A stretch of DNA of 64,000 nt, from contig OX597833.1 of assembly GCA_951406725.2 (NCBI GenBank), forward strand, positions 8,122,001-8,186,000. Reading direction: 5' to 3'. The translations under genes were made by a program, and so were the position numbers. This stretch comes from Octopus vulgaris. Lineage: Eukaryota. Shown one piece after another: positions 1 to 64,000 of the stretch; position 1 is the first letter of the stretch, and every line of letters starts with the position of its first letter. The notes under the pieces were generated by a model. That model did not search any database, was not told the origin of the DNA, and worked only from the letters and a program-made list of their open reading frames with translations.

Positions 1-563
1 ACAATTCATTATCAACTTGGCAGTGTAAGAGGTTGGAGGGGAGGGAGTCAATTAAGATGATGCCCTTCCAGCCCAAGTAGATTACTGGTACCTGCAATAT
101 CAATAGGTACATCTGGATGATCCCAGATGGATTTGAACCAAGAATAGTCAGTTTCCATACCTGATGCTGTTTGTTAATTATTTATCTCAGCTGAGGTTGT
201 CCCACAGTCCCACAGTCCCACAGCTGAGGTTGTCCCACAGCCCCAGACATCCTCACTCAAGTCCCACATAAAACTAGTTTTAATCTCAGTTTTTCTATTG
301 TTATTTAAAATACATTTCAACTGGTGGAGTCTACAGCCATGCTCAGGTGTTTGAGAGAGGAAATGCATAGGTGTATGTGTGTGTGTGTGTGCGCGCATGT
401 TATTTTACAGGTGTGGCTGTGTGGTTAAGAAGTTTGCTTCCAACCACATGGTCCCAGGTTCAATTCTACTGTTTGGCACCTTGAGCAAGCATCTTCAACT
501 ATAGCCCAGGGTCAACCAAAGCTTTTTGAATGGAGTTGATACACAAAAACTGAAAGAAGCCTG

Positions 564-619
<56 letters not shown>

Positions 620-2830
620 GCAGTCTGTGATTTCAGGTAACTTTACGGAATTCTTTCATCAGTAAATGCTCTTATTTAACACTCAACAACCTGACCATTA
701 ATTAATTGTAACCACCACATCACAAAATTGCCACAAAACATCATCAGAGAGAAACAAACTTACAAGTACAATCTGTAATGAAAGAGCAAAAAATCCAAGG
801 AAAACTGAAATATCTCATGAAAAAAAACCATTCAATACACTCAAAGACCATAAAAGTAACTCGGACAATTTACTTCGATGTAAGACTGATAGATACAAAA
901 AAAAATAATAATAATGACCTGAGCGTAGTTAGCAAGGCAGTCTTCAGCCAATATAAACAAAAAAATCAAACAATCCACAATTTGAAACTATGGAACAACA
1001 CAATGGCCATCTTCAAGTAGTTTAACAGCACCAAAAAGGAAAATAGTTGCAGATTCAATTAACTGAATATTGTTGACTTATCACTCATCAATCAGTGAAG
1101 ACCTTCTCCAAAAAGCTATTTACTTTAGAAATGAATACATGGATATCACAGGTCAATTTGTGGATTATTATGCATGTGAGAAGCTTGTTTTACTTCATCA
1201 ACAACACATGTTGGGTAAGAAGACTGAAGTAGGCAATCTCCATGTCGTCACCATGGGAAGTCATGAATGCATGGAAATCTGTGAGTTGGTAGGTTTGTTC
1301 CAACTGCAAAACTTAGAGGTATTGTTTTTTATGGCATCGGCCAGACCTGTAAAGGGACAATGGACTCATGCTCACAAATGATGCAAGTGGATGCTCAACA
1401 GACACCGAGGAAACAAATTGTACCATCTTTGAAAGTATTCAGTTGGAACGAGAAAACTGAAACTAATCTGACAAAAGTAAACTTCCTGTATATCACCTTT
1501 GACCTAACCTTGAGGTCATATAAGCCTTCAAAAAACCTACCGCCGCCCCTTTATATAGTTGTGAACAATTAAACCACTAACCTGAGACTAACACCTGACA
1601 CTTGGTAACAGATTGTTGATTTTATCCACAGATGGAGCCATATTCAACAAATCCACTGAATATTACTACAAGGTATGGCTGCACAGTTTCTACCCAGACA
1701 AAATCAAATATTCACCAGAAACAAACAACCTTCACCAACCATACAAAAAAGGGGAACATTACAAGCTATAATCCACCAAACAATACTGATATGAAAAAAA
1801 GGGTTGCAAAACACTGCCTCTCACTCTTTGGCAAATACTTCCCACGTGGGCACAGATTCCACCAACTGTTCAACAAGAACAACATAAAGGTAAACTTCTG
1901 CTGTATGAGAAAACTGTTCTGAATCATCACAGAGCTACAATGCAAGTATCCTACAGCAACAACTGCCACAACACAGAGGTCTGCTCCATTAAAGTTAAAT
2001 ATCACAAATGACATACAATATACTGCACTGACCTCAACCTGCTACGTAGGGCTAATAGAAAGCACGCTCAAAAGTTGTCGGCATGCCCAAAATAATCCAT
2101 TCTGCCACTGCCACCTGGAAAAATCCACAGCACTGTCTAAACACATTTGGAAATTAAAAGATACAAAATTAAACATATCACATGATACTGATAGAGCAGC
2201 AACACACAGAAACAGATTGCCACACCATCCACCAATCAGTCTCAATCCAAACTCATCTCAATTCGTTGTCATGTAACAAAATTTCTGCGAACTAATTCCA
2301 AAGTAAGACTTGCCCACCTGGATTACAAACACCACCAACAACACCAGGTAATCAACATTAAAACAGAACAACCTCCCAACACCTGAAAGAAGGAGCATAT
2401 GACGTCACAAACATTATGAAACCTTTGATTGGCTCAAAGACAGAACTAATGCCTGACCAAAAGAGCAAACATCAACAAGTGACACACACGTGATTAACCC
2501 TGAAATATGGCTGCCAGGTGATAATTGATGGCAGAAGAATCACCTGATACTTGCCAAAGAACATCACATGACAACACAGCTAGTCATGTGATCAGCTCTA
2601 AAACAAAACTATTGGTCAATATGAGTGGACATCTCAACAGCAACAAAACTACCAGTCACAAGATTCATCATCTGACCAATCCTATTGTTAAGCATGGAAT
2701 CAATCAAAAGATGACCAACTTTCCTAAATACCTGGGAAAAAAAAGACCATTCTATTTCTATCTGAGACTCGTCAATATTCCCTGAAGTTAATTGCATGAA
2801 ACCTTTAGGTATGACCAGACAATTTGGTCC
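620..2830 (+). mobile_element. decayed Penelope-like retroelement (RT + C-terminal GIY-YIG; Naiad-like)
   Basis: Frameshifted remnants: IVD-x-SISEDLLQKAI (RT motif A), VTMGSHECMEICELVGLF (motif B), L*RDNG (YRDD remnant near 1348), VNFLYITFDL, YNPP...LFNKNNIKVNFCCM, YVGLIE...KSTALSKHIWKLKD (GIY-YIG). A decayed hammerhead lies at the 3' end (about 2782-2815). Boundaries approximate. Confidence 0.85.
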
Positions 2831-3775
2831 ATCAAAACAATGGGTGTGTCGGTGGGGAGAGGGTTGGATGTGTGCAGATTTCAAGAATTAATTTTATTTT
2901 CATTATTAAGGCTCAGAACTTTGATTCCAGATTTAAGCATTTCAGCCATGACCATCCTGTTTATTTTAGGGGGTTATTTGCTTTTAGAAGTCACTAAGAG
3001 TAAATTACCTTTGTTTTTCATTTTAAGATAGTAAATAGTGATTTGGGGGAAGTTCGGCTGCTATATTTAACAGGTCGTGTGATCCTGTAGAGGTTCCTTC
3101 ATTGGTTCCCCCCCAGGCATGGATGATAACTATGATTTAGTCATGCATATAATGTAATGTTTATTCCAGAACAGTTATTTCTTCAGAACCAATTGGGGAA
3201 AATAAAAGAGAGAATGATTTGGTTGCTTCGTGTAAATAAGAAAAAAAAAAGAAATTCAGCTTTTAATTAAAGTGGATGGAATTAAAATTCAGAATGGGAA
3301 CAAGGAGGAGGTTGGTCACTTGTATTTCTTGATTTTATAATTGGGATCGTGTGATTCTTAACAGACTGAAGTCTACATAAATCCGCCTCTTCAAGTAGAT
3401 GCAGGGAGATGAAGCTGATTTATAGAATCAAAATAATATCGAGTTTCATTTCCGGCCACCTTTGAAACGATTTTCTCTAAACGGCAGACATATTGTCTAC
3501 AGGTTGGAAGTTAAGCAAATTATTACATATTTATATACAATATCATCATCATCATTTAGTGTCCGTTGTCCATGCTGGAATAGGTTGGATGGTTTGACTG
3601 AGGACTGGCAAGCTGGAAGCCTGCACCAGACTCCAGTCTGATTTGGCATGGTTCCTATGGTTGGATGTTCTTCCTAACGCCATTACACTCCAAGAGTGTA
3701 ATGAGTGCCATTTGTGTGACACTGGTATTTGCCTTGACTGTGATTTTACTCGGCTTTATGGGTCTTCTAAATACA

Positions 3776-4319
3776 CAGGGTTATTCAAAAAGAAAGAGCA
3801 GATTTCAAATTTATTTCTAAAACAAACGGTAAGAGACACGAACACATTCTACATATTTCTTGATAGGAGAAGGTTTAAAGTTTATAAACTGAACATTATT
3901 AATTAAATTAAGCCTTAAATAAAATATTTTAATTTTGTTTTTATGTTTCGTTTTGTTCATTTTATTTAAAGTTGTATAATTTTCATTTGTGTAATCCCTT
4001 AGAAAATGGCGATGCCACAAGAAAAGTCTTTTTGTGTGCTGCAGTTTGAGAAATGCGAATCGATTGTGCAACATGAATTTTGCTGCCAATCCAATAAAAA
4101 TCCACTTCGTCCCAAATTTACGAATGGTATAAAAATTTCACAGAAAAAGGTTGCATTTGTAAAGGAAAAAAGCACCAGTGCTCATGTTGAGTGCATACTA
4201 CTTTGAAATAAACTTTAAACCTTCTCCTATCAAGAAAAATGTAGAATGTGCTTGTGTCCTCTTACCGTTTATTTTTAAAATAAATTTAAAATCTGCTCTT
4301 TTTTTTCAGAATAACCCTG
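3776..4319 (+). mobile_element. non-autonomous Tc1/mariner element with ~115-bp TIRs
   Basis: cagggttattc...gtttat at the left mirrors ataaac...gaataaccctg at the right. Internal MAMPQEKSFCVLQF resembles a transposase N-terminus. Confidence 0.85.
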
Positions 4320-4327
4320 TATATACA

Positions 4328-5195
4328 CAGGGTGGGTGGAAAGTAAGTAGGCATTAGAAATTGCTTATAGAATTTTTAGTTACTCTGAAGTCATGACAAA
4401 AATATCTTTTAAAAATGGGGATTTCTTATTTCTTATTGTCTTATTTTCCAGATGGTCAGTCACTTGACTGCTCAGGAGTGAGCTAAAATAGCAGCATGCA
4501 ATGAAGTGTGGAATTCTATTGTTTTGGTTCAGAGATGGTGGCATGCATGGAAAGGTAAGCATGCAATACTACATCCAGAGACAATAAAAAGTTGTCATGC
4601 AAAGCTGATGACTATGGGCTCTGTGAATGATGCAAGAAGAAGTAGCCATCCAACCACATCCCGGTCAGTGGAGAATGAGGCAACAGTGCAGGAAATGTTT
4701 AATTGCAGCCAGCAAAAATCAACTGGTCAAGCAGCTCGTGAAAGTGGACTGACAAGACACACAATATGTATGGTGTTGCATAAAGAATTGAATTTTTGCC
4801 CATACAAACCCCATTACGTGCAGGAGCTAAAACCTGAAGACTGTGACTGCAGAACTCCAAGAAGTTCAGAACTCACTCCATGTGATTTTTACCTGTGGGT
4901 TTACACAAGAGGTGTTGTACAAGACAAAACCTCGCACATTGCAAGACTTGGAGATTCATGGATTCAGGAGGTTCTCAATGATATCCCAGATGATGTCCTT
5001 CAGAAGGTTCTTCATTCCATCCTTAGCCATTTGAGGAACCTGGTTGATGCCACTGGTGCTTATGTTGAAATATGAAGATTTAATTTCATTTTGCCAATTA
5101 ATAAAGAACATGTAGCATTTATTTCAATGAATTTGTAAAAGGAATATGGATTTTAGCACCAATTTTTAATACCTACTTACTTTTCACCCACCCTG
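4328..5195 (+). mobile_element. internally deleted Tc1/mariner transposon (ORF 4506-5075)
   Basis: TIRs cagggtgggtggaaagtaagtagg / cctacttacttttcacccaccctg. HTH region joined to TPRSSELTPCDFYLW (PRSPDLTPCDF-like); central catalytic segment deleted. Confidence 0.9.
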
Positions 5196-5214
5196 TATGT
5201 ATATATCATCATCA

Positions 5215-5590
5215 TCATCGTTTAACATCTGCTTTCCATGCTAGCATGGGTTGGACGATTTGACTGAAGTCTGAAGAACCAGATGGCTGCACCAGGCTCC
5301 AATCTTGATCTGGCAGAGTTTCTACAGCTGGATGCCCTTCCTAACGCCAACCACTCCAAGAGTGTTATGGGTGCTTTTTACATGCCACCAGCATGAGGGC
5401 CAGTCAGGCGGTACTGGCAGCGGCCATGCTCAAATGGTGCTTTTTATGTGTCACCTGCACAGGAGCCAGTCCAGCGGCTCTAGCAACGACCTTGCTCAAA
5501 TGTATTGTTCACATGCCACCAGCACAAGTGCCAGTAAGGTAACACAGGTAACGATCACGCTCGAATGGTGCTTTTTACAGCATGGAGGCC
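5215..5590 (-). mobile_element. SINE-like repeat with (GAT)n tail; copies at about 3550-3770, 7035-7345, 34345-34485, 57480-57760(+)
   Basis: Shared gttggcgttaggaagggcatccagctgta block and gcatggaaagcggacgttaaacgatgatg end. Confidence 0.75.
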
Positions 5591-6145
5591 AGCTTGTTGC
5601 TATATAAATATATATATACACACACATGTACACATACACTTATATCTCCCGAATAAGTCATCTAAAGATGTAGATTTAGAAGCCAGTGTATGAAGACACA
5701 GCCGTAATACTCCATCAAACCTACCAATTTTAAGTTGGAATCAAAATTCTTCACCATGAACTGCCATTTAGCTCTTTCTCTCCAGAGGTTACAAAGAAGT
5801 AAAATTATATTTTATGAAGTCTAGAAATAGATTCTTCAATGGAATTGGTCTGTCAGTGAGATTAAAGCTCCGTCTAATTAATCTTTACCATTCTCGTTAG
5901 ATGTTATTTAAGAAAGAATTAATATGCGGAGGAGGGGGGGGCTGAGATTATTTTAATTAATAACAAAACAAAAGAGGAAAAACAAAAATTATGCAGTAAA
6001 AAGAGCATTAATAAATAAAATCAAACAAATAAAAAAGAAAAACAAGAGAAAAATTAAACAAAAAAAATGTTTGAAGAAACAAAAAATGAGAAGAAAAACA
6101 AAGATTATTGTGGAATGTAGCAAAAATTGTTGAGGAGATCAAGTC

Positions 6146-6176
<31 letters not shown>

Positions 6177-6335
6177 ATGTATAGTAGAAGTCTTGGTAGC
6201 ATGATCGATATAACAGTACCCCCTGATAGTCAGGGGGGTACTGGTCAAAAATGGGAAAAAATTGAAAGTTGGGTTCAGTAAAGCAGATATTGTTTAAAGG
6301 ACCCTGCCAGGTGGGATCGAAAAGGGATAAAAAAA

Positions 6336-6371
<36 letters not shown>

Positions 6372-6848
6372 AGCTGGAATTACAAGAATGGTCAGACAAA
6401 ATTAGCAGCATGTGGGGGGTGGAAGGGGAAGGGTTGGACAGGTCTAACGATGCTACAATTAATGGGTGGGGAGGGGACTGGGTGGAGGATCTAACAATAA
6501 CAATGGCTGGTAGTGATACGGTGGGGCGATGGGGGGGGGGAGGTCAAATTGGTCTAGAAACAGATAGCGGTGGGTGGGGGAGTGGGAGTAGAAAAGTCTA
6601 ACAGATATAGTGGTTGGGGGTGGGGGAGGGCGTGGTCAGAAAATAAAAATATCAAATAGAAAAGAAAAAGAAAAAGTGTTGAAAATGATGAAATGGTTGA
6701 ATTGATCATTGCAACTGTTATGATGATGATGATGATGATGGTAAGGATGGTAATGGTGATGACTGATGGTGGTGACGATAGCGATGATGATGATGATGGT
6801 GGCGGTGATGAGGATGATGATGATGCCATGAACCAGCGGTGGTGGTCA

Positions 6849-6934
6849 TTAAACCCCATATGGATCTGTGACATTCTCAGCAACTGTGTTGATTGGGTTA
6901 AACTGTAAAGGTAACAACCACAAACCAGGAGATT
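6849..6934 (-). CDS. ZDHHC last coding exon, ends ...DPYGV*
   Basis: ttgtctttcag|AATCTCCT...GTTTAA; phase 1 fits; contains the WLLP motif typical of DHHC C-tails. Confidence 0.9.
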
Positions 6935-7389
6935 CTGAAAGACAAAACACAAAACAACAACAATTATAACAACAACAACAATAATAATAACAATAACAAC
7001 AATAATAATAACAATAACAATAATAATCATCATCATCGTTTAACGTCCGCTTTCCATGCTGGCACGGGTTGGACAGTCTGACCGGGGTCTGGAGAACCAG
7101 CAGCTGCACCAGGCTCCAGTCTGATCTGGCAGTGTTTCTACAGCTGGATGCCCTTCCTAACACCAACCACTCCAAGAGTGTAGTGGGTTCTATTTATGTG
7201 CCACCGGCACAGGTGCCAGACGAGGCTGGCGAACGGCCACACTTGGATGGTGTTTTTTACGTGCCACTGGCATGGAGGCCAGGCGAGGCTGGCACGGCCA
7301 CGATCGGATGGTGTACTGGCTACGGCCACGTACACCATCCGATCATGATAATAATAATAATAACAATAATAATAACAATAATAATGACA

Positions 7390-7424
<35 letters not shown>

Positions 7425-7942
7425 AATAATAATAATGATGATGATGATGATTCTTTCTACTATAGGCACAGAACCTGAAGTTTTTTTGGGGGGGAGGGGT
7501 GCTGGTCGTTTACATTGACCCCAGTAATGTGACTGGTATTTTACTTCATCAACCTTGAAAAGATGAAAGGTGAAGAACTGCCCCTAAGCATTTTGTCCAA
7601 CATGCTAGAACTGTTGGTTACGATACAAGGTTTCCAGTAGATCCGAGCAATGGAACAGCCAGCTTATGAAATCAAAGTGCACGTGGTTGAGTACTCCACA
7701 GACACGTGTTTCCTTAACGTAGTTCTCCGAGAGATTCAACAGGACACGAAATGAAACAAGGCTGGCCCCTCTGAATTACTGGTACAACTCAGTGTTGTCA
7801 GCTGAGTGGACTGGAAGCAATGGGAAGCGAAGCATCTTGCTCAAGCATACAACACACCACCAGGTATTGAATTCATGGCCCTGTGACCATGAGTTGAATA
7901 CCCTGACCACTAAGCCACACACCTTCATTTGATACATATAAC

Positions 7943-7990
<48 letters not shown>

Positions 7991-10900
7991 GCAACATCAA
8001 TTTCAGGATCCTTTGTCTCCAAAACCTTTCCAGATAACCGATTTTTCTGAATCAGGGGCAGTTACTTTAGTCACCAGTCACCTAAGTCAACAGACACCTA
8101 AGTCAACAGTCACCTTGGTAGACAGTCATCTTGGTCAGTAGTCACCTTAGTCAACAGTGCTCTAAGTCAACAGTCACGTAAGTCAACAGTCACCTTAGTC
8201 AACAGTCACCTTGGTAGACAGTCACCTTGGTCAACAGTCACCTTGGTAGACAATCATCTTGGTCAGTAGTCAACTTAGTCAACAGTGCTCTAAGTCAACA
8301 GTCACACAGTCACCTTAGTCAACAGTCACCTTGGTAGACAGTCACCTTGGTCAACAGTCACCTTGGTCAACAGTCACCTTGGTAGACAATCATCTTGGTC
8401 AGTAGTCACCTTAGTCAACAGTACTCTACGTCAACAGTCACACAGTCCCCTTAGTCAACAGTCACCTTGGTAGACAGTCACCTTGGTCAACAGTCACCTT
8501 GGTAGACAATCATCTTGGTCAGTAGTCACCTTAGTCAACAGTGCTCTAAGTCACCAGTCACCTTGATCAACAGTCACCTTGGTCAGCAGTCACCTTGATA
8601 GACAGTCATCTTGGTCAACAGTCACCTTGGTCAACAGTCACCTTGATAGACAGTCATCTTGGTCAACAGTCACCTTGGTCAACAGTCACCTTGATAGACA
8701 GTCATCTTGGTCAACAGTCACCTAATTCAACAGTCACCTTGGTCAACAGTCACCTAATTCAACAGTCATCCTGGTCAACAGTCACCATTGTACCTGGATA
8801 TATGACAGGCTTTCCAGAGATTCTGTCTACCAAATTCCTTCTGATGGAATTGGTCAGGTTGGGGCTAAAGTAAAAGACACTCAGAGTGCTGTACAGTGGG
8901 ACTGAACTCAAAACCACATGGTTGTGAACTAGGAGGAGACATCATGACGTTTCATTCAGCAGCTTTCTCCTTAAGACTCGTCTGTTTCCACCACAAAACC
9001 ATGGATTCCATATTGTAGTCATTAGCAACGAGGAGGAGGGGAGACGAAGGGGGTGGAGGCAGAAGGACCTGTTGTTGAAGGCTGGTATGTAACATTGCAC
9101 AGGAGGGTGGTGGCGGTGGTGGCTAGGGTGGTGGTGGTGGCGGTGGTGTTGGTAGTGGTGGCGGTGGTGGTGGTAGTGGTAGCGGTGGTGGTGGTTATGG
9201 TGGTTATGGTGGTGGCAGTGGTGGCGGTGGTGGTGGTAGTGGTGGCAGTGGTGGAGGTGGTGGTTATGGTGGTGATGGTGGTGGTGGTGGTGGTGGTGGT
9301 GGTGGTGGTGGTGGTGGTGGCGGTGGTGGTGGCTGTGGTGGTAAAATGCAATATGGAGTCAATCAGAGTCAGGGATTAGATTACAATCAAGAAGTAATTC
9401 TACTGTGGATGGTGCTTGCAAAACAAACAAACAGGATTACAGAACTGCCAGCCAAGCTGGAGCAACACCACACACACAGACACACACACACACACAGTGG
9501 TTTCTAACTTAAGCAGCAAGCCAGCTATTATGAGGAAAGGCAGGGGTTAGTCAATACGACTGACCCCAGGAACTAGACTGGTACTTTATTTTACTGACCC
9601 CAGAAGAATAAAAGGCAAAGGCGACACTTCAAAGGGATTTGAAGTCGGAACATAAAATACTGGGAAAATACCACAAAGCATTTATTCCAATGCTCGAATG
9701 GTTCAGCCATCATGCCTTATACACACACTATCATAAGTGTGTGGACAGACAGACAGATAAATTATGGAAAATGGAATGAATGACATTCTTCAGTTAAAAA
9801 TCACTACAATTGTTTCGATACAATTTTACACTTGTCATACATTGGTGAGATGTTGTGTAACTATTATCATGCATCGAAGGTATGAAATGCACTTCCTCAG
9901 GTGATTGTTTAACCTTTTAGTATTTAAACCGGCCATATCCGGCCAATATAGTTAATCTGTTTTATGTTCAAACTGACCAGATCCAGGCTCTCACACCTAC
10001 CCTACAATGTTATTCTACATTAAGTAATTACACCATCAAGATCTTGAAGATATGATATAATGCATGATTAATTCAAATAAATGGGAATCAATAGGCATTT
10101 TGTTTGATTGAATAATGTGAATACTAAAGGGTTAAGTAAGTCCTTCATAAGATCCTGCGATCATTTCATTGAACACAAGAATGCAAAACCAAAGTGGGGT
10201 CATTTTCAACAGTGATTTTAAATAAAGAATATAATTCATTCTATTTCCTATCATTTCTCTATTCGTATAAGTTCTACAGACACAATGGAATTCCTAATGT
10301 ATATTCAGTACCAGAGGCATTTTCATCATATAGTGGCATCAGATAGCCAATAACTGTGGACAAGCTTTGCATAGCATTCTACAATTTAAACAAATATATG
10401 TATATATATGTGTGTGTGTGTATGTATATATGTATATTATGTACGTATATATATTAATGATAAAAATGTGCTGCTGGAAAACAGTGATTACATGCACACA
10501 CACACACACACGTGTGTGTGTGTAAATGATAACAATCTTTTGGCGGAAACAGTATGTGTGTATTCATATAAATGAGAGAGAGAGAGAGTGTGTGTGTGTG
10601 TATTCACTAGTTTTACTTTGAAGTAGTTTAGCAAAATATTTAGACCAGGAATGGACTAAGAAAAGAAATTTCTGAACCATTTTACAAAGAATGTCATTGC
10701 TCCATTTGTTGTTGTTGTGATTACTGCTTTAGAAAAGTACAGGGATTCAAAGTGGTTCCTGATGTTTTGGAAGGAACTGGGGCAGACAAACCAACACCAC
10801 CATCAATGAGTCACCATTTGATTGCCCAACAATTTAGAAATAGCAGCTAAATCCCCTTCAGTTCCTATCTTTACCATCTGATAAAGAAGAACTTTATTGA

Positions 10901-12054
10901 GTTGTGGATGTTGGAATAAAAGATGGGATGTCCTGATCACAGGTCTACTGGATCAGAACTGACCTGGGGTTAAACAACAACTTTCTACTAATATTGGTGT
11001 AGTTGTTGTTGCTGTTGTTGTTAAGATATGTGTGAAGTGTGTGTGTGTGCATGTGTGTGTGCGTGTACATATATATGAATATAAGTGTGTGTGTGTGTGT
11101 GTGAACATATATATGAATATGAGTGTGTGTATGTGTACGTCTATATTGTATTAGTATGGAGGTATGTGTGTCTGTATGTGTGTGAGTGTATATGTTTCCA
11201 CATATGTATGTGTGTGAGTGTATTTACATGTACGTATGTATGTGTGTGTGTGTGTGTGAAATTAAAAATGTTACCTCGACCAAAAACTTCCTGTAACAAA
11301 TGATATTTCGATCGGGGTGGTCGTCTGTATTCTTCTTTTTTCACGTGTTCGACAGCAGTTTCATCATTGAATATAGAAGATACCTGGGTGGGAGAGAGAG
11401 AGAGAGAGAGAGGGGTTACTGGACATTGTTAAATATAGAAGATACCTGGGTGGGAGAGAGAGAGAGAGAGAGAGGGGTTACTGGACATTGTTAAATATAG
11501 AAGATGTATGGGAAGGGAGGGAGGAGAGACAGAGAAAGAGTCAGAGAGAGAAACAAGGGGAGAGAGAGAGAAAGAGTCACAGAAAGAGAGAGAGAGAGTT
11601 AGAGAGAGAAACGGGGGAGAGAGAGAGAGAGAGAGAGAGAGGGGTTACTGGACATTGTTAAATATAGAAGATGTATGGGAAGGGAGGGAGGAGAGACAGA
11701 GGGAGAAGGAGAGAGAAACAGGGGGAGAGAGAGAGAGAGACAGTCACAGAAAGAGAGAGAGAGGGGGGTTACTGGACATTGTTATATATAGAAGATGTAT
11801 GAGAAGGGAGAGAGGAATGACAGAGAAAGAGTCAGAGAAAGAAACAGGGGGAGAGAGAGAGAAAGAGAGTCACAGAAAGAGAAAGAGAGGTAAGCAAATA
11901 TCAGTACTTGACAGGTTATTTATCTTTAGCAATGCCAAAAGGACAACAAGCAAAGTTGACCTTGGCAGGATTTGAACTCAGAACATTAAGAACTGGAACA
12001 AATATTGCAAGGCACTTTGTCTGATGCTCTAAGATTCTGCTAGTCTAACCCCAC

Positions 12055-12085
<31 letters not shown>

Positions 12086-12373
12086 GAGTATGAGAAGAGC
12101 CAAGGAGCCAGGAGTCTGCACTGAGCTTGATTTCCTGCTCTGGGTAGGGTTTTACAGCTCGATGCCCTTCCCTAATGCCAACCACTTCCCAAAGGTTTTT
12201 ATGTGGTTCCAGCAGCAGTTAGGTCACCAAGAAACTGACAAGGTAAGACCCCCTCAGCTGAGTTGAAGGTGCAGCATTGTGGGGGGATAGGGGATTTTGT
12301 AGTAGGTGATGAAAGGTTAAAGTATGAGAGAGGGACAGGTACAGGTGCCTTGCTGTAAACGAGATACACACAG

Positions 12374-12404
<31 letters not shown>

Positions 12405-13006
12405 AGTATTAATGTCTCTATGTACACGTGTCTTACACACCTTTATGTTCCAGGCAGTGAAGTAGATGACACAACAAAACTCCTTAAAAACCAACAACCA
12501 GCTAATCTAATCCTTTATATCTAGTTCACCATTCGACCCCTTTTATTGGTCTGAGTCTATAGAACTGACCATTTAATATAAATAAGATAGTCGTCTGTGG
12601 TCACTTACCTGGTCACATCCAATGGCCAATACAAACAGGCCAAACACTAAAGATTCAGCCACAAGAGCAACAGAATGCAATCTGCAAATTAATGAAACAG
12701 AATTAACGATGGTGGTAATAATCATAATAATAATAATAATAATAATAATAATTTTTAACGCAGGTATAAAGTCTGCAATTTTGAAGGGAGGGGGGAAAAG
12801 TCAATTATGGCTACCCCAATACATGACTGGTACTTTATTTTATCAACCCTGAAAACATGTAAGACAAAGCTGACCCTGGTAGGATTTGAAACTAGAATGT
12901 AGAGTAACGGAACAAATAGTGTTCAGTATTTTTCTGAGGTTTCCATGATTTTGCTAATGCACCACCTTTGGGATTAGTAAAAGATAATCCTGTATAATCC
13001 TATATA

Positions 13007-13037
<31 letters not shown>

Positions 13038-16000
13038 TACATATTCTACACTATAACAACACTACTGTAATAAAAAAGAAACAACAAAAGAACAGCCTGC
13101 TTGTGAAATTAATGTGTAAGTGGCTGAGTATTCCAGAGACATGCATACCCTTAATGTAGTTCTCAGGGAGATTCAGCATGACATAGAATGTGATAAGGTT
13201 GGCCCTTTTTTTAATTACAGATGCAGCTCATTTTTGCCAGGTGAGTGGACTGGAAGTGACGTGAAATAAAGAGTCTTTTGCAGAGACACAAGGTGCTGCC
13301 AGGAATTGAACTCATGGACTGTGAGTTGCATGTCTTCAGTTGTATCACAGCACAACAAGCAACATCACATCACATCAACACCCTACCTCACAACTACAGA
13401 ACATCACATCAGAGCCATGCCATACCACAACTCCACACCACCACCACCACCACTGCAACATACCTCAATACACCCCACCCCAACAACTCACCATACCACA
13501 TAACCCAACACTGCACCACCCACCCCCCATTAGAATATCTTGAGTTCATAATCTGTTTTTACTTACAATTTTACATTCTTTAAATCTCTTTTGGAGACTG
13601 GATCTAAGACCCAGGAGACCAGAACCATGGATATTGTAAAGACACAGGCCAAACCTGCAGAGAAGAACACAAGAGAATTAGTTAATCACACACTGGAGGA
13701 GTGGGGGTCACATGTGGCTGGATTAGGACAGGAGAGGTTTGGAGGTCTTATCGAATATTGGTAAAGTGTTGGTAAAGATAAGAAGGGTACATGGTGTGCT
13801 ATGTGAAGGGAGGGAGTGAAAAAGTAGGGGTGAGGATCCCTTAGGGAGACGTGAATGGAAGGAATAGAAGTTTGGAGAGTTATTAGGGATGAGTGTAGGA
13901 AGAGGAATGCGGGATGGAATAATGGTTTCAAATTTTGCTACAAGGGCAACTATTTTGGGGGAGAGGGTATGTCAATTACATCGACCCCAGTCTTCAACTG
14001 GTACTTGATTTATCAACCTTGAAAGGATGAAAGGTAAAGTCAACCTCAGCAGAATTTGAACTCAGAACATAGTGACAGGCAAAAAACCACAAAGCATTTC
14101 GCCTGGTCTACTAACAAGTCTGCCAGCTCGCCACCTTGAGGGGAATGGAGGTACAACAATGATGATGAGGACGCCGATGCCAACGACAACAACAACAACA
14201 ATCCTTTCTACTATAGGCACAAGGCCTGAAATTTGGGGGAGGGGGATAGTTGATTTCATTGATTCCCAGTGTTTCACTGGTACTTAATTTATCGACCCCA
14301 AAAGGATGAAAGGTAAAGGCGACCATAGCGGAATTTGAACTCAGAACATAGCGACAAGTGAAATATTGCTAAGCATTTTGCCTGGGGCACTAACAATTCT
14401 GCCAGCTCACCACCTTAATAACAATAATAATAATAATAATAATAACAATAATAATAATAATAATAATAAAAACTATGATGATAATTTTTAGTGGTAAAAG
14501 GGAGAGTAAAGTGATACAGGTTGCAAGGAAGTAGAGACACAGCAGAGATACAGTAGAGATATAGAGCAGATGTAGAGTAGAGAAAGAGTAGACGAAATAA
14601 AGACACCATTGCAAATGCATATAAAAGATAGCAGCACGATAGATATAGAAATATTATAGAAACAGAGTAGAGATAGACAGACAGACAGACAGCAAGATAG
14701 AATGCCACAGAGTTAGGTAAGCTAAATAGATTAGACATAGAGACAAGAGAGTTATGTAGCAAGAAACATAGGCTTTGAGGGCAGAGTTAAAAAGCAAGCT
14801 GTGTGCTCTTAAAAGCACATCTGCTTCTTCTAGTATTACAATCCGGTTTGTGGCTGTTGTATGTATGTGGGGTGGGCATATTAGAGTTGAACATTCAGGA
14901 AATAATAACAGGAAGTTGGAAACAAGTTTTTGGTTCTATCTGATTCTCTGTCTGAAGAATTTCTGATAGGAAATTTCTTACCTGTCTATAAAACAGGTAA
15001 ATCTTTGTGGTTCCTATTAGTAAATGAAACATGTGTAATGGGGAATAAATAATTCCTGAAACAAAATTTAAAAACTTCCTGTTTTGATAGAAAGACAATT
15101 AGTAAGCAATATAAAGATTTAGACAATTAACTAAAAAGATAGGTACATAGATAGGCGCAGGAGTGGCTGTGAGGTAAGTAGCTTGCTAACCAACCACATG
15201 GTTCCAGGTTCAGTCCCACTGCATGGCATCTTGGGCAAGTGTCTTCTGCTATAGCCCCGGGCCAACCAATGCCTTGTGAGTGGATTTGGTAGACGGAAAC
15301 TGAAAGAAGCCTGTCGTATATATGTATATATATATATACATGTATGTGTGTGTTTGTGTGTCTGTGTTTGTCCCCCTAGCATTGCTTGACAACTGATGCT
15401 GGTATGTTTACGTCTCCATCACTCAGCGATTCGGCAAAAGAGACCAATAGAATAAGTACTGGGCTTATAAAGAATAAGTCCCGGGGTCGATTTGCTCGAC
15501 TGAAGGCGGTGCTCCAGCATGGCCGCAGTTAAATGACTGAAACAAGTAAAAGAGTAAAAGAGTATATGGCTAGCTAATCAGACAGGTAGGCTGACTAACA
15601 GACAGAGACAGTTGGCTATTAAATATAGACACATAGCTAAACAGTTAATTAGACATCTAGATAGTCAGAGAGACAATTAGACAGAGCAAGAGAGAGTGTG
15701 GTCAGATGCAGAGTTAGATACCTAAATGGACATGTGGTCGCCATATTCTGTAGAGAGACAAACAGACAGAGAATGGGGGATGCAGTGAGATGAGAGGCAG
15801 GTAACCTGTAGTTTCCTTCAAGAAGAAGGAAATTATATTTTTGCGGTTGGTTTAGGGGGAAAGAAAAAAAAGACAGAGCTTAAAAATAAGTTTGAGGGAA
15901 GATGGTGGAAAATTGATACTTTCAGATGAAGTTGCTGATAAAATAGCTTTTGATGAAATAAGATAAAATGGATAACGTACCTGTATAAAAGAGGAACTGG

Positions 16001-16363
16001 AGAAAAAACTTTTGGTTATATTCTCCAACACAGTTGTTGATCCTGTTAAAGACACCAAGAATTACATATATATACCACTGCAGGCACACATATACATACA
16101 TACACACACACAAACATATATATATATATATATATATATACAACACTGCATGCACACATATACATACATACACACACACACATAAACATATATATATATA
16201 TATATATATACTCAAAATAAGCAACAAGAATGACTCCGGTTGTTTATTCTTGTTGCTTATTTTGATTATAATCACCCCACAAATTTTTATGGATAACATC
16301 ATACAAAATTCTGGTGCATCTAAATTAAGTACCATATTCAATCGAATCTAAATTTTTGCTGAA

Positions 16364-16433
<70 letters not shown>

Positions 16434-19400
16434 TAGATAAACATACACGTGTATATGTATGTATACACACACACACACAGAAAAAAGAACTAGAACACAG
16501 AATAATTCTCTTTAACTTAATCCATCTGGTTCTCATCTCTCTTTTATATAAATACACACACACACACACACAGATTAACATATCAATGTTAAGGGACTCA
16601 GCAAACAACCAAAATATCGGCTGGAATTCCCTTCTTCCTGTCAGGTGTAAAACCCCAGGACCGGCTTTCCCACCCATTAGGGCTGGTGTGATGAACACAT
16701 CAGGACAGGCTGGGTAAATGTGCTGTGGGGGGTAGAAGAGCAAAATGGAGGCGAGTCTCAGCCAGACCCCTCACAGGTACAAATTCTTTTGGGGTGGGTA
16801 ACAGTGTTAAAGTGAGTGGAGTAGGGATATTGGCAGAGAGAGAGAGAGAGAGAGAAAGATAGAGAGCATCACACAGCTGTAGTGTATCCTCCTTATATCA
16901 CTTGTACAACTACAACAGCTCCTGCTCCTCTCAAGTACCAGGTTGTGTAGCCTCTACATCCATGCCCTCCTCTTGTCATTCTTATTTAGTCTCACCATCA
17001 GAGTCCCTCATTAAACACTTCTTCTAGAACATTCTGTTCCCACCATTGTCTATGTTAACTGCAGTTCAAGCATCCTCCAGTGCCCTCTGCTGGTCTATAA
17101 ATATAATAGTTTTTTCTTTAATTAATTATGTTTTACTTTATTTTCATGCCCCCCACCCCAAAAAAAAACTCAGGTTCTGGATCTGGTTGAGAGCCAGTGG
17201 TTTATATTCTTTCCAGTTAAACACCACCCCACAACCTCCTTTCCTCCCCTCAGTCTGGTGGGGAGAGGGATGCATGTAGAAAGCCATGGGCAGCGTCCCT
17301 CTAATTTTGATCCCAGAATGTTGCTATAGTAACTGGGTGGTTGAGGCAGGAGGAAACAAAGTCAATTGAAGGTGATACTGACCAAGGGCAGTGGTGGTCC
17401 ATCCGTCGTATACAGCGTTGACATACTCGGCAGTGATGTGCTCGGGGTGGACGGTAGGTTTCACACTTCATACACACAGTCCAGCCGTTGTTCTGGATGG
17501 ACGAACCAGGGAAAGAAAGAGAGACAAACGAGAAGATTAAGATAACGATGATAACAAGCAGTAAATGAGTTTCATGGATAATTGATGAAAAAAAAATCAC
17601 ATGACAAGCTTTAAAAAGACAAAAAATAATAAAAAAAAAAGGAAAAACGTTATTTTAACGAAGCCAACACAATTAACAAACTAAAATACAGGCACCACCT
17701 AAAACAAAAAAACACCTAAAAAAAAATCAGTTTTGAAGGGAGGGGGAGAGAATTAAAATCTAATATTGCCAAAAAAAAAAATAATAATAATAATAATAAA
17801 AGGATCTTCTGAAGAAATAAAGAAATAACATTCTTGAAATATTTATTTAATTTTGAAAAACAACAAATTTCGTTAATGATAAAACAGAAAGAAAAAATGA
17901 ATAAAAGCATTTCTAAGGAATTGAAGATCATCAACAACAACAACTATGACTATTAATTATGTTGATCCTGGATCCAATTAGCAATAATTCTATACCAAGA
18001 AAATGAAGGATCTAAGAGATTCCATGGCATTTCAATGAGAAATAATAATAATAATAATAATAATACATTAAACAAACAAACAAAAATAACATTTAAGAAA
18101 TGACTAACTTTTATGAATTAAAGATTAAGAGCCAGGACCACAACAATAACAACAACAAGATTTGAAAAAAGAAAGAAGAATCTTATTTAAGTCTTAACAC
18201 AAACAACGAAGACGGTTTGGAAACATTGGTCTCAGAAGAAATCTTGTTAAACGGCTTAAAATGCAATGGAATGGTCAACAACAACAGCAACAGCAGCAAT
18301 AACAACAACAAGCTGTGGAAAGATAATGCTGAGAAATGGAGCAGTTTACAGGGTTGTATACCGAGGGACGCATTCTGCATGAAGAACTGACAGTAAAGTG
18401 GGTTCTAATGGTGTTAATGTTGAGTCAAGAAATATTTAATGAATTAAAATTATGCCTGTAGTGACGAGGAAAAAAAAAAAACTTAATAACTTTATGATTA
18501 ATTCTGGTAAAAAAGAAAGGGGAGACAACCCTGGAATTAAGGGAAATAATGCTTGATTTTTATTTAGTTTTATTAAAAGAAGCCCACTTTTTAAGAACAC
18601 ATTATCATTATTATTATTATTATTATTATCTTAGGTTAAAAGGATGAGATGAAAATTTGTCATGATATAGTTTTTCTTTTAGTTTTCTTTTTTTAGAACT
18701 GGTCGACCCATGATAGATTTTGGAGACTAATCCACCTGAATGTTGAAATTTTAAAAAAATGATATGGAAAAATAAGGCAGAAAGTATGTCAAAGGTTTAA
18801 AAAAAACTTACAATAAAGACAAACATTAAAAAAGCTGATTAAAAATACTACAAACTTATATTTATAAAAAAAAACAAAAAACTTACCGACTCCATCAATT
18901 CCACAACTTTTCTGAAACTAGAATTCCAATAGATTAACAACTCCAAGAATTCAAACTTATCTAAATTATGGTAGAGATATCCCATGATGCTTCATTATCA
19001 TCCTCATCCTCATCATTGTCATTGATGTTTGAATATGAGCACTTCTTTGCTAATGTGGGTTGGATAGGTTTGCAGTACAACAGTTGTCTGTGTGTCTTGA
19101 CATTAGACAAACATACCCTAACACACTTCAATGGTGGGACCAAACTACTTTCCCCCCTCATCTCTCTCTATCTACCTAACAATCTATGTATATATATATA
19201 TATCATTCATGATGTGAAGGGTATTTCAAGACACTTAAATATCTGTGCATTGCTCTCTTCAAACAAATCAAGAGGGTTTTATTTCTTTCATATCCCCTAG
19301 GGAACATAACATGCTAACACAAGAAATGAAAGCATATGCACTCATTGTTGCCGTATGTGCAGAACACAGCAATTGAGAAATTGCCAGTTTTCTGAATGTT

Positions 19401-20754
19401 GCAAGATCTTTTATAGAGAAAGTCCAGATGGTTTTGGAAGCGTTTGATGGGAATGTTTCCACTGCATGAGAGAAAAAAAATCATTTGAAACATTCGAACA
19501 CTATAAGTTCTTGCAATTCAGCCAATGGGTTCTAAAACTTATCAATGATGACCCCAGAATTTCAATAAAGGCCATCACCAAAGAACTCCAAGTGGTAGAG
19601 TGGACTATCACAACTGTGGTGCACGCAGACATTTGATACAATTTATATGTACTGAGATGAGGCCAACGCATGCCTGTAAGGACATGGAAACGGATCCATA
19701 CCAAGTGATTGGCACAGGTCCTTCTAATGTCTCCAGAGTAATGTACACAAGGTTTCCAGCAGCTGTGGTGGTCTTTAGGAGTTGTGAGTAACGAAGGTTG
19801 TGTCATGTCAACTCACATATTCCCACAGGGTCCTAGAATTAATGCTGCTGAATACACTGAGGTGTTGGAGACAGTTGATAAACCTTCAACAAACCCCAAC
19901 ACCTTTTCATAAAACCCACCCAAGAATGGATGTGTCAGACAATCTTTTCAATCATTTAACACCAAACTCACAAGATTTAAAATCGTACGGATTCTTTTGT
20001 AGCGTCGTTGATACAGAGACTAACCGAACATCCTCGCTATACCGTGATACAATGACGGCCGCTATTGACCGGGTGACATCCGAAATGAACAAAGACCATT
20101 TAGTGAAGGCGTGTCAATGATTCAGGTCCCAGCACTGAAGCAATCTTCAAAGTTGAAGGTGGATTCTCACAAGCTCTCTGATAAGAAAGCTTATTGAGAA
20201 CAAATGCACAAATTTTTGTTAAAATATATTTGATCTTTGTTAGACTAGAATTGTTTTATTAAATTACCAAATATGTCCTCAAATACCTCATCATTTAATG
20301 TCCATTCTCTATGCTAGGATGGGTTTGGATTGTTTGGCAAGAGTTGGCAAGCCAGAGGGCCATGCCAAATTCTAGTGTATATATATATATATATTTGTAT
20401 ATGTATATATTTTCATACACACACACACAGAGGCACAGACTTATGATTAGTATTAATATAATTAGTATGATAAAGCCAGACTTCCCTTTACATCATGAAT
20501 GATGAGTGATAAATGAATAGGACTAATGTCTAATGTTGAATTGCATGTGACAATCATTGGTGGCAATGAAATCACCCAACCATGAAATACCTTTTATGGA
20601 ATAAGACTGGAAAACCCAAAACTAGCAAAATGTGCTTAACTTTCAGGATGTGGTGCAGACATGGCCAACCCATTCAAGAGTGGGAGTGAGGGCAGGAGAA
20701 AAGAGGATAATGATGATGGTTAGTAGAAGTAGAAGTTAAGGAGGAGCTGCAAAG

Positions 20755-20791
<37 letters not shown>

Positions 20792-23016
20792 TTAAACACA
20801 CACACAAACATACATATGATAACATACACACACACACCCACTTTACATCTATGTTCACCATGGACAGGATGGTGTAATGTTTGACAGTCAGACAATATTA
20901 CACCAATTGTAGGGGGTCACCTTGGGTCAGAGTACTTGAGAAAACCTTCATAGAGGGCACTGCAATCAACACTATGTACTGAGAGAATCCCAGAGTACAA
21001 GATTGCTGTCAGTTCTTGCCATGGTGCCTTGCCAATTTATCTATTGATTAACACTAATTATTAATTAAGAAATATAATGGAACTCACCAGATCAACAGAG
21101 AGGGGATATCTGCGAGTGGTGGGTGTGGTGGTGGGGGTGGGGGTTCTAGTGGTTTCTGTTGGTCGTACAGAAGGATGTCAATTAAATAATGAAGACACTA
21201 TAGAGCCATTTGACTTGCTGGAAATAGCAGTCAAATCTCTCCTCAAATTACACCTTGACACTTTAAATAGATAGGATATGATGGACTGTGACAGACAAAT
21301 ACACAGACAGACAGTGAAGATAAATCATAGATCCATATTTGTTATACAAAACACAAATATATATTCTAATAATTTTTTTCTTAAAATTCTCCCTGCACTG
21401 TTATAAATATTTTTGAAATATTTTTTGCATAACATAAATAGAAAATTACAAAAACAATTTCAAGAAATAGGCAAGAAAAAGCCATATATAACATAAAAAT
21501 ACATAAATATCATTTAAAATATAATTTAAAATATGCAAGAAAAGGCTAAATATATATAATTCAAAATGGAGACAGTCATCTCAATAAAAATTTATTGATG
21601 AAACATAAAACCATTTTGAAAGTAAAATGGTATTCCACTTATTACGATTTTCTTGGAAATTCCCAATAAATTAATTTATCAACTTAATTAATATTTGTGT
21701 TTAGACAGATTGGTTATAAAGTCCAACGTATTTCATGTAAAGGTTCCTACCATCCAAAAAGAATGGTCAACAGAGCATGTTGGTTCGGGCAATGCCATTG
21801 GACAGAACCAGCTTAAACCTTTAGCATTTAAAACCAAAACCCGTTTTTGGCCCAAATATTGTCCCTGTTTTATGTTCCAACCAACCAGAGCTGGCCTCTC
21901 ACACCTACCCTATAATGCCAGTCTAGAAACAAACAGTCACAGCATCGAAAAAACCCATAGTTATGAGATAATCCAGGATTAATTCTAAACAATGTGAACA
22001 AATAAGGATTAGATTTGACAGAATAATCTGGACGCTAAATGGTTAAACCACTTTGGGTGGCATAAAGTGGTTTTTCTCACCTGGATTTTTCTAGATAAAA
22101 GGAAAGGTAAGTCCGGTATGTCTGGCAGAGACAATTAAATGTAGGGGTTGTCAAGGGAGCCCTTGGTGATGGCCTCAATCCATTTGTAAGTCTGATAAAT
22201 GGTTGTCATTGATGCCTTGTTATTTTCTTCCGCCAGGTTATTTATTGCTTTTGTGTCTTATCAGTGCGTCCACCCCTTCACCCTCCATGAGGTTACTAGT
22301 TTAGTCACCGACAGCCAAATACAATTGGTTTATATGTTTATCAATAGTAGATTGTTCTTGATCTGATCTGACATATAAATATGCAAGGGAAACCAAGTTA
22401 CATAATCAGACAGGTTTTGTGTAATTCACCCTTTCTGGTTCACTGCATTCAGCCAACAGGTTTTCTTCTTTTCACAACAACAAACTGCTTTAAATAAACA
22501 ATATGCACCTCATTCACCCTTTAACCTTCAAGTGTCATCTATAAACAACATGAAGTCATCAGAGAGACAATATTTCCACGAACAGAGAAGTTGGAAAGAT
22601 TTTTAAATGGGAAGAGGACAACAACCAAAATACAATCAAATGAACCGTTTCATCATTCAGTCTCATCAATCACGTCCACAATGGCCACTAAATATTCCAC
22701 ATGGACTCTTCTGTTTTATCCAATGTTATGTAACAATTCTAGTCTCTTTGAAAATAACAGAACGTTTGAAAAGTTGCAGGACTTTTATAATCAACTTGTC
22801 AATATTGTTTTTGGAAGGAACCGTTACTGTTGCTGCTGTTGGAATGAAACATTGATAAATACATGGGACAAACCATAGCTTGTTCTATTGCTGCTGGACA
22901 GAGAGAGAAATTGAACAGACATTGCTAATTAGATCACAGCTGTAATTAAATGAAGGAGAAGAGAACGTGAAGGACAGAGCTGGATGTGGGACAACATTGT
23001 AAATTAGATACATCAA

Positions 23017-23048
<32 letters not shown>

Positions 23049-24026
23049 ACACACACGCACACACACACATGCACACACACATATGCACACACACACACAT
23101 GCACACACATGCACACACACATGCACACACACAAGTACACATACACACACATGCACACTCACACAAGTACATACACACACATGCACACACACAAGTACAT
23201 ATAGACACACACACACATGCACACACACACACATGCACACACACACACATGCACACACACACATACATACACACACACGCACACACACACACACACACAT
23301 GCACACACACACTGAAAACTACTTCCAATACTGTAGAGTCCAGGTTGACATCCAAGAATTGTGTTTAATGATCAGCTGAGGGTAAAACATAGATCGGTCA
23401 ATTTAGTGACCGGACAAACGTGTAAAACTCTGTTTTGATTAAATTAAAGTCAATTGTTAATCAATCAATTAACTGCAGCGAATACTAAATATTAATTTCA
23501 AATAAATCAATACCCCAAAAAAGTGATGAAAGGCCAATTTGATGTTCGAAATGGTGGGGTAAGATTTTCGTTATATTTAAAAAAAAAAAAAGAAAGAAAT
23601 TGAGAGAATTTAGTATTTTTAGATCATAATAATTATTATTATAATATTAGGTTGTCCCAAAAGTTCATAAACACTTGCGAAAATTTAATTTTTACTCGCC
23701 AAGTACTAACAAAAACAACAAAAATTATTCCTCAAAATAAAGACAATTATTTTCCAAGACTTTCTACGAACTTTTGGGACGACCTTATAATAAAGATGGT
23801 TTCAAATTTTGGCACAATGCCAGCAAGTTCATAGAAGGGGGGGAGGGTAAGTCGATTGCACCGACCTCAGTTCTTGATTGGTCCTTATTTTACTGAGCCT
23901 GAAAGAATGAAAGGCAAAGTCAACCTCAATGAAATTTGAACTCAGAACACAAAGACAGACGAAATATCACAAAGCATTTTGCCTGGCGTGCTAACCACTG
24001 TGCCAGCTTGCCACCTTAATAATAAC

Positions 24027-24058
<32 letters not shown>

Positions 24059-24576
24059 TGGTCCCTTCTAAGGCCAGCAGATTTGAGGGATACTTGACTG
24101 GTGCTTTATCTTACTGACCCCCAAAGGGATGAAGGGCAAAGTTAACCTCAGTGAGGAGATTTGAAGGGCTGGAAGTAATACTGCGAGGAATTTTTATCTG
24201 GTGCTCCACCGATTCTGCCAAGTGACAAGAAAAGCACAAATGGTAAAAACCCTTAAAACAAAAACAAAAAAATAAATTTTTCTGAAAAAGGAGAAAACAG
24301 CAAAAACATGAACATCAATGGTAACAACAACAACAACAATAATAATACTAAGAAAAAGAAAAAGAAGAATGATTAACAGATTGTTTCTGATATATTAATT
24401 AATTGAAACAAGTAATAAGGTAATTAAAACATGGGAATGTTCAACCATTAACGTGTTCGTTAAAGATACATATTCAATTAAATATTATTATTAAGTATTT
24501 GAAGAATTGTCGATTAACATGAAGCATGTCTCGGGGGTGGGGAGAAACATGCATGAGAAAGGGCACACTTGCTAAT

Positions 24577-24626
<50 letters not shown>

Positions 24627-24817
24627 CATATATATATGTATACACATACACATTCATTGGTTTAGAGATTGAGACATTTATGCATACACTTAAATATATA
24701 CATACAGATTTATACAAACATACATTTGTATATACATTTATATACACATAGATATATACATAGATTTATGCACACATATCATATTTACTTGTGTATAAGT
24801 CACACGCATGTGTGTCA

Positions 24818-24864
<47 letters not shown>

Positions 24865-25804
24865 AACTTTGCCCCCTGTATAATAAGTTGCATGCTAATC
24901 AAAATCATGTATAACACATGAGTGAATATGGTATATTTATATATACATTGATTTGTACATACATACATTTCTATATATACTGATGCATCTATACACTTAT
25001 ACATCCAGGAGGCCCAATCTCTCACTTTGTAAAGACAAAGTGAAAAACATTCTCATTCCTCAAAGAATTATTTTGTCATGAATTCCACAAACTTCCAATC
25101 AAAATGGTTCTACTTTTCACCATTTATTTTTCACTTGTTTCAGTCATTGTGGCCATGCTGGGGCATCATCTGGAAGACCTTTTAGTGAAATGAATTGTAC
25201 CACCCTGTACCAGTTATTTTTTTGTGTCTGTTTTGTATGTTTTATATTTGAGAGGTAACCTGTTTGGTCATGTGACTAACCACTTCAACCAATGAGAGTC
25301 GGCCTAACTGACAAAGTGCAGACACACGTTCAGTCCTTCCTCTCTGTTGCCCGACTCATTGTATGAAACTCTGAGTAACAACACAGAGAATCAAGAAGAG
25401 AAATTCTACACCCTCCACTGAAAGTTCTATTATTTGTAATCATAGGCAGGTGGGTGGGTGGGTAGGTCTGACTAGAGAGACGGACAGACAGACACAGATA
25501 TGTATAAATGGATGGATGGACATGAATGTATGTAAGTAGAAGCTTACACAAAACATATGTATGTAGATATGAATGTATATATGCATGTATAAACTACACG
25601 AAATATATATATACATATAAGCTACATGACTATACACATACACACACCTACTCATTGGCAGAAAGAAATATACATGAAGAAAGCAGGGCTGGGAAACTAC
25701 AATAAAATTTATTTGCCAAAAGCAGCATCACTTAAAACTATGACACGTCAGCTAAGCATAAATTTCCACCTGGCCTGCTCACTGATATACATATATATGT
25801 ATGT

Positions 25805-25883
<79 letters not shown>

Positions 25884-26477
25884 TGGTGAACAGAATTATT
25901 TCATCCATTTGGTTAAACTCCCTCTGATGAGTGCTGCTGAAGTGAATCAGACGAAACCTTTTGCCCTGACGAAACAATCCTGTTCACCAACAACAAACAA
26001 TTATATAGCTCTAACACAGAGATGCATTGAGCACTTTTTACAGGAAAAGCAATAATGGAACTCTCACACACAAACACACATATATACACACATGTATATA
26101 TATAGTAAACTCTATCAAAAAACTTGAGTGAATCTGCCATGGGGAATGGAAAGTCCATCATGTCAGACTGAGGGCTTTTTCAGGGCAAAAGTTGAAAAAA
26201 GTGAAAATAATTTTACAAAGAGTTTTATATTTTCAAAGTTGCACCCATTTTTTTTTCTAACTTTGAAGATGTAAAACTCTGTTGTGTCTCATCAATTTCT
26301 CTTCTTTCAGCTTTTCTTTGAAGAAGGACTTTTGTCCAAACGTTAGGTTTGCCAATCCTCACTGCAAATTCGTTGAACTCTTTACATCAGTTTCATAAAA
26401 TAATATATTCTTGCAGATATAGACCAACACCAGTCTCTTTGGAATCTGATCATGCACACACACACACACACACACAT

Positions 26478-26530
<53 letters not shown>

Positions 26531-28095
26531 GCCATATGTTGAAGTTGTAAGAATGCAAGATGAACATGAGGAAAAGTCTCTATCAGACTGGTGCCATGTT
26601 GAAATATTCTTTAACCAAAATCTTTTCAAATATTCAGAAACAAAAATCAAGAATAAAGAAACCAAAATATAAAAATAATTATTTTTGTGTTTTTCTGTAT
26701 TTTTCGTAATGATTACGTTTTTTTTATTTTCTTTGTTTCTCTGGTGGAACTGGAGGAGGGGGTCCAATAGTCTAAAGGGGTTTACTGAAATTTCAAGAGT
26801 AGGGGCTGGGCTCTTTCCCCAGCATTATAGGCCCTGGAGCAAAACAATACACATACATACATTAACACTCAGTCCTCTAGACTTGTTGGGGGGAGGGGTG
26901 CACCAAATAACACCCCAGTGTGTGCACACCTTCGGGTAGCAGTGGGAGAGGGAATTCTAAGGTGGGCTTTTGATGAAGATGGCTAAAAAGAATCACCAGA
27001 AAGGAACTTTCTTTTTGTTATCATTGTTGTTTGGCCCCAAGTTTGCTCTGAAAAGACCTATGATAAAGAGGCATTCCAGCAATGACCATCCTGTCTTTCA
27101 TGTATATCTAGAACATTATCACGTGTGCTCTACTCTTTTTAAGACAGCAGAGTGTGTTTTTGTGGGATATTGGCTGTTATTTCTAGCATATCAAACAATC
27201 ACATAAGTCAACAGTTTTTTTTTATTTGGTGGTGGTGGGGGTGTTTATCTGTTGAGGCAGATATTCTGCAGTCAGATGCCGAGCCGGTCACCAACCCTTA
27301 TCCGTTTCTAAGCAAGGTAATGTTTCCCCGTGGCCAGACATGTTTTCATGGCAGACTGCAAATGAAGGACATTGTTTGCATGGCAGACACTGACTTGCAA
27401 CTACATGGGACGTCAATACAAGTACATTCACACACACACACACTCTACTTTTTTTTTCTTTCTTTTTTTTCCAGTTTCCATCAACCAAATCTACTCATAA
27501 GGATTTGGTCGGCCCAAGGCTGAGCCCATGTAGCCATGCATGGGGACTGAAATTGAAGCCACATGACTGGAGAACAAACTTCTTAACCACAGCCATGCCT
27601 GCACCCAAACATGTATGTGCAGAAATGCGTGTGTGTATTTATATATATACAATTTTAAATATGTTATATGTATATAATATATATTGTTATTGTTATATAA
27701 TGTTATATATAGATCTATAGATACCTAAAGATATGCATGCATATACAGAGATACATACATATATATATATGTGTGTGGTGTATGTATATATCATTTCACA
27801 GTTTATTGAAAGTTATCAACAAATATATATATTTACACACAGCAAATATATATAATGTACACCTTTTCAACATAAGGAAGATAACGCCTTTTAAATACAT
27901 ACAACTCTCTCTCTCTCTCTCTCTCTTGTATATATATAGATATATATACACACATACACATATATATACATATATACACACACACATATACATATATATA
28001 TATATATATACATATACATACATATATATATATATACACATACATATATATATACACATACATAGGTATATATATATACACATACATATATATAT

Positions 28096-28138
<43 letters not shown>

Positions 28139-31100
28139 ATTTCCTTTACCACCCTTGCCCACCTCCTCTGTTCCAAAATCCATAAAAGATGTGAGTTAGA
28201 GATAAGTTCAACATGTCAAACAGTTACAAATATATTATTGGGCTTAAGAGCAGACACCACTTGTGTGAGACTAATCTTTAGGTTACATCTACACACATAT
28301 ACGCATTATACATACATACACACATACATACATCTATATATATATAGCACTGCATGTAGCTGCACAGGTAGCAACAACTAATACATACATATATGCACAT
28401 ACACGCACATATGCACGTTCTCAGCCAGACTACTGACTACTACATAACTACGCACGACTACACACTAAATACCAATGTTCAGAAGCAAAGGTGAGAAGCT
28501 AACGAACTCCAAGGAACATGAAGCACCTCTGCAAACCTTGTTTAAAATATACAGTTTTATCATTTAACTATTTTGATGTAGAAACATTAAATATTCTTTG
28601 GTTTAATATTTCCTCCAAACTATTTTAGCTTATTATTTCTAATTAACATATTATTGCTAATGATACTATTAACATATAATTAATATAATGTTTCTAACAT
28701 ATTCTCCATAGCAGAAGCTAAATTATCTTCAAAGAAAATAGAAAGACAAGTTTGGGTGTTGGAATCAATTTTAAACACCATCTGCTTGCTTTCTGCATGA
28801 CCTGGATGTATGTACACTCTTAGTCATTTGCAAGGGTCTTATATGCATACACGTGTGTGTGTGTGTGTGTGTAAAGAGCAAGGGTAAAGACCCCCCCGCT
28901 GTCATTCATGAATGGTCATGGGATTGCACCTAGGGAGTTCCCCTCCAAGGCATAAGTCCAGGCAAGATTGTTTATGGAGGACCAGCATTTGCCCATGCGT
29001 GCCAGCCTCCCCTCTCCGTGCCACCGATGTTACCCATATATATATATGCTTTATATAATCTTTTTTTAATGTCAAAACAAAGCAAATTAAAAGTTAAAAA
29101 TACAGGGTTATTACCAAGTATTAGTACTAACACACACACACAATAACAGTTTGGCTCAGCTCCACATAAAGTTTTGTAGGAATTGTCCACATCCTCATTT
29201 GATCAATAAGTCTGTCTCCAAACATCTGAAGTTGAATCAGATGCAGTGTGCAAGACGGAAGTCTATGTTGGTAGAAGAATGTGATGCAGATTGGATGAGG
29301 ACAACTGTAGAAAGAAGTACTGAATTATTGATGTGGAAGATACCTCTGGAAGAGGAAGATATGGGACACTGATTGGAAGCTGTTGCACCTGATGAGGGAG
29401 GATTTACAAGACAACATGATGATGCAGAAGACCTGATCGTTAGTGTAAGAAAGGTGAAATGGATGTGAAAATGATGAAGGCATGAGTTGGAGACTGAGAT
29501 ACCTATGTCTATCTATATATAGATAAACAGATAGATAGATAGGCAGGTAGATAGACAGGTAGATAGATAGGCAGGTAGATAGATAGGTAGGTAGATAGAT
29601 AGACAGGTAGATATAGACATGGTATGAAGTTCAACAAAGTGTAGTATTTTTGATCAGTTAAGAGAGTAAAAACCGCACAAAAACCTGTGAGGTTCAGGTA
29701 CCCAGGCTTTCCTGGCTGGAATTTATCTCACCATTGCTCCAGCTGGTAATGTTAACATGGTGGGTCATATATCACCTTGTAATTATTAAGTCTCCACCTC
29801 TAACCCTTCCTGCCTTATCAATACCTCTTCATCTCCCTATCACACACCCTTCTCCTATTCAACCATAATACTGGATTGTCCATACCCAATCTCTTCCTAC
29901 CAACATCCATATTTCACTAATCCCTTCTCTCTCATCACAATGTCTGAGTAAAGAGGGTCCACATCAAAACAGTCTCCACTTGGTATCCCTTGCCTCAGTT
30001 TACTTTTCTGGTCTCCATGCCAACCATCACACCTTCTATTCCATGCCACTCCTTATTGGCATCTGTCACTTTCTCATCACCAACCGTCTACATAAGTATT
30101 CATCCATCATGTCCTCTCTCTCTCTCTCTCTCAAGGGCAGTAACTCCAATGGAATCAGGCTATCAAGACCCATCCAAAACCTTGTAAACATGGGAAGCAG
30201 TCATAAAATGATGATGATGAATATTTTTTAAATTACTCGATACACACACACAAATATATATATATAAACACATTATATCTTAAGACACACACACACATGT
30301 ACATATATAGTTGTATGCAAAGTGGATCTGTGAGATGGTAACTACATTTATGCACAACATTATAGTGCAAGCAATTGCCAGTCATAGGGCAATTACCTTA
30401 TACTCAGTAGTTGCATGTTTTCTTCACCAGGGCTTACATTGGTGGTATGACTGATGTTAAGCAATGTTATTTTGTACATCTAAGCTCTTTCTCTAATAGT
30501 GCCATGAAACATTCAACCTCCTTTGCCACCCATATACATTACATCAAGATTGAGGGTATACTCTTCAACCTGTTCTGTGATGACACTCCCTACACAGGAA
30601 ATCAATGACCTTGTCAATTATATTGGCATGAATCATTCATTATATTACATCACAGCAAGGTCTCTCTACTACAAAACATTTTCTCATTACCTTAAATCCT
30701 TATAATTCTACCATTATGAATAGCCTCCCATTTTTGGTTTTTACTTTTAATTCTTGCCTCTTACAACTATAATTTTCTTACACTCCTCCTTCTCTTACTC
30801 TTTTCTTCCAATTCCTCTCTCCCCCACCCTAATCCCTGTAAACCTATATATTTATAAACACTATGAAATATTCCTTTTGCCGCATTCTTCTGACGATGGT
30901 GGCCTGGCCTAGTCTAATGGATCCATAGTGACTTGGGTTCTTCCATACAGTTATGAGATTATGGGTCTTTGTTATGTAAAGAACATAATTATGATATAAG
31001 CCATCGTGTGTTCGAAACAGATGTCAAGATAAGACCATTGCATAACTGATTTTTGGATTCTCAGTTCCATAATCTCTATTTTGTACTGAATGTAAATACA

Positions 31101-31553
31101 CTCATCAAACCCACTTGCATTTATCTGTCTTTCTACTTCATATATATATATATACACACATATATATAAATATGAACACAAACATACATGTGTACAACGC
31201 ATTTATTAAGGTCATGCATTTGTAAAAGTTATAATGTAATGTTGGTTATTATTGTTCTTATTCCGGATACATTTGTGACAACTAGTAAAACTACAACTAC
31301 TACTACTATTACTATTATTATTATTATTATTATTATCATTATTATTACTACTACTACTATTACTACAACTACTGCTACTACCAATACTATTCAATAACTA
31401 AAAAGCAAAATACCAATGAAATAGCTCATACATTGTAATAATAACAACATAAAAATAATAACAATAATAATAATAATAATACTTTTAGCACTTGCTGCTT
31501 CATATTCCGAGGAGTCTAAACTGAACACTAAATATCTACCTCCAACATTCATC

Positions 31554-31597
<44 letters not shown>

Positions 31598-33638
31598 TGC
31601 AAACACACACAGGTCAGCAACCAACTAAGTCTCTGTGTCAGATGACATTACCTGGATCAGACCACAATTGAAATTTGGCAATAAAATAGCAACGTTTACA
31701 AACAATCAGAATGGGGAAATTAAGAGAAGATGATCAGGTCGGAAGATGAGATGTTATCAATGGATCAGTTAAGCTGATCCTTGGATCAGTTCATATCAAT
31801 GATGATAAGGTAAGAGACCAGCCTAGTACAGTTATTCTGGTTTTATTCCATGGATCAGTCAATATGATCCATGGATCAGTCAATATCATCCATGGATAAG
31901 AAGAGAAACAAACAGGATTAGATGGAACTGTAATCTTTCAGAAATGTAGGATGAGTTCATTCTCACCAATACTCAACATGCATTTCACTACAATATGATG
32001 ACAGGATGTAATTGTTAGTAAAGACAGTGAATACTAATACAACAGCAACTATTTATACTACTAATACTAACACCGTTACCCACAGACATAGTCTCCAAAG
32101 CAAAACTTCACAGCAACACATGCTGAGTGAACCCCAAGTTTCCCATATTTTTTCTGGGTTGAAGAAATTTAACTGTTACTTGTAGGAGTTTAACCCTTTC
32201 CTTACCAACTGGCTGAAACCGGTGTGGCTCTTTAGTATAAATGTCTTGTTTTCATAAGTTTTGAATTCAAATCTTCCACCAAATCTTAGTTAAAATTTAT
32301 GTTCCTAACACTAGCTTAATGATAACGAAGTTAATTTACTAAATTCTTTGATATATTTAAAATTAATTGAAAGAAACACAGAGCATCTCAACAGAAATGC
32401 AGTAACAAAAGGGTTAAGGTATGGTTGCTAATTCTCACAGGGCAGGGTTTGGCTGCTAATTCTAACAGGTTGAGAATTGGTTACTAATTGGTGTCTGTAA
32501 TAGACTGGCATTTTGTTTCTGGTTCTGATAAGTTGGGGTTTGGTTGCTAATTCTAACGAGCCAAGATTTGGTTAGTAATTCTCTGAGGACAGAATTTTGT
32601 TGCTAATTCTATCTGGCTGAACAAACACAACTTTTGGGAAATTCCAGTTGAAACAAATTTCAACTAATTTGAATTCTTTGTAGGAACCATTTCACTTCAC
32701 GCCTTAACTAACCTTCAGAAAGTAATGCATGCCACAACTTCACATTTTCTCTCCCTTATAATATCTTAGACTTCATACTTGCATGAAGCATATTTAAAAA
32801 TTGTTATGTCAGCTATCATTAATACCATCATCATCATCATCATCATCATTACTACAACCACTGCCACCACCACCACCACCACCACCACCACCACTACTAC
32901 TGTTGCTGCTGCTGCTACCAAAGACAATTCCCAAAGATCCTCCTCCTCCTCCTCTACTCTGACATCTTAGAAGACATTTGCCCAAGGTGCCACACAATGT
33001 GATTGAACCAGGAACCATGTGGTTAGGAAACAAACTGCTTACCACACAGCCACGTCTGCTCCTCCTATAAAAGGCTTTCGAGGGGAGGGGAGAGGATAAA
33101 AAAAACCATGACTCACACATCTCCTTGGGGAAGTGTTGGCTGTTCATTGAATACATTCACCTCTCCCTAACACACACACACACACATTCACTCCCCACCC
33201 TTGGGCACTCAAGGAATCTCTATCTACTGCTAGGATGCCTTATCAAATTTCATCTTATCAATTATAACAAGAATCTATGAAAATATAAATTCTGACAGAG
33301 TAAATTCCCAAATTCCCAAATCTTCAAACTCGAAATAGAATTTGAAAAATAATAATAATAATAATAAATACAAACACATACAAAATAAAAAAGAAAAAAA
33401 ACATTTTAATCCAGTAACTTCCATTTCTCCACAAACTAACTGCTAGCCCCCCCCCTCCATTGACCCCCACCCGACCAAGAAACATGCATACACACACACA
33501 TACATGATCATATATTCATCTCATGGCCTGACATATACATACATAGATACATACACGCACACATACACAAACACATATACACATACTTGCGTACAGACAT
33601 GCAAATAGATACGTGTACACATACATACACACATACAC

Positions 33639-33677
<39 letters not shown>

Positions 33678-33738
33678 TACATACACACATGCATACATAC
33701 ACACATACACACATACATACACACACGCATACATACAC

Positions 33739-33769
<31 letters not shown>

Positions 33770-35215
33770 TGCATACATACATACATACACACACATGCAT
33801 ACATACATACATACATACATACACACACATGCATACATACATACATACATATAATCATACATACATACACACACATACATACATACATACACACATACAT
33901 ATATACATACATACATATACATACATACATACACACACACACATACATGAGGTAGGGTGGGGCAAAAGAGACACTGATCATTTTCACATCCATATTTCCA
34001 TGTTGGTATGGGTTAGATGCATGCCCTCTCCCTGCCTTTTCTACTGCTACAACAGGGGCCTCAGTCCCTTGGAGCTCTCTCTCTCCCCTCATGTCCACTT
34101 TACCCGGGTACTCCTGACTTACTCATCACTTCCTCTCACCCCACATCGAGTGTCCTGAGAAAGTTCAGTAAGGAAGCGGGAGTTGACCAAAGACGACATA
34201 TTCGGATCCATCTGAGACTATTTATGGTAATAAAGACATGGCATTGGATTCAGGGGGTGGATACAGAGAAGAAAAACTCAATGGAATCTTTAAGAATTTC
34301 TTGTGGATGGAATGAAGGATACCTTCTGCTGAATCATCATCATCATCATTGTTTAACGTCCGTTTTCTGTGCTAGCACGGGTTGGACGGTTCGACCGGGA
34401 TCTGGGAAGCCAGGGGCTGCACCAGGCTCCAGTCTGATCTGGCAGTGTTTCTACAGCTGGATGCCCTTCCTAACGCCAACCACTCAAAAGAGAGAAAGAC
34501 GTTTACAGCACCTAGGTTTCCCAAGCGGTCACCCATCTAAGTACTAACTAGGCTCGACTTTGCTTAACTTCGGTGATCGGACGAGAACCTGTGTTTTCAA
34601 AGCGATATGGCCGTAAAAAAAATGGCAACTCTGAGAATGAAACCTTCTGGATGGAATAACCATATTTTATACTCTCTGCAATAGACTATATTGAATACTG
34701 TATGGAATAAAGTATTATTTTATACTGCTTGGAACAAAACATCTCCAAACTATATAAAGTGGAAATTCTCAAAGAAATAAAACCTTGTTTGGATTAAACA
34801 CAACAATATAAATGATAAGACTAATTAGTGGAGAAATCATCAATTTTTAATACGATATTCTGTTAGGACAGGTAAGTTGACGAGCATAGGTAAGGGTTAA
34901 GAAGTTAGCTTCTTAGCTCTGGGGTTTTGGGTTCAGTCTCACTGTGCAGCCCCCTCAACAAGTGTCTTCTAACATGTGTCTCAGGCCAACCAATGCCTGG
35001 TAAGTAAACTTGGTAGATGGAATCTGTAAACAGTTTTTCATCTGTGTGTTTATACTTTTATTTCTCCAAACGCCCCAAAGCTATGAGCAGTGCCATTGTT
35101 GTTGTCATATCATCAACTCACTTTGCACTTTTGAAGAATAAGAGACTCCTTACTTGGCAAAACAGGTGTTAGCATCAGGAAGGGTAATCTAGCTGTAAAG
35201 CACTGCAGTAGTATA

Positions 35216-35251
<36 letters not shown>

Positions 35252-37291
35252 TGTATGTGTGTGTATACACATACATACATATATATATATATATATGTAT
35301 GTATGTGTATACACACATACACACACACACACACAAATAGATATACAAATACATGGTCTGAACTCTGCTGTGCATGTGCTACCATTCTAGCTCACTTCCA
35401 CTGTTTACAGCAGTGCTTGGAAGGAAGGTGTGTAGCATCTTTGCATTGACCATGACAGAGAAAGTTGAGCTGAGAATTTGCATCAAATTTTGCCAAAAGC
35501 TTGGTGATACCTGCAGAGAGGCGTACACAAAGTTTTCAAAAAGTTTCCATCGTTCTCGACACAGTCAAGGAGATCTTATGCAACTGAAACCCAGGTGTAT
35601 TTTTAGCCAGCTGAAAACAGTTTTGGCACAAATTTGGCAGACACGTGTCTCATACCCAAATCTTCAGAGATAATGGACTGGACTGAACTGTAAATAATCT
35701 GGACATCCTCTGATAACTCACAGATGGTGATTTGACAATTTCCCCTCACAGCTGCACTCGCATCTGTGATGTTTTTCTCAGTTCTGCTGGGTGTGGGTCT
35801 CCCAGAATGTTCATCAACATTGACATTTTTTTCGGCCATCTTGGAAAAGTCTGAACCACTCGTACACTTGTGTGCAGCTCATACACTCCTCACCAAACAC
35901 TTCCTGCAACTTTGCGCAGGCCTCTGAACAGATATTGCCATGACATCTTTCTCTGATCACATGCTACACACGTTCCTTCCAACCATTGCAGTAAACAGCA
36001 GAAGTGAGCTGGAACACTGAAACTTAGTGCACATGCATAGCAGAGTTTAAGGCTAATCTTTGCCAAGTGGCTTCCCTCTGCGTAATTTAGCTTTGTTACT
36101 ATGGCAACAGTCCGGATACTTATTGATCAGACCATGTATATACACGTGTGTGTGTGTGTATTCATCTAACCCATACAATCACGGGAAACAAAAACTGGAT
36201 GCAAGAACAAATGAACAAATAATGAACAAGACAATCTCCATCGTATCCGTATGGAGAGGAAAAAATATTATAATTTACAACATGGCTGTCATATTGAGTG
36301 CATCTGGATGTGTGAGGAACGAAGTAGCCATGATGGATGAGCAGTAACCAAGACCACAGAGGTGTTGATGGTCAAATATTAACATCTATTTTGGGAAAAT
36401 GTCACAGTCTTTCTTTGGCCTGAAGCAGAAATTCAATCTCTAAGGATAAAGAAAGAAAAAAACCAAAAGTCCTATTAATCCTCCAACAAGGAAACCATTA
36501 TAAGGGAAAAAACTGTAATTTATGATTTAGCGTGTCACCCTACAGTTTATACATTATTATAATAATATTATTTGCCCCAGCATGGCCGCGGCCTTCAGGC
36601 TAAAACCTTTTTAAGGATTTAAGGATTATTATTATTATATTATTATTATTATTATTATCATTATTATTATTATTATTATTACATTATTATTATTATTATT
36701 ATCATTACATTATTATTATCAAAGTTACATTATTATTATTATTATTATTATTATTATCATCATTACATTATTATTATTATTATTATTATATTATATTATT
36801 ATCATCTATTTCTTTTACTAGCCACAAGGGGCTAAACACAGAGGAGACAAACAAGGACAGACAGATGGATTAAGTCGATTATATCGACCTCAGTGCATAA
36901 TTGGTACTTAATTTATCGACCCCGAAAGGATGAAAGGCAAAGTCAACCTTGGCAGAATTTGAACTCAGAACATAACGGCAGACGAAATACCACTAGGCAT
37001 TTTGCCCGGTGTGCTAACGTTTCTGCCAGCTCACCTATTATTATTATCATTATATTATTATTATTATTATTATCATTATTATTATTATCATCATTATTAT
37101 ATTGGTTCTGTGTGGTTAAACCTCTGACAGTTTCACTGAAAAATGAAGAAGAAACATTTCTCATCTTGAAAGAACAAAAATTGCAGGAAAATTTGTTGCT
37201 TTTTATGGCCAAATGATTTAGCAAAAAGAAACTAACATGGACAATTGGAAGACTTTCTGTGCACATTTCTTTCCTTCGCTCTCTCTCTCTC

Positions 37292-37347
<56 letters not shown>

Positions 37348-40300
37348 GACAGGCTTCTTACAGTTTCCACCTACAAAATCCACTCCCAGGGCTTTGGTCG
37401 GCCCAAGGTGCCATGCAGTAGGACTGAACCCGGAACCATGTGGTTGGGAAGCAAGTTTCATACCACACAGTCACACCTGTGCCTATGTATCATCCTCATA
37501 TACATATATATGAAGGTGAGTGGCCCAGTGGATGGGGTGTTGCACTCACAATCTAAAGATAATGGGTTTGATTCCTGGACAAGTGACAAGTTGTGCTCTT
37601 GAGCAAAACCCTTCACTTCATATTGCTCCAGTCCACCTAGCTGTAAATGGGTCACCCCGTGATGGACTAACTTACTGACTGAGTGGAATGTTGGCCTGCT
37701 CACCTAACCAGTAGAGTGGTAACATTCAAAAGCTAAAATGATGAAAGCGCATTGTGACCAGCAATGTATAACAACATTCAATAGTCTGATTGATCACAAT
37801 CATGTGAGGAAGTCACTTGACCCTGTTATCTCCCCTATTGTCCCTCTCGCGTCTGACCACTGTCCGAAGTCAGGACGCCATGATAGATCGTTAGCTCCTA
37901 CACGCATTTTTTTCTCTCCTTGTTTTTTTCTGTGTCCCTTTCTGTCGAAGAGCATAGGCTCGAAACGTAAAAGATTTTTCTATTCCTGAGCGCTATACTA
38001 ATACATTTGTTTGTTTGTACTCCACCTGCCTTCATCTTTTGTTTATTTTCGTAAACTTTCCCTTTATATATATCTATATATATACACATGTATGTATTTC
38101 TAACAACATTGATTCCCGCAGTTGATAGGAAAAGACCTCTACCATTGCTCATGGGTAAATAATTGAAAAAGGGTCTATTAGCAGTCATGGATGCCTAGCA
38201 AACAATTGCTTTGAATAATTTTAGTAGTGTGACCTGCTCCTTGATGATAATTCATGTCTCATGCAGCTTATTTTCTAAAGAATGTTGCTCATGCCTGGTC
38301 TGTTAACCATTTATTTCAGGGTAGAAATTGCTAAGAAGACCAATTTTTATTCAACAAAATGGAGCCTCATACCATACAAGCCAGATATTACCAATTTGGG
38401 AAGGAACCCACAGAATCAAATTCCTGAAAGTAGTTACTTAAATCCCTGATTTTAATCCAAGAGAACCCACAAAGAAACATCTTGAAAGAAGGGGGTGAGC
38501 AAGATTATCAAAATTAACATCACTTTTAAGCAAAGAATGGATAAACTTGGATCAGTCTATTATGGAGAATTTAATTAGATCTAGGAATCACAAGGGGAAA
38601 GGTGTGGATATGGAGTTCCTAACTAATATTGAGGCAAATTTCAACAAATTTTTGGAAAATTTTTCATGATTTAAAGTCATGTTGCATTTTATTAGACTAC
38701 AAAAAGGCTACAGCCTACCTGTATACGTGGAGAGGGGGAGAGAGAGATGAGGGGGGGGAGGTAGTTGAACTATAAATATTTGTAATGTAATAATGTAAAC
38801 AGAGGCCAGCATCCTCCCATAATGAGGATGGATTCAGAAGAAATCAGAAACGCTCTTGACATTTCTCCACCACTCACACCACCCCTCTCAGTGTGGAGGG
38901 AGAGGAGGTGGTGGTGGTGGTGGTGGTGGCGGGGGTGGGGGTGCACTTAAGAAGTGAACCTACTAATGAGTAACCAGCCAAGAAAGAAAGAAAAATACAC
39001 GAAGAAAAGCCATTCCTTCTCCAGCTGGAGTTGATAGAAGGGAAGTAGGAGGGACACACAGACATCAACAGAAAAACAAGTTGAATCAGTTTGTTCCAAA
39101 GAGGAGTGGGGGGGGGGGTCCGGGGGGGTTATATTTAGAAAGCAATGTCTGCCAGGGATGTTGTTGAGGTGGAGCAGAAGCTGATAACATAACCCCCACC
39201 GCCCACCCCTACACCCACCTGTATCTCTCGGGGGGGGGGCATTCTCAACCATAAAACACTACACAACTTCTACACTTCATCACTAACCACACCACTCTGT
39301 ATCTACCCCCTAAACTACAGCCACTACACATGTTCGTAACCTGTCCATTTGACGTTCTGCCCTCCACCCCTCCATTTACCTTATTTCCAGGAATCATCAT
39401 CGCCCCCCCCCCACACACACACACACACTTATGTATGGTACATTAGTCTACCCTAAAATACCTGATGCCCAGCTCCTCGCCCACCCTGCTGCCAACAGAG
39501 TTTCTCAACTCCTTTGATTCCTATTTTAGATGGGTCCTCAAAGATATTCAATGTTTAAAGAATCATATTTTAGGAATTGTAGAAATAAATTCTTACAATA
39601 TTTGGTGCATTGTAGAAGTCTAAGCAATTTATTGCAGATAAATTTCAACAGCAAAATCTTATGCGAACCCCTAAAGACTGTATGAACCCCAGCTCAGGAC
39701 CACGGAAATGTGGGATTTTCCACTCCCAATCAGAAGTTCCCTCAAACTCTTTTTTTGTAATTTTACCTCACAAAGGGATCTGGCTTATAATTTCTGACTG
39801 TCCATTTGCATCTAATCACCTAATTCATTTAATTAGCATTAGTGGCTAAATATTCCACAGACACGTGTACCTGTAACAAAATTTTTAGGTAGAATGAACA
39901 TAACACAGTGACAAGGTTGTACCTTTAATTACAGGTACAATGCACCTGACAGGTGTAGTGTACGTGTATTAATATATATATTTTATAAATATTAATATTG
40001 TGCTAAGGCATAGCAATGCTGATAGCCTGCTGTTAGAACTAAATCTACATCTGCTTCAGAATTAGGCATTAGACCAGTATGGAGCATGGCTTTAGTATTT
40101 ATTAAATTTCGTGTGTGTATGTATATATATATATATATATATATATACAAGGTGGTATCAAAGTGTTCCCAGATTAGTTCTGTAGCACACCAACAGATGG
40201 CACCACACGGTTGTGTGCACAGTGAACGCTAGCAGTGACTTTCCTGAGGCAGTGTGCCACGTGACATCACTGTGTTTACTTCGCAAGTTCTGAAATTTAT

Positions 40301-43300
40301 GTGTTTGTGATTTTGTCATGGACAGGAACAAAGAGCCAATATGTAACTTTGCATTAAACTTGGGAAGTCTGCTACGGAGACCTTGAGCATGTTTCGGTAA
40401 GCGCTTACGGTGACGACTCATATGCAATATTTTTGAGAGGCAAAAGTGCTTCAAAAGGATGGCAGAGCTGCAGCTCATTCAAGAGCATACTGATGGGGTT
40501 TTTTCCCCCAATAGCCATAGAACTGGGCTGCATCTCAAGAATTCAAAGCCCAGCGCCAGGCTGTGACATTTTGAAGCATTTGAGTGAGGACATTCGGCGA
40601 AAATGACCAGATCTGTGGAGCACAAAACAAACTGAATTCTTCACCAATCTCTCCTCACTTGTGAGTTTCTCACAAAAAACAACATGGCATCACTCCTGCC
40701 CCTGCCCTATTCACCAGATTTAGCAATTGCAGACTTCCATCTCTTCTCCAAGATGAAAATGCAGCTCAAACATCGCCGTTTTAACACCATTGTTGAGATC
40801 CAGAGTGAATCTCAGAAGGTCCTCAACTCACGGAAAACGAATTCCAGGCTGGATTCCAAAAGTGACGGAGACGCTGGGACTGGTGTATTACTGAGTAAGA
40901 TGACTGTTTTAAAGGAAATGATGTTAAAACTTAGGTAAATAAGTTATTTTTTTCATTAAAGGTAACTAATCTGGGAACCTTTTAATACCACCTCATATAT
41001 ATATATATATACATATATTAATATTTTGTTTAGGCATAGTGATAGCAATAACCTGATGTTAGAACTCAATACAGATATACTTTAGAATAAAGCGTTAGTT
41101 GAGTACAGAGCAGCAATATAAAATTAAATGAAAGACAAAGTAACAAGAAATTATGCAATGGCCTTCATTGGCTTACAGGTGTTTCTGCTACGAGATGCAG
41201 TGCACTCAGAGGTGAGTGCATGTACATCACCTTATAACAGAAAGCTAATGAAGTTCATAGCATAATTTCTTGTTGCTTTGTCGTTCAATTTCGTATACAA
41301 GAAGACGGGTGACAGGAAAAGGGTTGTCCCCGTTCTTCTTGTAAAAGCTTAACCCTTTAGCATTTAAACTGGCCACATCCGACCTTAAAATATTTTACTT
41401 CGTTTAAGTTCAAACTGGCCAGGACCGGCCTCTCACAACTATTCTTCATTGTTATTGTAAAAGAAAACAATTACATCATCAAAACATCAAAGCTGTCAGA
41501 TAATTCCTGATTGATTCCAAACAATGCGAATAAAATAAGAAGAACATTTGACAGAGGAATCTCAATGCTAAAGGGTTAAACCAACCGATTCTCCATTAAA
41601 AAGCAATTCTTCAGTGCTTAATGTTAATCTGTTTTTATAAAGAATTGGATATAATTGTGTGTACATCAAATTTTAAAACATGTTCACTGTTCTACATTCA
41701 TATGTATATATATATATACATATGTATGTGTGTGAATGTGTTATAAATGAATAGAGACATCATTATTTTGATTTCTGCTGTTTCAAGTGTGTATACTGAA
41801 GTAAAATTTAATGTTTATAAATCTATACCATTTAATATGGCTCATATAGAATCTTAGCCATTATATATAATCTCATTTTTACATGAGGGATAAATCATAA
41901 CATATATATATATACATACATATATATATGCACAAAATATTGTATACATATAAGTAAAAGAAATCTTATACGATTGTCTAGAAATACAAATTGCCAAATT
42001 TCAAGTGCTGTCCAATCATTTCAGATAAATTCTTGACTTAGCAATAGTGCAGCTATGAGGAATGGCAAGGAAAACCCGATGAAAAACATTTCCTACCAGG
42101 CAGTACGTCGTATTCTTCAAGAAGACGGGGAAAATATGAGGCTGGCTGGCCATTAACAGGTAAGTTGATACGAAACCTATGTACTGCAGTGTAAAAAGCT
42201 GTAACTGGTAAAAAGAAGAAGACTTATGTGTGATTGGAATTGAAAAAGTAAATGTTTCTAGAATGAAACTAAAGCATTTGGATACCTACCGTGGAGATGA
42301 AATCGCAGGCTGCTTAGCTAGCTATGTGTATATATATCTTCGTAGATAATAAGAGCATACAAACATATATATATATAAAAGTATATTAAAGATGTCTAGA
42401 TGCGAGGCCTAACTGACAGAAAGGAACAAATCCCACAGTGGGGGTTGAACCAAACATCCATTCCAGGTCAGGTGACTGTTCTACAAATTACCATGGTTAC
42501 CCAAAAGAGGTAGGGACTAACTGCTCAAAGAGTTGCCTGAAACGACCTGAGCAAATACCAATAAATGGTGAATGCGGCAACACGTGGCAGTGGCACACGT
42601 GGAAGTTGCTCATGTGGAAGTGGCACACGTGCCATACTTGACCTAACACAACATACAAAGGATGCAGTGTTCAAATCCTGGAACTGGGTCACGCATTTTT
42701 CCTTCTGTCATATGTCATATAATACAGACATTGTTATAAACTTCTACATACATACATACATATATATGTATATGTATATATATACATACATGTATGTATG
42801 AGTGGCTATGTGTCACATTATACATATATATATAGACTACTTCATTAAAAGTAGAGAGACACTTAACGCCATACCATATATGGAGTTAATCATAGTAGAC
42901 ATTTATAGAAAATGAAACTGAAAGAGAATCATATAAAAAGAAATTTCTACATTGAGGATGTATATGTGTATAAGCATGTATGTATGTGAATGCATTGATG
43001 TATAGAGTGGAACCAAGTAAGTGTTTCAACAAGAAATACACATTATTATATATATATATACACACATTATTATATATATGTATATACACACACAGATACA
43101 TATATTTATTTTTTTTTTATTTCATAATATGCTAAGTACCAGAATCTTTGACTCCAGTCAAATGTAACAAACTTCTCCGAAACATTGTTAGAGCATCCAT
43201 ACAAATGGAGTCAAAACCAGCTCGTTTGTACTGGCACCAAGTCGTATTAATTGGGATAACAGTGTCAAACAAAATAGTGATTATTTTGAAATCATTTAAT

Positions 43301-43530
43301 ACTTACATTTCAGGTTTGTGTAATATAGAATTGGAAATGCATAAAATATTTTGAAATGTTTGAACTGATGAAGATCTTACATAATGGATGCATTTCTCAT
43401 TATATATTACAGACCTGAAACACATGGAGTAAATTACTTCAAAATATTATTTGCTTTGACCTCATTATTACAATTTATACACATATATATATATTTACCT
43501 AATACACAATATACAAGATGCATACATATA

Positions 43531-43587
<57 letters not shown>

Positions 43588-45604
43588 CAAACAAACATAT
43601 GTATACACATATACACCAATAAAAAAAACAGTAACATACAAGGTAATTAACAAAGATTGCCAGTTAATTAACATACATAACCAAGTAATTAACACATACA
43701 ATAATCACACCTTAAAATGAAGTCATTTATCGTACACCCCCACCACAGTAGGTCTACCCACTTCCAGTCAACAACTAAAAGATAAGGAACTTTTATTTCT
43801 TGGACACGGGATTCTAATATCTCAAACTTTACCAAAGTCAGAAGGTCTTAATTGATGGATTACTAACGAAGAAGCAAAACTTTTTAAATTGTTGTGTTTT
43901 GTTGCTCAACCCTTTAGCATTTAAGTTGGCCATGTCCAGCTGAAATATTCTACTTGTTTTATGGTGAGACCAGCCTGACCTGGCCTCTCACACCTACCCT
44001 ACAATGTCCTTCTAAAAACAAACAATCACATCATTGTAATCTTGAAGCTACAAGATAAAGCATGATTAGTTCAAAACAATGTGAATAGATAAGGATTATA
44101 TTTGACGGTAATCTCAATGCTAAAGGGTTAATCAAGTTATTTGGATTTTAATTAAAGTGTTTTGGTGTACGGCAACCAGGCAAATGTGTGGATGCTTGGG
44201 CTACGGCTGAGGAAAACTGAAGAAACTGGAAAAAGAACAAGAATGGTTACATGCAAAACAAAATTCGTTAAGACACATAAATCGAGGTTAATGGTTATTA
44301 AATCAAAATACAGTTAATAAATGACCACACACACACACATGCACACATGAACATACATACCATATATACTTGTGGAAAAGTCAAATTTTTTAGACCATTT
44401 TTTAAGGTCAAATTTATGGGGTCGACTATTACATGGTTACTACTTTGTACGAATTCATGCAGTGGCATTTACCAGTGTACTCAGCCACTTGCACATTAAT
44501 TTCACGAGAAGGCTGTTCCGTTGATCGGATCAACTGGAACCCTTGTCGTCATAACAGACGGAGCACCATAGTGGTATAGATTTTAGTAATACCAAACATA
44601 TTCAATACTTGACCACATATACACACACACACACACACATTGGTAAGTATTGGTATAAACAAGGTGACTGATACTAATTTCAAATTCTGTCGCCATCATC
44701 ATCATCATCATCGTCGTCATTTAATGCCAGTTTTCCATGATAACATACACTGGATGCTTTGAGAGGATCTGGGGAGGTGCAAGGTCATTATCAAGGGTTC
44801 AATGTCAGCTGGATGCCCCTCCTAATGCCAACCACTTTACAGAGTGTACTGAGGGAGGGGCTTTGTCTTTTTTTGTGCCACAGGCACTGGTGAGGCTGTC
44901 ATCTAAACATGTTAGACAGAAAAAGAACAAAGGAAGGAGGAAGGGGAAGAAGCTGTTGTGACAAAGAGGAAGTATTTGCAAGGGGAAGATGGAGGTGGGT
45001 GATTTTATGTCAGGTGTCAACAGGCTGAAGCATGATTGAGGGAGAAGCTCAGGTGTCTCGCTGTAGATGAGACACCTGGCTGAAGGAGATAAAAAAAGGA
45101 AGGTAGGGAAAGGGCGCGAGAGCAAACCGACAAGAAACAACAGGTCAGCAGGATGACCGCCATGGCCACCACCCTAGATTTCATCCTCTTTCTGAGAACA
45201 GAACAACACATCTTGAACTGTAAACAGTTCCTCACTACTGTCCATGAAGTGGGTGGTGGTGGTCATTACACGTCACCACTACACTGGCATCTCTACATGA
45301 GTACTCCTACATGACAGCTACATGCAGTACTCCCACTTAGCTCCTCGATCCAGGACCCTTGAAAGGCAACTCTACATGTCACCTCACCAGGGTCACTACT
45401 ACATGTAGCAGAATCTCTACATGGAATCTGTCTAATGAATTTCACTACATGGTGTCTGTAAATATGAAGCTTCCTTACACGGCATCTGTAAACGGAACGG
45501 GACAAACTAAAGCACAACAACAACAAACACCTGAAAAATACAAATATTAATTAAGCAATTAACAAGACACACATTAATTACTAATGAATGACAAATCAGA
45601 AGAT

Positions 45605-45652
<48 letters not shown>

Positions 45653-46566
45653 CTTTAGCAGTGTTGATCTTGAGAGAAAATTAAGAGATGACCACTTTAA
45701 TCTTTTAATAATGGTAAATTAATTAAACATTAAAATGATAAGCAGAGTCTCAGGAAATCAATGGCAGTGAAAAATCATGTGAAAAAATTTGAGAATTTAG
45801 TGAAGTTTCGACAACACCACGGAGAGAGAAGAATACTGAAACCCTTCATGAAACCCTTTTAACAGACAGAATTCTTTAAATAACTGAGAATTTGATGAAA
45901 TTTCGTAGAATTCATATTAATCTGGAATTTGAAAGATCAAAAGGAAATGTCAGATGATGGGTGATTTCACTTAGATGACACCCTTAAAAAGGGCCACACA
46001 TATGTGATGGAACCAGCAGAGGTCTTAGGTGGGTTGGTGTTAAAATTTGTTCAAAATCTGTTTTAAAGAGTTCTTTCTCTTTTTCTTCCCACAAAATATC
46101 TGAAGGAATAACCGTATTCTTGTCTCCCGTTGGTGTAAGAACTTATTCCAAATTTAGCTAAATGTTTTAAATTGACATAAAATCCATTTTGTTTCCTGGA
46201 AAAAGAGAACAAAAAAAAGTCTGGAAGTCACAACCAAAGTTTGTTCATTTATTTCTAAATTTTGGGCAGAATTGGAAAAAAACATAAATGTTTTGTTGGA
46301 ACAGTTTGTGGCATGGTCCATCTAGAAATAAAAAAAATGGAGAGGGAGAGACAAATGTATGTGTGTGTGAGTATATATACATACATACATACATACATAT
46401 ATATATATATACATACATACATACATACATATATATATACATACATACATATATATATATACATACATACATACATATATATACATACATACATACATAT
46501 ATATATACATACATACATATATATATATACATACATACATATATATATACATACATACATATATAT

Positions 46567-46610
<44 letters not shown>

Positions 46611-47050
46611 GAAAGAACAGAGTCGAACGACGATTTTAACAAAATTCCTTTACTCTCGACACATGTTTCGAAGGCTGCATATTCCTAATTCCAAAGGAGT
46701 AAAGGGTGCATTATGCCGCCATCTCATCAGGAAAGACAAGGAATTTATGTCAGCACCATGAAGAGCAAAAACTTTTAGATGACTGCCCACATGACTGCCC
46801 TTTATTCCTTCGGAATTAGGAATATGCAGCCTTCGAAACGTGTGTCGAGAGTAAAGGAATTTAGTTAAAATCGTCGTTCGACTCCATTCTTTCATTTATT
46901 CATAGTTATAAAAAACACACAAATTTACACACGAGAACACGGGATCCCTGCCCTTGGCATATAGCTTCAACCATGTTTTCTGACGTGAATTTGCTACCCA
47001 GGTATTGGTTAACCGAATTATCCATACTAGGATAATTCATTCACCTTCTT

Positions 47051-47116
<66 letters not shown>

Positions 47117-47475
47117 TATATATAATAATAAGAGTAAATAATTCCTATAATGGTTTTTTTTTTAAAAAAACAACAATTATTTACTGGTAGAATTCGGTAT
47201 GTAAATATAACCAATTAACGGTAGGAACTTCTGTAAAGTTCAGTATATATATTGTATATAAATAAAAGGGGCAGGCAACAGGTTGCTTGGCCACATACCG
47301 AAAAATTAGAAATAGCAGCCAAGACTGTTTATTTCTATTTTCTACAAGTGGGGCTCCACATATGACAGAATTACAGGGATATGTCGTATGTGGAGTCCCA
47401 TTTGTAGAAAATAGAAATAAACAGTCTTGACTGCTATTTCTAATTTTTCGGTATCCGGCCAAGCAACATATATAA

Positions 47476-47509
<34 letters not shown>

Positions 47510-48850
47510 ATATATATAGAGAGAGAGGGAGGCAAAGGAAGAGAGATAGGTAAAGAAAGAGAGAGAGAGAGCAAGAGAGAGATAAAGAGAGACAGAGATG
47601 ATCATAGTGTAAGGAAAATCTCAATGGTTGCCAGTGTAAATAAAACTTTCTAAATATTCTAAGAATCTCAAAAAATAAAATAGAATAAAAATCAAACAAA
47701 AAAAATAAACTAAATGATTGTAAAAAAGTGTTGTGTTTCCTTTTTTTTTAAAAAAAAAAGCCAATTCTAGTAAGAAGCTAATGATGCCAGCCACATTCTG
47801 TTGTAGAATGCAGCAGAACATTTAAAAGTAATCAACTATAAACTGCCCCCCACCAGCCCTGAACACCCCCTATACCTACTGCATGAAGAACTACTGCAAG
47901 AGGAAGACTGACTGCAAACTAAATGGCAGATAACGGTGCTTTGAATAAACGGTGTCTGGTGTTGGTGCCAGTGTTGGGTGGTGTTAGGGATGCAAATATA
48001 CTTATCTTTGTAGGAGGGTTTAGTTTTGTTTTGGAAGTTGTGACATTCCTTGGTAGTGTGAAGAATACACACAGACTCCTTGCTGTTGTAGTAAAGGGCT
48101 TCTTTCTTATTTCTTTACTGCCCACAAGGGGCTGCACACAGAGGGGACAAACAAGGACAGACAAAGGCATTAAGTCGATTACATCGACCCCAGTGCATAA
48201 CTGGTACTTAATCTATCGACCCCGAAAGGATGAAAGGCAAAGTCGACCTTGGCGGAATTTGAACTCAGAACGTAGCGGCAGACGAAATACTGCTATGCCT
48301 TTCGCCTGGTGTGCTAACGTTTCTGCCAGCTCACCACCTTTGTAAAGGGCTTCTTTCATAACAAACAATACAGATTACGTAGACTGATTCGGTGATAAAC
48401 ATGATGGTTATTAACCCTTTTGATACCAACCTGTCCAAGACAGCCCTTGCTTCTATGATATGAACTTCTTGTTTTAACCCTTTAGCATATCAGGCCTAAA
48501 TATTCTACTTGATTTATGTTCAAACCAGCCAGATCCGGCCCCTCACACCTATCCTACAATGTCATTCTAAAAGTAAACAATCACATGAAAGAAATGTCGA
48601 AGCTGCCAGGTAAATGCCTGATTAATTCAAAACAATGGGAATAAATATACTCTTTTACTCTTTTGCTTGTTTCAGTCCTTTGACTGTGGCCATGCTGGAG
48701 CACCGCCTTTAGTCGAGCAAATCGACCCCAGGACTTATTCTTTGTAAGCCCAGTACTTATTCTATCGTTCTTTTTAGCCGAACCGCTAAGTAACGGGGAC
48801 GTAAACACACCAGTATCGGTTGTCAAGCAATGCTAGGGGGACAAACACAT

Positions 48851-48882
<32 letters not shown>

Positions 48883-49099
48883 TTTGTGAAATAGAAAGAT
48901 GAATAATCTTGTTGCAGATTAATCAAAAGTTTAACCGATACCTTGATAGCAAAAATCACAGCAGAAGACAGCACGGTTGGAGGTACAACCATATGGTGTT
49001 GCAACCGTGCGTTGGTGCGGATAATTGAATTTTAATATTATTAGTGAATTGAAGACGATTTCTGTTCAATCTTCGTTCAACTCCATTTCTTCAATTCAC

Positions 49100-49143
<44 letters not shown>

Positions 49144-49870
49144 TACGACAGGCTTCTTTCAGTTTCCATTTACCAAATCTACTCACAAGGCATTGGTCGG
49201 CCCGGGGCTATAGTAGAAGACACTTGCCCAAGGTTCCACGCGGTGGGACTGAACCTGGAACCATGTGGCTGGTTAGCAAGCTACTTACCACACAGCCACT
49301 CCTACACATCTGCATTACATTTAACAAAGAAATCTGAATGCTAAAGGGTCAAAGAGTTCTGAATTAAAAGCTGCAACCAAAATTTTGGGTTCATTTTTGG
49401 TTCAAACACCAGCATTATTAAAATGACAGTTATTTCAATAAATTCTTCATTATTTTCAAAATGAATTGAAGCAAAGGCAATGCCTTCCACCAGAAATATG
49501 GCACCAAAAGAGTTCAAGCCACAGTGACTGTACAGCACATGCCAGCATTTAACACACCTTGCCACGCATTAACATAATATATACTGATTTCTGAAGACAG
49601 AGGCAGAAAGCTCAATATATTGGAGGATGGGGGGGGGTGTTAATAGCATTAACCCCAGTACATGACTGGTACTTTATTTTATTGGTCCATGTAGAATGAA
49701 GGCACAGTTACTATTGGTGAAATCCGAACTCAGGCTGTCAGAATCATTATATATTATAATAATAATAATAATATGATGGATGTATTTAAGAAATGCTGCC
49801 ATGCACGTGTGTATGTATACATACCTGTAAATAAATATGTATGTATAGTTATGCAAGTGTAAATGTGTAC

Positions 49871-49905
<35 letters not shown>

Positions 49906-50746
49906 CATATAAGAATTTACAAAATAAATAAAGGCGAAGATGGGTGTGTACAAAACAAACAGATGTGTTAGTTTAACGCTCGGGAAGTGAGAAAGTCTTT
50001 TACGTTTCGAGCCTATGCTCTTCGTCAGAAAGGAACACAGACATAAACAGGGAGCTCCGTGCTAGCAGGGCTTGGATGGGGACTTTTATGGCCAAATGCT
50101 CTTCCTGTTGCCAACCATTACATGTTTTTCAAGTCAGAGATTTTTTTATTCTGCAGATCCTTCAAAGCACATCATTTTATGTCCAGTTTCTATGCCAACA
50201 GGGTTGCCTGGATTGTCACAGACAGAGTTAGTTCTCATTCAGGGTTATCCCCCCCCCCGCTTCCAGAGACCACATCTCATTAGCATTTTCCATACCAGCA
50301 TGGTGTGTTTAGATGAATGCCTTCCCTGACATCAACTAATTCACAGACTGAAAAGCAGAAACCCTGATGAAGCTGCTTTGTAACCATGGAGATGAAAGAG
50401 TCTTCAGGTTCCTCTAACTTGACTCTCTCTCCATCTGATCAGAGCAACATGACTAACAACAGAGGGGAGAGAGATGAAGAAGAAAGTCTTTTACGTTTCG
50501 AGCCAATGCTCTTCGACAGAAAGGAACACAGAGGTAAGAGAGGAGTGGGACAAGGCTGGCAACCACACGTCTGCTGGTAAGAAAGAGGGCAAGGAGCAAA
50601 GAATGCCTGGTAATGGTTTTCAAAGGGGTTTTCTTAGGATTCCATTGGTCTTCAAAAGTGCCTAAACAACTGGTTGTCATTACAATGAGTAATGTAAACC
50701 TCATGTCCTCGTTTTGCTCAAAGAGTGACAAGTCATAAAATGTCAA

Positions 50747-50792
<46 letters not shown>

Positions 50793-50991
50793 CACGCACA
50801 CACACACACACACACATGTATATTCATACATACACACATACAGACCCAGGTATGTATGTGTCTATGTACGTTTAGTGATGCAAACAAGAAAATAGAACTC
50901 AAAACGTGTGTGTGTGTGTGTAGGGCACAGACACTTACCAAACGTCAATATATATATACATATATATATACATATATATATATATACATAC

Positions 50992-51029
<38 letters not shown>

Positions 51030-54000
51030 GTCTATATATATATATGTATATATATGTATATGTATATATATATATTGACATTTGATAAGTGTCTGTGCAC
51101 GAAACTTTCAGCCTTTGAGTCACTCTGTAACCTCTGCTAATACACACACACACACACACACATCAACTTAATATTCTATTAGTGGTGTTTGCAGAGAAGA
51201 GCAATCTGTTGGTCGTCTTCTTTGCTGGTGCAGCAACGGTCATGATTATGAATGGTGTGTATCAGTCATTCGTGATGGCCAGAAGCCAGAATGGAATAGT
51301 GAATCCATCAGCGGTGATGGCCAATAGCCAACATTTACAAAAAAAGAGAAATTAGAGCATTTATTTTTAGAAAGATATTAATAGATCAAACTTCATTGAT
51401 TTTGATCTGTCTCTCTCTCTCTCTCTCTCACTCACTCACTCACTCCTCACTCACTCACTCACCACTCACTCACTCACTCACACACACACACACACATAAA
51501 CACACACACACACAAAGAAACTAGCACTCTGTCGATAACAATGATGAGGGTTCCAGCTGATCCGATCAATGGAAGAGCCTGCTTGTGACATTGACGCGCA
51601 AGTGGCTGAGTACTTCACAAACATGCATACATTTAACATGACATGACAAGGCTGGACCCCTTTGAATTATAGGTACAACTGGTTATTGTCAGCTAAATGA
51701 ACTGGAGCAACATGAAACAGAGTGTCTTGCTCAAGGGTACAATGCCCTCGTGGTCTTGCGCAGACCACCCTAACCATTTAGCCATGAGCCTTCACATACA
51801 CAGACCTGCATATATAAACACAGACAAACATACGCATATACACAAACATACATGTACGCATACACACATCCATAACACACAAATATGCACACATAAAGCA
51901 ACATACACACACACTCACACAAGATGCAGGGGCAGGCTGTATAATTCAAGAGAATATGTCAGGGAGCTGTGCAGAGTTCAAATCTCCCCAGTGTCCCCTA
52001 AGAAGGAATCGGTTGCCCCAATGCCAATAATGTCTTTTATTGAAACAAGAACCCCTACATCATAGAGGCAAGACCCAAATTCTTCCAATGCTTTGCTCTT
52101 TTATTAGTTTTAGTTATTGGGCCACGACCCAGCTGGATCCACCTTGAAAACGATTTTACAGCTTATTACATTCACTAAAAGTGGTTTTTGGGAAAGGTTG
52201 TTCAACTCTTCTGCTACCCCACTCTCTTTGTCATACCTCAACTGTGGCAAACCACCAAAAGATATAAGGAACCACCAAAAGACAACCTTCCTACACAGAG
52301 AAACCATTTTATCCAACCAAGAAACCTCTACAGGGCTTCTTGGAGAAAGAGTGAATGGAAGTTGAATTTTGTTACAGGGTCGGGGTTAGTAAAAAGTTTG
52401 GAAAGCTCTGCTCTGTAAGAATTCATCAGAGATGCCGTAACATGGGTGAGAGGTGGCAGGGTGGGGGATAGGCTAATGAAAACTTCTCTATATAGTTGTT
52501 AGATCTGTGACAAATAGCAGCTAAATACCCTCAAATTACACACTACCATCTTTCATAAACAAAGGATATACTAGATTATGTAGTCTTTAAAAAGACAGGA
52601 TGGCCATGACTGGAATGCTTTTGATCATATGCCTGCTTGAATAAGGTTAACCTGGAGCTAAACAACAACAACTATATGTGGGGAGGGGGGAATAGGATTT
52701 GAAAAACAAAAAAGTAATTAGAATCAATGAAGCAATTATTTTTTTTTAGATTCAAATTTATATTTTAAATTGAAAAAAAAAAGCATTTCTTTTCCTTAAA
52801 CAACAAAGTCAGATGTGAATTAACAAAACAAAAGTTTATGATAAAGCTTTATGACTGAATGGTTTAGTTTTCTGATGTCATAGTTAAGACAAAGGTGAAC
52901 GATAATAATAATAATAATGATAATAATAATGATGATTAGGGAGTGAACCCAATTACTTACCATACAAGGACTTTTGTGACCTGAGTGCATGTCAGAGAAA
53001 TCTAGGGTTGTTTTAGGAATTGGTACGATTCCAGGGTCTGAGAGAACAGCTCGCAGATGCGACACCACAGCCAAAAATATGATAAAGTTGAAGATCACCA
53101 CGCTAATGGCGCCCCATAACCTGTAACCAGAAAATACGCATAACAGATATAACCAATATGCAAACCAAACACACACACACACATATATACTCGTGTGTGT
53201 GTGCGTGTGTGTGTAATTGTTAGTCTATAACGATCTCACATGGCAACAATCACCCCTCCCCACACATAATATTACTAAATCAAAGAATACTTTCTGTCCT
53301 ATCCAGGTTTTCAACCTCCTCAAACCTCAGACAATCTTGCCATGCCCATCCATCTTATTTTCAGACACAGTGTAACTAGGACTGCATTATTCACTCTCTT
53401 GCCTATCTAAAGATATGATACGAGTGGAGTTTAGCTGTTATCTTTAGCCATGAAGAGATTCCCATAATTCTCACCCCCCACCCCCACTGAATTATATTTT
53501 TAATCACTTTAAATTTCAGGGTTGTCTCCCCTACCTTTCTTCACATGAATTAACACATTAAACTAATCCTCGTTCCACTGAACCTGGATTTTAATCAACT
53601 CTGACAGACAGCTCTGATTTAGTTACAGCTGTTTGGTCCCCTAACTCAGAGGAGCCGCTGGATCAGGGCTGAGTCAGGGATCAGAGGGCTGCTGGATTCC
53701 AAACTGACACCTGACTCAGTTCTGATCCAGCAGCCCCCCCCCCACCTCTCTGTCACTGGCTTAGAACAGCAGAGAGGAATAAATCTAGAAAGTGTTGAGT
53801 GAACTGATGATAATGATGGTAGTGGTGGTGGTGGTGGTGGTGGTGAAGATGATTGTGATGATGAGGGTAGTGGTAGGGTGGCTGAGATGATGATGATGAT
53901 AGTGATGATAATAATGGTAATGGTAGTGGTGATGATGATGGTGGTGGTGGTGGTGGTGGTGGTGGTAGTGGTGGTGGTGATGATGATGATGACGAGGATA

Positions 54001-57000
54001 GTTGCGTTCTTTTGGTAATTCTGAAAATTCGTCAGAGTCCTACAGCATCTTTAACTACCCCTACACCTCCAATCCAAAATTTTTTTATATTCCAATATCA
54101 TATCATTTTATAGATTGTGTGTGTGTTGCTCCTTCTCAAGCCATCCCTGGCCCATAAGGGCTGGTTTTCCCAGTTTCATTGGTGTATAGGTTCCCCACCT
54201 GGACAGGACGCCGGTCCGTCTCAGGTGAGCTGCAAGATGCTGGAGGAAAGAGTGAGAGAAAGTTGTGGCAAAAGAGTCAGCAGAAGTTCGCCATTACCGT
54301 CTGCCGGAACCACGTGGAGCTTAGGTGTTTCACTTATAAACACACACATCGCCCGGTCTGAGATTCGAACCTGCAATCCCTCAACCGCCTGTCCACTGCT
54401 CTAACCACTAGGCCATGTGCCTCCACTATTTTATAGATTAAAAAGAAAAACCAAAAAAGCTGAAAGATAATCATCAATCATCAGTCATCAACCATCACTC
54501 TTTCAACAAACTACCTCCCCACCCCCACCCCTAGACTCTGCCAACAATTTTATGCATTTTTGCCCAAAATAGCAATAAGGCATCAGAGCAAAAATAAGAA
54601 TAAAATCTGGCAGCAGAACATTATTAAATTGCAGAACCATGACCGGTGAGGGGGGGAGGGGTGGCACCGGAGTAAATGGTAAAGGAGTCATTTGGCCACT
54701 TTTCTGGCTTCGAGTTTTACATCTCTTGTTGCTCGGTTGAGAACAAGTGAGGTTAAGTGTAAGCTGTACACTGCTGGAGAACCAATTAAATACTAATTAA
54801 CGACCGAGATTAATTTAATTCCTCTCGTTAACTGACTCAATGGAATTTCTGTAAATATGAGCCAACGTGGGAACCTTTAGGTGGTAGCTTAGTCTGCTAG
54901 AAAGAGCAGCTAAATCTCCCTCAAACCATGAAACCCTCACTACTACCTTCAAAAGGGTATGTTGAGCAATATAGTACTAAGTTCCCTGTATATAGGGAAA
55001 AGATGTGATGGTCATGACTGGAATGTCTTTGCTCATTCAGGGCTGACCTAGGATTAAACAATGTCTCTGAAAGTGTGGGAGGAGCAATTGGTCATCAGAG
55101 GAGGTGACCTAACAACACATCGTCACACTGGAGGGACAAATTATTACCACTGTAATCAGGGGTAACGATAAACAGGTGTAACATCATACCTATTGCAACT
55201 AAGTTGTGTGATATTACAAATATCATGACTATGATGAGGTGTGACACCATAAAATATTGTGACTATGATGAGGTGTGACACCATAAAATATTGTGACTAT
55301 GATGAGGTGTGACATCACAAATATTGTGACTATGATGAGGTGTGACATCATAAAATATTGTGACTATGATGAGGTGTGACATCACAAATATTGTGACTAT
55401 GATGAGGTGTGACACCACAAATATGACTATGATGAGGGGTGAAACCACAAATATTGTGACTATGATGAAGTGTGACATCATAAATATTGTGACTATGATG
55501 AGATGTGACACCACAAATATTGTGACTATGATGAGATGTGACATCATAAATATTGTGACTATGATGAGATGTGACACCACAAATATTGTGACTATGATGA
55601 GGTGTGACATCATAAAATATTGTGACTATGATGAGGTGTGACACCACAAATATTGTGACTATGATGAGGTGTGACATCATAAAATATTGTGACTATGATG
55701 AGGTGTGACATCATAAAATATTGTGACTATGATGAGGTGTGACACCACAAATATTGTGACTATGATGAGGTGTGACATCACAAAATATTGTGACTATGAT
55801 GAGGTGTGACACCACAAATATTGTGACTTTGATGAGGTGTGACATCACAAATACTGTGACTATGATGAGGTGTGACACCACAAATATTGTGACTATGATG
55901 AGGTGTGACATCATAAAATATTGTGACTATGATGAGGTGTGACGTCACAAATATTGTGATTCTACTCTGAGAAAAACATTGTACAGATAAGAATCACATT
56001 GTGTTAACAGAAGGAGTATAAAGTTGTGAATAGCCCTTTCTGGTGGTGGTGGTGTGGGGGAAGGGTCTTCAGTTAATATTAATTACCATATATAAATAAT
56101 ATATATATATATAGTTTGTAACACACATGTATATAATAGATGTACGTATATAAAGTATACAGCATCGAAAACCTGTTAATCATATAACATATATAGCCAT
56201 CAATGTATAATACTTAGTGTTGTCAATGGGCCAATAACGGCAGTATTTGTCCTGAAATAACATCTTTTATGGATTTGTTGGGTTAAAAACATAACAAATA
56301 TCAGAGACACACACAAACATTCACCAGAGCAGCAGCCAACAAGAGCACCAGATGCACTTCCAAGCATGCAGCTGGCTGCAAGTGTGCACCACTGAAAAGG
56401 CCCCAACAAGCCCAAGTGTATCTGGGGCTCTCAATGGCCGCTGTTTGGAAGAATTTTTATCTCTTAATATTTATTCTATTTTTAACACAGCAAGTCCATA
56501 AGAGATGTTATCTCGGGACAAATACTGCAGTAACTGGCCTATCAACAGAGAATATACATTCAGTATAATACATAGATGACTATTTTTATTTAATACTGGT
56601 TCAATTGTATATATGGGATTTATAACATGTAAAACATATTAGTACATAGCATGCACAGTGTACAAAACATATATTATACATACATATAAAATATATAACA
56701 CAGTATATAACAATAAGGAATCTGCAAATTAAGATTATTATTATTATTATTATTATTATAAACAAATTTCATAACATTTTGAAATTTAGTAAACAATTGC
56801 AAAATAATTTATGGAAACATACGGTTAATTATGGAAACAAATTTACTTGGTAATAACTAATCAGACACATAGATTGACAAATTTACTAATTAATAATCAA
56901 ACTAGAGAGATAAAGATTGTTAGATATGTTTCTAGGTGGGATTAGACTAAGATTAATGGATTTAAAAGGATTTCAACAGAGATGACTTAATGAGGAAGGA

Positions 57001-58050
57001 AGGCAGGAAGAAACTAAACAAACAGTGACAAACAGACATTTGTTTATTGTATTTAGGTTGGTTTCAGTCTGTGTAGTGTGGCCATGCTGGGGCAGTGCCT
57101 TCAAATGTTTTAGTCAATCATGTTAATGTCCCCAATTCAGGTAAAGATTAGATCAATGTTTGTTTATTGAACAGCAAAAAAAGGGAAAGAAAATTCTTCA
57201 GACTTAAGGGGCAGAATGCGGTGAGGTACGGTTTGTTCGATGCACCAACGCAACCCCTCCCACCACCCACCACCACCTTTACGCATGCATCTTGTTTAAA
57301 TCACTGAACTGTGGCCATGCTGGGGCACCACCTCAAAGAGTTTAGTCAAACAAATCGACACCCAGGACTTACTTTTTTTATTAAACCTGGCACTTATTCT
57401 ATCAGTCTCTTTTGCTGAAGCACTAAGCTATGGGGACATAAACAAACCAACACCAGTTGATAAATAGCGGAGGTAGACAATGGCACGTGAAACATTCGAG
57501 CAAGGTCGTCGCCAGTGCCATTGGACTGGCTCCTGTGCAGGTGACACGTAAAAAGCACCATTTGGGCATGGCCGTTGCCAGTACCACCAAACTGGCCCTC
57601 ATGCCGGTGGCATGTAAAAGCACCCACTACACTCTCAGAGTGGTTGGCGTTAGGAAGGGCATCCAGCTGTAAAAACTCTGCCAGATCAGATTGGAGTCTG
57701 GTTCGCCAGACCTCAGTCAAATCGTCCAACTCATGCTAGCATGGAAAGCGGACGTTAAAGCAAAGAAGATCCACTTTGTTAGTACTATTTTTCATTGAAT
57801 TGAATTAAATCAAATGTCCTTGTGCAGCCTTCACTAATTGTTTGTCTTTCCTCACTACTTTAACCTCTACTTACTGACTCAAAGAGAAGCCAGCATTGGC
57901 CATTTTTCGAACAAGACAATCACACAACCACAGCTTCAACCACTCTTCTAACCAGAATTTTGGTGGCCCACCTGTTTAAGCACTCTGAACACATACCTGT
58001 TAGTTGGAGTCACCCTGACGTAAACTCCTCATATCCTCTCTCTCTCTCTC

Positions 58051-58103
<53 letters not shown>

Positions 58104-58807
58104 GTCCTTGTATATTTTTGTTGGTCGTAATTATTCCTACCAGGATGTAATTCCTGACAAAGAATCAAATTTTTATTTCATGAAGAGTTTTTCATTTTTG
58201 TCTTTGGAATTAATCAGACTCCCAAATGATTTGTAGAATGTAGATTGGTTCTGTACCAACTTCGATTATGGAATTAAAGTTCGTCTACACCTACAACTTT
58301 TTCCTTTCTTTATACTTCATTTATATATATACACAGACACACGATAGGTTTATTTCAGTTTCCATCTACTTAATCCACTCACAAAACATTGGTCAGCCTG
58401 GGGCTACAGCAGAAGACACTAACCCAAGGTGCCATGCAGTGGGACTGAACCTGAAACCATGTGGTTGGGAAGCAAACTGCATACCACACACCCATGCCTG
58501 AACCTATATATGCATACATAACATAATATAAAGGGTGGGCCTCTGGGCAGTGGACCCTGTCTTTGTTCCATATGGGTAGTCAATGTGAAACTGTGAGAGG
58601 AGACACTTGCCTAAGGTATTGCTGAGTAGTGCAGTTGAAGTTGAAACTAGGAAAGTTGCAAAGTGACACTATAAACTATACATCCATGGTTGGAGAGGCG
58701 GGGGGGGGGCGACAGACGGATGGACAGACAGGTAGACAGCTAAACAGACAGATAGACAGATACACAAACAGACAGACAGAAGGATAGATAGACATACATA
58801 CATACAA

Positions 58808-58848
<41 letters not shown>

Positions 58849-59136
58849 TAGATAGATAGAGATAGATAGATAGACAGACAGATAGATAGAGAGAGAGAGA
58901 GAGAGAGAGGGGGGAAGAGAGACAGAGAAAGACATAGAGACAGTCGGAAGACAGACAGAAATGAGGTAGGGGGAAGGTAGAGGGGATGCAAGAACCATGT
59001 AATTAATGCAGTGAGAAGGTAGGAGATTAATTGGAGGTGGAAGAGTAAATGAGAGTTGAACAAGAGACAGGTGAACAAGAGACAGGTGAAAGGGTGAGTT
59101 GCACATGAGTGTGTGTGTGTGTGAGAGAGAGAGAGA

Positions 59137-59174
<38 letters not shown>

Positions 59175-59215
59175 ACAGGACTTACTTCACTGATTCGCTA
59201 TCGTAAAGTGGATGG
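6849..59215 (-). CDS. ZDHHC3-like: DHHC palmitoyltransferase, ZDHHC3/ZDHHC7-like, 5'-partial multi-exon gene
   Basis: Exons 52961-53120, 17383-17492, 15981-16042, 13567-13654, 12609-12681, 11275-11383 and 6849-6934 all have AG/GT borders with matching phases. They join to [235 protein letters not shown] cysteine-rich domain, DET..E and EVFG motifs are present. No TM1/start exon was found in the window. Subfamily assigned from recalled motifs, not a search. Confidence 0.95.
8070..8789. repeat. 16-bp minisatellite (tcaacagtcaccttgg) with higher-order structure
   Basis: About 45 units with recurring variant units. Confidence 0.95.
9104..9341. repeat. (GGT)n microsatellite, representative of many CA/TA/GA/AAT/GAT/TACA tracts (e.g. 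23017-23311, 33530-33945, 46370-46602, 61043-61490)
   Basis: Direct reading. Confidence 0.95.
9799..9906 (-). ncRNA. type-I hammerhead ribozyme motif with extended stem II
   Basis: Stem I aatcac/gtgatt; CTGAGGA 9900-9894; ~80-nt stem II domain; GAAAC-AATT-GTA (palindrome ACAATTGT). Confidence 0.7.
9909..10135. mobile_element. TTAA-targeting MITE (~225 bp); further copies 21813-22046, 41349-41579, 43906-44131, 48474-49351 (interrupted)
   Basis: TTAA-CCCTTTAG...CTAAAGGG-TTAA termini; shared internal ctctcacacctaccctacaatg. Confidence 0.85.
11275..11383 (-). CDS. ZDHHC exon (DETxxE, EVFG), 109 nt
   Basis: cccacccag|GTATCT...GGTCGAG|gtaaca; encodes [16 protein letters not shown]...QEVFGR. Confidence 0.93.
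12609..12681 (-). CDS. ZDHHC exon (TM4), 73 nt
   Basis: aatttgcag|ATTGCAT...GACCAG|gtaagt; encodes [24 protein letters not shown]. Confidence 0.93.
13567..13654 (-). CDS. ZDHHC exon (TM3), 88 nt
   Basis: cttctctgcag|GTTTGG...AAAATT|gtaagt; phases 1/2 fit both neighbours; absent from the ORF track. Confidence 0.92.
14943..15046 (+). ncRNA. type-I hammerhead ribozyme motif with extended stem II
   Basis: Stem I attctctgt/atggggaat (9 bp, 3 GU); CTGAAGA 14952-58; stem II ATTTCTGATAGGAA/TTCCTATTAG(T)AAAT with inner hairpin; GAAAC-ATGT-GTA 15026-37. Confidence 0.75.
15154..15564 (+). mobile_element. tRNA-derived CORE-type SINE, near full length; partial copies at about 408-565, 37347-37485, 48647-48860, 49146-49304, 58340-58505
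   Basis: A/B-box-like head (tggctgtgagg, ggttcagtccc), cttgggcaagt core and (gtaaaaga)n tail. Confidence 0.8.
15981..16042 (-). CDS. ZDHHC exon ([15 protein letters not shown]), 62 nt
   Basis: tttaacag|GATCAAC...ACAG|gtacgt; completes [14 protein letters not shown]. Confidence 0.97.
17383..17492 (-). CDS. ZDHHC exon (catalytic DHHC cysteine-rich domain), 110 nt
   Basis: ccatccag|AACAAC...CCTTG|gtcagt; encodes [30 protein letters not shown]. Confidence 0.97.
19213..20293 (+). mobile_element. decayed Tc1/mariner (maT/DD37D-like) transposon
   Basis: Imperfect TIRs gggtatttcaagaca / tgtcctcaaatacctc; remnants FPAAVVVF and [12 protein letters not shown] (PNSPDLNPLDF-like). Confidence 0.7.
29190..29490 (+). 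mobile_element. RTE-like LINE 3' fragment
   Basis: Degenerate C-terminal RTE motifs (VQERRL.WYG / VEG..GRGR...W-like remnants). Confidence 0.45.
32190..32417. mobile_element. second TTAA-MITE family; related interrupted copy 48411-49516
   Basis: ttaaccctttccttacc...gtaacaaaagggttaa termini. Confidence 0.8.
34500..34618 (-). rRNA. 5S rRNA: dispersed 5S rRNA gene or pseudogene (variant type)
   Basis: TTTACGGCCATATC...GTTCTCGTCCGATCACCGAAGTTAAGC...GTTAGTACTTAGATGGGTGACCGCTTGGGAAACCTAGGTGCTGTAAAC; about 119 nt, internal control region recognisable, T-rich terminator downstream. Confidence 0.95.
35357..36051 (-). mobile_element. mariner relic with long inverted ends
   Basis: Minus strand reads DEHSGRP...ITICELSE...[14 protein letters not shown]. 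The plus-strand left end carries a second transposase start ([18 protein letters not shown]). Termini are inverted copies. Confidence 0.8.
38190..38722 (+). mobile_element. Tc1-like transposase 3' fragment
   Basis: [11 protein letters not shown] (FQQDGAPxHT-like) and SPDFNP remnants. Confidence 0.55.
40148..40995 (+). mobile_element. decayed mariner transposon
   Basis: TA-flanked TIRs caaggtggtatcaaagtgttcccagattagtt / aactaatctgggaacctttaataccacctca; [14 protein letters not shown] motif. Confidence 0.9.
46605..46900. repeat. long inverted repeat (~100-bp arms)
   Basis: About 46605-46706 is the reverse complement of about 46798-46900, with few mismatches. Confidence 0.92.
46642..46746 (-). 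ncRNA. type-I hammerhead ribozyme motif with extended stems I and II
   Basis: Stem I aaattccttgtctttc/gagagtaaaggaattt (14 of 16 paired); CTGATGA 46730-46724; stem II Gatggcggcata/tatgcagccttC; GAAAC-ATGT-GTC. Confidence 0.75.
47282..47467. repeat. near-perfect ~185-bp palindrome (fold-back/MITE-like)
   Basis: gttgcttggcc...catatgaca / tgtcgtatg...ggccaagcaac. Confidence 0.92.
49997..50032 (-). ncRNA. minimal hammerhead motif in a Penelope-like terminal repeat; variant copies 50488-50523(-) and 37938-37973(+)
   Basis: CTTT-CTGACGA-A-GAGC-ATAG-GCTC-GAAAC-GTA-AAAG; the other two copies have CTGTCGA. Confidence 0.75.
52961..53120 (-). CDS. ZDHHC exon (TM2 + DPG motif), 160 nt
   Basis: ctggttacag|GTTATGG...TGTATG|gtaagt; encodes LWGAISVV...SDPGIVP...SPCM. 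Confidence 0.95.
55206..55960. repeat. 33/34-bp minisatellite (aaatattgtgactatgatgaggtgtgacaccac)
   Basis: About 22 head-to-tail units with no unique spacers. Confidence 0.95.
59186..59215 (-). CDS. candidate 30-nt microexon of the ZDHHC gene ([11 protein letters not shown])
   Basis: Reads ttttgtctttttttccag|CCATCCACTTTACGATAGCGAATCAGTGAA|gtaagt. Only the phase-2/2 frame is stop-free, and that is the phase required by the next exon at 53120. Confidence 0.75.
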
Positions 59216-59357
59216 CTGGAAAAAAAGACAAAAAAAGACAACAAAATTTGTAGGGCAAATAAAGCAGTTATTTTAATCAGAATAGAGTTTAATTAGAAAA
59301 TACTCAGAGTTGATTATCATTGAGTGTGAGTGCAGACTGAAATGAGAGAGAGAGAGG

Positions 59358-59396
<39 letters not shown>

Positions 59397-61040
59397 GTAT
59401 GTGGGGAGGGGTATTAACTGTCAGAGTTGGAATTTATAGAAGTGGGGGTGGGAGCAGGGTGGATAGTAAAGTGAGTGGAGACACAAACATGAATCGGTTG
59501 AGTGTGACTCATGGCAGAAATAGCAACAGAGGACACACAGACAGACTGGACCTGTTTGACCATCGGCTGGACATGGCTATGTAAACAGTCATCACACGGA
59601 AGAAGAAGAGGCAAGACTGTGTTGCTAAACAGTTTTGTCTCCCGTCACAGGGTTCCTGCTTCCACCTCTCTGCCTGATATCTTGGACAACAAGTGACATT
59701 TACCAAAATCTTGTAAGTCCGTTGGCCATTCCTGATTTGCATTGGTGGACAGAAACCCTTGAAAGGTCGAATGCCAATGCCTGGTTCGGATTCTTATGTC
59801 TCGCAAAACCCGGATAAGCTCCAATCTCATGATCCAGGTATGTTTGCATCTCCAGCGAAGTGCAGCCTGTTACAAGTATCTGTGACTAAATTCCTCACCA
59901 AACAAACAGAGTCATTACAGCAAGGGACAAAATACCTGCTGGTATTTGTTTCAAGTCTCTGAACTCCAAGTTCAAATTCCACCAAGATCAATTTAGCCTT
60001 CTGTTCTTTCTAGGTCGATAAAATAAAAAGTATCAATGCAAAGTTGCAGGGAAAGAAGTGGAACTGTAAGAACATGGGACCAGATACCTTGTGGTATTTA
60101 CTCTGATTCTTTGCATTCTGAGTTCAAATCCTATCATGACCACCCTGGTTGACAGACTTAATACTACCACCTGGTTTTTATTGCTAGCAGTCATGTCAAG
60201 TGTCTGATATAAGGGTACCTATCTACCACCCTCTCATCACCCTCACAGACCCCACAAAGGGCCACAAACATCATCTTCTCTCTTGAATAAAAGATAAAAT
60301 CATTTTTGAAAAAAAAACAGTTTCAGGGTCACTAGAAAAGGTCAAAGGTCACAGCTGTTGCTCCCCTCCCTCTCAACATTAATTCCTTTATGGGGACAAC
60401 GAAATAACTTTCTTCATTAAACACAGACACACAGACAGAGTGAAATGCAGTAAATTATGGCATCGTTATTATAGTTCAAGCATCACCTTACAGATCTTGA
60501 GGGTGTGTCACATACCCGAGTACAAACCCGAGTGAGTCATGAATGAAAGCTGATGCGCCCTTCCTTGCTGTTGCTGATGTATAACCCCAGGTCACTCCTG
60601 ATCCAGCAGGCTTATGATCAAAGGTGTTCCAATTGTGACCATCCAGTCTTTTACTGACATAGTGTATCTAGGACTGCATTATCTAATGTGCCTGTCCTTG
60701 TTTAGCCCTAGGTTAGCCTTGAACCAGTAAATATATGAACAAAGATATTCCAGTAATGACCATCCTGACTGTATATCTAGAGATGTGTGCTTCCTTTCTT
60801 AAGATAGAGGGGTGTTATTTCAGGGAGATTTGGCTGCTATTTTTAGCAGGTTGAGTGCCTCTGTAGAGAATTCCTCACAGGGCTTAAGAGACTAAGGATG
60901 TAATGAAAGCCACAGTTTCTACACGTTGTTGCAAAGACTACAGAATGTATGAGATCACAGTATGGGCTACAGTGCAACATGGGTGTGGTAGTCAAAGCTA
61001 GAGTAGAGTACAAAGCTACAGATCAGTGTGTAGCACAACC

Positions 61041-61084
<44 letters not shown>

Positions 61085-62093
61085 AGACACACACACACAC
61101 ACACACAACCCTACACACACACACACAAACATACACACAAACACACACACAAACACACACACACACAAACCTACACACACACACACAAACACACACACAA
61201 ACATACACACACACACACAAACCTACACACACACACACACAAACACACACACAAACATACACACACACACACAAACCTACACACACACAAACACACATAC
61301 ACACACACACATACACACAAACAAACACACACACACACAAACCTACACACACACACACACACACAAACCTACACACACACAAACACACACACACAAACAT
61401 ACACACATACACACACACATAAACACACACACACAAACATACTCACACAAACACACACAAACCTACACACACACACACACACACTCACACCTACACCTAT
61501 TACTACAAAGAGCGATTCACTGTAAACACTGAATCTGTTTAAATATTATGTTTCCATTCAGTTTCCACAACATTCCACAAAAACATGGCAGAAATTGAGT
61601 GTATATATTCTTCTTGTTTTTTTTGCTATATAATTTATTGCCCCCACCACCACCACCACCACCACCACCACCACCACCACCACCACCATCACTGACACTT
61701 GTTATTTTGTTGTTGTTGTTTAGTCCATATCATAATCATCATCATCATCATCTCTTCAATAAAACTTTGACTTGCATCAGACACCCTCCTTCCCACACAT
61801 ATTTCTGTCATTTCTGTCATTTCTGTCGTTTGTGTCATCAACAGTTGCAACAACAACAAAGTGGAGAGTTGGCAGAGTTGTTAGAGCACTTGATAAATTG
61901 CCCTGCAGTATTCATTCCAGCTTTCTTGGTTCTGAGTTCAAATTCCACCAAGGTCGACTTTGTCTTTCATCCTTTCAACATCGATAAAATGACATTACCA
62001 GTCAAGTACTGGCAGGGGTTGGATGTAATCGACTCCCCTGAAATTGCTGGCCTTGTGCCGACATTTGAAACCAATAATTCTGTTACTATTCTC

Positions 62094-62325
62094 AAGGCAG
62101 CAAGATGGCAGAATTGTTAGCAGACCAGGCAAAATGCTTAGCGATATTCCGTCTGCTGTTACGTTCTGAGTTCAAATTCCGCCGAGGTCGACTTTGCCTT
62201 TCCTCTTTCGGGGTCAATTAAATAAGTACCAGTTATGCACTGTGGTCGATATAATCGACTTAATCTGTTTGTCTGTCCTTGTTTGTCCCCTCTGTGTGTA
62301 GCCCCTTGTGGGCAGTAAAGAAATA
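62094..62325 (+). mobile_element. tRNA-derived SINE with Nin/Deu-like domain; copies at about 13925-14415(-), 23795-24018(-), 36820-37036(-), 48105-48340(-), 61860-62075(+)
   Basis: gagttcaaattcc B box followed by gcctttcatcctttcggggtcgataaa..aagtacc block, repeated at high identity. Confidence 0.8.
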
Positions 62326-63664
62326 GGTATTCCGTCTGTCTGTCTTTACATTCCGAGTTCAAATTTTGTTGAGGTCAGCTTTACTTTTAATCCTTTCAGA
62401 GTTGATAAAGTAAGTACCAGACAAGTACTTCAAACATAAAGTACCAATCAAGTACTTCAAAGCTCTCCTTTCAAACCTGCTGTACCTGTGCCAAAATTTG
62501 AAACCATTATTATTATTACTGTTCTTGTCTACCTTGGTTCCTTTACATGCATTCCACCACACCTGCAGTAATCTGATCCAGAGGGTGCATTGCATATCCG
62601 AATGCAAACTTGAGTGAGTCATAAATGAAGGCTGATCAAAAGTAACATTCTATGCAGGTGAGTCAAATTTTCTCTTTCTCGTTTCTCTTGCAGAAATACA
62701 GAAAGCGTCAAGAATGGAAGATTTCAAACTGACACAAAACACGAAAAGCTACAACAGGATAATAATGTATTGGAGACACCAACCACAGCAACTTAGAGAT
62801 GACCAGTTTCTTGAATGTGGGTGGGTCTTTTGTGTTGAGTGGAGAGCCACTAGATGGCGGGGGGGGGGGGGGCATCTGAGATCAAAACAAAGAACGTTCC
62901 CCATAGTCAGATCATCACAAGGACAGCTGACTTTGTCCAGCAGGTACAGGACATGATTATGTGCGGGCCCTTTCCAGTGGGTTAATGGGAGATGAGACCA
63001 GCAGGTGAAGGTGGTGAAGCCCACAATAAGATGTGTGATGCAACACAAGGGCATCGGGTAGCAGTCCTACATAATGGGGATAGAGAGGGGCCATGTGAGT
63101 GATTCGTGTTTGACAAGACCTGGGAGAACCTTGTGGTTATGTTGGCTTCCAAACTCTCCAGAGTTGAATACCCTGAACAAGTACATCTGAAGGATCATCA
63201 GGAATGGGGACCATTGCCGAAAACTTACTGGGGTTGCTATAATGAGCAACATGGGCAGGGGGCACCTATCCATGACAGGCGGTCACTCCTTTGGCTGTTG
63301 AGAGCAGTTCTGTACAATAACTGACCACTTCTTGTCAATGTATTGGGATGGGGTTTTTTTGCTGTTCAATGTCTTCAGTTTTTCCTAGTGTTTTGTGTTG
63401 GTCACAAATGCCCAATGCACTCTGGATGGCCATTTCTCTGTTTAGACAAAATTGAGATTTTTCTAAACACTTTCATTCCGGTGAAGCAAGTCGTTATCTT
63501 TACTGCTAGATCAGCTTTCATCAATATTTTCTAAAACTTAATGAAACAAACAAGTGGAAACTGTTGTTGAGCCAGCAGACTGAGGCGTGTAGAAGCAAGC
63601 AACGGCATTGATTACACAAGAACTAAAGTGTCACCTAAACTCATGATTATTTTGTTGTTTGTTC

Positions 63665-63962
63665 CTTCCTTCTCGAGCCATGCCTGGCTCATAAGGGCCG
63701 GTTTCCTGGTTTCTTGGCGTATAGGTTCCCCACCTGAATGGGATGCCGGTCCGTCTCAGGTGAGCTGCAAGATGCAGGAGGAAAGAATGAGAGAAAGTTG
63801 TGGGCGAAAGAGTCAGCAGACGTTCACCATTACCTTCTGCAGGAGCCACGTGGAGCTTAGGTGTTTCACTCATAAACACACACATCGCCCGGTCTGAGAT
63901 TCGAACCCGCAATCCCTCGACTGCGAGTCCGCTGCTCTAACCACTAGGCCATGTGCCTCCAC
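63665..63962 (-). mobile_element. tRNA-derived SINE; second copy 54125-54427(-)
   Basis: Head tggcctagtggttagagcagcggactcgcag...gggttcgaatc with A/B boxes; two highly similar copies. Confidence 0.85.
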
Positions 63963-64000
63963 AAACTCATGATTGTACGATTGCATGGCTGCCGGTCAGT

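What the first reader, a model, noticed from the sequence alone, without database searches (positions are those of the whole stretch)
14890..15085. Best-preserved extended hammerhead, embedded in a rod-like fold, antisense to the gene
Seen: intact core, 9-bp stem I, 14-bp stem II capped by a second hairpin (ttacctgt/acaggtaa), and outer complementary blocks aacaggaagtt/aacttcctgtt and ttcaggaa/ttcctgaa. Wobble pairs work only on the plus strand, which fixes the polarity. Predicted cut after 15037. No RT/EN ORF is recognisable nearby. Inference: remnant of a small non-autonomous ribozyme-bearing retroelement.
Basis: partly seen in the sequence, partly recalled or inferred. Interest (0 to 1): 0.7.

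Follow-up and report, generated by a model that had tools for sequence, protein, structure and literature searches.

The report
Long-armed hammerhead repeat in octopus intron
This is one old copy of a repeat found hundreds of times in related genomes, carrying a predicted self-cutting hammerhead RNA with an unusually long arm; it is likely the leftover end of a Penelope-type jumping gene, lying backwards in an octopus intron and probably no longer active.

Summary
The hammerhead motif is real. It is a type I hammerhead on the + strand (14943-15046) with an intact core, a 9-bp helix I, a 14-bp helix II capped by an 8-bp hairpin, a 2-bp helix III with a self-complementary loop, and a predicted cut after 15037. 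No match this good arose in 1686 shuffled windows or in 120 phage loci with the same core words.

It lies antisense in an intron of an octopod ZDHHC3-like gene. Public contigs show a multi-copy repeat: 390-633 contigs per run in three organisms pile on 14937-15053. The family keeps the core and shows a C-G/A-U swap in the cap. Inverted joints, 3'-heavy cover and microsatellite flanks point to Penelope-like (PLE) retrotransposition.

The rod is overstated: the two outer blocks cross, and the hammerhead fold is not the lowest-energy one. Orthologues show no extra conservation. 'Small, non-autonomous' was not shown.

Verdict: a new variant of a known kind, a PLE/retrozyme-type hammerhead with a very long helix II.

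The parts
14783..15090 (+). Approximate extent of the repeat copy (5'-truncated or diverged upstream; ends uncertain by about 10-15 nt), GC 33.5%
   Evidence: depth above single-contig level from about 14795-14810 to about 15094. One loose end resembles 14783-14812 (22 of 29 letters, compared by eye). GAYA words drop to 1 in 14776-15071 against 16 in 14480-14775. GC.
14810..14860 (+). Upstream family block, joined to the hammerhead in other copies
   Evidence: depth 158-284 in X5 and X16, 50-59 in X10; 5 of 15 shown joints link 14841-14860 to 14937-14947
14861..14936 (+). Segment mostly seen only at this locus and its orthologues; other copies have a 25-nt spacer instead. Holds the 5' arms of both outer blocks.
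   Evidence: tables 2, 3 (depth at 14908 = orthologous contig only), 5c; some extra cover at 14870-14899
14943..14951 (+). Helix I, 5' arm
14952..14958 (+). Catalytic core C3-A9 (CUGAAGA)
   Evidence: no variant row among the 40 shown
14959..15025 (+). Long helix II: 14 bp (A10.1-U11.1 closing pair, bulge at 15021); 67 nt between A9 and G12
14978..15000 (+). Cap hairpin, 8 bp, 7-nt loop; C14982-G14996 here, A-U in most family depth
   Evidence: P(pair) 0.96; table 3
15026..15037 (+). G12-A14, minimal helix III (2 bp, 4-nt loop, self-complementary), U16.1 and A17; predicted cut after 15037
   Evidence: 8-bp two-copy helix III at -6.0 kcal/mol
15038..15046 (+). Helix I, 3' arm (G15042 is T in most family depth)
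15011..15044 (+). Competing hairpin (15011-15019/15036-15044) that covers the cut site and excludes the hammerhead fold
   Evidence: P 0.43-0.77 at 37 C; in the MFE folds
15047..15090 (+). 3' tail, diverged from most family copies after 15053
   Evidence: loose ends behind 15053 in 33-58 contigs per DNA run; one contig aligns to 15089
13665..15978 (-). Host intron of a ZDHHC3-like palmitoyltransferase gene (exons 16041-15979 and about 13664-13566); the hammerhead is antisense to it
   Evidence: tblastn of octopod homologues; splice sites

Best explanation
This is one old copy of a multi-copy octopod repeat that carries a type I hammerhead motif with a very long helix II, and it is likely the 5'-truncated 3' end (pseudo-LTR) of a Penelope-like retroelement or of a derivative moved by one. 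In active copies the RNA would fold the hammerhead and cut itself after the A at 15037, likely as a two-copy ribozyme because helix III is only 2 bp and self-complementary (inferred from known PLE and retrozyme hammerheads). A PLE reverse transcriptase/endonuclease would then have pasted a truncated copy into a decayed GATA/GACA tract in this intron (inferred). This copy is predicted to be silent or weak: it is single, antisense to the host transcript, and its fold is outcompeted by a hairpin over the cut site. Shown: the motif, the multi-copy family, the repeat boundaries, the shared insertion. Inferred: cleavage, dimer action, PLE mobilisation.
For: Motif beyond chance. Four of 24 listed runs were laid: 594, 390 and 633 contigs in three DNA-type runs of three organisms, and 13 in one RNA-guessed run. 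They pile on 14937-15053 while the flanks have one contig (summed depth at 15020-15034: 12,896, 6,157, 18,705, against 4.84, 13.1, 8.9 in the left flank; the tool warns this is not a copy number). No variant row among the 40 shown falls in 14943-14971 or 15022-15041 (28 weaker rows hidden). Changes concentrate in the cap loop and spacers. 14982 C>A (92, 83, 95% of depth) with 14996 G>T (89, 77, 88%) keeps a cap pair. Cover is about 3.5-5 times deeper on the 3' half than the 5' half and lowest upstream. 6 of 15 shown joints are between opposite strands; 5'-truncation and inverted copies are PLE marks (PMC8557442, section 6 read). GAYA-rich flanks on both sides. A second long-helix-II hammerhead with the same helix III sits at 46730-46658 in an inverted structure between (TA)n tracts. 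Small palindromic helix III and mostly single dispersed copies are described for PLE hammerheads (PMC4209133, parts 1-2 read). PLEs make up 6.83% of O. vulgaris in 190 families (PMC13282606 supplement row).
Against: No RT or GIY-YIG sequence was linked to the family: no genome is held, no Pfam hit nearby, and our words were not found in matching context in the published octopus Naiad and Hydra consensus sequences (exact-word search). It lacks two marks of minimal PLE hammerheads: the extra base between 9 and 10.1, and the G10.1-C11.1 pair. Opposite-strand joints at 80% likeness can come from the element's own self-complementarity, and the 3'-heavy depth can reflect the identity cut-off. The cap covariation is one pair, not shown on single contigs; in run X8, A at 14982 is 100% but T at 14996 only 19%. 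12 joints and 1683 pieces were not shown. No cleavage data.
Confidence: 0.68

Rival explanations
1. A stray monomer of a non-LTR retrozyme: a short non-coding unit (about 300 nt) kept elsewhere in tandem arrays, cut by its hammerheads into monomers, circularised and re-inserted by a borrowed reverse transcriptase. This is close to the first reader's idea and to the best explanation, since retrozymes are proposed to derive from PLE pseudo-LTRs.
For: About 300-bp extent, 33.5% GC, no ORF. 2-bp helix III with a tetraloop as in invertebrate retrozymes, and mussel retrozyme hammerheads lack the usual loop contacts (PMC7229834, parts 2-3 read). Solo monomers are common (10.64898/2026.07.22.740005, parts 1-3 read). 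A rod containing the hammerhead is within 3.2 kcal/mol of the MFE.
Against: No tandem copy at this locus. None of the 15 shown joints runs from the 3' end back to the start; the one back-joint spans 49 nt. Loose ends before 14937-14947 are mixed (agreement 0.45-0.56), not one shared upstream unit. No target duplication found.
Confidence: 0.22
2. A copy kept by the host: an antisense or intronic ribozyme or structured element that regulates the ZDHHC3-like gene.
For: Core intact although the insertion is shared by organisms C, D and E (records 17/24, 1, 9). The locus is present in one RNA-guessed run (record 25, 14705-14921, no differences).
Against: Organism D's orthologue differs by 12 letters and 2 gaps in 266 nt and stops aligning at 14970, inside helix II, with 33 letters left over. 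The host transcript carries the complement, which has no core. The fold is disfavoured with flanks.
Confidence: 0.04
3. A repeated fold-back or MITE-like DNA element whose inverted repeats mimic a hammerhead by chance.
For: Nested inverted repeats and recurring GGAA/TTCC words; both strands fold about equally well; no Rfam hit.
Against: All core bases sit in register between the helices; 0 of 1686 shuffles and 0 of 120 phage controls. G-U pairs work on one strand only. An unrelated second family (alignment score 24; 122 of 500 shuffles as high) has the same core and helix III. No terminal inverted repeats at the repeat's ends.
Confidence: 0.05

Closest known systems
Hammerheads of Penelope-like elements: minimal HHRs and small-palindromic-helix-III variants (Cervera and De la Pena 2014, PMC4209133)
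   Same: Type I order, intact core, tiny self-complementary helix III, enlarged helix II, many dispersed single copies, no clear loop 1-loop 2 contact
   Different: Helix II is 14 bp plus an 8-bp cap (67 nt) against 6-8 bp; helix I 9 bp against 2-5; no extra base after A9; A-U instead of G10.1-C11.1; no link to an RT/EN frame shown
PLE hammerheads listed in Craig et al. 2021 file S2 (PMC8557442), including Hydra-1_oBim from Octopus bimaculoides and PLE-X1_sMoe
   Same: An octopus PLE with a hammerhead is already reported; PLE-X1_sMoe has a 9-bp helix II with a 35-nt loop, a precedent for long helix II
   Different: Different sequence; Hydra-1_oBim has a 7-bp helix II with an 8-nt loop and a 4-bp helix III; ours spans 67 nt with a second hairpin
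Non-LTR retrozymes of animals (Cervera and De la Pena 2020, PMC7229834; Li et al. 2026 preprint 10.64898/2026.07.22.740005)
   Same: Type I hammerhead, low GC, no ORF, a few hundred bases, 2-bp helix III, many copies
   Different: No tandem array here, no circular RNA shown, helix II far longer than the canonical 4 bp

Membership tests
Type I hammerhead ribozyme | Conserved core C3-U4-G5-A6-N7-G8-A9, G12-A13-A14, A15.1-U16.1, H17 | tested here: met
   no shown family variant in the core
Type I hammerhead ribozyme | Three helices around the core, helix I open-ended | tested here: met
   9 bp, 14 bp and 2 bp; beyond chance; not the MFE fold
Type I hammerhead ribozyme | Match to a curated Rfam hammerhead model | tested here: not met
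   no hit at gathering score or at E<=10; the long helix II likely explains this (inference)
Type I hammerhead ribozyme | Self-cleavage after H17 | not testable with these tools
   contigs cannot show RNA ends
Canonical metazoan type I HHR | Helix I about 6 bp and helix II 4 bp with loop 1-loop 2 contact; G10.1-C11.1 | tested here: not met
   helix II 14 bp plus cap; A10.1-U11.1; definition from PMC4209133
PLE hammerhead | Absent or small palindromic helix III suited to dimers | tested here: met
   15029-15036 pairs with a second copy over 8 bp, -6.0 kcal/mol
PLE hammerhead | Extra base between 9 and 10.1, helix II 6-8 bp (minimal type) | tested here: not met
   the motif at 50028 in this window does have them
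PLE hammerhead | Many dispersed, mostly single copies | tested here: met
   390-633 contigs per DNA-type run; single in this window; genomic dispersion itself not mapped
PLE hammerhead | 5' truncation, adjacent inverted copies, microsatellite targets | tested here: inconclusive
   3'-heavy cover, 6 of 15 shown joints inverted, GAYA-rich flanks; each has another possible cause
PLE hammerhead | Lies in the pseudo-LTR of an RT plus GIY-YIG element | not testable with these tools
   no genome held; none at this locus
Non-LTR retrozyme | Tandem repeats of 150-450 bp, each with a hammerhead | tested here: inconclusive
   not at this locus; no end-to-start joint among 15 shown, 12 hidden; arrays elsewhere not testable
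Non-LTR retrozyme | Non-coding, GC below 50% | tested here: met
   (this copy only)
Non-LTR retrozyme | Abundant linear and circular RNA | not testable with these tools
   only contigs of an RNA-guessed run
Naiad PLE (octopus consensus sequences) | Sequence match to Naiad_Obim, Naiad_Ovul or Naiad_Omin | tested here: not met
   exact-word text search of the supplement, + strand words only, line breaks can hide hits

The most novel reading that the evidence does not exclude
Octopod genomes hold at least two unrelated high-copy families of an overlooked hammerhead form. Its helix II is a rod of 20 or more base pairs, and its 3' strand can switch to a hairpin over the cut site. These families are small stand-alone ribozyme retroelements that make circular RNA and use the switch to cut only while being transcribed or as dimers. 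A descriptor with a 7-17 nt spacer, like the core search of PMC8557442, would miss them, so some PLE clades said to lack hammerheads may carry this form.
Probability: 0.15. Interest if true: 0.65.

Novelty: new variant of a known kind. Interest (0 to 1): 0.38.

Why it matters
The locus itself is probably a neutral relic. The family matters modestly. It shows a hammerhead form that Rfam did not detect here and that short-spacer descriptors would miss, present in hundreds of contigs in three octopod organisms, with a second family in the same 64 kb. That suggests ribozyme counts in cephalopods and in PLE clades are too low. It also gives a cheap test of how a hammerhead works without the usual loop-loop contact. 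In the family, a bulge (15021) and a U-U mismatch (14947/15042) each sit four pairs from the core and could supply that contact (speculative). No paper describing this family was found in searches; most subscription papers and Repbase were not searchable.

Tried and rejected
Own genome not held. Pattern scans found no copies in metagenome contigs or prokaryotic genomes. The 120 phage matches to a loose core pattern were chance and served as a control. Rfam: no hammerhead.

Expression: no RNA holder on record listed. The RNA-guessed run X8 gave 13 contigs, strand unknown, so nothing is concluded.

The idea that this is the missing Naiad hammerhead was not supported by exact-word searches. Repeat-annotation supplements held none of the three sequence words searched; the O. 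vulgaris consensus library is on Zenodo and could not be seen, and it may already hold this family.

I expected that unpairing 15042 (to mimic the family) would favour the hammerhead. It did not: P(helix I) fell to 0.01 and the competing hairpin stayed (an approximation on the unchanged sequence). In one search the 8-bp outer block was off by one; one search corrects it.

The 11-bp outer block is only modestly above chance (18 of 1717 window positions; 7 of 3000 shuffles). No target duplication. No inverted copy of the 3' end at this locus beyond 11-16 nt. Decayed frames at 700-2300 looked PLE-like from recall, but Pfam, homologue and phmmer searches gave no support. The search on tertiary contacts returned nothing, so remarks on 10.1-11.1 effects on rate are left out. 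Earlier scan findings: nothing by sequence or place.

Full report
Observation. The sequence holds a type I hammerhead on the + strand: helix I 14943-14951/15038-15046 (9 bp, three G-U), core CUGAAGA at 14952-14958, helix II 14959-14972/15011-15025 (14 bp, one bulge, closing pair A-U), a cap hairpin 14978-14985/14993-15000 (8 bp), GAAA at 15026-15029, a 2-bp helix III with a 4-nt loop, and U-A at 15036-15037. It was the only hit of a strict descriptor in the window. With one bulge allowed (chosen after seeing the motif), 0 of 1686 block-shuffled windows gave helices of at least 6 and 8 bp. As an outside control, 0 of 120 phage loci with the same core words (of about 150 in the collection) formed both helices of 4 bp or more. 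The bare core pattern alone is not above chance (12 matches against a mean of 6.7). Rfam finds no hammerhead.

The two outer blocks cross and are alternatives (P 0.55 and 0.37). A rod holding the hammerhead inside the 11-bp block is 3.2 kcal/mol above the MFE of 14890-15085; the hammerhead alone is 1.6-2.2 above its MFE. A hairpin 15011-15019/15036-15044 competes for the same strands and covers the cut site; P(helix I) is 0.16 for 14937-15053 and 0.01 with flanks. Both strands fold about equally well.

Setting. Octopod ZDHHC3-like proteins map exons on the - strand, with 16041-15979 and about 13664-13566 flanking the motif. The hammerhead is therefore antisense in an intron, and the host pre-mRNA carries its complement. 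No Pfam domain is found in six read-through frames of 14480-15102. There is no second copy or tandem unit in the window.

It is a repeat. No genome is held, so I laid 4 of 24 listed public runs on 14705-15145 at 80% likeness. 594, 390 and 633 contigs from organisms C, D and E, and 13 from an RNA-guessed run of organism A, pile on 14937-15053, almost exactly the hammerhead; the flanks have one contig each. A weaker block at 14810-14860 is joined to the hammerhead in 5 of 15 shown joints. Family likeness fades at about 14783 and 15090. GAYA words are rare between 14776 and 15071 (1) and common on both sides (16 in 14480-14775, 4 in 15072-15145), so the copy appears to interrupt a decayed microsatellite. 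The tool warns that depth is no copy number; hundreds of distinct contigs per run is the safe statement.

Variation in the family (40 rows shown, 28 weaker rows hidden). No shown row falls in 14943-14971 or 15022-15041, which hold the core. 14982 C>A (92, 83, 95% of depth in the DNA-type runs) with 14996 G>T (89, 77, 88%) swaps a C-G pair of the cap for A-U, while the cap loop changes freely. This is one pair, linkage on single contigs is not shown, and in X8 the two changes do not go together (100% against 19%). 14972 A>G (21-23%) fits a C at 15011 in the loose-end consensus, and 14975 T>A and 14976 T>C would pair with 15008 and 15007, so some copies may have a still longer helix II (read by eye, unlinked). 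15021 T>C (76-85%) changes only the bulge. 15042 G>T (86-89%) makes a U-U mismatch in helix I, so this copy's unbroken helix I is not the family norm.

Age. Contigs crossing from unique flank into the element exist in C (records 17 and 24; 2 and 3 differences), D (record 1; 12 differences and 2 gaps in 266 nt) and E (record 9, to 14842). The insertion is thus shared and old. D's contig stops aligning at 14970 with 33 letters left over, which is unexplained but gives no sign that the locus is conserved. A PLE expansion at about 56 million years is reported for O. vulgaris (PMC13282606, passages).

Mechanism, inferred. Cover is deepest on the 3' half, lower on the 5' half and lowest upstream; 6 of 15 shown joints join opposite strands; loose ends before the hammerhead are mixed. 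5'-truncation, adjacent inverted copies and microsatellite targets are PLE marks (PMC8557442, section 6 and passages). Each sign has another possible cause (identity cut-off, self-complementarity). A second motif in the window strengthens the reading: at 46730-46658 (- strand) an unrelated hammerhead has the same helix III and 54 nt between A9 and G12, inside an inverted structure between (TA)n tracts. Helix III of both can pair with a second copy over 8 bp, as expected for the two-copy ribozymes of PLEs and retrozymes (PMC4209133 parts 1-2; PMC7229834 parts 2-3 and passages). In a lizard PLE the hammerhead cleaves but was not needed for insertion in vitro (PMC11167929, passages), so its role in the cycle is open. 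I put 0.68 on a PLE end or PLE-moved derivative, 0.22 on a retrozyme monomer (proposed to derive from PLE ends; preprint 10.64898/2026.07.22.740005, parts 1-3), 0.04 on host use and 0.05 on chance mimicry.

Comparison and novelty. It works like a PLE or retrozyme type I hammerhead. It fails the canonical geometry and two marks of the minimal PLE type, and membership of a PLE could not be tested. An octopus PLE hammerhead (Hydra-1_oBim) and a long-helix-II PLE hammerhead (PLE-X1_sMoe) are already listed (PMC8557442 supplement parts 1-2). Exact-word searches did not place our family in the octopus Naiad or Hydra consensus sequences. Verdict: a new variant of a known kind, interest 0.38.

Noticed in passing
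window 46594-46910: Second long-helix-II type I hammerhead on the - strand (core 46730, predicted cut after 46658). Helix I is 5 bp plus a 2x2 loop plus 9 bp. It sits in a 79% inverted structure between (TA)n tracts, a PLE-like insertion, and folds better than the reported one (helices I and II in the centroid).
   Followed up: partly
window 50001-50028 (-), 37916-38073 (+), 50481-50532 (-): Minimal PLE-type hammerhead (extra base after A9, 4-bp helix II, no loop 3) with an intact core at 50028 and two decayed copies with altered cores.
   Followed up: partly
window 25924-25960 (+): Hammerhead-like core words with a partial helix II but no valid helix III or cut site.
   Followed up: no
window 34500-34618 (-): Full-length 5S rRNA match, 108 bits, inside the host gene's long intron.
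   Followed up: no
window 700-2300 (+): Broken reading frames that look like a decayed Penelope-type RT/endonuclease from recall only; searches gave no support.
   Followed up: partly
window 13922-14458, 15146-15567: Several copies of high-copy SINE-like repeats in the same intron.
   Followed up: no
window 17227-17310 (-) and protein P0002: The database O. bimaculoides ZDHHC3 model replaces the exon at 16041-15979 with a stretch matching intronic sequence, likely a gene-model error.
   Followed up: no
window 14964-15012 in runs X5 and X10: One contig in each of two organisms has the same internal deletion of helix II, likely a shared old copy elsewhere; in X10 its depth equals that of the orthologous contig, which is unexplained.
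   Followed up: no
PMC8557442 supplement, 3' ends of Naiad_Obim and Naiad_Ovul: GAAA precedes CUGAUGA by about 20 nt near the 3' end, the order of a permuted hammerhead; not checked.
   Followed up: no
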